In this document: positions 1 through 64,000 of the stretch, piece by piece | How positions within the stretch are numbered: position 1 is the stretch's first letter | How the letters are laid out: each line of letters starts with the position of its first letter | Origin: an uncultured delta proteobacterium | GTDB lineage: Bacteria > Desulfobacterota > Binatia > UBA9968 | Assembly (NCBI GenBank): GCA_963727625.1 | Contig: CAVSHR010000004.1 | Coordinates: 576,001-640,000, forward strand | Direction: 5' to 3' | DNA: 64,000 bases | Translations under genes and position numbers: made by a program | Notes under the pieces: model-generated | Databases searched by the model: none | Seen by the model: the letters and a program-made list of their open reading frames with translations, nothing else | Told to the model about the DNA's origin: nothing

Positions 1-1
1 T

Positions 2-367
2 CTGCGCGAAATGGGCGAAGGCGTGCCGCGCATATTCCAGGAAATGGAGACCTACGGCCTCCATCCGCCGGAGTTGTCGGCGGACGGCTTTATCTTTTCT
101 GTGACGCTGCACAATGCGCCGGTTTACGATGAAGCGACGCTGCGCTGGCTGAACCAGTTCAGCACGGCTCAGATCAATTTGCGCCAGCGCCGGCTGCTCG
201 CCTATGCCTATTGCCACGGCAAGACTTTTTCCACAGCGGAGTACGAGCGGATCGCCGAAGTCGACCGCGACACCGCCTACCGCGACATCCGCCTGATGAT
301 TAAAAACGGCATTCTTGCGCCACTAAAACCAAAGAGCCGAAGCTACCGCATCGTCGAGAAACTTTAA
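2..367 (+). CDS. C-terminal part of an ATP-binding/transcriptional-regulator-type protein (HATPase_c_4/RecG-C-like region plus C-terminal wHTH, often with an AlbA/Schlafen N-terminus); 5'-truncated by the window edge
   Basis: Frame open from position 2 (LRE-MGEGVPRIFQEM...PPE...FSVTL); HTH-like end YERIAEVDRDTAYRDIRLM. Confidence 0.65.
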   Translation: MREMGEGVPRIFQEMETYGLHPPELSADGFIFSVTLHNAPVYDEATLRWLNQFSTAQINLRQRRLLAYAYCHGKTFSTAEYERIAEVDRDTAYRDIRLMIKNGILAPLKPKSRSYRIVEKL

Positions 368-716
368 CACGCCACCGGTTAAGCCGCTCAAGATTCACGT
401 TCGGGTCGTGCCGGAGCCTCGGCGCGAGCAATGGAGGCTCGACGAGCTGCTTGCGTGGTTTGAGAATCGCCGAGTTGGCATTGACCTCTGCCCACTCCGG
501 ATCGATCGAGAACTAAATCCTTGATCTCCTTTCCTCATCCATACTAAAACCTCGGCTCAGTGCTTTTGCTCACTCTGGCAAAGGTAAAAAGTTTCCCAAA
601 ATTATTTCTCGTCGACCACACACTCGATACGCAAGGTTGACAACGGCGCCCGTTCATTTTAGTTCACTCTGAGAAACAGCTGTTACCAATTCCATTGCTT
701 TATCTCGGGAGGGGTC

Positions 717-1307
717 ATGACAAAATCACAGCGCCATCCGGTGTTTGAACAATTCATTCAAGAGCTGCGCGCGGCCTGGACCGAGCTGCCCGACATGGAA
801 GCGCGCATGAAGAGAGGCCGGCACCTGCTTGAAGAATTAGTCAAAAACGAGTCGTTGCGCCAAGCATCGAGAAACTGGCCCTCCACCGAAGGGCGCAAAA
901 ATCTGCTGTTCTACGAAGACCCCGACTTCGGTTTCGCGATCAACGGTGTGGTGCGGGTTCCGGGCCGCAAGGGCAGCATTCACGACCACGCCCATGCCTG
1001 GACCGCATACGGCCTACTCGACGGCAGCGAAAGCTTGCAACGTTTTCGCCGCGTCGACGACTGTAGCAAAGAAGGTTACGTCAAGTTGGAATTGGCAAGC
1101 GTCACGCCGGGAATGCCGGGAAATGTCGATTTGGTTCCGCCCTTCGACATTCACGCCGAACAAGGCGGCCCAACCCGCTCCGTCGCCATTATCCTGCGAT
1201 CCGAGCGCGTCGCTGGCAAAGTGTTACAGGGCAGTTATAACCTGGAGAGCAATAGCGTCCGTCATATCGAAGGACCGGCGAACATTCCCTACGAGATCAC
1301 AGCTTGA
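717..1307 (+). CDS. Cysteine dioxygenase-like cupin protein
   Basis: IHDHAHAW cupin motif 1, DIHAE motif 2, LFYEDPDFGF; SD GGAGG upstream. Confidence 0.7.
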   Translation: MTKSQRHPVFEQFIQELRAAWTELPDMEARMKRGRHLLEELVKNESLRQASRNWPSTEGRKNLLFYEDPDFGFAINGVVRVPGRKGSIHDHAHAWTAYGLLDGSESLQRFRRVDDCSKEGYVKLELASVTPGMPGNVDLVPPFDIHAEQGGPTRSVAIILRSERVAGKVLQGSYNLESNSVRHIEGPANIPYEITA

Positions 1308-1431
1308 CTCGAAATCTACGACAAATAGCTTGCCGCGCGGATTGGACGCGAAAACTTAAGTTCCCATTTAGCCCGGCCTTCGCGCTCGTCGTGGAAACAC
1401 ACTCTGGATCTAGCAAACGGATTCGCAAGGT

Positions 1432-2646
1432 TTAGATTTTTCCCAGAGCGCCCGCCAGGTCTGCGATGAGATCGTCAGCATCTTCGATACCGACGGAGTA
1501 GCGGATCAGATTGTCTTTGATGCCGACGATGAGCCGCTCTTCGGTGCTGAGCTCGTAGAAGCTCATCAGGGCCGGCTGCTCGATCAAACTCTCCACGCCG
1601 CCCAGTGACGGCGCAATCTGCGGGATCTTGCAGGCGTCAACAACTCGCGATGTCGCTTCCAAGTCGCCGTCAATCTCGAAGGAAACCACGCCGCCGAAGC
1701 CGCGCATCTGGCGCCGCGCCACTTCATGCTGCGGATGGCTTGGCAAGCCGGCATAATGCACCGCGCTGACGCGCGGGTGCGCTGACAAAAATTCCGCTAA
1801 CCCCTGAGCATTGGCGTTCTGTCGCGCGACCCGCAACGCAAAGGTTTTCAAGCCGCGCACCAACAGGTAGGCGGCCAGCGGATCGATGATCGCGCCGGTC
1901 ACGTGCTGCAATGAGCGGATGCCGTCGACCAATTCGGCGGAGCCGAGAACCGCTCCGGCCAACAGATCGTTGTGCCCACCCAAGTATTTCGTTGCCGAAT
2001 GCAGCACGATATCGATGCCGAACTCGAGCGGCCGTTGGTTGTACGGCGTCGCGAAGGTGGCGTCGATGAGAGTCTTGACGCGGTGGCGCTGGCCGATCTC
2101 GGCGAAGCGCTCCATGTCGACGATCCGGTTGTAAGGATTGGTCGGCGACTCGCTCACGAGCAGGCGTGTCGTCGGCCGAATCGCTTCTTCCACAGCTTGG
2201 TAGTCGCTCGCCGGTACCACCGAAACCTCGATGCCATATCGGTGCAAAGTCTGGGTGAGAAACTGGCGCGTGCGCCGGTAGGAGTCGTCGGTCACGACCA
2301 CATGCGCGTTGTGCGACAGCACGGCGTAGAGCGTCGTGGTCACCGCCGCCATGCCGCTGGAAAAAAGCAAACAATCCGCCGCGCCCTCTAGCGCCGCGAG
2401 CTTCTGCTCGGCGATGCGTTGGGTCGGGTTGCCGTAGCGACCATATTCCTCGCGTTCGATGCGATGTTGAAAATGATCGTGCAGCTCCTGCGTATCGGCG
2501 AAAGTGTAGGTGGCCGTCTGCACAATCGGCGTGGCCAGCGAATTGCCAAGCTTGGGGCGCGGCTCGCCGCCATGTACTGCCAGTGTGCTGAACCCGGGCG
2601 TCCGGCCGAGACTGCCCGCGCCCTTTTTGCTTTCCGGCGCGCTCAT
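1432..2646 (-). CDS. metB: Cystathionine gamma-synthase (Cys/Met metabolism PLP enzyme), plant-type
   Basis: YGRYGNPT, SSGMAA, ESPTNP, DATFATP, HSATKYLGGHND (PLP lysine), APSLGGVES. Confidence 0.85.
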   Translation of the reverse strand: MSAPESKKGAGSLGRTPGFSTLAVHGGEPRPKLGNSLATPIVQTATYTFADTQELHDHFQHRIEREEYGRYGNPTQRIAEQKLAALEGAADCLLFSSGMAAVTTTLYAVLSHNAHVVVTDDSYRRTRQFLTQTLHRYGIEVSVVPASDYQAVEEAIRPTTRLLVSESPTNPYNRIVDMERFAEIGQRHRVKTLIDATFATPYNQRPLEFGIDIVLHSATKYLGGHNDLLAGAVLGSAELVDGIRSLQHVTGAIIDPLAAYLLVRGLKTFALRVARQNANAQGLAEFLSAHPRVSAVHYAGLPSHPQHEVARRQMRGFGGVVSFEIDGDLEATSRVVDACKIPQIAPSLGGVESLIEQPALMSFYELSTEERLIVGIKDNLIRYSVGIEDADDLIADLAGALGKI

Positions 2647-3992
2647 TAGCCGTCCAGCAAACGCATGCGCTCGACGTAGCGCGAGATCGCGTCGCTGATT
2701 TCTTTAGGATCGGCCTTGAGCTCCAGCGGACGGTTTTGCTGGGTTCCCTGGATGCCCGGCAGAGTGCCAGCGTGATAGGCGATTTTTTGCTCGGCGAACT
2801 TTAGGCCATGCGCCGTCGAGATCACCACGACCCGCTCGTGGCCGCGGATGACCTTGCGCTCCACCAGCTTGCGCAGCGCCGCCAGCGCCACGCCCGTGTG
2901 CGGGCAGTTGAACATACCGGTGCGGTCGGCGCGCGCGACTTCTTCGGCAAGCTCCAGCTCGGAGGCCTGCTCGACGACACCGTCAAAGCGCTGCAACGTC
3001 GCGATCGCTTTGCGCACGCTCACCGGATTGCCGATCTGAATTGCACTCGCCAGCGTCTTGCGCGCGGTCATCGACTCGAAATGCTCGAAGTTTGTTAAAT
3101 AGGAAAGATACAGGGGGTTGGCGTTTTCGGCCTGGGCCACGCAGATGCGCGGCAGCTTGGAGATCAAACCGAGCTCGTGCATCATCAAAAATCCTTTGCC
3201 GAAGGCGCTGACGTTGCCGAGATTGCCGCCCGGCAGGATCACCCAATCCGGCACCTCCCAGTCGAACTGCTGAACGATCTCGACAGAGATCGTCTTCTGC
3301 CCTTCGATGCGCAGGCTGTTCATCGAGTTGGCCAGATAAATATGCTTGTGCTTGGTGACTTCCTGCACCGCCGCCATGCAGCCGTCGAAATCGGTGTCCA
3401 GCGACAGTACCAGCGCGCCGTTGGCCAACGGCTGCACCAATTGCGCAGGCGAGACTTTGTCGCGCGGTAAAAATACTACCGTCGGGATTCCCGCCGCCGC
3501 GCCGTAGGCCGCCAGCGCCGCCGAAGTGTCGCCGGTGGAAGCACAGGCCACCGCGTCGATGGGCTCGCCGTTGGCGATCATTTGATTGACCACGGAAACC
3601 AGCACCGTCATCCCGAGGTCCTTGAAAGAACCGGTATGCGAGTTACCGCATTGCTTGACCCAGAGATCCTCGAGATGGAGTTGCTTGCCGTAACGATTGG
3701 CCCAGAAGAGATTGGTGTTCCCCTCGCAGGTCGAGACGATGTTCGTATCGTCGATAAACGGCACCACCCACTCTTTTTTCGCCCACACGCCGGAGCCGTA
3801 CGGATAGACGTTCTGCCCGACGCGGTCATCGAACAGCTTGATCCAGCCAGCCGCCGCCCGGGTGGCAAGCGCTTCCATGTCGTGGCGCACTTCGAGCAAG
3901 TCGCCGCAGGTCGGACAGCGGTAAATAATTTCCAGCAGGCTGAATTGCCCCGGACAGCCGTTAATACATTGAAACCAAGCGTTATAGCTCAT
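2646..3992 (-). CDS. thrC: Threonine synthase (plant-like subfamily, N-terminal Cys-pair ribbon)
   Basis: [13 protein letters not shown] motif, [40 protein letters not shown]; stop overlaps metB start (TAATG). Confidence 0.92.
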
Positions 3993-4165
3993 GGGAAATT
4001 TTTCTCTACGTCCTCCTCCGATTAGACACCGCGATCCTTTTCACGTCTCGCGGAAAACAGCAAGGCTATTTAGCATACACGACCATATTGCCCGCTTCAG
4101 CGGATTTTTCCAGCGCGCGCAATGACCGGACGTCCATCGCGCCGCTCGCCGCTAAATCTAGCACT

Positions 4166-4405
4166 TCACGGATTCGCATCGATCCAACTTTTCGCCAAGT
4201 TGATGACGAACTTCTCCGCGTCGCCGCTGGTCTTGAAGCGATCGGGCAGGACACCGATCGAATGGCTTTGGCGCTGCCCGTCGCGCCGCCAAGTGATCTC
4301 CGCCCCCGCGGTCCATTGCTTGTCGCTCTGGTTGAGCGAGGTAAACGCGAGAATCAGCCGGTTGTTGTAATAAAGGTTAGCCATCTTGGCCCGGATTATA
4401 GACAT
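4166..4405 (-). CDS. Small hypothetical protein (start may be the Met at 4384)
   Basis: Globular beta-then-helix composition (W-A-A-I-W ... F-T--DAE-F----AK-WID); family not certain. Confidence 0.5.
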   Translation of the reverse strand: MSIIRAKMANLYYNNRLILAFTSLNQSDKQWTAGAEITWRRDGQRQSHSIGVLPDRFKTSGDAEKFVINLAKSWIDANP

Positions 4406-4762
4406 GTCGGGCCGTCATTGCCAAGAATCCCGCTGCCAGGGTCTTCGTAACACCGCGGGCTCCATTCACTTCACTGATCGTGGTCGAGGCATCGAAGGGC
4501 GAGATGGAAGTCGGCGAAGCACGATCACCTTTCACAATCACGGCTCTTGCCACCCACATCCCCAGCCCGGTGCGCCAACTGTTGTCGCACCACCGGGCAA
4601 GCCTACCCTTTCGACATGTCATCAACCTTCCCTCCTCCTTCCCACGATTGCTGTCGCTTCGTCTGTTTCCCTATGGCTTGCCCTTTGCGTTTTCTTTCGG
4701 CCAGCAGATGGTCTCGGAAAAAACAGCGGCGAGCCGGAAGAAAACCTCAGGGAGCAACTTCA

Positions 4763-5116
4763 ATGAACATAAACTGGGATCTGGTCGAGCCGACAGACAG
4801 CGGTATCTTGGAAGAGCTATCGAGAAGGAGCCTGCGCGACGGTGAAAGAAGGCTCATGCTCGCCCTGCTCGAAGGCGCCGTGGAAGACTTCCAAAAATAC
4901 CTCCTGGCCAACGGCAAACGCAGCCAAGAATTATTCCTGGAGGCCGAACGCTGGATCTTGGAAACCGGCAGCCCGTCATTCTTTTCCTTTGAAAATGTCT
5001 GCGAGCATCTCCAGTTCGACCCCGCCTATGTCCGCCAAGGCGTGATGCGCTGGAAGGCCACCAAACTCGTTGAACAGCTCCCGAGTTGCGCTAATCCCTC
5101 CCTGCGTCGTGCGTAA
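4763..5116 (+). CDS. Conserved hypothetical protein
   Basis: SD GGAG then ATG at 4763; ERRLMLALLEGAVEDFQKY...EAERWI...FSFENVCEHL..DP.YVR pattern. Confidence 0.6.
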   Translation: MNINWDLVEPTDSGILEELSRRSLRDGERRLMLALLEGAVEDFQKYLLANGKRSQELFLEAERWILETGSPSFFSFENVCEHLQFDPAYVRQGVMRWKATKLVEQLPSCANPSLRRA

Positions 5117-5240
5117 CGGAATATTATCTGAACTCCTATATTCTGCCCAATAGTCGCGATTTTATACTTCCGCCGGCTTTCGGACGTTGACCCGACGCAC
5201 CGGTGTCCTGTAAATTGATCGTAGGAAGGAGCAACCAACC

Positions 5241-6011
5241 ATGAGCGCAGAACTCGAAGACGTAAAGCGCGAAGTCGCCGCCGCCAACCGCGTGCTCTCT
5301 AACCTGGGCCTCGCCACCGGCCTTACCGCCGCCCTCGGGCACGCCAGCATGCGCGTCCCGTCCGAACCCAATCATTTCCTCGTCAAGGGCCGCGAGTACG
5401 AGCTCGACGCTCTAGCGATCATGGAGCCCGACGACATGGTCATGTGTGATACTGAAGGGTTCCTCATCGGCGGGCGGCCGGGACTGACGCAGTGCTCCGA
5501 AGTCAAGATCCACGCCTGTATCTACAAGACGCATCCGAAGGTCCAGGCGATCGTCCACGTCCACCCGCGCTACACGATACTGATGAGCGTGCTCACCGGC
5601 TCGCTTAAACCGATGCGCCAGGAGGGCGCCCAGGTGCTGCGCAAGCCGCTGCCAGTCTATCCCCATGTAAAAACCATCCAAAGCGACGCCGAAGGTATGG
5701 AAGTCGCAACGTTGTTAGGCGACAGCGAAGCGATCCTGCTGCGCGGTCACGGCGCGGTCACCACAGGAGCCAAGATTTCAGAAGCGGTCATGGGCATGGC
5801 CCATCTCGAAGAGCAAGCGCAGATGAACTACCTTGCTTACGTTGCTCAGGGTAAGGACTATCCTTATTTAGAGGACAAAGTTTTGGATGAAATGATCAAC
5901 CGCACCCCGCTCTACGAGCAGCCGCACTTCAAGGACGTGCTTAAAGGCCGCGAACCCCAACGTGGCGGGACGTGGAATTATCAAAAGAAATCAGCAACAA
6001 GCGCCAAGTAA
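5241..6011 (+). CDS. Class II aldolase/adducin family protein
   Basis: GHAS, SEVKIH, HVHP and LRGHG metal-binding motifs; SD AAGGAG. Confidence 0.85.
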   Translation: MSAELEDVKREVAAANRVLSNLGLATGLTAALGHASMRVPSEPNHFLVKGREYELDALAIMEPDDMVMCDTEGFLIGGRPGLTQCSEVKIHACIYKTHPKVQAIVHVHPRYTILMSVLTGSLKPMRQEGAQVLRKPLPVYPHVKTIQSDAEGMEVATLLGDSEAILLRGHGAVTTGAKISEAVMGMAHLEEQAQMNYLAYVAQGKDYPYLEDKVLDEMINRTPLYEQPHFKDVLKGREPQRGGTWNYQKKSATSAK

Positions 6012-6591
6012 AACATTTTATGTTCGATTATTGGAACAAAATTTCAAAGGCTGCTTAGGCGGCGTCCCATCGGCTTGATTGCGACGAACCCTCTTGATCA
6101 AACGCCGGAAACTCTTCCCATTCAATCTGAATTAAACTCAGGGGAAACATGGTAAGCCAAGACAACCTGAATTCCTAAAACGCGGCGGACTGCTCCCGAT
6201 CCCACTATCCAAGTTTACACGCCAAGAACGTGTAGCTATAGACCTGGAATACCCTTGCGTTTTTCTCACCGTTCCATCGACTCGGTTTGGCCATCTCTTC
6301 CTCCTGGCTGATTCCCCCAGCCTATCTATGGCCATTTCACTCTCACTCATCAAGTGTTCCGAATCTGGTGGGACACGACAGGGAATCTATCCCAAGGAAA
6401 TGCACCAGTTAAATGGCGTCTATACTCAGGCATTCAGCCGACGTCATCGCCGCGTTGGACATCTACACCGGTCAGTGATGGAGTCAAATTGAAGTTGAAT
6501 AGTTTTAGCATCCTCGTACATCGTCCGCCGCAGTCGGCAAAATCGAAGTCTTCTGCATCGATTAAGCGGCTCAAAGACCCGCCGGGTGCAT

Positions 6592-6627
6592 AAAAAAAAG
6601 GGGGCACCCCGACCAGGCGCCCCCTTT
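6592..6627 (-). terminator. Rho-independent terminator of the RRM gene
   Basis: Minus-strand GC-rich stem AAAGGGGGCGCC...GGTGCCCCC followed by a T run. Confidence 0.85.
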
Positions 6628-6652
6628 CTCAATTACTGACGTATCGAGAAAT

Positions 6653-6976
6653 CTACCAGCGGTTACGTCCGCCGTCGCGATTGCCGCCACGGCCTCCGCC
6701 GCCGCCGCCACCGAAGTTATCGCGCTTGGCCATCGGCTTGGCTTCATTCACCGTCAGGCTACGGCCTTCGAATTGCGTGCCGTTGAGCGACGAGATCGCG
6801 GCTTGCGCCTCGCTGTTCGATGACATTTCGACAAAGCCGAAACCGCGCGATTGTCCGGTAAACTTGTCCGAGATCACATTGGCCGATTCCACCGTGCCGT
6901 GTGCCGCGAAAAGTTCCCGAAGACTCCCCTCAGTGACTGAATAAGGCAAACCACCCACATATAATTTACTACCCAT
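6653..6976 (-). CDS. RNA recognition motif (RRM/RNP-1) RNA-binding protein with Gly-rich tail
   Basis: RNP2 LYVGGL, RNP1 RGFGFVEM, VNEAKP; SD AGGAGG. Confidence 0.95.
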   Translation of the reverse strand: MGSKLYVGGLPYSVTEGSLRELFAAHGTVESANVISDKFTGQSRGFGFVEMSSNSEAQAAISSLNGTQFEGRSLTVNEAKPMAKRDNFGGGGGGGRGGNRDGGRNRW

Positions 6977-7177
6977 GTTGTCCTCCTATGAGACAGTGTT
7001 GTTGTCTATAATCCTGAGAATCTAACTGCTAAAGGGGCAGAACATGGGCTCGTGAAATGCTAAGACCGCGCTCTGGTCGGATTGTCATTTAGAAATTGCT
7101 ATCAAAGGATAGAGACGGAAAGAAGCCTTCAAATTTTTCTGTCCTCTCAGAAGGCCGTATACTGAAGAAGATAAGTC

Positions 7178-7206
7178 ACGGTACGTGTAATTCCGGGTGA
7201 AGTCAA
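7178..7206 (-). promoter_or_regulatory. Putative sigma70 promoter of the RRM gene
   Basis: TTGACT-17 bp-TACCGT on the minus strand, about 195 nt upstream of the ATG. Confidence 0.5.
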
Positions 7207-7304
7207 CCCCGCATCGGTAAATCGCAAAAATAATTTTCTCGCCGATACTTTACCTCGCGCAGGCAACGCCCCCCTTTCGCATCCCGATCAAATCGAATTG
7301 CGGC

Positions 7305-7333
7305 TTGACACCCGGTGCCACCTGTTGGAGAAT
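7305..7333 (+). promoter_or_regulatory. Putative sigma70 promoter of the aldolase gene
   Basis: TTGACA-17 bp-GAGAAT. Confidence 0.55.
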
Positions 7334-7362
7334 CCGGCAAAATCCACACAAGGAGAATTCAT

Positions 7363-8337
7363 ATGGTCACTTCCAACGATTTGAAGGGCATCATGGCGAT
7401 GATGCCAGCGTTTACGACCAAGGACGGCGACCGGATCGATGCGACGGATACGGTCGATACCGATGAGCTGGCGCGCGCGGTGGATCAGTTGATCCGCGAC
7501 GGCGGAGCCAACGTCATCACCACGACCGGCAGTTTCGGGGAATTTCATACGCTGCTTTGGGACGAGCATAAGAAGCTGATCGAGGCGACGGTGGCGGCGG
7601 TGAAGAAGCGCGTGCCGGTGTTTGTCGGCTGCACGAATTTGAATCCGCGCGAGGCGATAAGGCAGGCGAAGTTCGCCCAGGAAGCGGGCGCCGACGGTTT
7701 ACTGTTGGGAGTCCCCTTCTATTATCAGGCGACCGTGGACAACGCGGTGCAGTTCTATCACGACGTGGCCGATGCGCTGCCGAAGATGGGCGTGATGATC
7801 TATCATAACCCGACGCACCATCGTGTGACCATTCCCGTCGGAGCGTTCAAAAAGATCACCGAGAAGCCCAACATCGTCGGCATGAAGGATTCGCACCGCA
7901 CGCCGCTGCAGTTCGTCGAGCTGTGCAATATCACGAAAGGCAAAATAAGCATCTTCGTCAACCAGACCCAGATGTTTCCTTATTATCAGCTCGGCGCGGC
8001 GGGCTGCTGGTCGTTCAACGTCTGGATGGGGCCGTCACCGGTGGTGGCTTTGCGTGGAGCCTGCTTGGCGCAAGATTGGAAAACCGCGACACAGATCTGT
8101 CTCGACCTCGAAGGCACCGGCAAGGTCGGCCCGAATATCGGCAACCTATCTTGGCGTGAAAACGTCTTCAAACTTTCCGTCAACGAAGCCGGCTATTGCA
8201 CCGCCGGTCCGCTGCGCGCGCCGTGGAGAATCATCCCCCAGGAAGTCAAAGACAACGGCAAGAAAATCGCGGCGTACTGGAAGGGGCTCTGCGAAAAGTA
8301 TCCGCTGGCCCGGGAGGCTGAGAGAAAGACAGCTTAG
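7363..8337 (+). CDS. DHDPS-family hydratase-aldolase (NahE/PhdJ-like)
   Basis: TVDTDELARAVDQLI, GSFGEFHTL, IYHNP, Schiff-base GMKD; SD AGGAG and ATG at 7363. Confidence 0.8.
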   Translation: MVTSNDLKGIMAMMPAFTTKDGDRIDATDTVDTDELARAVDQLIRDGGANVITTTGSFGEFHTLLWDEHKKLIEATVAAVKKRVPVFVGCTNLNPREAIRQAKFAQEAGADGLLLGVPFYYQATVDNAVQFYHDVADALPKMGVMIYHNPTHHRVTIPVGAFKKITEKPNIVGMKDSHRTPLQFVELCNITKGKISIFVNQTQMFPYYQLGAAGCWSFNVWMGPSPVVALRGACLAQDWKTATQICLDLEGTGKVGPNIGNLSWRENVFKLSVNEAGYCTAGPLRAPWRIIPQEVKDNGKKIAAYWKGLCEKYPLAREAERKTA

Positions 8338-8384
8338 GCGATTTTTCTCGTTCAAGGTTCAAACGTTCAAGGGTTCACGGTCGG

Positions 8385-8427
8385 AAACGAAGCCTCTTTT
8401 CGCTGCTGAGGGGCTTCGTTTTTTTTT
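8385..8427 (+). terminator. Rho-independent terminator
   Basis: AAACGAAGCCTCT...AGGGGCTTCGTTT stem followed by poly-T. Confidence 0.8.
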
Positions 8428-8529
8428 GCATCGCAGCGAGCGCAAATCGACTTGGCGTGTGCTGGACCTTCACCCCAATTTAAGTGTAAAAGACATCATT
8501 GCAGCCAAACCCAATCCAGGGGAGAAATT

Positions 8530-9624
8530 ATGAGCACGACGGCAAATCATAAAATCATCGACGGCGACGGCCATGTGGTCGAGGACATCGCGAGCATCGT
8601 CAAGTACATGCCCGAGGAATATGTCGGCAGGAGCTTTTCGGAGGCGCGGGGAAAAAATCCCTTTCCGCCCATCGACCATTTGCATACCGCCAACCGCCAC
8701 TACACGCCGAAGGGGGCGTTCGCCAACGTCGGGCGCGAAGGCTGGGAGCTGTTTCTCGAAGACGTCGGCATCGGCACCACGGTGCTCTACACCAGCGCGG
8801 GGCTCGCCTTCGGCAAGATCGTCAGCCGCGACTGGGCCATCGAGCTGGCGCGCGCCTACAATAATTGGATCCACGACACTTACCTCTCGAAAAGCCCGCG
8901 CTTCAAGGCGATGGGGTTGATTCCGCTGCAGGAACCGGCCGAAGCGGTGATCGAGCTGCGCCGCATCGTGCGCGATCTCGGTTTCTCCGGCGCCATGCTG
9001 CCGTCCATGGGCGTCAACATGCCGCATCTGGGCTCGCAGAAATATTGGCCGATCTACGGCGAAGCCGAACGCTTGGGCTGCGCCATCGCGATCCACGGCG
9101 GTGCGCACGAAAATCTCTTGATGGACGATATGAGCCCCTACGCAGTGGCCAATGCACTGGGTCATCCAATAAGCCAGATGATCGGTTTTGCCGGGATTAT
9201 CTTCAACGGCGTCTTCGACAAATTCCCCGGCCTGCGCCTGGGCTTCATGGAAGCGGGCTGCGCCTGGCTGCTCACCTGCATGGAGCGCTTCACCGGCTCG
9301 TGGAAAAGCCACGTGCAGCACGATCCGCGCGGCCGCTTCTTGCAGCTGGAAAAAGGCGAAAAGGTCATCGATTATATTCTGCGCCACATCGACGAAGGGC
9401 GCATTTTCGTCGGCTGCGAGGGCGAGGAGCTGAGCATCGCCGAGGCCGTGCGCATCACCGGCAATAAACCCTATGTCTTTTCTACCGACTACCCGCACGA
9501 GGTCGATGCGCAGACGTGCAAGCATGAATTGGAAGAATTACGCGAGAACCCGCATCTGACCGCGGCAGACAAGGACGCCATCCTGTTCGGCAACTCGCAA
9601 AGGTTTTATCAGTTGGCTCAGTGA
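8530..9624 (+). CDS. Amidohydrolase_2 family protein
   Basis: IIDGDGH, ARAYNNW, AIHGG, FMEAG, STDYPH; ATG at 8530 after GGAG. Confidence 0.9.
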   Translation: MSTTANHKIIDGDGHVVEDIASIVKYMPEEYVGRSFSEARGKNPFPPIDHLHTANRHYTPKGAFANVGREGWELFLEDVGIGTTVLYTSAGLAFGKIVSRDWAIELARAYNNWIHDTYLSKSPRFKAMGLIPLQEPAEAVIELRRIVRDLGFSGAMLPSMGVNMPHLGSQKYWPIYGEAERLGCAIAIHGGAHENLLMDDMSPYAVANALGHPISQMIGFAGIIFNGVFDKFPGLRLGFMEAGCAWLLTCMERFTGSWKSHVQHDPRGRFLQLEKGEKVIDYILRHIDEGRIFVGCEGEELSIAEAVRITGNKPYVFSTDYPHEVDAQTCKHELEELRENPHLTAADKDAILFGNSQRFYQLAQ

Positions 9625-9758
9625 GTCTAGAGTTTAAGGTCTAGTGTCTAGTGTTTCCCCTCCCCCAACCCTAGACTCTCGACCCCTCAACGAGATATGA
9701 GACGTGGCGAAGCGAAAGCGGTCCAACACTCCATAGAATTCCAGGAGAAAAAAAAGCG

Positions 9759-10850
9759 ATGAACACCAGAAAACACAAAATCATCGACGGCGACGGCCAC
9801 GTGGTTGAAGATCATTCGGCGATTGCGGCGCGCATGCCGGAAAAGTATCGCGACCGCTTCGGCTCGAGCCGCAACCCCTATCCGCCCAACGATCATTTGC
9901 ACTCCGCCAACGCTCATGTTCTCCCGCCGGGCGCCTTCGCCAAAGTCGGACGCGAGGGTTGGATCGACTTCATGGAAGATGTCGGCCTGGCGAGCGCGGT
10001 ACTCTACCCGACCAACGGCTTGTCTTTCGGCCGCGTCGTAAGTCTCGACTGGGCCATCGAGCTGGCCCACGCTTACAACGACTGGATGCGCGACGAATAC
10101 GTGAGCAAAAGCGACCGCTTTCAGGCCTTGGGCCTGATCCCGCTGCAAGAGCCGCAGGAAGCCGTAAAAGAGCTGCGCCGCATCGTCAAAGAGCTGGGTT
10201 TCTGCGGCGCCATGCTGCCGAGCACCGGCGTCATAGGAGCGCAAAATCATCTCGGCGACGAAAAATACTGGCCGATCTATAAAGAGGCCAATCGGCTCGA
10301 ATGCTGCCTCGGCATCCACGGCGGTGTACACGATCATATGGGTCTGGACGACATGACACCCTACGCACCGGTCAACGCGCTCGGTCACCCCTTCGGCCAG
10401 ATGGTCAACTTCGGCGGCATTCTCTTCAACGGAGTCTTTGACAAATATCCCAAGGTCCGCTTCGGTTTCATGGAAGCCGGCGCCGGCTGGTTCGTCAACT
10501 GCATCGAGCGCTTCGAGCGCGCCTGGAACAGCCATGTGCAGTACGATCCGCGCGGGCGCTTTTTGAAGCTGCGCGACCAGGAATCGATCACCGATTACAT
10601 CAAACGCCATGTCAAAGAGGGACGCATCTTCGTCGGCGTCGAAGGCGATGAGCTCACCCTGCCCTTCGCCGTCAGCGTGGTCGGCAACAAGCCGTTTATC
10701 TTTTCCTCGGACTTCCCGCACGAGGTCAACAACGACACCTGCAAGGAAGAGCTCGAAGAGCTCGACGAAAACCAGCGGCTCACGCAGGAAGACAAAGACG
10801 CCGTGCGGTACCGTAACGCGGAACGATTCTACGGGCTCTCAGGAAACTGA
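9759..10850 (+). CDS. Amidohydrolase_2 family protein (paralogue of the upstream gene)
   Basis: IIDGDGH, AYNDW, GIHGG, FMEAG, SSDFPH; long blocks shared with 8530..9624. Confidence 0.9.
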   Translation: MNTRKHKIIDGDGHVVEDHSAIAARMPEKYRDRFGSSRNPYPPNDHLHSANAHVLPPGAFAKVGREGWIDFMEDVGLASAVLYPTNGLSFGRVVSLDWAIELAHAYNDWMRDEYVSKSDRFQALGLIPLQEPQEAVKELRRIVKELGFCGAMLPSTGVIGAQNHLGDEKYWPIYKEANRLECCLGIHGGVHDHMGLDDMTPYAPVNALGHPFGQMVNFGGILFNGVFDKYPKVRFGFMEAGAGWFVNCIERFERAWNSHVQYDPRGRFLKLRDQESITDYIKRHVKEGRIFVGVEGDELTLPFAVSVVGNKPFIFSSDFPHEVNNDTCKEELEELDENQRLTQEDKDAVRYRNAERFYGLSGN

Positions 10851-10962
10851 GGCCCGTTCCAGTCGTTCAAAATGTTCAAGCCATTCAATTCGTTTTGGGG
10901 CAAGATTCGGAACGGGAAAATTATTTGTTAATGGCACATAAAAATCATAGAAAGAACCCATT

Positions 10963-11952
10963 GTGAGTACCGCCTTACGTCGCATTATTTTTCTCATCAC
11001 GATCACGAACACGATCTTCTTCACGACTTCCCCGCACGCCCAAACCCTCACCAACTTCCGCATCGCCAACGGCACCAGCGGAGAAAACCCGGCGGTGCTC
11101 TGGGTCGGCGTCGAGCAGGGCTTCTTCCGCAAGCATGGACTCAACGTCGAGGTAATTTACATGCGCGTGGGGTCGCTCGCGGCCTCGGCGTTGGTATCCG
11201 GCGACGTGAACGCGGTTCTGACCAGCTCTAATGCGGTTTTGAATCTCGCCGCCGGGGGGCTGGACGTCGTCATCATCGGCTCGTTGTTTCAACGCCCTGA
11301 GGGGGATTTCATGGCGCGACCGGAAATCAAGCGACCGGAAGATCTCAAAGGCAAGCTGGTAGCGATTCAGAGCATCGGCGGCGGTGGATGGGCGAACAAT
11401 ATGCTGGCGATGGATTACCTCGGACTCGACGCTGATCGCGACAACATCCGTTTCATCGTGCTCGGCGATCAACCCTCGCGCATTCAAGCGCTCGAGACAG
11501 GCCGCGCCCAGGCATCCTGGATGGGCTCGACTTTCAGCGCACCGCTCAAGAAAAAAGGCTACACGGTCCTGGTCAATTTGAGCCGGGCGCCGATTCCCTA
11601 CGTCGGCTCGTCTCTGGTGGTCAAAAAAACCGCGGCACATCAAGACGCAAAGACCTACGAGAGTTTACTCAAGGGCACCATCGATGCGTTGCGCTTCTTT
11701 CAAAAACCGGAAAACAAACCGGCAGTGCTGAAGACCATGGCCAAGCATCTCAGGCTCAACCGCGCGGAAGACGCGGAAACCGGCTATCACGCGATGGTCG
11801 CGGCCTACAGCAATGACATGAGGCCGAAACCCGAAGGCCTGCAAAAGATTTACTCCATCCTATCTCGAACCAATCCCAAGCTCTCGACGCTGAAGCCGGA
11901 GACCATACTCGACACGACATTCATTCAGAAAATCCAATCGAGCGGTTACTGA
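10963..11952 (+). CDS. NMT1/SsuA/TauA-type ABC substrate-binding protein
   Basis: Signal peptide ending HAQ; GFFRKHGLNVE, ALVSGDV, DLKGK. Confidence 0.85.
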   Translation: MSTALRRIIFLITITNTIFFTTSPHAQTLTNFRIANGTSGENPAVLWVGVEQGFFRKHGLNVEVIYMRVGSLAASALVSGDVNAVLTSSNAVLNLAAGGLDVVIIGSLFQRPEGDFMARPEIKRPEDLKGKLVAIQSIGGGGWANNMLAMDYLGLDADRDNIRFIVLGDQPSRIQALETGRAQASWMGSTFSAPLKKKGYTVLVNLSRAPIPYVGSSLVVKKTAAHQDAKTYESLLKGTIDALRFFQKPENKPAVLKTMAKHLRLNRAEDAETGYHAMVAAYSNDMRPKPEGLQKIYSILSRTNPKLSTLKPETILDTTFIQKIQSSGY

Positions 11953-11967
11953 GCGAAGGACGCAATC

Positions 11968-12090
11968 ATGCGGATGTCCATATTGCTGGTGACCATGGCG
12001 GTCGGTTTGCATCCCGATCAACGCTCGGCCCAGCTGCTAAAGTTTCGCGCCGCCAAAGGCGGCTTCGGCACGGTGATTCCCATCGACTAG
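11968..12090 (+). pseudogene. Possible N-terminal remnant of another substrate-binding protein
   Basis: SD AAGGA; 40-aa ORF MRMSILLVTMAVGL...SAQLLKFRAAKGGFG resembling a signal peptide plus the first SBP strand. Confidence 0.3.
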
Positions 12091-12149
12091 CATGATTGCG
12101 CTCGTCAGGGCTCACCGGCTCTCGCGGGTACGACGTAAGAGAATCAGGG

Positions 12150-12536
12150 ATGATCGCCCACATCGGCATCCAGGTCAGCGACATCGAACGCAGCAAAACA
12201 TTCTACGCCGACGCGCTACGACCGACCGGCTATCAATTGCTACGGGACTATGGCGTCACCCCGGAGCGACCGGTCGCCAGCGCGGGCTTCGGCGCCCCGC
12301 CGCACGCCGATCTGTGGCTCTACCAGGGCAAGCCAACCGCGGCAACCACGCATATTGCGATTTTGGTCGACAAGCGCGCGCTGGTGGACGCCTTTTATCA
12401 AGCGGCGATCGCGGCCGGGGGACGCGACAACGGCAAGCCGGGATTGCGACCGCAATACAGTGCCGGCTATTACGGCGCTTTTGTCCTCGATCCAGACGGT
12501 TACAATATCGAAGCGGTTTGTCGAGCAGCAGAATAG
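12150..12536 (+). CDS. VOC/glyoxalase family protein
   Basis: HIGIQVSDIERSKTFY, HIA, GGRDNGKPGLRP.Y, FVLDPDGYNIEAV. Confidence 0.9.
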   Translation: MIAHIGIQVSDIERSKTFYADALRPTGYQLLRDYGVTPERPVASAGFGAPPHADLWLYQGKPTAATTHIAILVDKRALVDAFYQAAIAAGGRDNGKPGLRPQYSAGYYGAFVLDPDGYNIEAVCRAAE

Positions 12537-12587
12537 TTGAAGGCTTTGGTTAATTTCCGATTTTAAGAGTCCAGAAAATAATATCTC

Positions 12588-12776
12588 TTAGGAATCCTTG
12601 CGCCGCACGTTGGAGTTCTTAATCAACCAGTTTTCAATCAGCTTTCTTTTGAAGCGCCACTGATTGCCGACTTTAAAGGCCGGTAGTTCCCGGTCGTTCA
12701 ATAGGCGATAGACGGTAAACTTATCGACGTTTAAATATTTCGCCACCTGTTCCAACGTCAGCAGTTGTTCGGGCAT
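12588..12776 (-). CDS. HTH_17 (excisionase-like) DNA-binding protein
   Basis: LLTLEQVAKYLNV...TVYRL...LPAFKVGNQWRF. Confidence 0.9.
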   Translation of the reverse strand: MPEQLLTLEQVAKYLNVDKFTVYRLLNDRELPAFKVGNQWRFKRKLIENWLIKNSNVRRKDS

Positions 12777-13016
12777 ACTCTACCAACCCCCAGCTCGCAA
12801 TCCCTCTTGAAACTGTTAACTTCCTTTACAGCTATTTTGTGCGCTCTAATCCTCGATTGTGGGGATGGTTTTTATTGCAATTGATTAAGAATAGCAAGAG
12901 CGGTTTTTCGCGTTAAAGCGAGACTGATTCGAACCCGACACTTTGTCGCTCCTACGACTTCAATGCGCTGCGCTTAGCGACCAAGCTCCAACATTGGCAC
13001 AGCTACAGTTGTGCGA

Positions 13017-13361
13017 TTACTTAGCAGCGCAGATCGTAATCTCCACCAAAGTCCCAGGCGTGAGGACGGCACCGACCGCGGTGCGCGTCGGTAGATTCGA
13101 CCGATCGACCCACGCCATCCAAGCTTCGTTCATCTCGTCTTTGAGGCTGGCGTCGGCCATATAAACCGTCGCACTCAAGATCCGCGACTTGTGGGTACCG
13201 GCTTTTTCAAGCACGGCATCGATCTTCTTTAGCACCTGTGCAGTCTGCCCTTTCATGTCGAGGGATTTATCGTCGGCCACCGTGCCGGAAAGAAAAACCA
13301 GATCGCCGAACACTGCCGCGCTGCAGTTCCACTCACGAGGATTGATTCTCTGTATTTCCAT
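13017..13361 (-). CDS. RidA/YjgF family protein (YoaB-like)
   Basis: FLSGTVA, GQTAQVL, MNEAW, PTRTAV, LVEI. Confidence 0.9.
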   Translation of the reverse strand: MEIQRINPREWNCSAAVFGDLVFLSGTVADDKSLDMKGQTAQVLKKIDAVLEKAGTHKSRILSATVYMADASLKDEMNEAWMAWVDRSNLPTRTAVGAVLTPGTLVEITICAAK

Positions 13362-13430
13362 TCCGATATCCTTTCGCAGATTCTAGACTACGTTATGCGA
13401 GAACTAATGAATGAACACGGGTATTATCTG

Positions 13431-14366
13431 TCAGACGGTTTGCCCACCTATACCAATGTAATTACGCAGCCGCCACGCCAAATGCGTAGCGATCCCATCA
13501 AGATCGGGAACTAAACGTGCGCGATGTATCCCCATGCGGAAAAGACGCTTGAGAAAAATCACTTTGTCTTTCTCTTGGATAAGAAGACGTCTAGTTTTGT
13601 CTTTGTCCAACGCAACCTCAGGCTCTGGGAAAGCAGCAAAAACGCCATCTTGCGCAATGATTCTTTGATCTACGTGCGGTGGATTCAATAGCTTAACTTC
13701 CTTGTAGCCTTTGAAAGGGCAAGGCGTTTCCCAAATATCCAGCGCTTTATGTGCGTACCAAGCATAAATCACTGCGCAGTTTTCTCGCTCGATAGAAGAC
13801 CCATCGTCTTCATTTATGATCTGAGCCGCACTTTCTTCCTCGGTCAAGTCAGAATCATGAAGCGGGTCAATTACCTCAAAATCATTGTTATTCTCCGGTT
13901 CGCTTAACGCGAAAAATGCAGCGGCGAAGGGGTTCCTGGTCCAATCCAGCAACCTTGTCGGTAGACCGTAATGTTGAGCAATTACCAGCCATTCCCAGTC
14001 AGTCGGGTTAGCGTTTATATAGGGGACTGCCCTTGCCCGAAATTGTTTGAATATTCTTTGTTCCAGTTCCGGGAATGTAACCTTACCTTGCTGAGATTGC
14101 ATAACGCTAACAGTTTCTCTTCTGCCAATTTTTGGTTTGAGTTCAAATTTCGCATTGCCAACGCCTCTGAAAACCCACACGCCATTTTGAAAACGTGATA
14201 GTTCATGAACAAGCGTCGACCACTTGCGGATTTCGACCGGCTCAAGTGGAAGTCGTTTGCTCTTCTTAGATCGGGCCAAGCCTCCCCCACTTTCGAGGGT
14301 TGAGACAATTGAAACGGCTGTAATCGCTGTAACTATTCCTAAATCTGAGGCCTTCTCTCGTACCAT
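13431..14366 (-). CDS. FRG domain protein (true start possibly TTG at 14279)
   Basis: WVFRG, AQHYGLPTRLLDWT.NP..A.FFA, RIIAQDGVF; visibly more AT-rich than its neighbours. Confidence 0.85.
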   Translation of the reverse strand: MVREKASDLGIVTAITAVSIVSTLESGGGLARSKKSKRLPLEPVEIRKWSTLVHELSRFQNGVWVFRGVGNAKFELKPKIGRRETVSVMQSQQGKVTFPELEQRIFKQFRARAVPYINANPTDWEWLVIAQHYGLPTRLLDWTRNPFAAAFFALSEPENNNDFEVIDPLHDSDLTEEESAAQIINEDDGSSIERENCAVIYAWYAHKALDIWETPCPFKGYKEVKLLNPPHVDQRIIAQDGVFAAFPEPEVALDKDKTRRLLIQEKDKVIFLKRLFRMGIHRARLVPDLDGIATHLAWRLRNYIGIGGQTV

Positions 14367-15724
14367 TTCATTTGCTGCTGATAAGTATATCCCGCGCGCA
14401 GCACGGTAACCTCGTCGAACGGTTTACCGACCAGCTGCAGAGAAATAGGCAAATTGTTTTCCGAAAAACCGCACGGTACGGATAGCGTTGGCAGGCCGGT
14501 CAAATTGAACGGGCCGTGATACTCGGGCACGACGTGCTTGAACAAAGTGTCGATGGGTCCCACGTCCTTCACCCGCGGCGCGGGTCCGGCCTGATTGGGC
14601 AGCGCCAGGCAGTTCACCTTGGTAAATACTTCCGCCAATTCGGCGCGGCAGCGGCTGCGGATGCGCTGGGCCTGAATATAATCCGCCGAGCCGGTGAGCA
14701 GGCCGAGATAAATGCGCGCGCGTCGCTGTGGTGCGCCGGTTTTCAGCACGGTGGCCGCGTCGCTCTTATGCGCCGCCCAAAACTCGTTGTAATAAATGAC
14801 CGCGTTGGCGATGGTCGCCAGATTCAGCGTCGGCACTTTGACTTCTTCAACGCGCGCGCCGAACGACTTCAGAGCATCAATCGCTTCATCGACGCGCTTG
14901 AGCACGATCGGATCGGTGCGCGGCGCGCATTCGTCGATATAGGCCCGCGGCACGCCAACCACCATACTCTTGATGTCGCCACCCAGCGCGCTCGTGTAGT
15001 CGACCACAGGCGCGTTGCTCGACGTCGGATCTTTGGGATCGTAGCCGGCGATCGCGTTCAGCATATATGCCAGATCCTCGACGACCCGCGCGATCGGGCC
15101 GCAATGATCGAGCGACCAACTGAGCGGCGCAAGACCATGGCGGCTCACTCGCCCGTAGGTCGCTTTCAAACCCGCGAGGCCGCAAAACGCCGACGGATTG
15201 CGGATCGACCCCGCCGTGTCCTCGCCGAGAGAGCCAAGACACAAGCCGCCTGCCACCGCGGCGCCCGAGCCGGTGCTCGATCCGCCGGTGATATGTTCCG
15301 TGTTCCATGGGTTGCGCGGCTGCGGCAGCTCCGCGTCGGGTAAACTGCTCATGTGCAGCTTGCCCATCATCACCGCGCCGGCCTCGCGCAGCTTGCGCAC
15401 TGCCGTGGCATCGCCGACGCCTTGGGTGTGCTGGCGAATCCGCGCCGGCGCGCCTTCCACATCCAACTGATCTTTGACTGCGATCGGAATACCATGCATC
15501 GGCCCGCGCCAATTGCCTTTAGCAATTTCCGCCTCGGCGGCGCGGGCTTCGGCCATGGCGCCGTCGGCCATGAGATTGATATACGAGTGCAGCTTCCCGT
15601 CGACGGCTTGAATGCGGTCGAGCACCGCGCGCGTCAATTCCACCGGCGAGAGCTTGCGCTCTTTGATCAACTGCTGCGCTTCATGGATGGTCAGGTAACA
15701 AAGCGGCTTCTCAGTCAGTGCCAT
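14339..15724 (-). CDS. Amidase-signature family amidase (GatA-like)
   Basis: HGIPIAVKD, GGSSTGSGAAVA, GEDTAGSIRNP (Ser-cisSer-Lys triad). Confidence 0.9.
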   Translation of the reverse strand: MALTEKPLCYLTIHEAQQLIKERKLSPVELTRAVLDRIQAVDGKLHSYINLMADGAMAEARAAEAEIAKGNWRGPMHGIPIAVKDQLDVEGAPARIRQHTQGVGDATAVRKLREAGAVMMGKLHMSSLPDAELPQPRNPWNTEHITGGSSTGSGAAVAGGLCLGSLGEDTAGSIRNPSAFCGLAGLKATYGRVSRHGLAPLSWSLDHCGPIARVVEDLAYMLNAIAGYDPKDPTSSNAPVVDYTSALGGDIKSMVVGVPRAYIDECAPRTDPIVLKRVDEAIDALKSFGARVEEVKVPTLNLATIANAVIYYNEFWAAHKSDAATVLKTGAPQRRARIYLGLLTGSADYIQAQRIRSRCRAELAEVFTKVNCLALPNQAGPAPRVKDVGPIDTLFKHVVPEYHGPFNLTGLPTLSVPCGFSENNLPISLQLVGKPFDEVTVLRAGYTYQQQMKWYERRPQI

Positions 15725-15775
15725 GGCGAAGCTCCCAGATTTTCAATTTTCAACTCTCAATTTTCAATTACCAAT

Positions 15776-15964
15776 TCAGCTTTTCCACTCCGGACAAAAC
15801 ACCGGCCCCAACTCCTCCGCCCCGAGATTCACCGAGTGCAACTGTTTTAGGTTCTCCATATAAAGCTCGATGATCTCCGAGAACTGTTCCAAGTCCCCCG
15901 GCTTGGGCTCCAAGCCTTCGCGCTTCAATACCGCCATAAGGTTTTCCTCTATTAACTTGTTCAT
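15776..15964 (-). CDS. Small helical amidase-associated protein (GatC/AtzG-like)
   Basis: SD AGGAGG; 62 aa ending L..V.L..EE..PVF; directly upstream of the amidase. Confidence 0.6.
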   Translation of the reverse strand: MNKLIEENLMAVLKREGLEPKPGDLEQFSEIIELYMENLKQLHSVNLGAEELGPVFCPEWKS

Positions 15965-16119
15965 GCGTCCTCCTAACACCGGACTGAGTCATTCTATACT
16001 GGACAATCTTATTATTTTCCCGGCCAAAAACTTACGCTGCAGGCAGAACTTGGTGCCTGCTTCTGATTTCACGTTCGTCCCTAAACCTTTTAGAAACTTG
16101 TCGCTGCAGACTCTATCGT

Positions 16120-16140
16120 CTTGACGCAATTTCCGTCAAG
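16120..16140. promoter_or_regulatory. Palindromic candidate enhancer (bEBP upstream activating sequence)
   Basis: CTTGACG-N7-CGTCAAG perfect inverted repeat about 150 bp upstream of a sigma54-type motif. Confidence 0.45.
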
Positions 16141-16291
16141 CTCCCTCCGGGGTGCGCTTTTCTGCTCGATACCCGTATCCGGGTAAAATTGTGGCGCCCC
16201 TGCAATGCTTGGACGTAAATTTGTCATAAATGTTTGTAATCAAAGCGCCCGCAAGGTCGGTAATTTTCCGCTAACTCACAATTTTACTTTA

Positions 16292-16307
16292 TGGCATGAG
16301 GCTTGCT
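16292..16307 (+). promoter_or_regulatory. sigma54 (-24/-12) promoter
   Basis: TGGCATGAGGCTTGCT matches TGGCACG-N4-TTGC with exact GG/GC spacing. Confidence 0.7.
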
Positions 16308-16364
16308 GCAAGGCTTGCTCTAGCAAACTAACTCGACTAGGCATCACGGTCCTAATGGTTTTTT

Positions 16365-18755
16365 ATGACAAACTTTCTTTGTAGCTTGAGATCGAGACTG
16401 ATTCTTTTGATTCTCACGGCGATGGTTCCCGCATTCGCTTTGATTATCGATAGCGCCGCAAAATATCGGGAACAAACGGCAACGCAAATCAAACAGAATG
16501 TCCTGGTTGCCGCGCGTGCAATCGCGACGGAGCAGGACCGAGTTTTGGATAATGCTCACGAGTTTCTCGTTACGCTATCGCGAGTCCCGCAGATACGCGA
16601 GATCAATAGAACCGCATGCCACAAGATCCTCGCCGGACTATTGGAACCGCGTTACGCCGATTTAGTACTTGCCGATCCGACCGGCAAACCTTTATGCACA
16701 GCATTATCACCCGGCAACTCGCTGGCGAATACCAGTGGGCGCCATTACAGCAGCAGCGTTGAGAGCTATGATTTTTCAGTCGGTGACATACGTCAGCGTC
16801 CCTCCAGTGCAAAAGCCCTCCTTGACGTGAGCTATCCCGTGCTCAATCATCCTGGCCTGGTACGGGCGGTCGTTTCAGCGACTTTAGACTTGTCTTGGAT
16901 CAACCGTATCGCGGTCGACACTCACCTGTACCCCGGCGCGACGTTCACTTTGGTCAGCAGCCAGGGCAACGTACTCCTGCGGCACCCGAACGGCGCCGAG
17001 TGGACCGGAAAGCCGTTATTCCCCGAACCCTCGCGGCCGGGGAGCATTTCCTCCGACAGAGGAGATATCATCGAAGCTACAGGGCCGGACGGTGTTCAAC
17101 GATTAATAGCGCTCAGTCCTTTGAAAAGCCCCGTCGGAGGAAAAACGGTTTATGCAGCGGTCGATTTGCCGGTCGATATCGCCTTCGCGAAGACCCGGGA
17201 AATTCTCATCCAACAGTTAATCGCCTTGGGGATTCTTTCCGTCGTCATTCTTGGCACGACGTGGTTCGGCACAGACGTCCTGGTCCTTCGTCGAATACGG
17301 GATATAATTACTGCAACAAACAAAATGGCCGCGGGCAATTTGCACGCACGCACGAGCCACGCCTACGACAACAACGAGCTCGGCCAAATGGCGCGGGCTT
17401 TCGATCATCTCGCTGAGACCCTGGAGACCCGAGAAGCCGAAGCCGTCCAGTCCGCGAAACAGATCCATCAGCAACGGCAGCAGCAAGAAGCGCTCTACGA
17501 TCTCAATCGGGGCATCACTTCGACACTCGATGTCGCGAGCGTTTTAAGCACACTCCTCGATCACCTCTCACTCCTCTTCCCCTCCTTCACGGTGACGGTC
17601 AGCTGGATCGACACACACACCGGAAAGCTCGAAACCATCGCACATCGCGGCCCAACGGGCAGTGAACCTGCCAACGCCGATCTTACGTCAGCACAGTCGC
17701 TCCCGTTACTTGTTTTGCGGCGGCAGGCTCCACTCGCGATCTCCGGCAACAATACCGAAGCGCATGCGGCCGATCGGGAACTTTTTTTTGCTCTAGGGTG
17801 GGCCTCTTACCTTGGCCTACCACTGACGGTAAAGACTGAGACTTTAGGGGTTCTTTCGTTTTACAATCGAGAACCGCATGAATTCAGCCCGGACGAAATT
17901 AATTTTTTAAACGCGCTCGTCAACGAAGCGGCTGTCGCCATCCACAACTCTCAGCTGTATGAGCAGACAAGACAACAAACGGTCGAATTGGAAAAATCGA
18001 ATAAAATTAAAGACGAGTTCCTCGGTGTCATGTCGCACGAACTACGGACCCCGCTGAATATTATTATGAATTACTCGGAAGCATTGAGGATGGGAACCTT
18101 CGGTGAAATCGGCCCGGAACAGGCACGAGGCACGGACAAAATCCGCATTCAAGCCGATCACCTACTATCGCTGATTAACGGCATATTGGAAATCACAAAA
18201 ATCGAAAGCGGCACGGTGTCACTAGAAATCCGGCCGCTAGATCTTAAAGAATTCATCGCGGAGTTAAAATCCGACTACATGTTGCCGATGGATAACGATG
18301 TCGCGCTCGTGTGGGATGAGGCCGCCGAACTACCCGTCTTTGTCAGCGATCGCGTCAAGCTGAAACAGATCCTGACTAATTTAATCAACAACGCGATCAA
18401 GTTCACCAATCAAGGGTCGGTCACCATCACGGCGGAACTTTCGGCGCGCGGCGAAAGCCTGGAAATTCATGTGGCAGACACCGGTCCGGGAATACCCGCT
18501 GAGCTGCTCCCGTTTGTCTTTGATAAATTTCGCCAAATCGATAGCGCGACGACTAGGAATTATTCCGGTGCCGGCCTCGGGCTCTACATCGTCAAGAATT
18601 ATGCAACTCTTCTCGGTGGCACGATCGACGTCCGCAGCAATCTGGGCGAAGGCTCGGTGTTTACCGTAAAATTCCCGATCGCATCACACGGTGTGAAGAC
18701 CGAGAAGACCGAGCACCCGCTGCAGCATTCCGCGGGATCCTATAGCCTATCGTAG
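16365..18755 (+). CDS. Sensor histidine kinase (TM-Cache-TM-HAMP-GAF-HisKA-HATPase)
   Basis: H box MSHELRTPLN, N box NLINNAIKFT, DTGPGI, FDKFRQ, GAGLGL; GAF YLGLPL...GVL. Confidence 0.92.
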   Translation: MTNFLCSLRSRLILLILTAMVPAFALIIDSAAKYREQTATQIKQNVLVAARAIATEQDRVLDNAHEFLVTLSRVPQIREINRTACHKILAGLLEPRYADLVLADPTGKPLCTALSPGNSLANTSGRHYSSSVESYDFSVGDIRQRPSSAKALLDVSYPVLNHPGLVRAVVSATLDLSWINRIAVDTHLYPGATFTLVSSQGNVLLRHPNGAEWTGKPLFPEPSRPGSISSDRGDIIEATGPDGVQRLIALSPLKSPVGGKTVYAAVDLPVDIAFAKTREILIQQLIALGILSVVILGTTWFGTDVLVLRRIRDIITATNKMAAGNLHARTSHAYDNNELGQMARAFDHLAETLETREAEAVQSAKQIHQQRQQQEALYDLNRGITSTLDVASVLSTLLDHLSLLFPSFTVTVSWIDTHTGKLETIAHRGPTGSEPANADLTSAQSLPLLVLRRQAPLAISGNNTEAHAADRELFFALGWASYLGLPLTVKTETLGVLSFYNREPHEFSPDEINFLNALVNEAAVAIHNSQLYEQTRQQTVELEKSNKIKDEFLGVMSHELRTPLNIIMNYSEALRMGTFGEIGPEQARGTDKIRIQADHLLSLINGILEITKIESGTVSLEIRPLDLKEFIAELKSDYMLPMDNDVALVWDEAAELPVFVSDRVKLKQILTNLINNAIKFTNQGSVTITAELSARGESLEIHVADTGPGIPAELLPFVFDKFRQIDSATTRNYSGAGLGLYIVKNYATLLGGTIDVRSNLGEGSVFTVKFPIASHGVKTEKTEHPLQHSAGSYSLS

Positions 18756-18767
18756 GAGGCGCACATT

Positions 18768-19601
18768 ATGGCAATTTCGATATTTTGGCGGCTCATTCTC
18801 AGTCACATAGGAATCTTGTTGCTCTCGGGCGCTGTGTGCTTATATTCCATCGTGCAGCTCGGATCTTTGAGCCAAACGGCACATAGCGCGCTCGATAGGA
18901 ACCACCGAATGATCGCCTACCAGGAAGCTCTGACCGAAGCCTTCCTTTCTCAAGTTCGTTACGGTGGAAAATATCTCATTACTCACACAGAGGGCCGCCA
19001 CGAACAACTACGGCAGTTCAAAAAAGATTTCGTTGATTACTCCACCCTGCTCAAGCGCCTTGGGCAGTCCGAGTCGATCGGCGATTCGCTTTCGAGAATC
19101 GCGGAATTTCATGAACAATATCACGAACTGTTCGACCGAGAAGTGGCGTACATTCGAGCCAATCAAAACTACGCTCAGACCCGCTATCAACAAGAACGCG
19201 ATAAAATTGTGGAAAGCACGCTTAACGAGCTGGACCTGTTGAAAGCGCAACTGCGCACAAAGCTGCAAGAAAAGCTCCAGAGCATCGACCAGGGGGCTCG
19301 CACGGCTCGACGAATTGCGATCGTAACTACACTCATCGTTTTGATCCTAGGTGCCATCCTTTCTCTAAAAGTCAGCAGGAGTATGGACGGTCCGATGAGC
19401 GAAGCGACCGCGGCGCAGCGGGTCGTTGGCGTTCCGTGGACTCTAGCCTTAAAGAGCGCGGGCCTACAGGCCATCGAGCGGTCGCAACATTTGATGAGGT
19501 TACAGGCAATTCGTTTGCCTGCTATTGTGCTTAGCCTTATCGCGGTTTGCAGCCGCCGCTCCGCTAGCTCAAAACATCCTATGCCACGGAAAGGCAACTA
19601 A
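18768..19601 (+). CDS. Membrane-anchored four-helix sensor domain resembling the GlrK/QseE N-terminus, without a kinase domain
   Basis: Two TM helices flank a helical periplasmic region (LSQVRY..KYLI); HAMP-like start SRSMDGP then diverges; no H/N/G boxes. Confidence 0.6.
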   Translation: MAISIFWRLILSHIGILLLSGAVCLYSIVQLGSLSQTAHSALDRNHRMIAYQEALTEAFLSQVRYGGKYLITHTEGRHEQLRQFKKDFVDYSTLLKRLGQSESIGDSLSRIAEFHEQYHELFDREVAYIRANQNYAQTRYQQERDKIVESTLNELDLLKAQLRTKLQEKLQSIDQGARTARRIAIVTTLIVLILGAILSLKVSRSMDGPMSEATAAQRVVGVPWTLALKSAGLQAIERSQHLMRLQAIRLPAIVLSLIAVCSRRSASSKHPMPRKGN

Positions 19602-19604
19602 TCT

Positions 19605-20165
19605 ATGAAAAAAACATCCGCAGCGCCGACGATTGCGGGTAAATCGCCATGCAGCCTAAGACGCATTTATAACTTAACAGCCCTGAGCGCCTGCTTTATC
19701 GTCATGGGCTGTACGACCGGAGAGTTCGGGATCCGATCTAATTCTACACGAGGCCCCATCGTACAGACACCCACGAATTTCAAAACCGCGCTAAAACAGA
19801 ACCAAGCGGCTCTGGCCGAGCGAAACGGCGAGCAGGACCTGGCCCTGTATAATATTGGCATCATTTTGGCCCATCCGTCGAACCCAAAGAGGGAGCCAAT
19901 AAAGGCACTCCGGTCGTTCAAGGCCTTGGTTTCGGAATATCCGCGCAGCACATACGCCGAACAAGCAAAAACTTGGATTCAGGTTCTCGAACAACAGCAG
20001 AAAGTCGCGGACGAAAGGCAGAAACTCGCGAAAGAAAAACGCACCTTGAATCGAGAGAGAGAAATGCTTCTGCAAGAGCGACAGAAACTTAACTATGCCG
20101 TTGAAAAATCCGAGCAGCTCGATATGGAAATCGAGAAAAGGAGACGGCAGTCGTTAAGTCGATAA
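19605..20165 (+). CDS. Lipoprotein with TPR-like helix pair and coiled coil (QseG/YfhG-like)
   Basis: Lipobox-like IVMG-C; ALYNIGIILAHPSNP...AL..F..LV.EYP.S.YAEQAK.W; coiled tail ending LDMEIEKRRR. Confidence 0.65.
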   Translation: MKKTSAAPTIAGKSPCSLRRIYNLTALSACFIVMGCTTGEFGIRSNSTRGPIVQTPTNFKTALKQNQAALAERNGEQDLALYNIGIILAHPSNPKREPIKALRSFKALVSEYPRSTYAEQAKTWIQVLEQQQKVADERQKLAKEKRTLNREREMLLQERQKLNYAVEKSEQLDMEIEKRRRQSLSR

Positions 20166-20237
20166 TTTGGCAGAGCGTCGTAAGCGTACGTCCTTACTGA
20201 TCGGTTCGACTCGCCCGCGATAATTCAGTCTTTATTC

Positions 20238-20279
20238 GATGGGTGGAGTGCTGAATTTTACTTTCACACTCCACCCATC
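20238..20279. terminator. 13-bp perfect hairpin between convergent genes
   Basis: GATGGGTGGAGTG...CACTCCACCCATC. Confidence 0.5.
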
Positions 20280-20361
20280 CTGAATCTCCCGCCATACTGC
20301 CGCACCAAAATGTTAGAAGAAAAACGTGATCTTCCTTCTTAAATGGTTCTTCCGGCGGAAT

Positions 20362-22161
20362 TTACCGCGGCTGCGTGATCACATCGACCACCGCCGGTTT
20401 GCCGCTCTCGACGATGGCGATCGCTTTATCGAGCGTCGGTCCGAGCTGATCCGGCTCGGTGATCGGGCCGAAGGCGTCGACGTGGAGCGCCCGCGAGATC
20501 GCCGCCAGGTCCGGCGCCGGCTCCTCGATGCGGATGCCGATACCCTTTCTTTCGATCGGCCGCTGGCGCGCCCGCGCCATGCGTTCCTGGTGCTCTTCGT
20601 CGTTGTAGTAGGAACGGTTGTTGAGCACCACGACCAGCAGCGGGATCTGATACTTGGCCGCGGTCCATAGCGAATTAGACGTCATCAGGAAATCGCCATC
20701 GCCGAGGATGCTCACGCACAGACGGCCGCTGTCCTTGAAGCCCAATGCGGAGCCGATGGACGAAGGCAGGCCGTAGCCGACGCCCCCGCCGCGACCGCCG
20801 CCCATGCCGTGGGCCGGCTCGGTGACTTCGATGACTTCGCGCCAGCGCCGCCCATGCGACGACACCAACGCCCACGCCTTCCCTTCCACCCGTTTATTGA
20901 TCTCGCTAAAGAAGCGCGCCTGGGAGATCGGTTTTTCGTCCCAGGTTTTTTTGACCCAATCCTCGCTTTTCTTCCGTGTCTCGCGATGAATCGCCTCGAC
21001 TTTGGCGCGCCGCTCCTGAACCTGCTTGGCGGAATCCTTATCGGCGCTCAAACGCTCGCGCACCTGTTCGAGCAACTGCGGCAGCGCCACCGCGGTGTCC
21101 GCCGCCATCGGCACATGCACCGGCAAGAGCCACATGTTGTCGCTCACCCAGCTCTGCCGCTCGAGATCGAGTAAGGTGATGTGAATGACTTTACAGCTCG
21201 GCGCAATGATCGGCGCGAAGTTGCCGCGCTCGCGCACCGACGGCCCGAGCGGCACGCCCAAGCTGGGAACGTCGAGGGCCAGCACGACATCGGCCCCCCG
21301 CAGCGCTTCTTCGCGTGCGTTGGTAAGATTGAGCGGATGGGTGCTCGGAAACGCGAAGCGCCCGTCGGAATCCACCACCGGCGCACCGAGAGCCTCGGAC
21401 AGATCCAACATCGGCGGCAAGGACTTCGGATTGCGCCCCAGCTCGCCGGCGACGATCACCGGCCACTGCGCCTCCGCCAGCAAGCGCGCCGCATTGCGTA
21501 GCGACTCGGGATTGGCTCCCGGCCCCGGAGGCGGGCGGAAGAATTGCGCGTGCGGCACGATCATCGGCTTGTCGATCTTGGCTTCCTGCACGTCCGAATC
21601 TAGGCAAATGTAAACCGGCCCTTTGGGCTCGGTCATGGCGATCCGGTAGGCTTTCAAGAAAGACTCCGCCACCGCGTCGATTGTGTTCGGCTGGTCGTCG
21701 AATTTCACATACTCGCGCACCGCCAAACCCTGCACGTTCGCCGTGTGCACCCAGTCGGTGGAGCGACGGTTGGTGGTGTCCTGGGGCCCGCCGCCGCCGA
21801 GATTGAGGATCGGCGTGCGATCGCACCAGGCGTTGAAGATCGCCATGCTGGCGTGCTGCAAGCCGACGATGTTGTGCAGACCGGTGGCCATGATTTCGCC
21901 GGTGGCGCGCGCGTAGCCGTTGGCGATCGCCACGGCGATCTCCTCATGGGTGCACATGATCATCTGCGGCCCTTTTTCGGATTCGAAGTTCACCAGCGAA
22001 TCGTGGAAGCCGCGATAACTGGCGCCGGGATTGAGCGCGATATACTTGATGCCCAACTCGCGCAGCACCTCGGCCATCAGGTCGGAGCCGTACTGCGCGT
22101 TGCTCTTGCGCCCGATCCCCGCCGCCCAGACTTCTGCTCCGCCTTTAGGTGTTTCTGCCAT
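20362..22161 (-). CDS. Thiamine pyrophosphate-dependent enzyme (benzoylformate decarboxylase/ALS-like family)
   Basis: LNPGAS, HEEIAVAIANGYARATG, GDGDFLM...LNNRSY TPP-binding motif. Confidence 0.9.
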   Translation of the reverse strand: MAETPKGGAEVWAAGIGRKSNAQYGSDLMAEVLRELGIKYIALNPGASYRGFHDSLVNFESEKGPQMIMCTHEEIAVAIANGYARATGEIMATGLHNIVGLQHASMAIFNAWCDRTPILNLGGGGPQDTTNRRSTDWVHTANVQGLAVREYVKFDDQPNTIDAVAESFLKAYRIAMTEPKGPVYICLDSDVQEAKIDKPMIVPHAQFFRPPPGPGANPESLRNAARLLAEAQWPVIVAGELGRNPKSLPPMLDLSEALGAPVVDSDGRFAFPSTHPLNLTNAREEALRGADVVLALDVPSLGVPLGPSVRERGNFAPIIAPSCKVIHITLLDLERQSWVSDNMWLLPVHVPMAADTAVALPQLLEQVRERLSADKDSAKQVQERRAKVEAIHRETRKKSEDWVKKTWDEKPISQARFFSEINKRVEGKAWALVSSHGRRWREVIEVTEPAHGMGGGRGGGVGYGLPSSIGSALGFKDSGRLCVSILGDGDFLMTSNSLWTAAKYQIPLLVVVLNNRSYYNDEEHQERMARARQRPIERKGIGIRIEEPAPDLAAISRALHVDAFGPITEPDQLGPTLDKAIAIVESGKPAVVDVITQPR

Positions 22162-22217
22162 ATTTCCTCCCTCGCTGAAATTTCGAATTTATTAATGTCT
22201 TCAACCGGAAATTCCTC

Positions 22218-22374
22218 CCGCCAAGGCGCAAATTCGCCAAGTTTAGAGGGAAACAATGAGAACTCTTACAAATGATTATCATTCCTAATCTCTGATCTTT
22301 GCGGCCTTTGCGTCTTTGCGGGAGATATTCCGAGATTCGGTCGCGGCTTCGCCGCGCTGTGTCCTTCGTGGTGA
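22218..22374. repeat. REP-like intergenic palindromic element
   Basis: CCGCCAAGGCGCAAA...CGCCAAG faces CTTTGCGGCCTTTGCGTCTTTGCGGG; internal GCGCGGC-type hairpin (TCGCGGCTTCGCCGCGCTG). Confidence 0.5.
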
Positions 22375-22387
22375 GTTGTATTTTTCG

Positions 22388-23350
22388 TTAGCGCCCCAAA
22401 CGATCCAACGTCGCCACGTAATCTTTCACGCCGCGCTCGACATCGTAGGCCGGCTCGTAGCCGATGTTTCTCTCCGCCGCGGAAATGTCGAAGACACAGT
22501 AGCTCTGTTTGCTCCGGCCGAGCTTGCTCGGACCGGGGCCGAGCTCGATCTGGTGGTTGGGAAACAGTTTCGCCGCCGCGTTTAGAAAATTTCTCGGCGT
22601 CGAAGCCCGCCCCGTGCCGATATTGAAAGTCCACTCCCGCGGCGTCGGCGCCTTCAAACCGAGATAGACCGATCGGCCCACGTCGCCGACGTAGACAGCG
22701 TCGTTGAGCTGATCGCCACCCTGGGGGATCTGCCACTTCTCACCGCGTCGCGCCCTCTCGATCAACTGTCCGTAAAACGACAGCGGCCCATGGCGCGCTT
22801 CTTTTCCAGGACCGTAGATCGACACGAAGCGCAGCGCGATGAATTCGATGCCGTAGGTCTCGCGATAATAGCGGCCCAGTTCTTCACAGCATACTTTGAT
22901 CGAGCCGTAAAGATCGGCGGGCCGCTTTGGATAATCCTCGCGCACCGGCTTGCAGGTCGGCGGCGCATACTCGCCGGTGATTTCGCCATAGGCGGCCTTC
23001 GAACTCGTAAATACAACCCGCTTGATTTTTTTCGCCCGCGCCACTTCCAGCACGTTGACCGTTCCCTCCGCGCCGACTCTCACGCCGAGTCGCGGATTGG
23101 CCTCCGCCGGCTCGGGCATCAGCGCAGCGAGGTGGGCGATATGCGTCACCTGATGATCGTCGACCGCCTTCCCCAAGGCCGCTTGATCGCAGATATCGCC
23201 GATCACGATATCGACCTGCTCCTTGATATCGCCCATCAAGGTCAGATCCATCCGATTGTCCATCAGCACCGGCCGCAGCCCGTCGTTCACCATCAGACGG
23301 GCGGTCACCGCGCCGTTTACGCCCAGCCCGCCGGTTATCAGCGCCTTCAT
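22388..23350 (-). CDS. NAD-dependent epimerase/dehydratase (extended SDR)
   Basis: ITGGLGVNG, HLAA, TSSKAAYG, YGSIK (YxxxK), LRFVSIYGPG. Confidence 0.9.
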   Translation of the reverse strand: MKALITGGLGVNGAVTARLMVNDGLRPVLMDNRMDLTLMGDIKEQVDIVIGDICDQAALGKAVDDHQVTHIAHLAALMPEPAEANPRLGVRVGAEGTVNVLEVARAKKIKRVVFTSSKAAYGEITGEYAPPTCKPVREDYPKRPADLYGSIKVCCEELGRYYRETYGIEFIALRFVSIYGPGKEARHGPLSFYGQLIERARRGEKWQIPQGGDQLNDAVYVGDVGRSVYLGLKAPTPREWTFNIGTGRASTPRNFLNAAAKLFPNHQIELGPGPSKLGRSKQSYCVFDISAAERNIGYEPAYDVERGVKDYVATLDRLGR

Positions 23351-23424
23351 CTTCGGCTCCTTTTTGCGAACACAAACCTTCTTCTAGCCGGTTTGCCGCG
23401 CCTTTGTCCAGTCCGAATCGCGGT

Positions 23425-23569
23425 GGGTAGTGAATCTTCTTGATCGAGCCACATCGTAACTCACGACAAATTCCACCGAGAGAGATTCTTCGCTCCGCTC
23501 AGAATGACGCTTGCTTGGGTTGCCATCCCGAACGAAGGGAGGAATCTGTTTTGACATGAGTCACTACCC
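23425..23569. mobile_element. MITE/REP-like element with 12-bp terminal inverted repeats
   Basis: GGGTAGTGAATC ... GAGTCACTACCC (11/12 match) enclosing an AGATTCTTCGCTCCGCTCAGAATGAC/GCCATCCCGAACGAAGGGAGGAATCT hairpin. Confidence 0.5.
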
Positions 23570-23698
23570 CTCGGTGAGTTCGCTTCTGGCTTTCCCCTCG
23601 GACCAGGACACCGAGACCTGACACTCAAATCTTCGAGCCCATGTTGACATGGGTTTGCGCGCGCTAGTAAAACGAAACATCAAGCGAGGAGAGTTTAC

Positions 23699-25063
23699 AT
23701 GACCAACGCAAACGATAGCTGGCGCCCGCCGGAGTTTATTTCACGCGAACAGTGCATCAAAGACACCGAAGAAGTTCTCGGCCTGGCCGACATTCCGATC
23801 AAGAGCACGGAAGATATTTTTCGCATCAACACGCTCGGCCTGGATTGGGACCTGGGCATGGTCGTCCACGAGCCGGTGGATTCGAGTAAAATTTCCACCG
23901 GCGCCGACGGCAAGAAGGCCGGATTTTTCCTGCTGCACGGCGGCTCGAGCGATTTCAAAGGCATCGAGCGCCACGCCAAGATGCTCGCGCAGAAATTCGG
24001 CTTTCGCGTCATCGCCGGGACCTTTCCCGGCAGATTTTATTTCCCCGACCCGAGCCACGACTGGCCCGACGACACGATTCACAGCGACGGCACCGTGCGC
24101 ACGCCGATCTGGAAGCAGGGCGAGCTGATCGGGCCGGATCAATACGAAGTCGTGAAAGATCCGTCCAAGCGCAACCGTTACGGCACGCGCACGCTCGCGA
24201 AAGCTAAAACCGAAACTATTTTTTGGTATCGCATGGCCGCCTGGCCTGCGGCGTTCGAAGCGGGCATGATCGAAGCCTGCCGGCGCCACTTCCCGGAAAA
24301 AGAATTTTCCGTCTACGGCCAGGGCCACTCCACCGGAGGCCCGTTCATCTGCATGCTGTCCCAACGCATCCCCAATATGGCCGGCGTCTGCGCCACCGAG
24401 CATTCGCCCTTCGGCTACCTCTGCTGCGAGCGCGATAAATGGGGCGGCGATATGGGCAAGATCAGTGGCTACGAGAAAGTCGAAAAGAAAGGCAAAGGAC
24501 GCACCGATCCGTTCAACGAGCTTTACATCCGCACCTGGCGCGACCTCGCCCGCTATCTCGGGCCGGAATCGCTGGGACAGGAAGGACCGGCGGCGTTGAT
24601 GCGCTTGCCCGCGATCATGGAAGATGTTTTTGAAGCTTGGGAAAAGGCCAAGAGCCGGCCACAGTTCAAGGCTGAATATCTGGTCACCCATGCGATCACC
24701 GGTTCCCTCGCCGAAGGCGCGCGCGTCAGCGCCGCGCGGTTAAAAATGAACAAGGAAGAGACCGAAGCGCTAGTCAAGCAATTCGTCGGCTACACCCGCG
24801 AGCTGTCCGGCACAAACGTCAAACCGGTGCCGCCGTTTCTCTTCGAAATCTCCAAAGACAGCCGCGACCACAGCCCGGAAGTTTACGCCGAGGTGATCCT
24901 GCCCGGCTTCCGTGCCATGAGCCCCGCGCCAAAGATCGGCATCACCCGCTTCGGCGCCGGCGTGCATAGTTTCTGGAAACCGGAAAAAGATCTCCCCGCC
25001 GGCATCGTGCCGTCGGTGATCAAGTCGTGGAAAGAAGCCGTGACCAGCGGATATTTTGTATAG
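23699..25063 (+). CDS. Uncharacterised alpha/beta-hydrolase-fold protein
   Basis: LLHGG oxyanion motif, GHSTGG nucleophile elbow, late D (KDSRD) and H (GVHS); SD GAGGAG. Confidence 0.7.
   Translation: MTNANDSWRPPEFISREQCIKDTEEVLGLADIPIKSTEDIFRINTLGLDWDLGMVVHEPVDSSKISTGADGKKAGFFLLHGGSSDFKGIERHAKMLAQKFGFRVIAGTFPGRFYFPDPSHDWPDDTIHSDGTVRTPIWKQGELIGPDQYEVVKDPSKRNRYGTRTLAKAKTETIFWYRMAAWPAAFEAGMIEACRRHFPEKEFSVYGQGHSTGGPFICMLSQRIPNMAGVCATEHSPFGYLCCERDKWGGDMGKISGYEKVEKKGKGRTDPFNELYIRTWRDLARYLGPESLGQEGPAALMRLPAIMEDVFEAWEKAKSRPQFKAEYLVTHAITGSLAEGARVSAARLKMNKEETEALVKQFVGYTRELSGTNVKPVPPFLFEISKDSRDHSPEVYAEVILPGFRAMSPAPKIGITRFGAGVHSFWKPEKDLPAGIVPSVIKSWKEAVTSGYFV
25012..25031 (+). repeat. Direct repeat copy 1 (inside the 3' end of the hydrolase gene)
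   Basis: GTCGGTGATCAAGTCGTGGA identical to 30661..30680. Confidence 0.85.
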
Positions 25064-25241
25064 CGACGAGGGGCGTGCACGGCATTGCGTCGAAGCGGGA
25101 GTTTTTCACAGGATTGTAGTGATTGTTATGTCAGACACCAAAGCTCAACCCACCAAAGCGCCATGCCAAACGCGTTTTAGGGTCCCCCGGCCGGCCTGAA
25201 AATTTTTGCCCCGAACAATCGAGCGTTGGAGGCAGCCGCCA

Positions 25242-26447
25242 ATGAAACGAAGCACCGAACGCATTCTTACCACCCATGTCGGCAGCATGCCGCGGCCGGC
25301 GGACTTGCGCGCCATGTGGACAAAAATAACCCTCACGGCAGATGACAAACTGGCGCTGCAAACGCGGCTGTGCTCGGCCGTCGGCGAAATCGTGCGCACG
25401 CAGCAAGACATGGGCATCGACATTCCCAACGACGGCGAGTTCGGCAAACCCATGCGCGCGTCCACCGACCGGGGCGCTTGGGGAAACTACATCTTCGACC
25501 GAGTCTCCGGTTTCACGCCGACTTCGGCACGGACCATTGCACCCGATACGGCCAAACCCGGCGCGTCGATGCGCATCGTCGGAGTGCGTTGGGAGCAGCG
25601 CGAGTTCGCCGAATTTTACGCCGACACCGGCTTGGGTGCGCCCAGCACCCCCGCGCTGCGCCCGACCTGCACCGGCCCGATCGCTTACACCGCGCAGCAG
25701 TTTCTGCGCGACCAGCTTGTCAACTTGACGCTCGCCGCCAACGCCGCCGGCGTCGAAGAGGCCTTCGTCAGCGCCATCGCGCCCGGCAGCCTGGAAATGT
25801 TCTGCCGCGATCAGAATAGTTACTACCCGACCACCGAGAAATTCTTGGAAGCGATTGCCGACGCGATGCGCGAAGAGTATCGCGCCATCGTCGACGCCGG
25901 CTTCATCCTACAGCTCGACGACCCCGGTCTCCCCGGCGCCTGGGACATGCTCGATCCCCAGCCAAGCGTCGAGGAGTACCGGCGCTACGCGTCGCAGCGG
26001 GTTGACATTCTGAATCACGCCCTCGAAGGCATCCCGGTCGATCGCGTGCGCTATCACATCTGCTGGGGTAGCTGGCATGGTCCGCACACCACCGATTTTC
26101 CGCTGCGCGACTTTGTCGACGTCATGCTCCGCGTCAACGCCCAAGCGTACTTGGTCGAAGCCGGCAACGTCCGCCACGAACATGAATTCAAAGTCTGGCG
26201 CGACGTGAAACTCCCGGGCGGAAAAATCCTCATCCCCGGCGTCGTCAGCCACTCCACCGATCTCGTCGAGCATCCGGAACTGGTAGCCGATCGCATCATC
26301 ACGTTCGCTGAAATCGTCGGCCAAGAAAACGTCATCGCCGGCACCGACTGCGGCCTAGGCGGCCGAGTCCATCCGCAAATCGCCTGGGCCAAGCTCCGCG
26401 CCCTGCGCGACGGCGCGGCGATCGCGAGCAAGAAGTTGTGGAGTTGA
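25242..26447 (+). CDS. Single-barrel cobalamin-independent methionine synthase II family protein (MetE-C/epoxyalkane:CoM transferase-like)
   Basis: TTHVGSMPRP, NDGEF, QLDDP, Zn ligands YHICWG, E and GTDCG. Confidence 0.88.
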   Translation: MKRSTERILTTHVGSMPRPADLRAMWTKITLTADDKLALQTRLCSAVGEIVRTQQDMGIDIPNDGEFGKPMRASTDRGAWGNYIFDRVSGFTPTSARTIAPDTAKPGASMRIVGVRWEQREFAEFYADTGLGAPSTPALRPTCTGPIAYTAQQFLRDQLVNLTLAANAAGVEEAFVSAIAPGSLEMFCRDQNSYYPTTEKFLEAIADAMREEYRAIVDAGFILQLDDPGLPGAWDMLDPQPSVEEYRRYASQRVDILNHALEGIPVDRVRYHICWGSWHGPHTTDFPLRDFVDVMLRVNAQAYLVEAGNVRHEHEFKVWRDVKLPGGKILIPGVVSHSTDLVEHPELVADRIITFAEIVGQENVIAGTDCGLGGRVHPQIAWAKLRALRDGAAIASKKLWS

Positions 26448-26774
26448 ATTCAAAAGTGCCTGTGCGGAATGAACGAAACAAAAAGCAAAAAAGTCTAGAA
26501 GTAAATTTTGTCCCTTGATTTCCTCCAAACCGCAATCTCACTCTCAGAAACTAGAAACGTCAAGAATTCAGACTTGGCCCCAAAGCTTTCCCGGAGTCAT
26601 CACGGGTGACATGGCTATCCGCCTCGGGTGGTTTTGATAGGGAAAGGAATTAATAACTTGCGTAAGCGACGAACTTCAAAAGTAAAAATTTGACTCTCGT
26701 TGCGACCCTGCGCTCAACGGAGCCGAGATGACAAGCACTGAACTCCATCGCCATACCCGCGCTGGGAGCCCGGA

Positions 26775-28073
26775 GTGATCGGTCTCTATACGACTGACGA
26801 ATCAGGGAGGCGCCGGATTTTTTTCGGCTGGTATATGGTCGCTGCGAGTGTCGTGGCGAACACGATCTTCTCCGCGGCCTTTTTCCAGGGTTTCGGGGTT
26901 CTCATTATTCCGATAGAACGCACCTTCGGCTGGGATCGATGGGTGATTTCAGCCGCTATGTCGCTGCGTCAGTTGCAGTCCGGCATCGTCAGTCCCACTG
27001 TCGGGTTTCTGCTGGACCGCTTCAGCGCGCGAAAATTGATTTTCTGGAGCGCCGTTATTTCGGGTGCCGGCTTCATCGGCCTTGGCTTTACCACCGGCCT
27101 ACTTACTTTTTTTCTTTTCTTCGTCATCATTTGTCTGGGAGCATCGGGCGTCAGTCACGCGGTCACCTGGCCCGTGATCATCTCGCGATGGTTTCGCCGT
27201 AACCGCGGCCTGGCCATCGGACTCGCCGTCATGGGTCCTATCTTCGGGACGCCGCTGGTCATCCTGAACACTCAGATCGAGCAGGCGCACGGCTGGCGCG
27301 TAGTTCTGATCGCCTACGGCGCCATCGTTTTGATCGGGATTACGCTGCTCAGCATGCTGGTCCGCGACCGGCCGGAGCCCTACGGTTTGCGGCCCGATGG
27401 CGATCCGCCGCAGGAAAACAGCGCGATCGAACATTCCGCAGGCCCAGCGCCGCGGCGCGCGGATGCCGGGCTGACGCTCCGCGCGGTGCTCCGCACCAAG
27501 GATTTCTGGCTTTTCGCGGGCTATTTGTCCGGAACTTTTACCATCAACTCGGCGATCCAAGTGCACATGATTCCTTACTTCGAACAAGACGTCGGACTGA
27601 CTGCGGCTTGGGCGGCGGTGGTTATGTCGATCGTCTATCTCACGAGCGGCGTCGGGCGCATCGGCGGGGGTTATCTGCTCGACCGAATCGATTATCGGTA
27701 CGTTTTGGCGGTCGTCGCCGCAATGATGGGCTTTGCGCTGCTCTACCTTCAGGTGGCAACCGTCAAATCGCTCTGGGCCACCTTGCCGTTCGCGCTGATG
27801 TTCGGCATCAGCCTCGGCGTCCTTGTTCCTATGCGCGGCGCTGTCGGAGCCATTATGTTCGGGACCCGAGCCATTGGAGGAGTCTTGGGTCTATTGCAGG
27901 GCGGGTCCATAGCTGCGGGAGTCGTAGGGCCTTTAGTCATGGGCGTGATATTCGACCTGAACGGCAACTACTCCGCTGCCATATGGGGACTCATTGTTGT
28001 CGGCGCTTTGATGGTGCCACTCTCCTTAGCCATGTCTTCGCCCGCCGAATTGGCGAACCGCATAGAGCGGTAG
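26775..28073 (+). CDS. MFS transporter (OFA/MCT-like)
   Basis: About 12 TM segments; IFFGWY, GFLLDRF, WFRRNRGLA, GYLLDRI. Confidence 0.88.
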   Translation: MIGLYTTDESGRRRIFFGWYMVAASVVANTIFSAAFFQGFGVLIIPIERTFGWDRWVISAAMSLRQLQSGIVSPTVGFLLDRFSARKLIFWSAVISGAGFIGLGFTTGLLTFFLFFVIICLGASGVSHAVTWPVIISRWFRRNRGLAIGLAVMGPIFGTPLVILNTQIEQAHGWRVVLIAYGAIVLIGITLLSMLVRDRPEPYGLRPDGDPPQENSAIEHSAGPAPRRADAGLTLRAVLRTKDFWLFAGYLSGTFTINSAIQVHMIPYFEQDVGLTAAWAAVVMSIVYLTSGVGRIGGGYLLDRIDYRYVLAVVAAMMGFALLYLQVATVKSLWATLPFALMFGISLGVLVPMRGAVGAIMFGTRAIGGVLGLLQGGSIAAGVVGPLVMGVIFDLNGNYSAAIWGLIVVGALMVPLSLAMSSPAELANRIER

Positions 28074-28269
28074 CGGTTCTGATGAGTGTAACCCGGCATC
28101 GTGTTAACGGCATGGTGTCCGGTTGCCGAGAAGTGAAAGTCTTAAGCCGCGCTTAGCTGAAGCACCTGGAGCAACGTCAAAGGTAAAGATTGGGTAATCA
28201 TCTAGCCGGCCAACGTTTCTCGACTATTTATTGGCACGATTACACATTTACCGCTGTCAGTCTTGCGTA

Positions 28270-28490
28270 TCACGCCAGCACGCTCCTGTTGTCTTCGATG
28301 CCCTTTCTCACCCTCGCCGGCAGCGCCTTCTCAGCGTTGCGGAGGTGGTAGGTCATTTGCAGGTTCATCCAGACTTCCGTCGACGTTTTGAAGAACGTTC
28401 CCAGCCGGATCGCCGTATCCCCTGTGATGCCCATTTCACCTTTCATGATTGCCTGCTTATCGACTTGCCTGAGACGCCGATTGCTCGCCT
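28270..28490 (-). pseudogene. higA: Frameshifted, truncated HigA-family antitoxin remnant
   Basis: Minus strand reads RAIGVSGKSIS, then shifts frame to AIMKGEMGITGDTAIRLGTFFKTSTEVWMNLQMTYHL; N-terminus missing. Confidence 0.65.
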
Positions 28491-28579
28491 TTTGGCCCCA
28501 GCCTTAGGGCCATCGAATGCGCCGCGCCCTTGCTTAGGCCCCGAATGCTCGGTCTTCCTTGCGTTATAAGCCGTAGGAG

Positions 28580-28867
28580 TTAACTCGCATTCCGCTCTTC
28601 GGCGATCTTTTCCGCCAAGTAAACTTTGATGAGCGACTGATAGGGAATATCCTTTTTATTGGCCAGGACCTTGAGTTGATTGAGCATCTCGCGAGGCAAT
28701 CGAAGCGAAATAGATTTCACCGGAGCTTCGATGCCACGGTCAAATTCAATTTCGACCCGGCTCGACTTGGAAAAATCGAAGTATTCCGTGGTGTCATGCG
28801 TGCTCCAAAATTCCCGCTCGTCCTGCTCGTTTCTGAACTTCGGCACCGGCTTAATTGTCTTTTTCAT
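28580..28867 (-). CDS. brnA: BrnA/CopG-type antitoxin
   Basis: PKF.NE..EREFW.THD, KSISLRLP, K.IPYQSLIK RHH motif. Confidence 0.88.
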   Translation of the reverse strand: MKKTIKPVPKFRNEQDEREFWSTHDTTEYFDFSKSSRVEIEFDRGIEAPVKSISLRLPREMLNQLKVLANKKDIPYQSLIKVYLAEKIAEERNAS

Positions 28868-29147
28868 ACACTTTCCTCTCGTTTCTGCTCATCGGGCGCG
28901 CGCTGATCACGCGTATCCGGTTCGCACGAACGGTAAACACTACGGTCAAAAGCCGACTGCCGTAGGTCTTCCCCAGCCCAACGTACCGAATCTCCTTTCC
29001 CCCCTTTGAGCTCCGGGTCACAACTAGCGGCTTGTTAAAAAAAATTTCCTCCGACTCACGGTCCGTCACACCGTGCTTTGCTTCGTTTTTGGCGGAGTTT
29101 CCTTCATCCCACTCAAAGCCCTTGATTCCCCGCAACACCTCGGACAT
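28851..29147 (-). CDS. brnT: BrnT family toxin (ribonuclease)
   Basis: FEWDEGN..KN..KHGV, RY..LG.T, VVFTVR..RIRVISARPM; overlaps the antitoxin start. Confidence 0.9.
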   Translation of the reverse strand: MSEVLRGIKGFEWDEGNSAKNEAKHGVTDRESEEIFFNKPLVVTRSSKGGKEIRYVGLGKTYGSRLLTVVFTVRANRIRVISARPMSRNERKVYEKDN

Positions 29148-29401
29148 GGAGACAGTATATGACTATCATATACGGGCGTCAATTATTCGAAGCTCGAGAC
29201 GAAAAAGGCTTCGGGAATCTTTTCCGCTCTGCCAGATACGATTCTAACATTTCCGATTTTCGTCGGTCTCACCACGTGGTCAACGTGAAAGCGCGGTCCT
29301 GTAGCTTCAGTTTGGACGAATTATTCGGCCTTACCCACCGGGCCCGGCAGCAGGCCTGACGAGTCATCAGAGATCGCTCGCATTGAATCTATTGAGAAGC
29401 A

Positions 29402-30607
29402 CTAGTCCTCAGCCCGCGCCGCCATCCAGCCGGCGAGCAGCGCTCCGGTCACTGCGGCGAAGTGCACCGCCGCCATCGGCACCCAGGACCCGTCCGCGAG
29501 CATTCCGGTGAGCTGCTGTAGCGCGGCCGGCCAAAAGAACTGCGAGAACACCACCGCTCCCGAGGCAGAACCAGCAAGCTCGGTGTCGACCGCCATCGCG
29601 CCGGCCTGAGCGTAGGGCATGGAGAGACCCTGGGCGAGGCTGACGAAGATTCCCGGGATGTAGAGCGCGGCCATGGAGACGCCGCCGAAGTAGAGCCAGC
29701 CGACGAGCAGCGCGCCGTTGGCGACACCGACCACGCCGCCCAGGATGGTCATGAATTCGATCGAACGGCTGGCGCCGATGCGCCCCGAGATGAAACTGCC
29801 GGTCATGAAGCCGATCGGGAAGGCGAAGAACCACAAACCGATCTTGGCGGCATCGGCGCCGAGTTGTTCGGCAGCGAGAAATGAGGCCGCGGTCGCCTGG
29901 GTGTAGAAGGCCCCGGACATCAGTCCGGGCTGCAGCATGAAGGCAACGAAACGCGGGCTCCGGAGCAGCGACCTGTAGCCGGCGAATACGCCATGCGGCA
30001 GCGCGGCGCTGCGAGCTCGGGTTTCCGGCACGCCGAAGATTACCGCGAGGATAACCAATAACCCGACAGCCGACGCCAACACGAACAGCGCGCGCCAACC
30101 GAACAGCACGGTCAGCTGGCCGCCGATCGCCGGCGCCACCATCGGCCCGAGCACGTAGGCGGCGGTGAGATAGGCGATCACCTGGGCAACGCGGTCCTGG
30201 CCGTAGACGTCGCGGGCGATGGCGCGCGCCAGCACAACGCCGCACCCCGCGCCCGCTCCCTGCAGGATGCGCCCCGCGAGCAGCATCGGCATATTGGCGG
30301 CGACCATGCAGGCGGCCGCGCCGCAGGTAAACAGCACCAGCCCACCGAGCAGCACGCGCTTGCGCCCGAAGCGGTCGGACAAACCGCCGTAGGCGACCGT
30401 GAAGAAGGCCATCGACAGCATCGCGAGCGACATCGTGAGCTGGGCCACGCCGGTCGAGACTCCAAACGCCTCCTTCACCGCCGACATGGCCGGGATGAAC
30501 AGATGGAGCGAAAGCGGCCCGATGAAGGTGATGGAGACCAGCGCGATGAAGAAATGCCAGCGCGGCCGGAAGAGCGTCGTCATGTTGGGGGTGTCAACGG
30601 GATTCAC
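29402..30607 (-). CDS. Bcr/CflA family drug-resistance MFS transporter (start may be ATG at 30583)
   Basis: GPLSLHLFIPA, YGGLSDRFGRKRVL, GRILQG, ARAIARD; visibly more GC-rich. Confidence 0.9.
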   Translation of the reverse strand: MNPVDTPNMTTLFRPRWHFFIALVSITFIGPLSLHLFIPAMSAVKEAFGVSTGVAQLTMSLAMLSMAFFTVAYGGLSDRFGRKRVLLGGLVLFTCGAAACMVAANMPMLLAGRILQGAGAGCGVVLARAIARDVYGQDRVAQVIAYLTAAYVLGPMVAPAIGGQLTVLFGWRALFVLASAVGLLVILAVIFGVPETRARSAALPHGVFAGYRSLLRSPRFVAFMLQPGLMSGAFYTQATAASFLAAEQLGADAAKIGLWFFAFPIGFMTGSFISGRIGASRSIEFMTILGGVVGVANGALLVGWLYFGGVSMAALYIPGIFVSLAQGLSMPYAQAGAMAVDTELAGSASGAVVFSQFFWPAALQQLTGMLADGSWVPMAAVHFAAVTGALLAGWMAARAED

Positions 30608-30660
30608 CTTGAAGCGCTCGGGATAGCGAACGTCGGCCGGGTTTGCGCGGAATTTGTGGG

Positions 30661-30712
30661 GTCGGTGATCAAGTCGTGGAGTGAAGCGGCTGTGGCCGGC
30701 TATTTCGTTGCA
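30661..30712 (+). repeat. Direct repeat copy 2: diverged duplicate of the hydrolase gene 3' end
   Basis: 20-bp identity, then encodes SVIKSWSEAAVAGYFV versus SVIKSWKEAVTSGYFV. Confidence 0.8.
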
Positions 30713-30851
30713 TGGTGCTCGCCGAAATCTTTACAACTTAGGGCGAACTACCAAACACTGAGCCAATTCTCGACTCTATCCTCTTACGATTGCTGCAGCA
30801 TCCCGTCAATGCCTCGTCATGCATCCAGGCCTCAGGACCACTGTTAAGGAC

Positions 30852-30992
30852 GCCTGCTGGCGCGATCTTCGTAGTCACTAATCCGGCATTATCGAGCGAG
30901 CGGCGCACGGTACCGTTGGCCTTCGCCTCCTCGACGAAGGCGCTTGCATAGGCGAGCCCAGCAGTCCTGCCTTTCGGTACCGCGAACGCTAC
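30852..30992 (-). pseudogene. C-terminal remnant of a family-3 (amino-acid-type) solute-binding protein
   Basis: VAFAVPKGRTAGLAYASAFVEEAKANGTVRRSLDNAGL, preceded by an in-frame TAG and with no start. Confidence 0.6.
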
Positions 30993-31046
30993 CTAGGAAT
31001 TAGGGATGCCCTACCAAGCCCTCCATCGTACCCCGACTCCCGCCGA

Positions 31047-31452
31047 CTACGCCACTTCGAAGCCGAGATCCTTGAGGGCGCGCGAAGCCCGCGGATCGCT
31101 TCATCCACGTCCGGCAGCTCGACTCAGGCGATGCCAATGAAGTAATCCTTGCCGGCGAGCTCTTCCGCAACCGTATCGTTTTAAGCGCGCGCCATCGCGA
31201 CGCCCAAGTCACGCTCGACTTCATAGATCAGCGGGCGGTTGTCGGCGAGCACCACTTGATAGTCGAAGCCTTCCCGCAGCATGACATCCCGGTGCATCGC
31301 CAGATTCCAACGCGTCTCGCTGAAAGAGTGGATTTTCTTGCCATCGTGTTAATAGGTCGCGGCGTCGCCGGGAAATTTTTCGCCGCAGCGGATCATCTAG
31401 CCTGCGCCTTCTTTGAATTCAACCAGTCATGGGTATCGCCGTCGATGTACAT
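31047..31452 (-). pseudogene. Degraded Amidohydrolase_2 gene (N-terminal half)
   Basis: MYIDGDTH...REGFDYQVVL...AMARA*ND...FIGIA*VELPDV; several stops and frameshifts. Confidence 0.65.
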
Positions 31453-31586
31453 CTCCCACTTCGACTGAAATAATCCCGCCGATTCTAGGGCGCAGCGCCG
31501 CCAAGGTCAATCACGTTTGACGCAATCATGGCGAATCGCTACATTGGCGCCTGACATCCCGACCAGAACAAGGACCCAACCAACGA

Positions 31587-32846
31587 GTGGCATCCACGGA
31601 AGATCATTTTCCGACCGAGCAAGTACCCCCGCCGAATATCCGCCCCTGGTCCTCGCTGTTGATTCGCGACTATCGACTGATCTTTATCGCAATCATGTGC
31701 GCCAACACAGCGAACCAAATGCGCAACGTGGCGAGCCTTTATCAAGTTTATCAGTTGTCGGGTTCATCGGTGCAGCTCGGCTTGGCGGGTTTTTTCCAAG
31801 CCTTGCCCTTTATTATTTTCGGCTTGTTCGGCGGTGTCCTCGCCGACACGATCAACCGCAAAAAGCTGATCGTGACCACCCATCTTTGTAACGTTCTGCC
31901 CGATTTGGCGCTTGCCTTGCTCACCGTCACCGGCCGGGTTCAGGTCTGGCATATCTATACCCTCAATGTCGTCGCTTCATCGCTACAAGTTCTCGGCGGA
32001 CCGGCGCGCCAAGCGATCATTCCGGGGCTGGTGCCGCAGACCTATCTTCTCAATGCGGTCACGATAGCGACCTTGATGATGCAAGGGAGTCAACTGACCG
32101 CACCTGTGATCGCCGGTTTTCTGATCGATTTTCTAGGCATCCACGTTTCATACGTCACCGACGCCATACTGTTTATTCCATCGGTAATCTGCGTATGGCT
32201 CATCCGGGCCCCGGGCCGGCCGCAGGGCCAGCGTCGCAAGATTAGCTGGAGAAGCCTGATCGAAGGCTTCGAGTTTTTGTGGCACACCCCAATCGTATTA
32301 TCTTTGTTTGTCCTGGATTTTTTCGCCGTGCTGTTCGGCTTTTTTCGGCCCATCCTGCCGATCTTCGCCGAGAGCGTCTTCCATGTCGGCGCGCGCGGCT
32401 TGGGCATGCTTTACGCGGCGCCCGCGGTCGGAGCGATGGTGGGTTCGGCGCTCTTGCTCGCGGCCGGCGATATCAAGCGCAAAGGAGCTGTTTCTATCGT
32501 AGCGACGTTGCTGTTTGGCCTCAGCCTTGCTCTTCTTGGGTTGTCGAAAAATCTTTTGATGGGTCTGTTTGCGGTCGGAGCGCTAGGCTTCAACGACGCC
32601 ATCACCGTCACAATCCGCCGAACCGTGGTGCAAATTATCGCGCCCGACGACATGCGCGGTCGCGCGACCAGCTTTCTGACCGTCTTCGCGCAAACGACGA
32701 ACGCGACCGGGGCAATCATCGCCGGGGCTGGCGTGGCGTTGCTCGGCGCGTCCAATGCCGCGCTGGTCGGTAGCCTATTATGCACGCTGACGATTATCGG
32801 AACTTGCTGGGCAATACCCCAGCTGTGGAGTTATCGCTCGGATTGA
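31587..32846 (+). CDS. MFS transporter (MFS_3/EntS-like)
   Basis: RDYRL, GGVLAD..NRK, PARQAIIP, GLGMLYAAP, MRGR. Confidence 0.88.
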   Translation: MASTEDHFPTEQVPPPNIRPWSSLLIRDYRLIFIAIMCANTANQMRNVASLYQVYQLSGSSVQLGLAGFFQALPFIIFGLFGGVLADTINRKKLIVTTHLCNVLPDLALALLTVTGRVQVWHIYTLNVVASSLQVLGGPARQAIIPGLVPQTYLLNAVTIATLMMQGSQLTAPVIAGFLIDFLGIHVSYVTDAILFIPSVICVWLIRAPGRPQGQRRKISWRSLIEGFEFLWHTPIVLSLFVLDFFAVLFGFFRPILPIFAESVFHVGARGLGMLYAAPAVGAMVGSALLLAAGDIKRKGAVSIVATLLFGLSLALLGLSKNLLMGLFAVGALGFNDAITVTIRRTVVQIIAPDDMRGRATSFLTVFAQTTNATGAIIAGAGVALLGASNAALVGSLLCTLTIIGTCWAIPQLWSYRSD

Positions 32847-32916
32847 TCCTGGGGTTGCGCACTGGCGTTCTTACCTTGCACCCTTGAACGGTTAAACGTT
32901 GGAACGGCCGCTTGCT

Positions 32917-34218
32917 TTATTGCTCCGTCGTCAACAGCGCCACCGTTTCCACTTCTTCCGTCTGCGGGAACATATCGAAGGGCTGAATCTGGGCGATCCG
33001 ATAATTTACTGCCAAGAGCTTGTCGAGATCCCGCGCCAAGCTGCGCGGCGCACAGGAAACGTAGACGAGCGTCGGCGCATCAAACTCAAGCAGCGCCGCC
33101 AGGGCTGCGGGCTGAAGCCCCTTGCGCGGCGGGTTGAGCACCGCCAGATCGACCTTGGACAAGGTTTGACGCAATTGTGACGCAACCGCCGCGACATCGC
33201 CGGCGATGAAACGGCAGTTGCCCCGGCCGTTGCGCCGGGCATTTTGCTTCGCCGTGGCGATCGCCGCCTCGCTTTCATCGATGGCCCAAACCTGCCGCGC
33301 GCAGTCTGCGAGCAGGAGCGCCATCGGGCCCACACCGCAATACAAGTCGAGCACGGTTTCACCGCCCTGCAAGCCGGCCATCGCGCAGACATGCTCATAG
33401 AGCTTGCGCGCAGTGAAAGGGTTAGCCTGAGAAAAGACACCGGGCGGAAAGACCAACTTCAAATCGCCGACCCGCTCCATAATCGTGTCGCGCCCGCCCA
33501 GCGTGCGAAAGCTTTTTCCCCAGATGACGTTGCCGCGCTCTTCATTTACATTTTGGATCACCCCGGTGATAAACGGAAAGCGCTCGATTAGGGCGCGCGC
33601 AAGCAGCTGGCCCTGCGGAAAAGTGTTATGCCGCGTGACCAGCGTCAGGCTCAGCTCGCGCCGTGCAACGCTGTAGCGAAAATCTAAATAGCGCAGATCG
33701 CCGCTGTCGTCGCGCTCGTCATAGGGCGCGATGGCATGCTCCAAAATTTTCTTCTTGAGATAAAACACCACCTGATTCACCGGCTGCGGATGCACCGGGC
33801 AAGCGGAGATATCGATGACCCGATGGCTGTGCGGCACGTAGAGCCCCATGGCGATCTGATTGCGGTTCTTGCGCACGACGAGTTTCACGCGCGCCCGGTA
33901 ACCCAAACGCCGCGGCGAAGCGATGACTGGCGGCACTTCAATACCAGCAAGCGATGGATACTCGGCCAAGGCCTGGCTAACAATCGTCCGCTTTCTGGTC
34001 AACTGTTCGGGATAAGGAACCTTGATAAAAGGACAGCCGACGCAGGCCGGATAATGTGGACAATAGGCCTCGTATTCGTCTCGGGCCGACGCACCAAACT
34101 CTCGTTGACCGGCGGGCTTAGAACGCGGATGGGAAGTTTTACTATATTTTTTGTTCACCTCGGGAAGATTACCGGCCAATGCAGCCGGGGTCAATGCACG
34201 CTGGAAGACCCGCCGCAC
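32917..34218 (-). CDS. rlmD: 23S rRNA (uracil-1939-C5)-methyltransferase (start probably GTG at 34158)
   Basis: 4Fe-4S CPHY..C.GC, FSQAN, DLYCGVG, NPPRKG, YVSC, DMFPQT..VE. Confidence 0.9.
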   Translation of the reverse strand: MRRVFQRALTPAALAGNLPEVNKKYSKTSHPRSKPAGQREFGASARDEYEAYCPHYPACVGCPFIKVPYPEQLTRKRTIVSQALAEYPSLAGIEVPPVIASPRRLGYRARVKLVVRKNRNQIAMGLYVPHSHRVIDISACPVHPQPVNQVVFYLKKKILEHAIAPYDERDDSGDLRYLDFRYSVARRELSLTLVTRHNTFPQGQLLARALIERFPFITGVIQNVNEERGNVIWGKSFRTLGGRDTIMERVGDLKLVFPPGVFSQANPFTARKLYEHVCAMAGLQGGETVLDLYCGVGPMALLLADCARQVWAIDESEAAIATAKQNARRNGRGNCRFIAGDVAAVASQLRQTLSKVDLAVLNPPRKGLQPAALAALLEFDAPTLVYVSCAPRSLARDLDKLLAVNYRIAQIQPFDMFPQTEEVETVALLTTEQ

Positions 34219-34227
34219 TGCGGCAAA

Positions 34228-34647
34228 CTATTCGCCGATAATTTTCACCAGCACGCGCTTCTTCCGCCGGCCGTCGAACTCGCCGTAGAAAATCTGCTCC
34301 CACGGCCCGAAATCCAGTTTGCCCTCGGTGATCGCCAGGACCACCTCCCGGCCCATCACCTGCCGTTTCATATAAGCGTCGGCATTGTCTTCGCCGGTGT
34401 CGTTGTGGCGGTACTGCTTAATCGGTTCGTGCGGCGCGAGTTTTTCGAGCCAGACGGTGTAATCGTGGTGCAACCCGGACTCGTTGTCGTTGATAAAAAC
34501 CGATGCCGTAATATGCATGGCATTGACTAAAACGAGTCCCTCCCTGACGCCGCTCTCCCGAACACAGTCCTCCACCTGATGAGTAATGTTCACGAAACCG
34601 ACCCGCGTCGGCGTATTAAACCAGAGCTCTTTGCGAGAACTTTTCAT
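34228..34647 (-). CDS. yjbQ: YjbQ/UPF0047 family protein
   Basis: [36 protein letters not shown]. Confidence 0.92.
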
Positions 34648-34759
34648 GACATCGCACCTCGACCATTTGATCTATGGTCTAAGAATTTATACAGATATTA
34701 GACGCTAAAGTCAGTCGTGAGCACGATTCGAGCACCACTCGCGGCTTTTTCCAGGCCAA

Positions 34760-34800
34760 CGATTGGAACGGCTTGAACGGCTGAAACGATTTGAACGTTT
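34760..34800. repeat. Short-period TTGAAC-type intergenic repeat (one member of a dispersed family)
   Basis: TTGGAACGGCTTGAACGGCTGAAACGATTTGAACG; similar arrays near 8349, 10855, 32884, 36300, 44222 and 61372. Confidence 0.7.
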
Positions 34801-34814
34801 TTTGCGGAGGAACA

Positions 34815-36278
34815 ATGAGCGACGAAGTCCGTTTTATCGATACTACGGTGCGCGACGGCAATCAGAGCCTTTGGGCGCTGAACCTGAAGATCGGTTCCAT
34901 GCTGCCGGCGTTGCCCCATATGGACGAAGCCGGCTTCGAGTCGATGGAATTTTTTCTCAGCGTGATCTTTAAAAAGTATGTGCGCGAACACAAGGAAAAT
35001 CCCTGGTACTGGCTCAAGGAAGGAACCCAACGCATTAAAAAAACTCGCTTGCGTTATCACGGCGGCATGCACAGCGCCTTTGAGAAAACCCCGCACTGCA
35101 TTCTCAAGCTCTTGGTTGAAAGGCTCGTCTCCTACGGTTTGACGTTGACGCGCACGTCAAATTGCTGGAATGACTATGACGCATTCAAAGAGGAAATAGA
35201 CGATTTGAAAAAGCACGGCATGGACACCGTGGCAAACCTGATTTACTCGGTCTCGCCGCGCCACACCGACGCCTATTACGCGCAGAAGGCTAAAGAAGCC
35301 GCCGCCAGCAACCCCTGGAGAATTTGCTTCAAAGATGTCGGCGGCCTGCTCACGCCGGAGCGGGCGCGTACTTTAATCCCCGTGGTGCTCAAGGCCGCCG
35401 GCGATATTCCGGTGGAGTTCCATGCCCATTGCAACAGCGGCCACGCGCCCGTCAACTATCTCGAAGGCGTCAAGCTTGGCATGCGCATTCTTCATACCGC
35501 CATTCCGCCGCTCGCGAACGGTTCGTCACAGCCCTCGGTATTCAATATCGCGAACAATCTAAGGGCGCTCGGCTTCGACCCGCAGGTCGATCTCAAACCG
35601 CTTGAACCGGTGGTGAAACATTTCACTGCGGTGGCGAAGAGAGACGGCCTGCCGATCGGCAAACCGGTGGAATACGACCACTCGATGTACGGTCACCAGG
35701 TTCCCGGCGGCATGATTTCCAATATGCGCCACCAGTTAAAGATCGTCGGCAAAGAACATCTAATGGACGCGGCGTTGGAAGAAGCCGCCGAAGTGCGCAA
35801 AGATTTCGGTTACCCGATCATGGTGACGCCGCTGTCGCAATTCGTCGGCACGCAAGCGGCGATCAACGTCATCGTCGGCGAGCGCTACAAAGAAGTACCG
35901 GATCAGAACATTCAGTACGCCTTGGGCATTTGGGGCCACGAAGCCGTCGAAGTAATGGACCCGAACGTCCGCGATAAAATCCTCACCCGGCCGCGCGCCA
36001 TGGAATGGACGCACTGGGAACAACCCGAACCATCGTTGCACGAGGTCCGGCAGAAATATGGCGTGCAGCTTTCCGACGAAGAGCTAATTTTACACTACTT
36101 CGCCGGTGAGGATTACGTAAAAGCGCTGCCCAATGGCGGCAAACCGCGCGAATATTTGGACGCCACCCAGCCGTTGGTGAAAATCATCGAGCAGCTCTCC
36201 AAGCGCAAAGAATCAAACCGGGTCTACATCAAGCAACCGGGATTCACGATCAGGATGGAGAAACGCGCGACGATTTAG
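34815..36278 (+). CDS. Pyruvate/oxaloacetate carboxyltransferase (PycB/OadA/transcarboxylase 5S-like) without a biotinyl domain
   Basis: DTTVRDGNQSL, FKDVGG, HAH, HQVPGGMISN, GYPIMVTPLSQFVG; no AMKM motif. Confidence 0.85.
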   Translation: MSDEVRFIDTTVRDGNQSLWALNLKIGSMLPALPHMDEAGFESMEFFLSVIFKKYVREHKENPWYWLKEGTQRIKKTRLRYHGGMHSAFEKTPHCILKLLVERLVSYGLTLTRTSNCWNDYDAFKEEIDDLKKHGMDTVANLIYSVSPRHTDAYYAQKAKEAAASNPWRICFKDVGGLLTPERARTLIPVVLKAAGDIPVEFHAHCNSGHAPVNYLEGVKLGMRILHTAIPPLANGSSQPSVFNIANNLRALGFDPQVDLKPLEPVVKHFTAVAKRDGLPIGKPVEYDHSMYGHQVPGGMISNMRHQLKIVGKEHLMDAALEEAAEVRKDFGYPIMVTPLSQFVGTQAAINVIVGERYKEVPDQNIQYALGIWGHEAVEVMDPNVRDKILTRPRAMEWTHWEQPEPSLHEVRQKYGVQLSDEELILHYFAGEDYVKALPNGGKPREYLDATQPLVKIIEQLSKRKESNRVYIKQPGFTIRMEKRATI

Positions 36279-36362
36279 GGAAAGGGAGTTTTCTGATTTC
36301 GAACGGCTTGAACGTTTTGAACGATTGGGACGTTGAACGCCGTAATGCCTGCACCGCAGCCG

Positions 36363-37019
36363 CTACGGATCATCCCCCTCGCTCGCCGCTCCCGGCGCCA
36401 AGTGACTCACGTCGCCCCAGGTTAAGAGCATCCAATTGTCCTCTTCGCGGGCGAAGACGTTCAAGCCTGCGTTGACGAACTCGAAGCGGCGCGGCGCTTC
36501 CAGGGGAATCTCCAGGGTATAGCGAAAGAATCCGCTCACCACCCCGCCATGAGTCACGATGACGATCTGTTCGCCTCGATGCTTAGCCGCCAGCTCGTTC
36601 AAGTAGGCGACGTTGCGCACGACCTGCTGGCGCATGCTTTCACCGCCCGGAATGACGTAATCCGGCCCCGTGGTACGAAACTGGCGGCGCTCTTCCGGAT
36701 ACTTTGCGGTGATCTCTTCGGCGTTATGTCCTTGAAAAATTCCCAGGTGGCGTTCGCGCAATCGCGCATCTGTGAAGATCTCGTGGCCGGTCAATTCGGC
36801 GATTGCCATCGCGGTTTGCACCGCCCGGCCGAGGTCGCTGCTGTAAAGCGCAGTGAATTTCTCCCGCGCTAAGCGCGCTGCCAGCGCGTTCGCCTGAGCA
36901 ACACCCCTGGCGGTCAATTTGCTGTCGAGATGCCCTTGACGGATACCCTTGATATTCCACTCGGTCTGGCCATGCCGGACAATGATGACTTGCGTGCGCT
37001 CCATTGACTTTGATTCCAT
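36363..37019 (-). CDS. Histidine phosphatase family protein (GpmB-like)
   Basis: RHGQTEWN, YSSDLGRA, LRER.LG, PGGES, THGG; start at 37019 or 37004. Confidence 0.9.
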   Translation of the reverse strand: MESKSMERTQVIIVRHGQTEWNIKGIRQGHLDSKLTARGVAQANALAARLAREKFTALYSSDLGRAVQTAMAIAELTGHEIFTDARLRERHLGIFQGHNAEEITAKYPEERRQFRTTGPDYVIPGGESMRQQVVRNVAYLNELAAKHRGEQIVIVTHGGVVSGFFRYTLEIPLEAPRRFEFVNAGLNVFAREEDNWMLLTWGDVSHLAPGAASEGDDP

Positions 37020-37171
37020 TAGAATTTCGGCACCCTCAACATCCAATGTGTTGCAGTTATTGTCAACGTCCGGCTCTGGACTTAGGTCGCGAACTCGATA
37101 GGATTTGATTTGGCGTAACTTCGCCGCATTGTTATCCAAAGAATCATGTTCGATCAATCTTGAGTTACAGT

Positions 37172-39496
37172 ATGCCTAAAGATATACCCCCGAAGCAATC
37201 TTCGCTGCGCATCGTCGGCCGATCGGTACCGCGCGTCGACGGGCGCGCCAAAGTTACCGGCACCGCGGAATTTTCCGCCGACCGTTTGTCTGTGAAGCAG
37301 CTCTTGTATGGCAAAACCCTGCGCAGCTCCCATGCCCACGCGGAAATTCTTCGCATCGATGCGCGCAAAGCGGCGGCTCTCCCCGGCGTGCGCACGGTGG
37401 TCACCTTTCAAGACGCGCCAGCTATTCCTTACGAAACTGGCGATGACCCGGTCACCGACGGTGCCGTAGCGCCCGTCTACTTGCTCAATAGAACGGTGCG
37501 CCACGTCGGTGACGAGATCGCCGCCGTAGCGGCCGACACCGAGGAAATCGCCGACGAAGCCTTGCGCTTGATCGAAGTCGAGTATCGTTCCCTGCCCTTT
37601 GTCATCGATGCCGAGCGGGCGCTCGAAGCCGATGCGCCGTCGGTTCGCGGCGGCACCAACCTCGCCGGTAAAAAACCTATTGAATTTTGCCGCGGCGATG
37701 TCCGCCGCGGCATGACAGAAGCCGACATCCTTTTCGACCAGACATACCGAACACAATCGACTAGCCCGCTCGCTCTGGAACCCCGCTATAGCCTGGCTGC
37801 GTGGGATGGCGACCGCCTCACGGTGTGGAAAGCCAGCCGCAACGTTTACGGCGACCGGGAAAAACTCGCCAAAGTTTTCACCTTGCCGCATGATCAGGTG
37901 CGCGTTATCGCGTCGTACCTGGGCGGCGGCTTCGGCAGCAAAGACGAAACCCGTCTAGGCGCGATCACGGCGCTGCTTGCGCGCAAGACCGGCAAACCGG
38001 TGCGCATGGGCTACAGCCGCGAAGAAGAATTGGGCTACGGCAAATGGCGCCACGCCACCGCAACGCGGATTCGCATGGGACTCAAACGTGAAGGTACGAT
38101 CACGGCGATTGATACCACGAGCACACTCAATACCGGCCCCTATTCACCAGGTTACGGTGTGGCATCTCGACTCGGCCACGGTCTCACTTATCTCTATCGC
38201 TGTCCCAACGCGCGCTTTGTCGGCAAGGTCGCCTACACCAACAGTCCCTTGGCCGGTTCCTATCGCGGCCTCGGCGCGCCCCAAGCCCACTTTGCCCTGG
38301 AGTCCTGCGTCGACGAAGTCGCCGAAAGGCTCGGTATCGATCCGCTCGAATTTCGTTTGCGCCATTGCGTCGGTCCCGAGGGTCAGCCGGGAGCGCGCGT
38401 TACGGCGATCGACAGCCTCATTCCCGCGCAACCGATCGAAGGCGGCGTGCCATTCTCGAGCAACCACCTAGCGGAATGCCTTCGCGTGGGCGCCGAACGA
38501 ATCGGCTGGAAAACACACTCCGACGGCCCGCGCAGAAGCTTACTCGATGGCAAATATCGCGGCATGGGCTTGGCCGCGTGTATTTATAAGACCGGTCAAT
38601 CCCAGTCCTCGGCGATCGTAAAGATTCGAGATGACGGCAGCGCCGAACTGTTTATGAGCATTACCGAAATCGGCCAGGGCGCCTGGACCATTTTACGTCA
38701 AATCGTCGCCGAAACTCTCGGTGTAAATTTTGATAAAGTTCACGCTACCTTCGCCGATACGGCAAAAACGCCATTTGCCCACAGCACCTCGGGCAGCACG
38801 ACAACCTTCACCTCGGGACTGGCGGCTCGGCAGGCCGCGGACGACGCGAAGCAGCGCTTGTTGACAAGCGCCGGAAAAATTCTCGAAATCGAGCCGGAGC
38901 ATTTGGTTTTACGGGATCGTTACGTCGCCATCGCCGACACACCGGAAATCAAGATTCCCATTGGTCACGTCATCCGGCGCCAGCCAAGTCAGCTTATCGT
39001 GGGCGAAACAAAACTGCGCGCCGGCAGCAAGACCCATATTATCAATTCCTTCGCCGCCCACTTCGCCGAAGTGGACGTCGATCCCGATACCGGCGCGGTG
39101 TCCGTCCGCCGCTATGTCGCGGCCCACGACTCCGGCCGGATCGTCCACCCCGAGGCCGCGCGCGGCCAGATCATCGGGGGTGTGGTGCAAGGCATCGGCT
39201 ACGCGTTGATGGAAGAGATTGCCATGGACCCCGACACCGGCGCGCCGCTCACGCTCAACCTCGATTCATTTAAAATTCCCAATTTGATCGACGTCCCGCC
39301 CATCGAAGCGATTTTGATCGAAGAGCCCGATCCCGTCGGCCCCTTTGGCGCCAAGGCCCTTGGCGAACCCCCCCTGGTACCGGTCGCTGCGGCCATTGCC
39401 AACGCCGTCTATGATGCTACCGGCGTGCGCATCCGTGAGCTGCCGATCACGGCGGAAAAAGTGCGCCAGGGATTGTTCTTAAATTCTCGTCCATAG
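37172..39496 (+). CDS. Xanthine dehydrogenase/aldehyde oxidase family molybdopterin-binding large subunit
   Basis: GRSVPRVDG..KVTG, GGGFGSK, YRGLGAPQ, GQG, GQIIGG..QG.G, GAKALGE. Confidence 0.92.
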   Translation: MPKDIPPKQSSLRIVGRSVPRVDGRAKVTGTAEFSADRLSVKQLLYGKTLRSSHAHAEILRIDARKAAALPGVRTVVTFQDAPAIPYETGDDPVTDGAVAPVYLLNRTVRHVGDEIAAVAADTEEIADEALRLIEVEYRSLPFVIDAERALEADAPSVRGGTNLAGKKPIEFCRGDVRRGMTEADILFDQTYRTQSTSPLALEPRYSLAAWDGDRLTVWKASRNVYGDREKLAKVFTLPHDQVRVIASYLGGGFGSKDETRLGAITALLARKTGKPVRMGYSREEELGYGKWRHATATRIRMGLKREGTITAIDTTSTLNTGPYSPGYGVASRLGHGLTYLYRCPNARFVGKVAYTNSPLAGSYRGLGAPQAHFALESCVDEVAERLGIDPLEFRLRHCVGPEGQPGARVTAIDSLIPAQPIEGGVPFSSNHLAECLRVGAERIGWKTHSDGPRRSLLDGKYRGMGLAACIYKTGQSQSSAIVKIRDDGSAELFMSITEIGQGAWTILRQIVAETLGVNFDKVHATFADTAKTPFAHSTSGSTTTFTSGLAARQAADDAKQRLLTSAGKILEIEPEHLVLRDRYVAIADTPEIKIPIGHVIRRQPSQLIVGETKLRAGSKTHIINSFAAHFAEVDVDPDTGAVSVRRYVAAHDSGRIVHPEAARGQIIGGVVQGIGYALMEEIAMDPDTGAPLTLNLDSFKIPNLIDVPPIEAILIEEPDPVGPFGAKALGEPPLVPVAAAIANAVYDATGVRIRELPITAEKVRQGLFLNSRP

Positions 39497-39515
39497 ACCG
39501 GCGGATCTCGGCGAC

Positions 39516-40328
39516 ATGCCCTACGTCAAACGCGACGCGATCAAAATTTACTATAAACGCCACGGAAACGGTGATCCCTTGCTGTTTTTCAGCGAGACCG
39601 CTTGTGCCGGCGATATCTGGCATGCTTTTCAGGTTCCAGAATTTTCCCGTGATCACCTGGTGATCACCCATGATTACCGCGGCACGGGTAAATCGAGCCG
39701 GCCGACCACGCAATATTCTTGCGAGGATTTTGTCGATGACGCCGCCGCAATTCTAGATCGCTTGAGCGGCGGGCCGGCGATCCTGCTCGGCCATTCCATG
39801 GGCGGGCGGGTGGCGCTGCTGATGGCGCTCACGTATCCGGCCAAAGTGCAGCGACTTATCGTCGCTTCGGTGGGCCCCGGGGTTTCCGGCGCGCCGCCGA
39901 TTCCATTTAAAATGTGCAAAGAAATGGTCGAATGGGGTTACGAGAAATACGTGCGTGAGCACACTCTCGAAGTGGGCTGGACGGCCGAATATATCGCCGG
40001 CCACCCGGATCGAGTTGAAAGCTTTCTCAAAATCCGCATGGGCAACCTGCCGCGATTAGAAGACTATTTACGCCACGTGGTCGCCCGGCAAGCCTGCGAC
40101 CTCAGCTCGCGAATTAAGGAGATCCGCCATCCTACACTGGTGATCGTCGGCGATCACGATCACGGCTCGGCAACCGGCGTATCCCATAGAGTCGCGTCGG
40201 AAGCCCTCGCCAATGCATTGCCCAACAGCCGGTACGCAGTCATCCCCAACGAAGCACACAACTATTTCATGACCAACCCCGCCGAGGCGCATAGAATCAT
40301 CAGAGAGTTTCTGGTTACGAGCTGCTAG
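39516..40328 (+). CDS. Alpha/beta hydrolase (PcaD-like)
   Basis: DYRGTGKS, GHSMGG, PTLVIVGD.D, AHNY. Confidence 0.88.
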   Translation: MPYVKRDAIKIYYKRHGNGDPLLFFSETACAGDIWHAFQVPEFSRDHLVITHDYRGTGKSSRPTTQYSCEDFVDDAAAILDRLSGGPAILLGHSMGGRVALLMALTYPAKVQRLIVASVGPGVSGAPPIPFKMCKEMVEWGYEKYVREHTLEVGWTAEYIAGHPDRVESFLKIRMGNLPRLEDYLRHVVARQACDLSSRIKEIRHPTLVIVGDHDHGSATGVSHRVASEALANALPNSRYAVIPNEAHNYFMTNPAEAHRIIREFLVTSC

Positions 40329-40497
40329 TTGTTTTAGACGTTACGGCTCTAGCAGCGAACTTTGGAACGCAACAGGAATCATCCGACAACACGAGACCCT
40401 ATACTTACACTACAGATCCTGGACGCTGCCCCTCCGGCTTGACAACTTCCGAGCCACTAACCTACAAGTTAGACAGTCGCCCGTGAGGAGGCTCAGC

Positions 40498-41310
40498 ATG
40501 CTCGCAAAAATCCGCCATGTCGCCATGTACACGCACAAGCACGCCATCGTCGATAGATTCTATAAGACCGTTTTCGGCATGCGGCGCATGACCAGCAACA
40601 CCCTCGACGACACCGGCAAGCAGAATACCGAACGCGGCCATATCAGCGACGGGGTTATCGGCCTGGCGATCCTATCGCGCTACGCCGGCATGCAATCGGG
40701 CATGGACCATTTCGGCTTCGAAGTCGACGATATCAAGGAATATGTCCGGCGCATGGAGCAATATTATCCCAAGACGATGATTGCCAAGGGGCTGGAGTAC
40801 GTGCCCTTTGCGGGGTTGCGCAGCTACGATCCAGCCGGCACACAGTTTGACATCGCCCAGGCGCATATCGCCAACGTGCGTGAAGGCTACAACCAATCGG
40901 GCTGGGAGCAGCCGCGCTGGATCAATCACATATCGATCCGTGCCGACGATCCGTCAAGAGCAGCGGAATTCTACGAGAAAGTATTCGGGCTCAAGGAAGC
41001 GGAGACTTACCGTGACGACGGCACGATCTGCATGACCGACGGCAAAGTCAAACTGCTGCTCCGCCCGCGCGATCAAACCTTATACCGCGGGCTGCGCGAA
41101 GGGCTCGACCACATCGGTTTCAAAGTCGAAAGCTTGGAGCGCGTCAAAGAAGATCTGGCGGCCTTTGCCGCCGCGGAAGCGGAATCGGCTGACGGAAAAT
41201 TCGGGGTCGGCGGCAACGGCAAGAAGAACACGGAAGACTTTCAACGCTGCTGTTTGGGCCAGCACTTCACCGCCGATCCCGACGGCGTATTCATCGATAT
41301 GGCGGAATGA
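40498..41310 (+). CDS. Two-domain VOC family protein
   Basis: IRHVAM...FY..VFG, DHFGFEV, DPAG; repeated NHISI...FYEKVFG, DHIGFKV, DPDG. Confidence 0.85.
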   Translation: MLAKIRHVAMYTHKHAIVDRFYKTVFGMRRMTSNTLDDTGKQNTERGHISDGVIGLAILSRYAGMQSGMDHFGFEVDDIKEYVRRMEQYYPKTMIAKGLEYVPFAGLRSYDPAGTQFDIAQAHIANVREGYNQSGWEQPRWINHISIRADDPSRAAEFYEKVFGLKEAETYRDDGTICMTDGKVKLLLRPRDQTLYRGLREGLDHIGFKVESLERVKEDLAAFAAAEAESADGKFGVGGNGKKNTEDFQRCCLGQHFTADPDGVFIDMAE

Positions 41311-41434
41311 GTAGTGAGTTTAGCCGGACAATCTGTCGCCACGGCGAGAAACGATAATACGGGCGACTAACCCGCTAATTCGCCAGACGTTTGGTGTAAA
41401 ACTTGATGAGCCGTGACTCGATCCCACGCCGCGG

Positions 41435-42124
41435 TCAATTGAGCGTGCGCGGCGGAGCTTCCGACTCGATGTCGAGTGGTGCAGCGCCCAAGCGCAGCAG
41501 ATTAACCAGCATTTGCTCGCGATCTTTCAAGTCGATCGCTTCCAGCAGCGCCTGCTTTTCCGCCGGATGAAACGGCAATGACACCGCAAGCAGATTGACT
41601 AATTCCAAGTCGGAAAACTTCTCGGCTTGGTCCGGCCGCACTTGCATGCCATGGGCCTTGCCGTAGGTCGCAAGTGCGGCCAAAACCACGGATCGATCAC
41701 ACTGCCAGTTTTGTTCCAAGCGCGCGTCGGGAAACTCTTGATAGGACGCTTTGACCCGACGATAACCGCGCTGGAACTTCAGTTCCTCGCTAAAGCGAAA
41801 GCGGTTAACGCCCTTCAGCTGGAGGAAGTAGCGCCCATCCGGCAATTTTTCCCACTTCTCGATGTAGCCGGCGCAGCCGACTTTGTACAAGTCCGGCGCC
41901 GAACTGTCGGCTCCGGGTTGCGGGCCGCGATTGTCGTTCTGTGGCGTGAACGGCTGAATCATCCCGAAAATCTTGTCGCCGTCGAGCGCGTCTTCGACCA
42001 TGGCGCGATAGCGCCGCTCGAAAATATGCAGCGGCAAAACGGTGCCCGGCAACAGCATGACGCCGGTCAATGGAAACACCGCCAGGATATCCGGAAGTGG
42101 CATTTGCGGAACGGTCATCACCAT
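41435..42124 (-). CDS. LON peptidase substrate-binding (N-domain-only) protein
   Basis: FPL...LLPG..LPLHIFERRY, VGC.G.I, PDGRY, EKQALLE. Confidence 0.9.
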   Translation of the reverse strand: MVMTVPQMPLPDILAVFPLTGVMLLPGTVLPLHIFERRYRAMVEDALDGDKIFGMIQPFTPQNDNRGPQPGADSSAPDLYKVGCAGYIEKWEKLPDGRYFLQLKGVNRFRFSEELKFQRGYRRVKASYQEFPDARLEQNWQCDRSVVLAALATYGKAHGMQVRPDQAEKFSDLELVNLLAVSLPFHPAEKQALLEAIDLKDREQMLVNLLRLGAAPLDIESEAPPRTLN

Positions 42125-42296
42125 GAGTGATCCCTCGTTATAATTTTCTTATAGAGCAATGCTCTTGGGGGGTCAAGGTTAAAGCGGCGCCGGGATGCGC
42201 GCATTCAGCACGGCCCTTGCATTGTGCACCGAGGGTATTTTACTTTGACACAACTGATTTGACTTTCAGCGCAGCAAAGATTCGAGGTGAGAGAAG

Positions 42297-42728
42297 ATGG
42301 CCGAATTTGCCCCGATGGAGATCGACCGCGCCAAGCAGTTTTTGACTCAGCACCACTGGGGCATTCTAGCGACCCGAAGAAAAAACGGCGGGCTACAAAT
42401 GTCACCGATAACGGTCGGCCTCGATAGCGAGGGCCGCGCCGTAATCAGCAGCCGGGAGACAGCATACAAGGTAAAAAACCTGCGGCGCGATCCGCGCGCC
42501 GCGCTCTGTGCGATCACCCCGACCTTTCACGGCGAAGGCTGGGTTCAGATCAACGGTAAGGCCGAGATTTTGTCACTCCCACACGCGTTGGACACGCTGG
42601 TCTCTCTGCAGCGCCAAGTCTACGGTGAGCGCAAGAGCTGGCCGGAGTTTCACGAGCGCATGGTTCGAGAGAAACGTGTGATCATTCGGATCATGATTGA
42701 TAGCGTCGGCCCGCGGGTGCGCGGCTAA
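42297..42728 (+). CDS. PPOX-class (FDOR-like) putative F420/flavin-dependent oxidoreductase
   Basis: LATRR..G..QMSP, K..NLRRDPR, WVQI.G.AE, M..E.RV. Confidence 0.8.
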   Translation: MAEFAPMEIDRAKQFLTQHHWGILATRRKNGGLQMSPITVGLDSEGRAVISSRETAYKVKNLRRDPRAALCAITPTFHGEGWVQINGKAEILSLPHALDTLVSLQRQVYGERKSWPEFHERMVREKRVIIRIMIDSVGPRVRG

Positions 42729-42745
42729 GCCGAATTTAACTTTTT

Positions 42746-43384
42746 ATGCTTTGGCCAAACTCCAGTCTGCGCGTCGCGGGAGCCATGGTGTGGCTCGGCT
42801 TCGTCATGGCTATTCTTTGCGCGATTTCCCTGCGTCCGCCGGCCATCGGTGCGAGTATCGAGCCGTACCACACCGGTGAACTGTTGGTCGCCACCGACGA
42901 AATGAAGGATCCGCGCTTTGCTGAGTCGGTGATCTATATTGTCAAACATGACGCCGACGGCGCACTCGGGCTGGTGATCAATCGGCCTCTGGCGAAAGGA
43001 CCCGTAGACGATCTCCTCAAAGGCATGGGCGCAAAGCCGCAAGGCTCGAAGCTTGAAATCACGCTCCACTACGGCGGGCCGGTGAACAGCCACCAGGGTT
43101 TTCTACTGCACAGCGACGACGTGACGTTGGATAGCTCGATGCGCGTAAACGGCGGTATTGCCATGACCGCGGACGTCCGGATGATCACGGCAATCGCGAC
43201 AGGCAAAGGTCCGCGTCAGTTTCTTTTCATGCTTGGCTATGCCGGCTGGGCGCCGGGGCAGTTGGAAATAGAGCTCAAGGCGAAGTCATGGTTCACGGTT
43301 GCGGCTGATAAGGCGCTGATTTTTGGCACCGACGCGGACAAGAAATGGCAGCAGGCGACCGACAAACGACAAATTCCGACATAA
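42746..43384 (+). CDS. YqgE/AlgH family protein with hydrophobic N-terminal extension
   Basis: LLVA...M.DPRF..SVI, GLVINRP, GGPV, GYAGWAPGQLE.E. Confidence 0.88.
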   Translation: MLWPNSSLRVAGAMVWLGFVMAILCAISLRPPAIGASIEPYHTGELLVATDEMKDPRFAESVIYIVKHDADGALGLVINRPLAKGPVDDLLKGMGAKPQGSKLEITLHYGGPVNSHQGFLLHSDDVTLDSSMRVNGGIAMTADVRMITAIATGKGPRQFLFMLGYAGWAPGQLEIELKAKSWFTVAADKALIFGTDADKKWQQATDKRQIPT

Positions 43385-43438
43385 CGAAATGACCACGACA
43401 AGCTGCTCCGAACCCGTACCGTCAAAACAAGGAATCCT

Positions 43439-43813
43439 ATGAAACTAACGATCGACAAGGGTTCGGTAATTGCCGATCAAGCCCTCTCTCACGCTCACGC
43501 CAACAAGATCCGCCCGCTGTGTGTCGCCGTGTTCGACGCCGGTGGAAATTTGAAAGCGCTCAAGCGCGGCGACGGCGCAAGTATCTTGCGGCCTAACATC
43601 GAGGTGAGCAAGGCCTGGGGCGCGATCGGCATGGACGAGTCGAGCCGCCATTTGGGTAATCGACTCAAGGAAATGACAGCGTTCCTAGGCGCGCTCTCCG
43701 ATACGAGCGGCGGCAAGGTCGTTCCAGTGGCCGGCGGCGTTCTGATCATGGAGGCTGACGAAATTATCGGCGCTGCGGGTACCAAAGCGGCCGGCTTTGA
43801 ATACAAAATCTAG
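43439..43813 (+). CDS. GlcG/HbpS heme-binding family protein (C-terminus looks shortened)
   Basis: VAVFDAGG.L.AL.R.DGA, KAWGA, GGVLI, IIGAAG. Confidence 0.7.
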   Translation: MKLTIDKGSVIADQALSHAHANKIRPLCVAVFDAGGNLKALKRGDGASILRPNIEVSKAWGAIGMDESSRHLGNRLKEMTAFLGALSDTSGGKVVPVAGGVLIMEADEIIGAAGTKAAGFEYKI

Positions 43814-43836
43814 CGGTTTACCAATCAGGAGGCCTA

Positions 43837-44187
43837 ATGAAAATCACCCGTCTTTATACCGGCACCGATCAAAAATCTCACTTTGACGACATCGAGCTGC
43901 AGTTCGGTGGCAACCAACCGATGTTGACCACTGATCCCCGCGCGGCCAGCAGCGCGGTGTTTCGCTGCGCGCCGGCCGGACTATTTCTCGAGCGCCATCC
44001 GGCGCCGCGCCGCCAGTTTCTTGTGACCCTCTCCGGGTCCTGGGAAATCGAGGCGAGTCATGGCGCGAAGCGCGTGTTCAAAGTCGGCGACGTGATGCTC
44101 GCCGACGACACCACCGGCGAGGGCCACACCTCCCGCGTGTTGGGCTCTGAGGCCCATGTGTTTATGACCGTGCCGTTGGTGGATTAA
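43837..44187 (+). CDS. Cupin domain protein
   Basis: RLYTG.D..SHF, HPAPRRQF, EIE...G, DTTGEGH. Confidence 0.85.
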   Translation: MKITRLYTGTDQKSHFDDIELQFGGNQPMLTTDPRAASSAVFRCAPAGLFLERHPAPRRQFLVTLSGSWEIEASHGAKRVFKVGDVMLADDTTGEGHTSRVLGSEAHVFMTVPLVD

Positions 44188-44221
44188 ATCTCGTAAACGA
44201 GCACGTGCCAAAACGATCCGA

Positions 44222-44291
44222 CGTTGAACTCTTGAACGATGAACTTTTGAACAAAACGGGTCGTTCAAGGTTCAATGGTTCAACGTTTAAG
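44222..44291. repeat. Inverted array of TGAAC x4 and GTTCAA x3-4
   Basis: GTTGAACTCTTGAACGATGAACTTTTGAAC-N10-GTTCAAGGTTCAATGGTTCAACGTTTAAG. Confidence 0.7.
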
Positions 44292-44335
44292 GTAAAGTCC
44301 TCGGAAAATACAACATGGGTCATTGAGGAGAAGAA

Positions 44336-45268
44336 ATGCTGCGCATCGCCGTTCCTGATCTGGTTTCGAACTCGTACTTCCCCATCATTGCCGCCGTCGA
44401 AATGGGATTTTTCAAACAAGAAGGCTTCGAGGCGTCAGTGGACTTGCTGTTTCCGATTCCCAAGACCTTCGAGGCGCTACGCGACGGTGACTTTGACTTC
44501 GTCGTCGGCTCGGCCCATGCGACGTTGCTGGCCTTTCCAAACTGGCAAGGCGCCAAGCTGCTCGCCGCCTGCGGCCAACACACCTACTGGTTTCTGGTCA
44601 TCCGTAGCGATCTCAACCCTAAGCGTGGCGATCTGAGCATCGTTAAAGGTTTGCGCATCGGCGCTGCGCCCGGTGTGAATCTAAGTTTGCAGCGCATGCT
44701 GGTTGAAGCCGGCATCGATCCGGAGACAAATGGCGTCCAGATCATGCCGATTCCCGGCGCTGCAGGTCCGAACGTCTCCTTCGGTCTCTCCGCGGCGAAG
44801 GCCCTGGAAGACGGCAAGCTCGACGGATTCTGGGCCAACGGCATGGGCTGCGAAGTGGCGGCGCGCCGGGGAGTCGGCACCATGGTGCTCGACGTGCGCC
44901 GCGGCGATGGGCCGCCCGCGGCGCGTGATTATACTTTTTCCGCGCTGGTCGCCACAGACAAGCGCATCGAAAGACAGCCCGAGTCCGCCAGTGCGGCTAT
45001 TCGCGCGCTCATCAAAGCACACCATGCGCTCAAAGAAGATCCCAGCCGTGCCACCGCGGTCGGCAAGAAGCGCTTTCCACCGTCGGAAGCTGAGCTTATC
45101 GCCGAGTTGGTCCGCCGCGATCTCCCCTACTACGATCCGACGATCTCGGAACAAAAAGTCACAAGCATGAATCGATTTGCCCAAGCCATCGGTCTCTTGT
45201 CTGCTCCAGCTCGTTACGAGGACGTGGTGGCCACCCAGTTTAGCCATCTGTGGCGTGAACCCATGTGA
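44336..45268 (+). CDS. NMT1/THI5-like periplasmic-binding-protein-fold protein without a signal peptide
   Basis: SD GAGGAG; starts directly MLRIAVPDLVSNSYFP; GFFKQEG, ALRDG..DF, KGLRIG. Confidence 0.8.
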   Translation: MLRIAVPDLVSNSYFPIIAAVEMGFFKQEGFEASVDLLFPIPKTFEALRDGDFDFVVGSAHATLLAFPNWQGAKLLAACGQHTYWFLVIRSDLNPKRGDLSIVKGLRIGAAPGVNLSLQRMLVEAGIDPETNGVQIMPIPGAAGPNVSFGLSAAKALEDGKLDGFWANGMGCEVAARRGVGTMVLDVRRGDGPPAARDYTFSALVATDKRIERQPESASAAIRALIKAHHALKEDPSRATAVGKKRFPPSEAELIAELVRRDLPYYDPTISEQKVTSMNRFAQAIGLLSAPARYEDVVATQFSHLWREPM

Positions 45269-45287
45269 CCTACGCTATAGATCCTCG

Positions 45288-45855
45288 AAACCGCGTGTCC
45301 TGCTGATCGATCCGCCGATCTACGATTTCTGGCTAAAGCCTATGGCCGGTTGCCGGCCGGCTGGGAGGCCAAGCCATCCTGCACAAGGCGGTGTGCGGCG
45401 CCTCCAAGTAAATATCCACCTCCCAACACGAACAATGCTCGATTCATTAATCCCGCGCTGGCGCGTCTAATGATCGATGCCGGTTTCAAAAATTTCTATC
45501 TCGGTTTTGAGAGTGGCGCCTATCCCGGGCAAAAAAGACCGGGGGTAAGGTCTACTCGAACACGTTGGTCGATGCGATGGCAAACCTGATCGAAGTCGGC
45601 GCCGATCCAATGCGACTGCGCGCCGATTTGATCGTCGGCCACCCCAATGGCGACGAACAAAGCCCCGAGGACTTAATCTACTTTGACTACAATCTCGGCG
45701 TCAGAGCCGTGCTTTTGGAGTTTTTGCCCATTCCGGCACTCCCGGACGGTAAATTTCGCCGTCACTGGCTCGACCTGAACGGGTCGTTCTGGCACAATAG
45801 CAGCACATTCGTCGTCCAAGAGCTCGGCTTCGGCGAACTCAATCCGTTAAAGACC
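45288..45855 (+). pseudogene. Degraded B12-binding/radical SAM protein gene
   Basis: Fragments KPRVLLIDPPIYDFWLKP, HLPN..NARFI..ALARLM..AGF..FYLGFES, GGKV, LIVGHP, EF.PIP in shifting frames; the CxxxCxxC region is missing. Confidence 0.6.
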
Positions 45856-45981
45856 TGGCTACCCGTTGAATCAGCGCTTCGGGCTGGCCAAAATAGAGGC
45901 GGACACCGCACCGGCAACTGAAACCGAGCGAGCCGCCAACTAACTTGCCGTGAGTGGTTTTGCAACCCCACCGTTAAAAAG

Positions 45982-46009
45982 GGAACTTTTCTTTGAAGAA
46001 TCAGTCTAA
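45982..46009 (+). promoter_or_regulatory. ECF (RpoE/AlgU-type) autoregulatory promoter
   Basis: GGAACTT-16 bp-TCTAA, 13 bp upstream of ATG 46023. Confidence 0.7.
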
Positions 46010-46022
46010 TCCTGCGGAATCG

Positions 46023-46601
46023 ATGGAGTCCGACTCAATCAACGACGCGACCTGCGTCCGGCGGATTCAGCGCGGTGACACAGATGCCTTCGAAATTTTG
46101 GTGCGACGGCATGAGAAGGCGATATTCAATCTTGTCTACCGCATGCTCGGCGATTATGACGACGCCGCGGAAACCGCCCAGGAAGTGTTTTTATCGGCGT
46201 ACCGCGCCATCGGCCAATTTCGCGGCGATGCGAATTTTTCCACTTGGCTGTATCGCATCGCGCTCAACCATGCCAACACCCGGCGCAAGAGTGTGAATAC
46301 GCGCCAGCACCGGCTGGTGCCTATAGAAAACACCGAACTGGTCAACGACACGCAACTGGGACCGGCGGAATCTTTAGAAAAGAAGGAAATTCGCGAGCGC
46401 GTGCAGCAGGCATTGAACGACCTGGAACCGGAGGACGCCACGGTAATTCTTTTGCGAGACTTGCAAGATACTCCCTACGAAGAAGTCGCCCGAGTGCTTA
46501 ACGTTCCCGTAGGCACCGTGAAATCCCGGCTGCATCGGGCGCGTCAGGCGCTCAAAGCGCGACTCGCGCTGCATTTCTACGCCGGAAGGAAGGCCGTATG
46601 A
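46023..46601 (+). CDS. ECF RNA polymerase sigma-70 factor (RpoE/SigW-like)
   Basis: GD..AFE.LV, AQEVFL.AY, FSTWLYRIALN, YEEVA..L.VP.GTVKSRLHRAR. Confidence 0.93.
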   Translation: MESDSINDATCVRRIQRGDTDAFEILVRRHEKAIFNLVYRMLGDYDDAAETAQEVFLSAYRAIGQFRGDANFSTWLYRIALNHANTRRKSVNTRQHRLVPIENTELVNDTQLGPAESLEKKEIRERVQQALNDLEPEDATVILLRDLQDTPYEEVARVLNVPVGTVKSRLHRARQALKARLALHFYAGRKAV

Positions 46602-47731
46602 ATTGCCAGCAGGTCCAAACGCAGCTCTCCGAGTATCTGGACAAAACCCTCGACACGATCCACTTGAAAAGCATTGAGAACCACTTGCTCTCCTGTGTGC
46701 TCTGCCGCGCCGAAGCCAAGAGCTTAGCGGACTGCATTGGGCAGGTTCGCGATCTCCCGGTGGTCGAGCCGCCGCCGGGATTTGCCCAGCGGGTTATGGC
46801 GCACGCGAGAGAGAGCCAGATCAAGCCATCGATCTGGCGCCGTTTTTTTTCGGGCGTCAATTTCACCGTACCGGTTCAGGCAAGCGCCGTAGTTCTGATC
46901 GCGCTCTTCGCCGTATTGTTGTACCAAAGAGAAACCTCGCCTCAGAAGAGCGACAGTGCCGACGTGACAGCACGGTTACCCGCCGCGCCAACACTAACAA
47001 AAGAAGAAGCTATTTCGCTCACCGACGCTGCGCAATCGAGTCCGGCGGCATCGTTAAGCTCTGGACAAACAAATGGGGAGGACAAGTCTAGCGCTGAGCT
47101 CTATCGTCAATCGGCCGCGCAAGAGAAGTTCAAGCAGGGCACCGATGTGGCGGTTTTCAAAGACAGTGCGCAGACTGCGTCTCAGTCCATCGCTGGCGCT
47201 AAAACGGAAAAGCCTCTGGGAGATGCCCTTGAAGCACCGCGCCGCGCGCCGATTCAGGCCCAAGCGGTGGCGACCGGTCGGGAGTCGATACGGCCGAGCG
47301 CCGAAGCCTTGGGCGGTCGGAGCGTTATAGGCGATTTGGATCAACCTCTGTTCCGCACGCCCTTCACCGCGGAACAGGCTCTGTCGCCGCTGAGTGAGCC
47401 GGCTTCGGATATCGAGTTTATCGTCCGGCGCCGCTCCCCGGAGCGGCGCGACCGAAAGGCAAGCCCTGTCGATGAGCCATTGCGCAAGCGCAGCGAAACC
47501 GACAGTGCAATGCCGGCGGCTAAATTGGCAGCGCCACAAACAGGCTCGATAGTTGAAATTCGCTGGTTTATGGTGCCGGCGGATCGCTACGAGCAATTCA
47601 AAAAAGTATTGGCAGCCGAAACCACCGTAGAATCGGAAAAGTCCTCGGTCGGCGCGGAAAAGGAGATCGCCCTGAAGTCCGCCAGAGATCTCATCATCAA
47701 AGTAATGATCTTATCACCTGCGGAGCGTTGA
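46598..47731 (+). CDS. Zinc-binding (zf-HC2) transmembrane anti-sigma factor
   Basis: MNC...LSEYLD...HLLSCVLC (HxxxCxxC), one TM helix, long low-complexity periplasmic part; overlaps the sigma stop. Confidence 0.88.
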   Translation: MNCQQVQTQLSEYLDKTLDTIHLKSIENHLLSCVLCRAEAKSLADCIGQVRDLPVVEPPPGFAQRVMAHARESQIKPSIWRRFFSGVNFTVPVQASAVVLIALFAVLLYQRETSPQKSDSADVTARLPAAPTLTKEEAISLTDAAQSSPAASLSSGQTNGEDKSSAELYRQSAAQEKFKQGTDVAVFKDSAQTASQSIAGAKTEKPLGDALEAPRRAPIQAQAVATGRESIRPSAEALGGRSVIGDLDQPLFRTPFTAEQALSPLSEPASDIEFIVRRRSPERRDRKASPVDEPLRKRSETDSAMPAAKLAAPQTGSIVEIRWFMVPADRYEQFKKVLAAETTVESEKSSVGAEKEIALKSARDLIIKVMILSPAER

Positions 47732-47784
47732 TCTGTCCCGCGCCTCTCTGCCTGCGATCTATCCTGCTGTCCTCTTTGTCCGAG

Positions 47785-48273
47785 TCACCCGACAAACAAC
47801 GTAAACTTTGCACCGTTTAGGTTAGTCAGCGGTTTGGGTCTGAGCAGGCGGCGATCAAACGATAAAACGCGTTGGGCGATTTCCCAATTCACAGGCGGCA
47901 ACGGACTGAGCTGGCGGATTCGTTCGAGACTAAAAAATTCTGCGTGATCGACTTCATGGTCATCGGCCCTGGGCTCACCGCGGATCGGCTTCAAGAGCAG
48001 CACGACGTATATCCCGTTGCCGCTCTCCGGATCGTAACGGCTGCGCAACCCGAGCACCGCTTCAACTTCCGCGGTCACACCCGCTTCCTCTTGCACTTCG
48101 CGTACCACCGCTTGCTCGATGGTTTCATCGGGCTCGATAAAACCGCCCGGCAACTGCCAGTTGCCGCGCCCGTGACGCGACGCTCGCCGGACCAGCAACA
48201 AGGTCCCGTCACGCACCACCGCGCCGCCGACGCCTATGCTATACCCGCTGCTATAACGGACAGGAATCGCCAT
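47785..48273 (-). CDS. NUDIX hydrolase
   Basis: Nudix box PGGFIEPDETIEQAVVREVQEEAG. Confidence 0.92.
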   Translation of the reverse strand: MAIPVRYSSGYSIGVGGAVVRDGTLLLVRRASRHGRGNWQLPGGFIEPDETIEQAVVREVQEEAGVTAEVEAVLGLRSRYDPESGNGIYVVLLLKPIRGEPRADDHEVDHAEFFSLERIRQLSPLPPVNWEIAQRVLSFDRRLLRPKPLTNLNGAKFTLFVG

Positions 48274-48278
48274 AGTGA

Positions 48279-48476
48279 TTAACCCGGGAGTTGAAAGAGT
48301 TCTTTAACATTTTGCCAACGGATCGACTCCTCGGCCTGAGCCGAAATATTTGGATTCTCTCTGAGCAGGAGCACGTCTTCGAACTTCATCCTGCCACCCG
48401 GATCATCGTGCGGATAATCCGTCGCAAAGAGAAACCGTTCGGCGCCGAGAAACTCGATGGCCGCGGCCAGCTGCAA
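48279..48476 (-). pseudogene. C-terminal remnant of an Amidohydrolase_2 gene
   Basis: LGAERFLFATDYPH...I.WQN.KELF; no upstream continuation. Confidence 0.7.
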
Positions 48477-48656
48477 ATTCTCGGCTACGTCGTATATAAA
48501 AGCCAGGTAATGATTAAGTCAAGGTTTAGCGCAAAGGGGCAGCGAGCAGCGGAATACGATGCTGAACCGAATCACCCAGCGTCGCCGACGCGCAAGCGGA
48601 ATATTGTCGTTTGCGCGTCGTGTCAGATAACAAACAACAAGGGATAAGTCTAGAAA

Positions 48657-49130
48657 CTATTGTTCATGACGGTAACGACGATCCTGACCGGAATTCCACC
48701 AATCGTTGCCCCAGCCCCACCAGTTCTGGTCATTGCGTCGCCAGCGGTCGCGATTGTCGTATCGACTGCCGTAGCGATAGCGCCCACGATCGCCCCGCAG
48801 ATCGCTGTACCCGTCCCAAATCTCGCGCTGATCCTGATTGATCTCTCTTAAATCGGCGCGAATCTCGGCTTTTTTTCGTTCAATCTGAGCGCGACTAGCG
48901 CCGCGGCGGTAGAGCCGGCGTAGATCGGCACGATCCCGTTCAAGCTCTCGCTGATCTCGGCGCAATTCGGCCCAATCGCTACGATTATCCCGCCTCGCTC
49001 TCTCAGTCCGAGTCGTTTCATGTTTGGCGTGGCGCGCGTAATCGTCCGCTTGCGACAGGTCCGGCATGGCGAAACCGACCATTGAAAAAAGGCCAAAAGC
49101 GGCCAGCGTAACCGATGTTTTTTTATTCAT
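48657..49130 (-). CDS. Secreted Arg/Asp-rich helical protein with a Trp-rich tail
   Basis: SD AAGGAGG; Sec signal peptide ending SQA; coiled-coil ELRRDQRELERDRADLRR. Confidence 0.75.
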   Translation of the reverse strand: MNKKTSVTLAAFGLFSMVGFAMPDLSQADDYARHAKHETTRTERARRDNRSDWAELRRDQRELERDRADLRRLYRRGASRAQIERKKAEIRADLREINQDQREIWDGYSDLRGDRGRYRYGSRYDNRDRWRRNDQNWWGWGNDWWNSGQDRRYRHEQ

Positions 49131-49151
49131 AGGAATGGCCTCCTTGAAGCT

Positions 49152-49180
49152 TTAGACGGCGTCGTTAAACAAACGTTACA
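49152..49180 (-). promoter_or_regulatory. ECF-type promoter of the secreted-protein gene
   Basis: TGTAAC-16 bp-CGTCTAA on the minus strand, just upstream of the SD. Confidence 0.6.
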
Positions 49181-49259
49181 AAGTTCAACCATTTCTTAGG
49201 CTGCTTTGAACTCGTTGGAAGCGACTAGAGCCCGATCCATCGGAACGGGGCCAGCGTGA

Positions 49260-49288
49260 TTGACCGCCCGGCTTGTTTGCAATAGATT
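49260..49288 (+). promoter_or_regulatory. Putative sigma70 promoter of the Fur/PerR gene, overlapping an AT-rich imperfect palindrome
   Basis: TTGACC-17 bp-TAGATT; TTGCAATAGATTACCAA. Confidence 0.45.
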
Positions 49289-49365
49289 ACCAATAAGAAA
49301 GTAGTTGCATCACTGGGCAATTTTGACTTCGCGCTGCCAGTGGCGAAACCGCCAAAGGAAACCCA

Positions 49366-49875
49366 ATGGAAAAGCCAGCACAACCTAGCGGCGAGCAGCT
49401 GCAGCGCCTCGACGCCGCCTGCCGGGAGCGCGGCATTCCGGTGACGGTGCAGCGCCGGGCGATTCTCACGGCATTGCTTGAACGCCACGATCATCCCACC
49501 GTCGACCAGATTTATGTCGACGTGAAAGCTCGCATTCCCGGGCTATCCCGCACCCCCGTTTACCGCAACCTGGAAGCCCTGACCGACCTCGGGTTGGCGC
49601 GGCGGACCAACCATTTTGCGGCTTTCGCCCGCTTCGACGGCAACCTCGATCAACACCATCATTTGGTCTGCACAAAATGCGGCAAGGTGAAGGATTTCAA
49701 GGACTCCGGCTTAGCGTTGGCCGCACTCCCCGACTGCCGTCGGGCCGGATTCGCCGTGCAAGACTATTCGGTGTATTTTGAGGGCCTGTGCGGTAGCTGC
49801 AAGCGTTCTAACGGCTCCGCGAAGCGAAAAAAATCAAAAAACCGCGCAACACACCGCAACCGAGTGCAAATTTAG
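49366..49875 (+). CDS. Fur family transcriptional regulator (PerR-like)
   Basis: T.QR.AIL, DHPT, VYRNL, RFDGN...HHHLVCTKCG, GLCGSC. Confidence 0.9.
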   Translation: MEKPAQPSGEQLQRLDAACRERGIPVTVQRRAILTALLERHDHPTVDQIYVDVKARIPGLSRTPVYRNLEALTDLGLARRTNHFAAFARFDGNLDQHHHLVCTKCGKVKDFKDSGLALAALPDCRRAGFAVQDYSVYFEGLCGSCKRSNGSAKRKKSKNRATHRNRVQI

Positions 49876-49894
49876 CGCTGCGGAGGAATCGACC

Positions 49895-51196
49895 GTGACC
49901 AACAAACCCGCATATGACCCGACCGACCCCCGCTATTACAACGAAAAAGATCTCCGCTCCGAGGTCGAGCGAATCTTCGGCCTATGCGCCGACTGCCGCA
50001 TGTGCGTCAAGTATTGCGGCAGCTTTCCGAAAATGTTCGACGCCATCGACAATTACTGCACCGAAGGCAAATACGCCGAGGTCGACACTAAGAAATTAAA
50101 AACCGAAGACCTCGACAAAGTCGCCGACCTCTGCTTTCAATGCAAGCTTTGCTACATCAAGTGCCCCTACACACCGGGGGATCACGAGTGGGCAATCGAT
50201 TTTCCGCGTTTAATCGCGCGCGCCAAAGCGCAGAAAGTAAGAAAGAACGGTTCGCCGCCGCTCGACAAGCTGCTCGGCAATCCCGACCTGGTCGGCAAAC
50301 TGGGGACGGCAACTGCGCCACTGGCAAATTGGGGCAACGAAAATAGCTTTAACCGCCAGCTCATGCATACCGTGGTGGGAATTCACAAGGACAAGAAACT
50401 CCCGCCCTTCGCGTCAAAAACCTTCGCCCGGCAATTTGCCCGGCACCGCAAAACGCCCGAAGGCGAGCCTGCGGCGAGGATCGCCTTCTATTCGACCTGC
50501 TACGTCAACTACAACCAGCCGGAGATAGGGGTGGATACTCTGTCTGTCATGGCGCACAACAACGTCGACGTCGTCTTTGCGTACGAGCGCTGCTGCGGCA
50601 TGCCGCTTTGGCATAACGGTGACATGGACAGCGCGATTGCGGCGGCGAAAGCCAACCTCGCGGGCCTGATCCGCCATGTGGACGACGGCCGCCAGATCAT
50701 TGCCACCAACCCGACCTGTTCGCAGATGATCCGCGTCGAATATCCTCGACTGTTGGGCACCGAGGACGCGAAGAAAGTCGCGGCCCAGACCCTGGACCCG
50801 ATGCAATTTCTGGCTAAACTAGCGGGTGAAGGGAAACTCAAGAAAGATTTCAAATCCAGCGCCGGCGAGCTTAGCTATCACATGCCCTGCCATCTGCGCG
50901 CGCAGAATATCGGCTACAAAACTCGCGATGTCCTCTCCCTCTTACCGGACACCAAGGTCAAAGTGGTCGAAGAATGTTCCGGACACGACGGCACCTGGGC
51001 CATGAAGAAAGAAAATTTCGAGCAATCGCTAAAGTACGGTGGGCGGGCTTTCGCCCAAATGGCCGAGGGCGATCCTAGGGTTACTTGCTCCGATTGCCCG
51101 CTGGCGGCGATCCAGATCGAGCAAGCCAACGGGCGCCAGCCGCTCAATCCGATGCAGATCCTTGCCAAGAGTTACCGCGGTGAAGCGATTGGCTAG
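49895..51196 (+). CDS. Fe-S oxidoreductase with CCG domains (GlpC/HdrD-like, rubrerythrin-associated type)
   Basis: CADCRMCVKYC, CFQCKLCYIKCPY, CCGMP, YHMPCH, CSGHDGTW; GTG after GGAGG. Confidence 0.85.
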   Translation: MTNKPAYDPTDPRYYNEKDLRSEVERIFGLCADCRMCVKYCGSFPKMFDAIDNYCTEGKYAEVDTKKLKTEDLDKVADLCFQCKLCYIKCPYTPGDHEWAIDFPRLIARAKAQKVRKNGSPPLDKLLGNPDLVGKLGTATAPLANWGNENSFNRQLMHTVVGIHKDKKLPPFASKTFARQFARHRKTPEGEPAARIAFYSTCYVNYNQPEIGVDTLSVMAHNNVDVVFAYERCCGMPLWHNGDMDSAIAAAKANLAGLIRHVDDGRQIIATNPTCSQMIRVEYPRLLGTEDAKKVAAQTLDPMQFLAKLAGEGKLKKDFKSSAGELSYHMPCHLRAQNIGYKTRDVLSLLPDTKVKVVEECSGHDGTWAMKKENFEQSLKYGGRAFAQMAEGDPRVTCSDCPLAAIQIEQANGRQPLNPMQILAKSYRGEAIG

Positions 51197-51210
51197 CGTC
51201 GGTCAATCGT

Positions 51211-51954
51211 TCACGCCGCTCGGGGATCGCAACCGCGCCGGTCGCGTGCCAGACCGCAGGCAAGGGCGACCTCGTCGCGATAATCGATCCAATAATCCAA
51301 CGCTTCTTTCATGGTTCGCACGACTGCGCCCCGTCGCAACGGCACCACATGATCGACGACGTCCCTCCATGCCGCGGCGCGATGGTGCCCCTCCACCTCG
51401 CGATGCGCCTTGGTCAGAGCCAACTTGTCGAGCGGTAAACCGTAGTATTTGACCAGTGGATGTTCTACCAGTGGCATCTCGTTCTGATTTTCCGGCGCCA
51501 AGGCGGTCCGCTCGTCGGACGAGCCCTCGACAAAAATGGTCACGATTGCCACCGCGATATCCCAGCCGTAATGTTGGGTCGCTTCGTCGAGAAAATGGCG
51601 GTAGCGCTTGGCCGCCGGCAGCAATTGGATATGCTCGAAGCGTTCGAGATCCATGCCCAAGCCGCGCGGATATTCCAGAAACAATTGCGGATGAGGGCTG
51701 CCCGCAACCAATCGTCCGGTTTCTTCTTCGTACAAATTTTCCGCTAAACTTCTCCTAATCGCCGCGACCGGACAACGCACAAAGGCTCTGCCGACCAACA
51801 CCGGAAAGTCGCGGACGTAGGTTTCGTATTCCTGTTCAAAATGAATATGCAGGCGCTCTCCGGGCACCAACCCAGAGGTGAACATCGGCCAGGCCCAGTG
51901 TTTCTTCTGCTCCATAACGCCGAGCATTTGTTCGCGAAAAATTTCCCTATCCAT
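51211..51954 (-). CDS. Heme-oxygenase-like diiron protein (PqqC/TenA/CADD family)
   Basis: ENLYEEETG...HP.LF, FVEGS, AHREVEGHH metal-ligand pattern. Confidence 0.75.
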   Translation of the reverse strand: MDREIFREQMLGVMEQKKHWAWPMFTSGLVPGERLHIHFEQEYETYVRDFPVLVGRAFVRCPVAAIRRSLAENLYEEETGRLVAGSPHPQLFLEYPRGLGMDLERFEHIQLLPAAKRYRHFLDEATQHYGWDIAVAIVTIFVEGSSDERTALAPENQNEMPLVEHPLVKYYGLPLDKLALTKAHREVEGHHRAAAWRDVVDHVVPLRRGAVVRTMKEALDYWIDYRDEVALACGLARDRRGCDPRAA

Positions 51955-52366
51955 GAACGTCCCTTTCTCTAAGGCGATTGATTCATTGATTTAGAAAGCA
52001 ACGAATATGCCAAACTCTAAAAGCGCGAACTTATAAGAATTGAGCCATGAAGGGCTAAAGGCAGAGTGGTCGGTCCTCCGGATGATCGGTGAAAATCGGG
52101 CTGCTTTGCCGCCGCTTCACCAAGGGAATCTAGATCGCTGAAGAACTTGGTAATGGTGCAGCGGCAAGGGCACGGATCCGGCCAGACACAACCTGCGAAT
52201 CGGCCGGCAGCAGTCGGTGCTGGCTTGACAACCCTATTGTCTAACGTGACGCAACGACGTGACCTTCGCCATGCCGGCAGCGTGCCCCTCGCTACAAGCG
52301 GGCTTGAGTCGCGGATGTGAGATCGGGCGAATGATTCTCTGCGCTTTATCTCGACGGTGAATTTTC

Positions 52367-53719
52367 CTAGGCCACTTTTGTCCGCATGGTGACGAACTCT
52401 TCCGCCGCGGTCGGGTGAATACCGATGGTAGCGTCGAACTGCGCTTTGGTGGCACCGCAATTAAGCGCCACTGCGAGTCCCTGGATGATCTCGCCGGCGT
52501 CGGGACCCACCATGTGGCAGCCAAGGACCCGATCGCTGGACTGATCGACGACTAACTTCATCATCGTGCGTTCATCGCGGCCGCTGAGCATATGTTTGAG
52601 TGGCCGGAAGGAAGACTTGTAGATATCGACTTTGAAGTTGCCCTGTCGGGCTTCTTGTTCCGTCAGACCGACCGTGCCGCAATTGGGCGTGCTGAATATC
52701 GCCGTCGGCACGTTGAGATAACTGGGCCGCAGCGGCTTGTTGTTGAACAAAGTGTTTGCCACCGCCATCCCTTCTGCGATGGCAACGGGGGTGAGCATCA
52801 TCCGATCGGTGCAGTCGCCGATGGCGTAAATACTGTCCACGCTGGATCTCAGATACTCGTCCACGACCACGGCGCCGTTGGCCTTGAGCGTGACGCCGGC
52901 TCGCTCCAGCCCCAGGTCGCCGGTCTTAGGCTCACGTCCAGTCGCGTAAAGGATCTGTTTGGCTTCGATGACGCTGCCATCCGTCAAGGTCGCCTTGAGC
53001 AAGTCGCCGACCTTATCGATTCGCCGAATATCGACTCTAAATCGCAAATCGACGCCGCGCTTGCGCATCTCGTCTGCCAGCGTCAAGCGAATATCGTCGT
53101 CGAAACCGCGCAAGAAGAGTTCACCGCGGTAGAGCTCGGTGGTTTGCGCGCCCAGTCCATGGAAAATACCGGCGAACTCGACGCCGATGTAACCGCCGCC
53201 GACAATGATCACCTTTACCGGCAGCGATGGCCAATAGAAAGCCTCGTTGGAAGTCACCGCGTGCTCTGCGCCGGGGATGTTCGGCACCATTGGCCAGCCG
53301 CCCACCGCGATGAGAATATATTTTGCCGTGACTTTTTTTCCGTCCACGGCGACGGTATGCGGGTCGATGACTTCGGCGTGCGCTTCAAGAATCGCCACCC
53401 CCGAGTCGCCGAGCAACTTACGATAGACGCCGTTGAGCCGGCTGATTTCTTTGTTCTTGTTGGCAATTAATGTCGCCCAATCGAAGCGCCGTTCCCCGAC
53501 GGACCAGCCGAATCCGGCGGCATCGGCAAAATCCTCGCTGTAGTGGGAAGCGTAGACTAAAAGTTTTTTTGGAATGCAGCCGACGTTCACGCAGGTACCG
53601 CCGAGATACCGCTCTTCGGCCACCGCCACCTTAGCTCCGAATGCCGCCGACACCCGGCTGGCACGCACGCCGCCGGAGCCGGCGCCAATGGTGAAGAGAT
53701 CGTAATCAAAATGGGCCAT
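52367..53719 (-). CDS. gor: Glutathione-disulfide reductase
   Basis: [52 protein letters not shown]. Confidence 0.95.
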
Positions 53720-53797
53720 AGAGAATCGCCTTTTACCCTTAAAAGCTTGTTGGGCATAAAAAGTAGCATCCGCGAAGGTAAAAGTCTCGCGCCGCCT

Positions 53798-53826
53798 TTG
53801 ACAGACTCGGTGTATTTATGAACAAT
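53798..53826 (+). promoter_or_regulatory. Putative sigma70 promoter
   Basis: TTGACA-17 bp-AACAAT upstream of the MFS gene. Confidence 0.5.
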
Positions 53827-53861
53827 GGCGAAATTTCCGTCCGTTAGAGAATAGCATCGCC

Positions 53862-55112
53862 ATGCCACAAGCCGCTGTTGAAACCGTCTCGGGGAGCGAA
53901 CGTCTGCGCCAAGCGCTGAGCGCATTGCGCCACCGCAATTACCGGCTTTACTGGTTCGGCCAGCTGTCTTCAGTGTTAGCGCAGAACATGGAAGGCGTGG
54001 CACAAAGCTGGCTCGTGCTCGAGCTCACCGATTCGCCGTTGCTGCTCGGCTTGACCGGTTTGACTTTTGCCACGCCGACCATCGCGTTGACCCTTCTCGG
54101 CGGCGTGATCGCCGACCGGGCCGACCGCCGGCGCATCATGATTCTTTCTCAAAGCGCCTCCGCTTCGATGTTTCTCATGCTCGCGACTTTGATCGTCACC
54201 GAATGGGTCGCGCTCTGGCATGTGATGGCCTTGGCCTTCGTCTCCGGCTGCGTGCGCGCCTTCGATCGGCCGAGCCGTATGGCGCTCTTACCGCAGATGG
54301 TGTCCAAAGAAGATATTCCGAATGCTGTCGCGGTGGGTGGCACGATCTGGCAATTGAATCGCCTCGTCGGTCCCGCCGTCGCCGGCATGCTGATTTATTT
54401 GATCGGCATTGGACCGACCTATTATTTTTGTTTCGCCGCTTCGCTCAGCGCAGTAACTCTCTGGCTGGGTATCCGCCTGACCGCGGCGCCGTCCGCGACT
54501 TCGACCGGCGGCATCGTGCGCCATATGGCCGAAGGGCTCAACTTCATTCGCAAGAATGAAATTTACAACACCTTTATCGGCATGATCTTTTTCAACAGCG
54601 TGTTCGGGATGTCCTATCTGATCTTAATGCCGGTATTCGCGCGCAACGTACTCGACGTCGGCTCTCAAGGATTCGGCTTTCTGCAGAGCGCGGGCGGTGC
54701 CGGTGCGCTCATCGGCGTGCTCGCAGTGGCGTGGTTCTCTCACTCGCGGGCCAAGGGCCGCCAGGCGGTCTTTGGCGCCACGGCCTTCGGCATGTTGCTG
54801 ATCGCCTTCGCGCTGTCCAATTCCTACCAACTGTCTTTATTTCTCGCCCTTGCGCTCGGCGCCGCCAGTCAATTCTACATGACGACAATCAGCACCGTCT
54901 TACAGGTCAATCTGCCCAATCAACTGCGCGGCCGCGTCATGGGCATCTACGGTCTCGCTTGGGAACTCATGCCGGTAGGCGGTTTGATAGCAGGGGCCAT
55001 CGCGGAGTTCGCCGGCGCCCCGGTCGCGGTCGGCTTCGGCGGCTTCATGGTCGCGGCCATGGCGATAATCGTCGTATTGTATCGCCCGGCCATTCGCAGC
55101 TTGGAACAATAG
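53862..55112 (+). CDS. MFS transporter (MFS_3)
   Basis: ALRHRNYRLYWFGQ, GGVIADRADRRR, FDRPSR, LRGRVMG. Confidence 0.9.
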   Translation: MPQAAVETVSGSERLRQALSALRHRNYRLYWFGQLSSVLAQNMEGVAQSWLVLELTDSPLLLGLTGLTFATPTIALTLLGGVIADRADRRRIMILSQSASASMFLMLATLIVTEWVALWHVMALAFVSGCVRAFDRPSRMALLPQMVSKEDIPNAVAVGGTIWQLNRLVGPAVAGMLIYLIGIGPTYYFCFAASLSAVTLWLGIRLTAAPSATSTGGIVRHMAEGLNFIRKNEIYNTFIGMIFFNSVFGMSYLILMPVFARNVLDVGSQGFGFLQSAGGAGALIGVLAVAWFSHSRAKGRQAVFGATAFGMLLIAFALSNSYQLSLFLALALGAASQFYMTTISTVLQVNLPNQLRGRVMGIYGLAWELMPVGGLIAGAIAEFAGAPVAVGFGGFMVAAMAIIVVLYRPAIRSLEQ

Positions 55113-55151
55113 AGCATCCTGTGTTAGACCAAAATCTCGACTGATAAACCG

Positions 55152-56144
55152 ATGGCCGAGAAAAAAGCCAAGAAGAAAGCAGGCCCGCCACGCAAGCGCC
55201 GTAAACTTGCCGGCCATGCCACCGGCCTAACGGCGAAAGAGCTGCCAACAACTTCGCCGCCGAGCGACATTGAAGAGTTAAAAGACGCGATTGAAACGGA
55301 CGGCGGCAAGATTCTGGCAAGCTACCGTGAACCGTTCGGCGGCCATTGGCTGGTGCTGGCCGGGCTGCCCATCGATCAGGTCGAGCCGACTCCCTATCAG
55401 CGCAATCTTTCCGACGCCCATGTACGCAAGCTCGAAGTCGTCATCGCCAAGCTTGGCCGCTTTCTCGATCCCATAATCGTCGTCCGCAAGGAAAGAAAAG
55501 ATAGCGTCACGCGTTACTGGACGCCCAATGGCAATCACCGTTTGTCCGCCATGAAAACCCTCGGCGCCAGAAGTATCGTAGGTCTGGTCGTGCCGGAAAC
55601 GGCCACCGCCTATCAAATTCTCGCGCTCAACACGGAAAAGGCGCACAACCTGCGCGAACGCGCTCTCGAAGTGATTAAAATGTACCAGGAGCTGACGACG
55701 TTCGACGACGCCACTGAAGAAACTTATGCGCTGGAGTTCGAAGAGGCCGCCTTGATCACCCTGGGCCTCTGCTACCTGGAATACGGCCGCTTCAGCGGCG
55801 GCGCCTACCATCCGATTCTCAGACGGTCCGACCAATTTATTAAAAAGCCGCTCAGAGGAGCCCTCGTAATTCGCCAGGAACGCGCCAAGAGGCTGATGAA
55901 TCTCGATAAAACCGTCGTCGCCAAAGTCGATGCGCTCAAGGCCAAAGGCCTGACGAGCCCCTATTTGAAAAGTTTCGTCGTCGCGCGCATCAATCCGACC
56001 CGCTTCCGTCCCAAAGACGCCGCGCCGCTTAGTTTCGACGAGGTGATGGATCGTATGACCACAGCGGCCGACAAAATGAATGTCGAAAAAATTAGGGTGG
56101 AAGATTTGGCAAAATCAGGCGGCGCGCCAGAGGAAGCGGCTTAG
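55152..56144 (+). CDS. ParB/sulfiredoxin N-terminal domain protein (stand-alone)
   Basis: PTPYQR, FLDPIIV, PNGNHRLSA, LNTEK; Lys-rich N-terminal tail. Confidence 0.8.
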   Translation: MAEKKAKKKAGPPRKRRKLAGHATGLTAKELPTTSPPSDIEELKDAIETDGGKILASYREPFGGHWLVLAGLPIDQVEPTPYQRNLSDAHVRKLEVVIAKLGRFLDPIIVVRKERKDSVTRYWTPNGNHRLSAMKTLGARSIVGLVVPETATAYQILALNTEKAHNLRERALEVIKMYQELTTFDDATEETYALEFEEAALITLGLCYLEYGRFSGGAYHPILRRSDQFIKKPLRGALVIRQERAKRLMNLDKTVVAKVDALKAKGLTSPYLKSFVVARINPTRFRPKDAAPLSFDEVMDRMTTAADKMNVEKIRVEDLAKSGGAPEEAA

Positions 56145-56248
56145 TCGACCGGGTTTGCTTTTTTAAAGACCCTTTTGCGGCAAAGTTCTAAAGCTCAGCC
56201 ACCGGTGCTCAAAACTGGAAACCCGCAACCGTTAGCCCGGCCAGCCCG

Positions 56249-57385
56249 CTACACCCGAGGATAGGTCGGCACCATCTCCGGCCGATAAGTCCATTGTTTG
56301 AGGGGCATTCCCGCCGCGAGATTTTTCAGCTCCCTTTCCCAAATCTTTCGTAGCAAAAACACGCCCCGATCGCTACGGCCGAGATGTTCGTTGCTGCGCA
56401 CCGCGATCGCGCCTTGGCCGGTTTGGGCAATTTCATCTTCCAGCATCACGAAGTCGATGCGCTTGGGGTCCACCTCGCTCAGATGGAGCTTGCCCGCGAG
56501 GATCGCTCGCACTAACTCGGGCCTCTCCGCTTCCGCCTTGACGCGCAGCTCGCGCCGCGCTTCAATCCAAGCCCGGCCGCGCTCGCCGGTCAGTGGGATC
56601 GCCCGCACCTCGAAGTGAATGTGATTTTCATCGTCCACCGGGACTTTGAAGACCATGACATCCGCGCGCTTGATCACCGAATCGACCACCTGGCCGTTGA
56701 TAAAATTGATGTTCGGCATGCCGAAGAAAAAAGTCAGGTCCTTGCCGTCGGGATATCTGACGTAGCGTTTAATGCCCCAGTCGGACTCCTCTACGGTAAT
56801 GATCGGGTCGCCGAGCACGACGTGATCGTCGGCCGTATCCCGGTGCCGCTGATGCACGAAGCGCACATGGGCGTTGTCGAGCGAGTTGTCAAGGTTGTTA
56901 AAGTAGTTGCAAATCCGCCTGAGCCCGGCCACGTCCAGCGAGATCTCGGCAACTTCGAATCTCGGATAGCGCGGAAGCGGCGGCGGCGCCCCTTCGCCCA
57001 GAAAGGCGAAGATCAGGCCGATGTCTTCCTTGACCGGATAACTGGGGATGCGAATTTTTTCGGCGAAGGACTGTCTCTCCGCCGGCTGTTCGACGCATTG
57101 CCCCGCTCCGTCATATTTCCAGCCATGGTAAAAGCATCGGATGCACTCGCCTTCCACCGTGCCCACCGAGAGCTGCGTGCCGCGGTGGGCGCAACGCGCC
57201 CCGATTAAATAAGGCGCGCCGCTGGCGCCGCGATAAAGCGTAAAATCTTCGCCGAGGATCCGGACGGGAAAGGGACGGCCGGCTAAGAGCTCATGCGAGC
57301 AAGCCACCGGCTGCCAGAACAGGCGCAGATAACGGCCGGCCAGAGTTTCCGGACCGGTGTGCACTATCTCGCTAAAATCCATCAT
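56249..57385 (-). CDS. Rieske non-heme iron oxygenase alpha subunit (phthalate 4,5-dioxygenase/LigX-like)
   Basis: CAH...C.YHGW Rieske motif; NSLDNAH..FVH iron motif; EDEIAQ.GQG; EHLG.SD. Confidence 0.9.
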   Translation of the reverse strand: MMDFSEIVHTGPETLAGRYLRLFWQPVACSHELLAGRPFPVRILGEDFTLYRGASGAPYLIGARCAHRGTQLSVGTVEGECIRCFYHGWKYDGAGQCVEQPAERQSFAEKIRIPSYPVKEDIGLIFAFLGEGAPPPLPRYPRFEVAEISLDVAGLRRICNYFNNLDNSLDNAHVRFVHQRHRDTADDHVVLGDPIITVEESDWGIKRYVRYPDGKDLTFFFGMPNINFINGQVVDSVIKRADVMVFKVPVDDENHIHFEVRAIPLTGERGRAWIEARRELRVKAEAERPELVRAILAGKLHLSEVDPKRIDFVMLEDEIAQTGQGAIAVRSNEHLGRSDRGVFLLRKIWERELKNLAAGMPLKQWTYRPEMVPTYPRV

Positions 57386-57417
57386 TCACCTCTCACTCAT
57401 TTGGCAGCGAGTTTTTG

Positions 57418-58374
57418 CTAGGTGTCGAGCATGCTCGGATGAAACATCTCCTCCGGTTTGAATCTTCGAGAAACCAACCCCTGCCGCAATGCGTATTCGA
57501 GCATTTTGTCGACTTCCGGACGAGATTTGTTGAACCCCCAAACATAGGGATCGGCACCGGCAATGGCGCGCTCCTCTTCCCATAACGAGCGATACCACAA
57601 TCCGGTCATGTGAACGCGCTGGCGCTCGAGCCAGCGGTAACATTCCTGCTTCGATTCCTGCCAGGCGTCGAACATGCTCGCCGCCACCCAGGGATATTTT
57701 TCCAGCACTGCGGTCTTAATCAACAAGGTGTGCTGGATCGGAAAAAACCCGGTCTTCCTGAAATATTTTCTTTCCTCTTCGGTGTAGTTGGGCAGCAAGA
57801 AATCGATATCCGGGTGGCCGAAAGGCGCCCAGGTTTCCGTCGTAATACCGGCGTCTATTTGTCCCGCGATGAGCAAATCGTGCAGCTTGGCGCCCTGCGG
57901 CGCGACCTCCAGCTTGAGCCAGGGCGGCGCTTGCCAGCGGCCGATCTTTTCGTGCCAGTTAGCAACCCAAGTAATCGATTTGAGATCGACGCCGTATTCT
58001 TCTTCCAAGATCCCGCGGGCCCACAGCGCCGTGGTGGTAAACCAGGTCTGAACGCCAATCCGTTTGCCGTTGAGTTCTCTCGGCGCACGAATGCCGGCGC
58101 GCTTGTTGACGTAGATATACGAATGGCGAAACATGCGTTTGACGAAGATCGGGATCGCCGTGAAGCCAAGCGATTTTTGCTCCAGATCGGCCATGTAGAT
58201 GCCGGTGAAAAACTCGGCGATGTCGAATTTCCCGGCGCGCGCGTCGCGTTGCCGGCTGCGGTCATCGGAGTTGACGTCAATGGTCAGATCGATGTCGCGC
58301 GGCTTGACGCGCCCATCGATGAGCGCCTGGCTGCGGTCGTACAGCGCGCAAGTCATGCCGAGTTTCAACGCCAT
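57418..58374 (-). CDS. 4,5-dihydroxyphthalate decarboxylase-like protein (OphC family, PBP fold)
   Basis: YDR..ALIDG.V, FDIAE, PIF..RMFRHS.IYV, W.RG.L, Y..KTG.FPI.H, DPY.WG. Confidence 0.8.
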   Translation of the reverse strand: MALKLGMTCALYDRSQALIDGRVKPRDIDLTIDVNSDDRSRQRDARAGKFDIAEFFTGIYMADLEQKSLGFTAIPIFVKRMFRHSYIYVNKRAGIRAPRELNGKRIGVQTWFTTTALWARGILEEEYGVDLKSITWVANWHEKIGRWQAPPWLKLEVAPQGAKLHDLLIAGQIDAGITTETWAPFGHPDIDFLLPNYTEEERKYFRKTGFFPIQHTLLIKTAVLEKYPWVAASMFDAWQESKQECYRWLERQRVHMTGLWYRSLWEEERAIAGADPYVWGFNKSRPEVDKMLEYALRQGLVSRRFKPEEMFHPSMLDT

Positions 58375-58417
58375 CTTAATTTCGCATATCCCTTCGTGTT
58401 CTTAACCCCTGGCCAGC

Positions 58418-59404
58418 CTATGGCCCGGGTTTCCAGCCCTGCGCCTGGATCTCTGCAATCGCTCTTCGGGTTAAAGAAAAATCAAAGATTTTTGACATCG
58501 GCGGCGCTTCTTTGAGATTGAGTCGCCTAAGCACGTGCTCGACCGCTTTGTTTTGAGTCTCCAGACTAAGAGTTCCATCCTGAGTCATGGACGGCCGCAC
58601 CACTTGATCGTAGGCCTTAGCCGCCACGGCATCATTGACCCGAAGATAGCGGGCGACGATAGGAATCGTGCCGGCACGATTTTCCTTGATGTACCGAAAC
58701 CCCTTGTAGGTGCCGCGCAAGAACTTTTCAAGCTGCGCCGCGTCCGATTGCAGCGAAGCGTCTCTGACCAGCACGCTGCCTTGCAATTCAACCAGGTCCT
58801 GTTTCGGTAACGCCACCAACTCGCGGAAGCCCGCCTCCTCGGCTTTAAACGTGACCGGCGGCGAAAGCATCGCCGCATCGACGACGCCGTTCTGCAGGCC
58901 TGCAAAGATCGTCGGCATCACGCCGAGGCTCAACACGGTCACGTCGCGCTTGGGGTCGAGACCGTTTAGTCTCAGAATCTCCCGCATTAGGGAATCCGGA
59001 CCGCTGCCGATGCCGGAAACACCGACGCGCTTATTTTTAAGTCCTTTGACGTCGCGAATTTCGCGCCTTGCGTAGAGCCAAAACATGGCGCGATTGTAAC
59101 TGGTAAAAAGAAACTTAAACGGCGACCCACGCAACAATGGCAGCATACCCGAGCCACCCACGGTGGCGACGGTCACATCGCCGCCGAGCAGCGCGCGGGG
59201 GGCGATGGGTGCGCTCATGAGGATCATCTCGACGTCCAATCCCTCCGAGTGGTAGTACCCCTTGTCCCGGGCAATCGTGAAGGGCAGCACGGCTTGAGTC
59301 GTGCTCGGGATGGCGATTTTGATAACGTCAGCCTGCCCGCTCGACGGCGCACTGATGACGAAGAAAAATAAAAACGCTGCAATCAGTCCCATTTTGTCCC
59401 CCAT
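58418..59404 (-). CDS. NMT1-type ABC substrate-binding protein
   Basis: Signal peptide; KGYY..EGLDVE, ALLGGDV, LK.KRVGVS, G.VDAAML. Confidence 0.85.
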   Translation of the reverse strand: MGDKMGLIAAFLFFFVISAPSSGQADVIKIAIPSTTQAVLPFTIARDKGYYHSEGLDVEMILMSAPIAPRALLGGDVTVATVGGSGMLPLLRGSPFKFLFTSYNRAMFWLYARREIRDVKGLKNKRVGVSGIGSGPDSLMREILRLNGLDPKRDVTVLSLGVMPTIFAGLQNGVVDAAMLSPPVTFKAEEAGFRELVALPKQDLVELQGSVLVRDASLQSDAAQLEKFLRGTYKGFRYIKENRAGTIPIVARYLRVNDAVAAKAYDQVVRPSMTQDGTLSLETQNKAVEHVLRRLNLKEAPPMSKIFDFSLTRRAIAEIQAQGWKPGP

Positions 59405-59442
59405 CTATGACGATTTCGAAATTTTCTCCGTAGTGAAAATTT

Positions 59443-60294
59443 TTACGAATCGTCAATCCCCATGATCCGCGGCAGTATTTGCTCGACCAGCTTGGCGCCA
59501 GCGAGAGACAGTCCCAGCTGTTCGGCCATCTCACGCGCCGGCCCGAGGCTTTTCCGAAAAACCTCCGTGCGCCGCTTGCGTATCGCCATGGGGTCATCCG
59601 CCAGCTTGAACCGGTCCAACCAATGATCGGCGACAAAACTCTGCGCCGAGCTTCTGCGCAACAGCTTCTGCAGCGCCGGAAAGTTTAAACCGCTTTTCTC
59701 GGCGAGGAGCTCGGCTTCATGGGCCGCCAGCATGTTGATGCAGGTCACGACCTGGACAATCATCTTAGCCGCGGCGCCGCATCCTAAATCCCCAATATAA
59801 AAAATGTCCGAGGCGGACGTCGAGAATAGCTCGCGGCAGCGCCCGATCAGCGCTGGGTCCCCGCCGACCATGTAGCATAGCGACTTTCCCCGTGCGCCGG
59901 CTTCGCCGCCGCTCACCGGCGCGTCGATGATAGACACGCCGATCGTCTCACCTTTGGCTGCTAATCGCTTAATTGTCTCGGGCAGCACCGTACTATGAAT
60001 CGCGACGATGGTTCCCGGCTTGGTCCCGGCAAACACGCCGTCCACGCCGGTGAGGACCTCTTCCGCCTGCATGTCATCCACCACCGCCACTTCGATAATA
60101 TCAACACCCGCCAACTCCCGCGGGGATTGGGCGGCATGTGCACCCCGGGCGACCAACTCGGCAACCGGCTCCTTACGCAAATCATAGACGGCGAGATCGA
60201 ATCCGGCGTTCAGAATATTGATCGCCATCGGTTTGCCGATGCGACCGAGGCCGATAAAACCTATCTTATTCACTCTGGTCCTTGATCCCGGCAA
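59443..60294 (-). CDS. 3-hydroxyisobutyrate dehydrogenase family NAD(P)-dependent oxidoreductase (start probably GTG at 60273)
   Basis: IGFIGLG.IG.PMA, HST, DAPVSGG, G.G..AK. Confidence 0.88.
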   Translation of the reverse strand: MPGSRTRVNKIGFIGLGRIGKPMAINILNAGFDLAVYDLRKEPVAELVARGAHAAQSPRELAGVDIIEVAVVDDMQAEEVLTGVDGVFAGTKPGTIVAIHSTVLPETIKRLAAKGETIGVSIIDAPVSGGEAGARGKSLCYMVGGDPALIGRCRELFSTSASDIFYIGDLGCGAAAKMIVQVVTCINMLAAHEAELLAEKSGLNFPALQKLLRRSSAQSFVADHWLDRFKLADDPMAIRKRRTEVFRKSLGPAREMAEQLGLSLAGAKLVEQILPRIMGIDDS

Positions 60295-60434
60295 TACTGC
60301 GTCACGAGAATAAACAGCCGCAATTTATAGCTTGACGGAAACTCTTTACAAGTGTTTAGATCCGAAGAGGCGACTTGATTTCCCATCAGGCGCCAATTTA
60401 CAGATTGCAGGCGGTTTGGCAAGGAGAAAAGACC

Positions 60435-61169
60435 ATGGCGGAAACGCTAAAAGAATATTTGGTCGGCACGGTCCGGCCGACCAATAGACCTGAAGCCGGC
60501 CAGGAGCTCGATCTCGATACTTTGATTTCAGCGAAGATCAAGTTCGTTTACCTGACGATGAACTTCACCCGCGGCACGGAGGATGAGTTCAGCACTTCGA
60601 TGCCCGGTTACGAAGCCAAAGCGGCCGAGTTGGCCGACATGGGCGCAGACTTGGTGCGCCCGAGCGGCGCGCCGCCGTTCATGCTGCTGGGTTACAAAAA
60701 AGAGCAAGAGCTGATCGCTGGCTGGGAGAAAAAATACGGCGTGCAGATGTTTACGTCCGGACAGAATCACGTGCGTGCGCTGCGCACGTTGGGCATCAAA
60801 AAGTTCGTCGGCGCCAGCTACTTTCCTGAGAAGATGAACAACGTTTTTGCCCGCTACTTCACCGAGGCCGGCTTTGAAGTGCTTGAGATGGAGGGCATCG
60901 ACTCGCCCTTCGCCGCCGTGCCGAGCGTGCCGCCGGAGCAGATTCTTCAATTCATGAAACGCATCGCCGCCAAGCACAAAAACGCCGACGGCATTTATAT
61001 GCTCGGCTCGGCGTGGAAGACCGTCGAGATCATCGACCGACTGGAAAAAGACACCGGCCTCACCGTCGTTCACGCCGGGCCGGCGCGTGCGTGGGAGACG
61101 CAGCTGCGCTTGGGACTGCACCACTCGATCCCGGGATATGGGCGATTGCTTGCTGAAATGCCGGTATAG
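60435..61169 (+). CDS. Maleate isomerase/arylmalonate decarboxylase (Asp/Glu racemase superfamily)-like protein
   Basis: SD AAGGAG; GADLV...GAPP, ALRTLG.KK, YF..AGFEV, ADGIY, LE.D.G..VV, GYGRLL. Confidence 0.75.
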   Translation: MAETLKEYLVGTVRPTNRPEAGQELDLDTLISAKIKFVYLTMNFTRGTEDEFSTSMPGYEAKAAELADMGADLVRPSGAPPFMLLGYKKEQELIAGWEKKYGVQMFTSGQNHVRALRTLGIKKFVGASYFPEKMNNVFARYFTEAGFEVLEMEGIDSPFAAVPSVPPEQILQFMKRIAAKHKNADGIYMLGSAWKTVEIIDRLEKDTGLTVVHAGPARAWETQLRLGLHHSIPGYGRLLAEMPV

Positions 61170-61432
61170 CTTCTAATCCCGGGCACTCGATGAGCTCGCG
61201 GCGTACGATCCCGGAACGGCGACCGCAGTTCCAACGGCTCTGGTCGACCCAAGCCTCGAGCCCAGTCGAAGCCATCGCCTTCGTTACACAGCTAGAGAAG
61301 AGGGAGGCGCTTTCCGAGAGCCCCGAATCCGAGCGCGCAGCAAAATGCGCCGTTTCTCAAATTCGATGCGTCTTCAAAGTCTAAACGACTTGAACCTTTC
61401 GGCAGTTTGAACTGTTGTTTCGCTTGCCGATT

Positions 61433-62752
61433 TTATCCATACCTTGACATCGTCTGCGGCTTATAGTCGTCCGGCGCCTGGGTAACCGTTAGTAGCGGCT
61501 CAATTTCGTATAAACGCCGCGCGTTGCCTCCGAGCATTTTTTCCTGGACGTTTTGCGGCACTTTCCACTTGCTCATGTTGTCGATCGCTTCCCAGACATC
61601 CGAGGCATCGAGGTGCGGCATGTCCGAAGACCAGAGTGCGATGTTCTCATACAAATCCCACAGCCGCAGTGTAACAATCTCATCGCTCTCAAAAGCGATG
61701 AAACAATGCTTATAAAACACCTCGTGGGGATCACCAATCTTCTCGCCCAAATGCTTGTAGAGATGGAGATAGGTTTCCGCCTTCTCCAACACCAGTGCGA
61801 GCCAACTCGAGTTAGATTCCAGAATCGCCACTTTCAAATTTGGAAACTTTTCCAACCAGCCGGTCATGAGCACGACACCGGTCCAGGTCATCGCCTCTGC
61901 GATGAAACCATAGGCCGCGTCGCCGGCCTGCTTCGAGCCCATGACCTGCATGACATTGGCGACGAATTGTCCCGGCGAATAAACCAAAAGATCTTCGTCG
62001 CCGAACAAACGCTTGCGATTCGCTCCCATCCGTTTGCCCAATTCAGGAGACAACGCCTCGCCGCGCGACGGAAAGGTGTGCATGCCTAAAACCATGCCCA
62101 ACTCCGCGAACTCCTTCCACAGAGGATCGAACTCAGGAAACGTCGGGTATTTTCCCTGCGCGATGATCGGCCGCACTAAGGCGGACTTGAAGCCGCGCTT
62201 GGCAACGCGTCGCAGCTCTTCGATGGCGCAATCAACGCTCTGTACCGGCAAAACCGCCGCTGGGTAGAGGCGTTTCTTATCGGCGCTGCAATAGTCATAG
62301 GCCCAATCATTATAAGCCCGCGCGCAGATGTATGCCGCATCGGCGTTTTCCACCAGCGGCAAATAGACAAATGTCGATGGAAAAATCATCACCTGGTCGA
62401 TGCCGGCGGCATCCATGTCTTTGAGCCGCGCTAGCGGATCTCGGGCGCTTTTGTTTCGACCAATTTTATCGTCCCACTCTTTGGTTCCAGGCTGCGTTTC
62501 GCCAATCATCTTTTTGGTCAGACCCGGGTGCCAGGTTTCGCCTGGATATTTCCACTTGTCGGGATCGCGAAAGCTGATCTTCCCGTTACGCACCAGAAAT
62601 AGGCGATCGGCGTCACGATAGAAATGTGTCTTGGCGAAATCGCGATTGTTCCGAGGTATATATTTGTCCCAGATCTCCGGCGGCTCATAGATGTGGCTAT
62701 CGCAGTCGAACACCGGGAAATTCTTGGTTCTACCTTTTGCCGCGTATGCCAT
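61433..62752 (-). CDS. Amidohydrolase_2 family protein
   Basis: FDCDSH, RLKDMD..GID, ARAYNDW, GMH, ILES, WSSDMPH. Confidence 0.9.
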   Translation of the reverse strand: MAYAAKGRTKNFPVFDCDSHIYEPPEIWDKYIPRNNRDFAKTHFYRDADRLFLVRNGKISFRDPDKWKYPGETWHPGLTKKMIGETQPGTKEWDDKIGRNKSARDPLARLKDMDAAGIDQVMIFPSTFVYLPLVENADAAYICARAYNDWAYDYCSADKKRLYPAAVLPVQSVDCAIEELRRVAKRGFKSALVRPIIAQGKYPTFPEFDPLWKEFAELGMVLGMHTFPSRGEALSPELGKRMGANRKRLFGDEDLLVYSPGQFVANVMQVMGSKQAGDAAYGFIAEAMTWTGVVLMTGWLEKFPNLKVAILESNSSWLALVLEKAETYLHLYKHLGEKIGDPHEVFYKHCFIAFESDEIVTLRLWDLYENIALWSSDMPHLDASDVWEAIDNMSKWKVPQNVQEKMLGGNARRLYEIEPLLTVTQAPDDYKPQTMSRYG

Positions 62753-62999
62753 GTCTGCCTCCTATCTTAAAATGAGCTCCTGTTAGCTTCCCTTGACGAA
62801 TTCTCGAATCATCGCATGCACCTTCCTCCGCCTAGCCATAAACCAAGACCTGGTTTGCTGACAAGAGGTGCGCCGACTTCCCCGTAAAGTCGCCTATCCG
62901 GCCTTAAATGAACCGATGGGCTTGCTAAATTTCTATTGACAGCCATCGCTCCCTTCACTATTGAGAACGGAAGTCACGCAAACTGAAGGGAGTCAAGCA

Positions 63000-64000
63000 A
63001 TGGCCAGTCATTACATTGATTGCGACGGCCACGTCATGGAGCGGGTCGATGAGATCGCCGCGTTGGTCGGCAAGCAACACGGCCTGGAGAGCGAGATCAA
63101 TCCTCGGCGCATGGTGCCAAGCCTTGACCGTTTTCACACGCCGCGCTTGCAGCGGCGCACGCCGGGAACCTTCGATCCATCGATCGGGCCTGAAAGATGG
63201 ATGGAATTTCTCCAGAAGACCGGCCTCGAATACAGCGTCCTCTTCCCCACCGAAGGACTCGCCTACGGACAAATTTCGCTGGTGTCCTGGGCAGTCGCCT
63301 ACGCGCGTGGCTATAATGATTGGCTGAATGAAAAATATTTGAAGTTCAGTCCGAAACTGAAAGGCGTGGCGCTCATTCCGATGCAAGACGTGCCGAGCGC
63401 CGTCGCTGAATTGCGCCGCGCAGTCAAAGAGCTCGGCATGCTCGGCGCGATGTTGCCGTCGAACGGATTGAGATTTCATCTCGGCGCCAAAGAATATTGG
63501 CCGATCTACGAAGAAGCGGAGAAGCTCGGCTGTGCGCTGGCGGTTCACGGCGGATGCTACGGCGATCTGGGCTTCAACAGTTTCGGTGTTTTTCCGGCGA
63601 CCCGCGCCCTCGGTATGCCCTTTCCGCTCGCCATCGCCGCCACCGGCATGATCGTCGAGGGTATGCTCGATCAATTTCCCAAATTGCGCATCGGCTTTTT
63701 GGAAGGGGGCACGGCGTGGATTCCCATCGTCATCGATCGCCTCGAACGGGAGCTGGAATACGGCGGTCTTCATCTCAAGCGGAAGCCGGTAGATTATTTT
63801 ACAGGCGGCAGGATCTTCGTCGGTTGCGAAGGCAACGAGAAAGCGTTGGCCTACGCCATCGAGCGCGTCGGTCCCGAGCCGTTCATGTTCGCATCGGATT
63901 TTCCCCATGAGATTTCGCTCGGCAACTGCATGGAAGAAATCAACGAGATCGTCGAGCGCAGGGATCTAAAGCAAGAATACAAAAGCGCGATCCTGGGTGA
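63000..64000 (+). CDS. Amidohydrolase_2 family protein, 3'-truncated by the window edge (absent from the ORF track)
   Basis: ATG at 63000: MASHYIDCDGH...ARGYNDW...AVHGG...FLEGG...FASDFPH; frame open to the end. Confidence 0.9.
   Translation, partial: MASHYIDCDGHVMERVDEIAALVGKQHGLESEINPRRMVPSLDRFHTPRLQRRTPGTFDPSIGPERWMEFLQKTGLEYSVLFPTEGLAYGQISLVSWAVAYARGYNDWLNEKYLKFSPKLKGVALIPMQDVPSAVAELRRAVKELGMLGAMLPSNGLRFHLGAKEYWPIYEEAEKLGCALAVHGGCYGDLGFNSFGVFPATRALGMPFPLAIAATGMIVEGMLDQFPKLRIGFLEGGTAWIPIVIDRLERELEYGGLHLKRKPVDYFTGGRIFVGCEGNEKALAYAIERVGPEPFMFASDFPHEISLGNCMEEINEIVERRDLKQEYKSAILG

Follow-up and report, generated by a model that had tools for sequence, protein, structure and literature searches.

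A threonine synthase (TS) and a cystathionine gamma-synthase (CGS)-like enzyme, both of the type found in plants, are encoded by two overlapping genes in a 64,000-nucleotide stretch of DNA from an uncultured soil bacterium of the Binatia, hereafter the window. Because both proteins are plant-type, MetA and MetX are absent from the genome, and the pair recurs in other bacteria, frequently as a fusion, we infer with good support that the pair is best read as a branch point at O-phosphohomoserine (OPH). The more specific reading, which we consider probable though with some reservation, is that a bicistronic, translationally coupled TS-CGS operon sets this branch point: the TS would convert OPH to threonine, while the CGS-clade enzyme, a gamma-replacement PLP enzyme, would let a sulfur nucleophile displace the phosphate of OPH and so supply homocysteine to MetH.

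To our knowledge, textbooks describe OPH as the branch point between threonine and methionine for plants only. Bacteria are described there as committing homoserine to methionine via acylation by MetA or MetX. Given that the genome studied here lacks these usual homoserine-acylating enzymes, its methionine is probably derived from the phosphorylated intermediate, as in plants, and perhaps with one step fewer. A literature search, with subscription journals mostly outside its range, returned no paper on bacterial TS-CGS operons or fusions, or on a bacterial OPH-dependent CGS.

The TS and CGS genes overlap by one base

On the minus strand, the open reading frames (ORFs) place the TS gene (448 aa) at 3992..2646 and the CGS-like gene (404 aa) at 2646..1432; together they fill the span 1432..3992 that an earlier note on this DNA had given for the two genes, there named thrC and metB. 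At their junction, which reads GGACGGCTAATGAGCG on the minus strand, the TS stop codon TAA (2648-2646) and the CGS start codon ATG (2646-2644) have one base in common. Direct reading of the letters thus bore out the TAATG stop/start overlap (2644..2648) that the note had reported, and every TS and CGS sequence block that it had quoted was found in the translated ORFs, including the CGS blocks EYGRYGNPT, YRRTRQF, KIPQIAPSLGGVESLIEQPALMS and EERLIVGIKDNLIRYS. The two proteins are presumably co-translated.

The threonine synthase is of the plant type

The assignment of the TS (2646..3992, minus strand) to the plant-type subfamily was upheld by the PDB search, in which Arabidopsis TS (1e5x) was the best match with 571.5 bits (query residues 10-440 against chain residues 46-479), compared with 178.1 bits for the next chain, the bacterial TS 2zsj. 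The protein also scored 217.4 bits against TIGR00260, above the curated equivalog cut-off of 167.1, and 191.8 bits against PF00291 (PALP). Its likeness to 1e5x includes the N-terminal domain, which places it among the plant-type (class I, long N-terminus) enzymes; this domain is common to the Arabidopsis and window proteins but is unmatched by the solved bacterial TS chains of about 350-430 aa.

Lys124 of the SFKD motif (3621..3623, minus strand; codon checked), which we take to be the PLP-binding lysine that forms the Schiff base, is invariant in 23/23 bacterial plant-type TS (alignment A3) and is aligned with the same motif in the SAM-activated Arabidopsis thaliana TS1 (PDB 1e5x, 2c2b, 2c2g). 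Near the N-terminus, four cysteines (C9, C13, C26 and C29; 3906..3968, minus strand; codons checked) are likewise invariant in all 23 proteins of this alignment and form a zinc-ribbon-like motif. When the protein is aligned with Arabidopsis TS by HMMER, this stretch is covered, but C13, C26 and C29 face residues other than cysteine in the plant protein; C9 precedes the aligned range, which begins at residue 10. Apart from keeping these four cysteines, the window TS differs from the Arabidopsis enzyme in having no transit peptide and in sharing its genome with three other ThrC paralogs, to which it is only 28-32% identical. Both enzymes would stand at a branch point beside a CGS-type enzyme, and the bacterial TS may also be under SAM control.

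The CGS-like enzyme falls into the plant CGS clade

The product of the second gene (1432..2646, minus strand) is a Cys/Met-metabolism PLP enzyme of family PF01053 (447.3 bits), and an earlier claim that it is plant-type was confirmed by structure matches and trees alike. Tobacco CGS (1i41/1qgn) was its best PDB match with 402.9 bits, followed by a methionine gamma-lyase (MGL) chain with 342.3 bits. For both proteins of the pair, the resemblance to the plant enzymes greatly exceeds what chance would give. In a first tree the protein fell into a 62-row clade that also holds CGS of plants and algae (SH-like 100); in a second tree it fell into a 67-row clade of the same kind (SH-aLRT 100), its partners being land-plant, green-algal and cryptophyte CGS. 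This clade is separate from MGL, actinobacterial CGS, PRK08249 proteins and ordinary bacterial CGS. The pair had also been proposed to bear on the origin of the plant pathway; here the plant sequences do lie inside the same large CGS clade, but they are not resolved as sister to the group of this bacterium.

The NCBIfam models gave a similar picture. The CGS-like protein lay below the curated cut-offs of all 25 families listed (out of 45 matched), the best of those listed being PRK08249 with 388.5 bits (cut-off 600), and it reached 375.2 bits for TIGR01328 (cut-off 549.7), 346.1 for TIGR01325 (cut-off 510.05) and 312.6 for TIGR02080 (cut-off 504.55). Among clade representatives, 0/42 had an NCBIfam match with an E-value of at most 1e-135, compared with 19/77 outside the clade. 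Bacterial MetB, MetZ, MetY and methionine gamma-lyase have the PF01053 family, fold and cofactor in common with the window enzyme, but they belong to other clades and their curated cut-offs, as far as listed, are all missed by it; moreover, MetB, MetZ and MetY use acyl-homoserines from MetA or MetX, both of which are absent in the genome of the window.

The residues of the active site follow those of the plant enzyme. Lys220 (1987..1989, minus strand), Y123 and Arg382 (1501..1503, minus strand) are aligned with tobacco K261, Y163 and R423 in the alignment to 1i41 and are invariant in alignment A2, and the codons of Lys220 and Arg382 were checked; they correspond to the PLP-binding lysine, the catalytic tyrosine and the arginine that holds the substrate carboxylate. 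The roles of the three tobacco residues are described in PMC8428831. Y123 opens the stretch Y123-R124-R125-T126-R127 (2266..2280, minus strand), in which the plant-type CGS clade has a basic Y-R-x-T-R motif (YRRTR in the window) in place of Y-G-G-T. Arg is found at position 124 in 49/62 clade rows, compared with Gly in 78/87 outside rows; position 125 is Arg, Lys or Gln in 27, 8 and 15 clade rows but Gly in 66/87 outside rows; and Arg127, again present in 49/62 clade rows, does not rank in the top five residues of the 87 outside rows. We assume that this basic motif binds phosphate.

Plant CGS (tobacco 1qgn/1i41, and the land-plant and green-algal clusters P0134 and P0126) thus has its clade, its Lys/Tyr/Arg set and its Y-R-x-T-R motif in common with the window enzyme. 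The plant proteins alone carry an N-terminal extension of roughly 150 residues: residue 21 of the window CGS aligns from residue 155 of the 544-aa land-plant protein P0134, which leaves about 20 residues before the domain. A further difference is that the window gene overlaps the TS gene and is fused to it in relatives. Homology, together with the absence of other activated homoserines, suggests that OPH is its substrate, as it is for plant CGS.

The pair is conserved and frequently fused

A CGS homolog was found directly downstream of the TS gene and on the same strand in 39/80 plant-type TS loci, the MAG labels of these pair loci including Binatia, Methylomirabilota/Rokubacteria, Nitrospirota, Verrucomicrobiota and others. 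For the 36 of the 39 linked loci with more than 330 aa aligned, we scored the overlap by the naive first start and obtained -1 in 6, -4 in 4 and -8 in 7 loci, and two loci carried a single fused TS-CGS ORF (L079, 847 aa; L101, 850 aa); the remaining junctions could not be assigned clearly, as long frames are open upstream. Among relatives, short overlaps are the norm. In the protein search, 63/120 of the long relatives listed were TS-CGS fusion proteins of 797-880 aa, and tandem PF01053-PF01053 proteins with a length near 760 aa also occurred among the relatives.

We considered whether the linkage had arisen repeatedly and set this idea aside: a constrained tree with all 23 TS-linked CGS rows in one clade was better by 10.36 log-likelihood units, and since the AU test does not reject this single clade (p-AU 0.706), repeated origin of the linkage is not claimed. 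The surroundings of unlinked plant-type CGS genes contained no homoserine kinase in 7 loci (8 were fetched, of which L114 was too short) and no small ThiS-like ORF with a GG terminus.

Methionine and threonine genes in the genome of the window

The genome to which the window belongs comprises 6.62 Mb and is 98.45% complete with 6.3% contamination. It had been suggested that it be checked for metA and metX, and profile searches indicated that both are absent, with zero matches for HTS/MetA and a best match of 21.9 bits for MetX; HcyBio likewise gave zero matches. Since MetA and MetX are absent, no acyl-homoserine would be made. OPH could be supplied by HomK, a homoserine phosphotransferase that scored 542.9 bits (cut-off 446.3), and perhaps also by a ThrB-alt-like kinase (211.7 bits, below its cut-off of 255.9), and MetH is present with 1662.9 bits.

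The window CGS is the sole real PF01053 member of this genome, the next match reaching only 37.8 bits, and the best match to a PatB-type lyase was 129.6 bits (cut-off 340), so that in searches for PF01053 and PatB-type enzymes no cystathionine beta-lyase was detectable. The earlier idea of a plant-style threonine/methionine branch point is therefore borne out in part: the plant-type enzymes and the absence of MetA and MetX speak for it, but the cystathionine beta-lyase that the plant pathway needs was not detected, and for this reason the enzyme may be an OPH sulfhydrylase rather than a CGS.

Four ThrC-family genes are present, including the window TS, and the three paralogs exceed the TIGR00260 cut-off. 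One of them lies at locus L014 (G000:C4, about 730-733 kb), where a ThrC-like gene (TIGR00260, 287.5 bits) stands between a MoeB/ThiF-like gene (MoeB, 313 bits) and a ThiS-family gene and adjoins a CysM-like gene (372.8 bits). The ThiS-like protein scored 65.7 bits against PF02597 and ends in AGGTHR. Next to the window pair, no ThiS or ThiF gene was found within positions 1-9000.

Gene content of genomes with and without the pair

We compared 50 hand-picked genomes, half of them drawn from the 39 that have the pair and half from the 41 that have a plant-type TS without it; most are MAGs without stated completeness. Strong MetX matches (415 bits or more) occurred in 0/25 genomes with the pair and in 10/25 without it, and strong MetX or HTS matches in 1/25 and 12/25, respectively (Fisher p about 0.0007, although the genomes are not independent). 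The single pair genome in question, G021, carries HTS, and six pair genomes had weaker MetX-like matches of 90-250 bits. HcyBio was found in none of the 25 pair genomes and in 1/50 overall (G049, without the pair). Three genomes (G035, G045 and G046) carry a plant-type CGS-like gene (53-58% identical) as well as a true MetX with MetY, so that one route does not strictly exclude the other.

The linked CGS was the sole PF01053-like match in 10/25 pair genomes, none of which had a PatB match. The plant-type TS was the sole ThrC match in five (G003, G004, G015, G022 and G024); MetH is present in the first three of these, while G022 and G024 gave no MetH match in a search that left out MetE. G004 combines these features: it has a single ThrC and a single PF01053 enzyme, MetH is present, and MetX, HTS, HcyBio and PatB are absent.

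The sulfur donor and alternative pathways

As no beta-lyase is detectable, we favour a direct sulfhydrylation, which would turn OPH into homocysteine and draw its sulfur from sulfide or a protein thiocarboxylate, over a route through cysteine and cystathionine. In its full form this is a tentative proposal: the CGS-like enzyme might be a physiological OPH sulfhydrylase that needs a single step, with sulfide or a protein thiocarboxylate, to form homocysteine from OPH. A large set of bacteria, among them Binatia, Rokubacteria, Nitrospirota and Verrucomicrobiota, would then have a two-enzyme, cystathionine-free branch point, in many cases on a single TS-CGS polypeptide of 848 aa. The TS half of such a protein might retain SAM activation, which would make the fusion a self-regulating device for OPH partitioning, and plants might have taken both enzymes from an ancestor of this kind.

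There is precedent for parts of this proposal. Phosphohomoserine sulfhydrylase activity in plants is stated in PMC5120207 (Makino et al. 2016), which also raises a possible OPH-using PF01053 enzyme in Thermococcus. This enzyme, TK1449 of T. kodakarensis, is needed for methionine synthesis and was proposed to lead from OPH to homocysteine either via cystathionine or as a phosphohomoserine sulfhydrylase. Compared by description, it is a prokaryotic PF01053 enzyme whose substrate was likewise inferred, but it is archaeal, and linkage or fusion to TS is not reported for it.

The alternative that survives best, though we judge it rather unlikely, is full plant-style transsulfuration, in which an OPH-dependent CGS would use cysteine and a beta-lyase of an unrecognised family would follow, or the enzyme itself would be bifunctional. 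The closest characterised relatives of the window enzyme are indeed plant CGS, the tandem PF01053-PF01053 relatives could be read in the same way, and a single bifunctional MetB/MetC is proposed for Xanthomonadales in the GapMind 2026 preprint. The Rokubacteria-type pair genomes, whose pair CGS is 72-80% identical to the window CGS, contain second PF01053 paralogs and account for the PatB-type lyases over the cut-off in 5/25 pair genomes, and their gene content would fit transsulfuration there. Against this stand the genome of the window itself, which at 98% completeness has neither a second PF01053 gene nor a PatB-type lyase, and the ten pair genomes that have no PF01053-like match besides the CGS and no PatB match.

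Methionine synthesis from OPH without MetA or MetX, as proposed here, is also described for the Streptomyces MetM/MetO route (Hasebe et al. 2024, as cited in GapMind 2026 and in PMC12172450). There the OPH consumer is a ThrC homolog that works with a thiocarboxylated carrier protein, whereas the candidate in the window belongs to the fold-type I PF01053 enzymes and is accompanied by a ThrC homolog with 65% likeness to true plant TS. A MetM/MetO-like cluster may exist apart from the window pair, at L014, where it could provide a second route from OPH to homocysteine. That L014 is instead the source of homocysteine, with the CGS-like enzyme in another role, for instance supplying 2-oxobutanoate for isoleucine by gamma-elimination of OPH or acting as a cystathionine or methionine gamma-lyase, appears improbable to us. 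The clustering of MoeB-like, ThrC-like, ThiS-like and CysM-like genes would suit such a role, as would the remark in GapMind 2026 that MetM is a ThrC homolog often annotated as TS, and the window CGS does reach 375 bits for the MGL model TIGR01328, albeit below its cut-off. Yet the linkage and fusion with TS across phyla point to a common substrate, the five pair genomes whose only ThrC is the plant-type TS have no MetM candidate, and the window enzyme belongs to the CGS clade, apart from MGL representatives.

That the enzyme is an ordinary bacterial MetB or MetZ, fed with acyl-homoserine by an unrecognised acyltransferase and adjacent to thrC merely as part of a shared amino-acid regulon, is highly implausible: close relatives are named simply 'cystathionine gamma-synthase' in the sources and six pair genomes have the weak MetX-like matches given above, but the enzyme falls under every listed cut-off for MetB, MetZ, MetY and MGL models, among the representatives strong NCBIfam matches occur only outside its clade, its genome has no MetA or MetX, and fusion to TS is frequent.

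If an OPH branch point set by the TS-CGS pair is correct, it would fill a gap in the methionine pathway of numerous uncultured lineages from soil and water, nitrite-oxidising Nitrospirota among them, and would correct the automatic annotation of such genes as ordinary metB. It would also offer simple soluble models for plant enzymes that are targets for herbicides and crop nutrition. Reyes-Prieto and Moustafa (2012) report a non-cyanobacterial origin of plant TS and CGS, for which the bacterial operon would provide a concrete prokaryotic context. A direct OPH sulfhydrylase would moreover represent a route so far not established as physiological in bacteria.

The region upstream of the operon

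Rfam searches gave no riboswitch or leader RNA in positions 1-8000 of the window (E up to 1) or in 3950-4450 (E up to 10), and in 20 related loci a tRNA was the sole match; the 198-nt leader is not more stably folded than its shuffles (z = -1.42). A promoter-like site at 4424..4395 was rejected as the operon promoter, as it belongs to a small conserved ORF and not clearly to the operon. Logan contigs speak neither for nor against transcription: none bridges the TS and CGS genes in RNA, and positions 4010-4188 are matched without differences by one contig of an RNA library.

An overlapping gene pair

Two minus-strand open reading frames (ORFs), encoding a threonine synthase (TS) of 448 aa (3992..2646) and a cystathionine gamma-synthase (CGS)-like protein of 404 aa (2646..1432), meet at the junction GGACGGCTAATGAGCG, in which the TAA stop of the first (2648-2646) and the ATG start of the second (2646-2644) have one base in common. 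This overlap had been claimed in an earlier note and was read directly from the sequence, and the motif blocks cited there were all found in the two ORFs. Past the CGS end lies a convergent ORF (717..1307, plus strand, 196 aa) that matched nothing in Pfam at E 0.001 or better, and the only same-strand ORF ahead of TS is a small one of 79 aa. The pair thus forms a bicistronic unit, which agrees with the single operon proposed earlier. The small ORF (4166-4405 as listed, minus strand) probably starts at an ATG giving MANLYYNN... and has a promoter-like site ahead of it (4424..4395; near-consensus TTGGCA-18-TATAAT, 11 of 12 matches); it belongs to no assigned family and is conserved in the two loci nearest to this one (L025 and L026), where the changes look synonymous, but is not conserved in loci L027-L030. 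A 179-base metatranscriptome contig was identical to 4010-4188, comprising the TS leader and the end of the small ORF, while no such contigs were found over the TS and CGS genes. The leader itself did not fold significantly (z = -1.42) and matched nothing in Rfam.

TS and CGS resemble their plant counterparts

The TS scored above the cut-off of the TIGR00260 equivalog model (217.4 versus 167.1 bits). In a search of all solved structures it matched Arabidopsis TS (1e5x/2c2b/2c2g) with 571.5 bits over residues 10-440, compared to 55.6 to 178.1 bits for the five remaining matched chains; the TS thus appears to be plant-type, as first suggested, an assignment based on these bit scores and not on a tree. 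Identity to the three further ThrC-family genes of the same genome was just 28-32%. K124 of the SFKD motif and the N-terminal cysteines C9, C13, C26 and C29 were invariant in an alignment of 23 bacterial plant-type TS. Arabidopsis TS has no cysteines opposite C13, C26 and C29, though the stretch aligns (C9 lies N-terminal of the HMMER-aligned range), so that the plant N-terminal domain looks like a cysteine-less version of the bacterial zinc-ribbon-like domain. The plant-type TS match in an Entotheonella-labelled genome (L052, 3001-4326) has one in-frame stop codon.

The CGS-like protein is a full-length PF01053 member (447.3 bits) that fell below the curated cut-off of every NCBIfam model listed (25 of 45 matched). 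Its best solved-structure match was tobacco CGS (402.9 bits), followed by a methionine gamma-lyase (MGL; 342.3 bits). When relatives were sought among 1.84 billion cluster representatives, the top 20 matches contained three eukaryote clusters: a green-algal one (P0126; 425.5 bits, 51% identity, one member named Micromonas 'plant cystathionine gamma-synthase'), land-plant CGS (P0134; 383.8 bits) and a cryptophyte CGS with a CBS domain (P0139). Trees were built without 21 of 150 representatives, whose lengths fell outside 370-640 aa. FastTree (149 rows) separated a 62-row clade (support 100), containing the window CGS, all TS-linked CGS and 13 eukaryote rows that form a clade of their own, from 87 rows outside. 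A quick IQ-TREE tree of 82 rows reproduced this division (SH-aLRT 100) and grouped 14 eukaryote rows in one clade (99), but gave no resolution of the backbone within the large plant-type clade. Phylogeny thereby upheld the plant-type CGS of the earlier note. NCBIfam matches at E 1e-135 or better were obtained for 0 of 42 clade representatives versus 19 of 77 outside, where ten rows were left out owing to size; these 19 matched MGL, PRK07811-type CGS or PRK08249 models, three of them exceeding the cut-offs.

The tobacco CGS catalytic residues named in PMC8428831 are kept as K220, Y123 and R382. After the catalytic tyrosine, the plant-type clade carries Y-R-x-T-R, whereas the rest of the family carries Y-G-G-T: R124 and R127 each occur in 49 of 62 clade rows, and glycine replaces R124 in 78 of 87 outside rows. 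A lysine of this motif in tobacco CGS has reportedly been proposed as the binder of the O-phosphohomoserine (OPH) phosphate.

Other domain arrangements among the relatives included tandem PF01053-PF01053 proteins (P0123, P0124, P0292-P0305; about 757-795 aa; source labels Alphaproteobacteria/Rhodospirillales 'aminotransferase class V-fold'), which may each join a gamma-synthase to a beta-lyase, as well as PF01053 fused to a glutamate-cysteine ligase family 2 domain (P0259, 864 aa), to a MetX-type hydrolase domain (P0380, P0396, P0406) or to homoserine dehydrogenase (P0395).

Linkage and fusion across phyla

With each species represented by one genome, a scan returned at least 590 TS relatives, from which 80 loci were retained, labelled Binatia, 'Deltaproteobacteria', Methylomirabilota/Rokubacteria, Chloroflexota, Nitrospirota, Verrucomicrobiota, Myxococcota, Thermodesulfobacteriota, Spirochaetota, Acidobacteriota and others; the closest TS among the matches listed had 91-93% identity. 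A CGS homolog lay directly 3' of TS in 39 loci, and six of the other 41 had less than 1,700 bases of downstream flank. At two loci the pair formed a single ORF. TS-CGS fusions of 797-880 aa made up 63 of the 120 long CGS relatives listed (of 166 at E 1e-40 or better), with 63-67% identity to the window TS in the TS part and 46-58% to the window CGS in the CGS part, some under the source name Nitrospira 'threonine synthase'. Since an AU test did not reject the grouping of every TS-linked CGS in one clade (p-AU 0.706), we do not claim a repeated origin of the linkage.

Homoserine-acylating enzymes and the pair

The genome (6.62 Mb, 15 contigs, 98.45% complete, 6.3% contamination) contained neither MetX (best match 21.9 bits) nor HTS/MetA, consistent with the MetA/MetX-independent methionine synthesis envisaged earlier, and no HcyBio/DUF39. 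Canonical ThrB was likewise missing (best 42.7 bits); HomK was present (542.9 bits, cut-off 446.3), and a ThrB-alt-like gene about 12 kb from the window scored 211.7 bits, under the cut-off of 255.9. MetH was full length (1662.9 bits), with no full-length MetE. Judged by gene content, the organism requires homocysteine and is able to make OPH, but is unable to make acyl-homoserines by known enzymes. It also has no recognisable cystathionine beta-lyase, the window gene being the sole real PF01053 member (next match 37.8 bits) and no PatB-type C-S lyase exceeding the cut-off of 340 (best 129.6 bits).

We compared 25 of the 39 pair-bearing genomes with 25 of the 41 having TS alone. Strong MetX (415 bits or more) occurred in 0/25 versus 10/25 (Fisher p 0.00064), HTS in 1/25 versus 2/25, and either in 1/25 versus 12/25 (p 0.00076), both p values being just indicative because the genomes are related. 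Weaker MetX matches (90-250 bits) occurred in six pair genomes. The sole HTS match in any pair genome (G021:C5:63177-64070) lies within an ORF listed at 2820 aa, which is atypical of MetA genes. A strict either-or pattern was countered by unlinked CGS-like genes (53-61% identity) in eight of the 25 TS-alone genomes, three alongside MetX and MetY. Among pair genomes, the linked CGS was the sole PF01053-like match in 10/25 and the plant-type TS the sole ThrC match in 5/25, MetH reached E 1e-100 or better in 16/25, and a PatB-type lyase passed the cut-off in five, every one Rokubacteria-type; HcyBio occurred in one of all 50.

A putative OPH branch point

The simplest account of the pair would be a branch point at OPH, which TS would convert to threonine and the CGS-type enzyme, swapping phosphate for sulfur, would direct toward methionine, with translational coupling here, or fusion in relatives, joining the two. 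A main rival is that a MetM/MetO-like route makes homocysteine and the CGS-like enzyme has another role. In its favour, the genome carries a cluster (L014; G000:C4:729570-733544) in which a ThrC paralog (420 aa) has a MoeB/ThiF-like gene on one side and a ThiS-family gene (96 aa, C-terminal end AGGTHR) on the other, followed by a CysM-like gene. L014 is a predicted sulfur amino acid system that depends on a thiocarboxylate, either of the CysO/CysM or of the MetM/MetO type and possibly the latter, and could provide another way of making homocysteine from OPH. Methionine synthesis from OPH via MetM/MetO, a route described in GapMind 2026, was shown in Streptomyces according to that source and to PMC12172450; synthesis via DUF39 was proposed in sulfate reducers (PMC4045070).

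Under the branch-point reading, direct OPH sulfhydrylation appears at least as likely in this genome as cystathionine formation, because a beta-lyase is missing. The same absence stands against the other main rival, plant-like transsulfuration with a lyase of a kind not recognised here. According to PMC5120207, plants are reported to have OPH sulfhydrylation activity, and a similar suggestion was made for Thermococcus TK1449; PMC3518814 gives plant TS and CGS a non-cyanobacterial origin. Full-text literature searches, mostly outside subscription journals, turned up no account of TS and CGS as an operon or fusion in bacteria, and none of a CGS that depends on OPH there.

The unlinked plant-type CGS-like gene adjoins a ThiF-family E1-like gene in two of seven loci examined, both Chloroflexota (L111, 2753-5368; L112, 2676-5130). 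The ThiF-family neighbour hints weakly that sulfur might come from a thiocarboxylate, though no ThiS-like ORF was seen nearby. A DUF4015 glycosyl hydrolase gene is a further neighbour at both loci.
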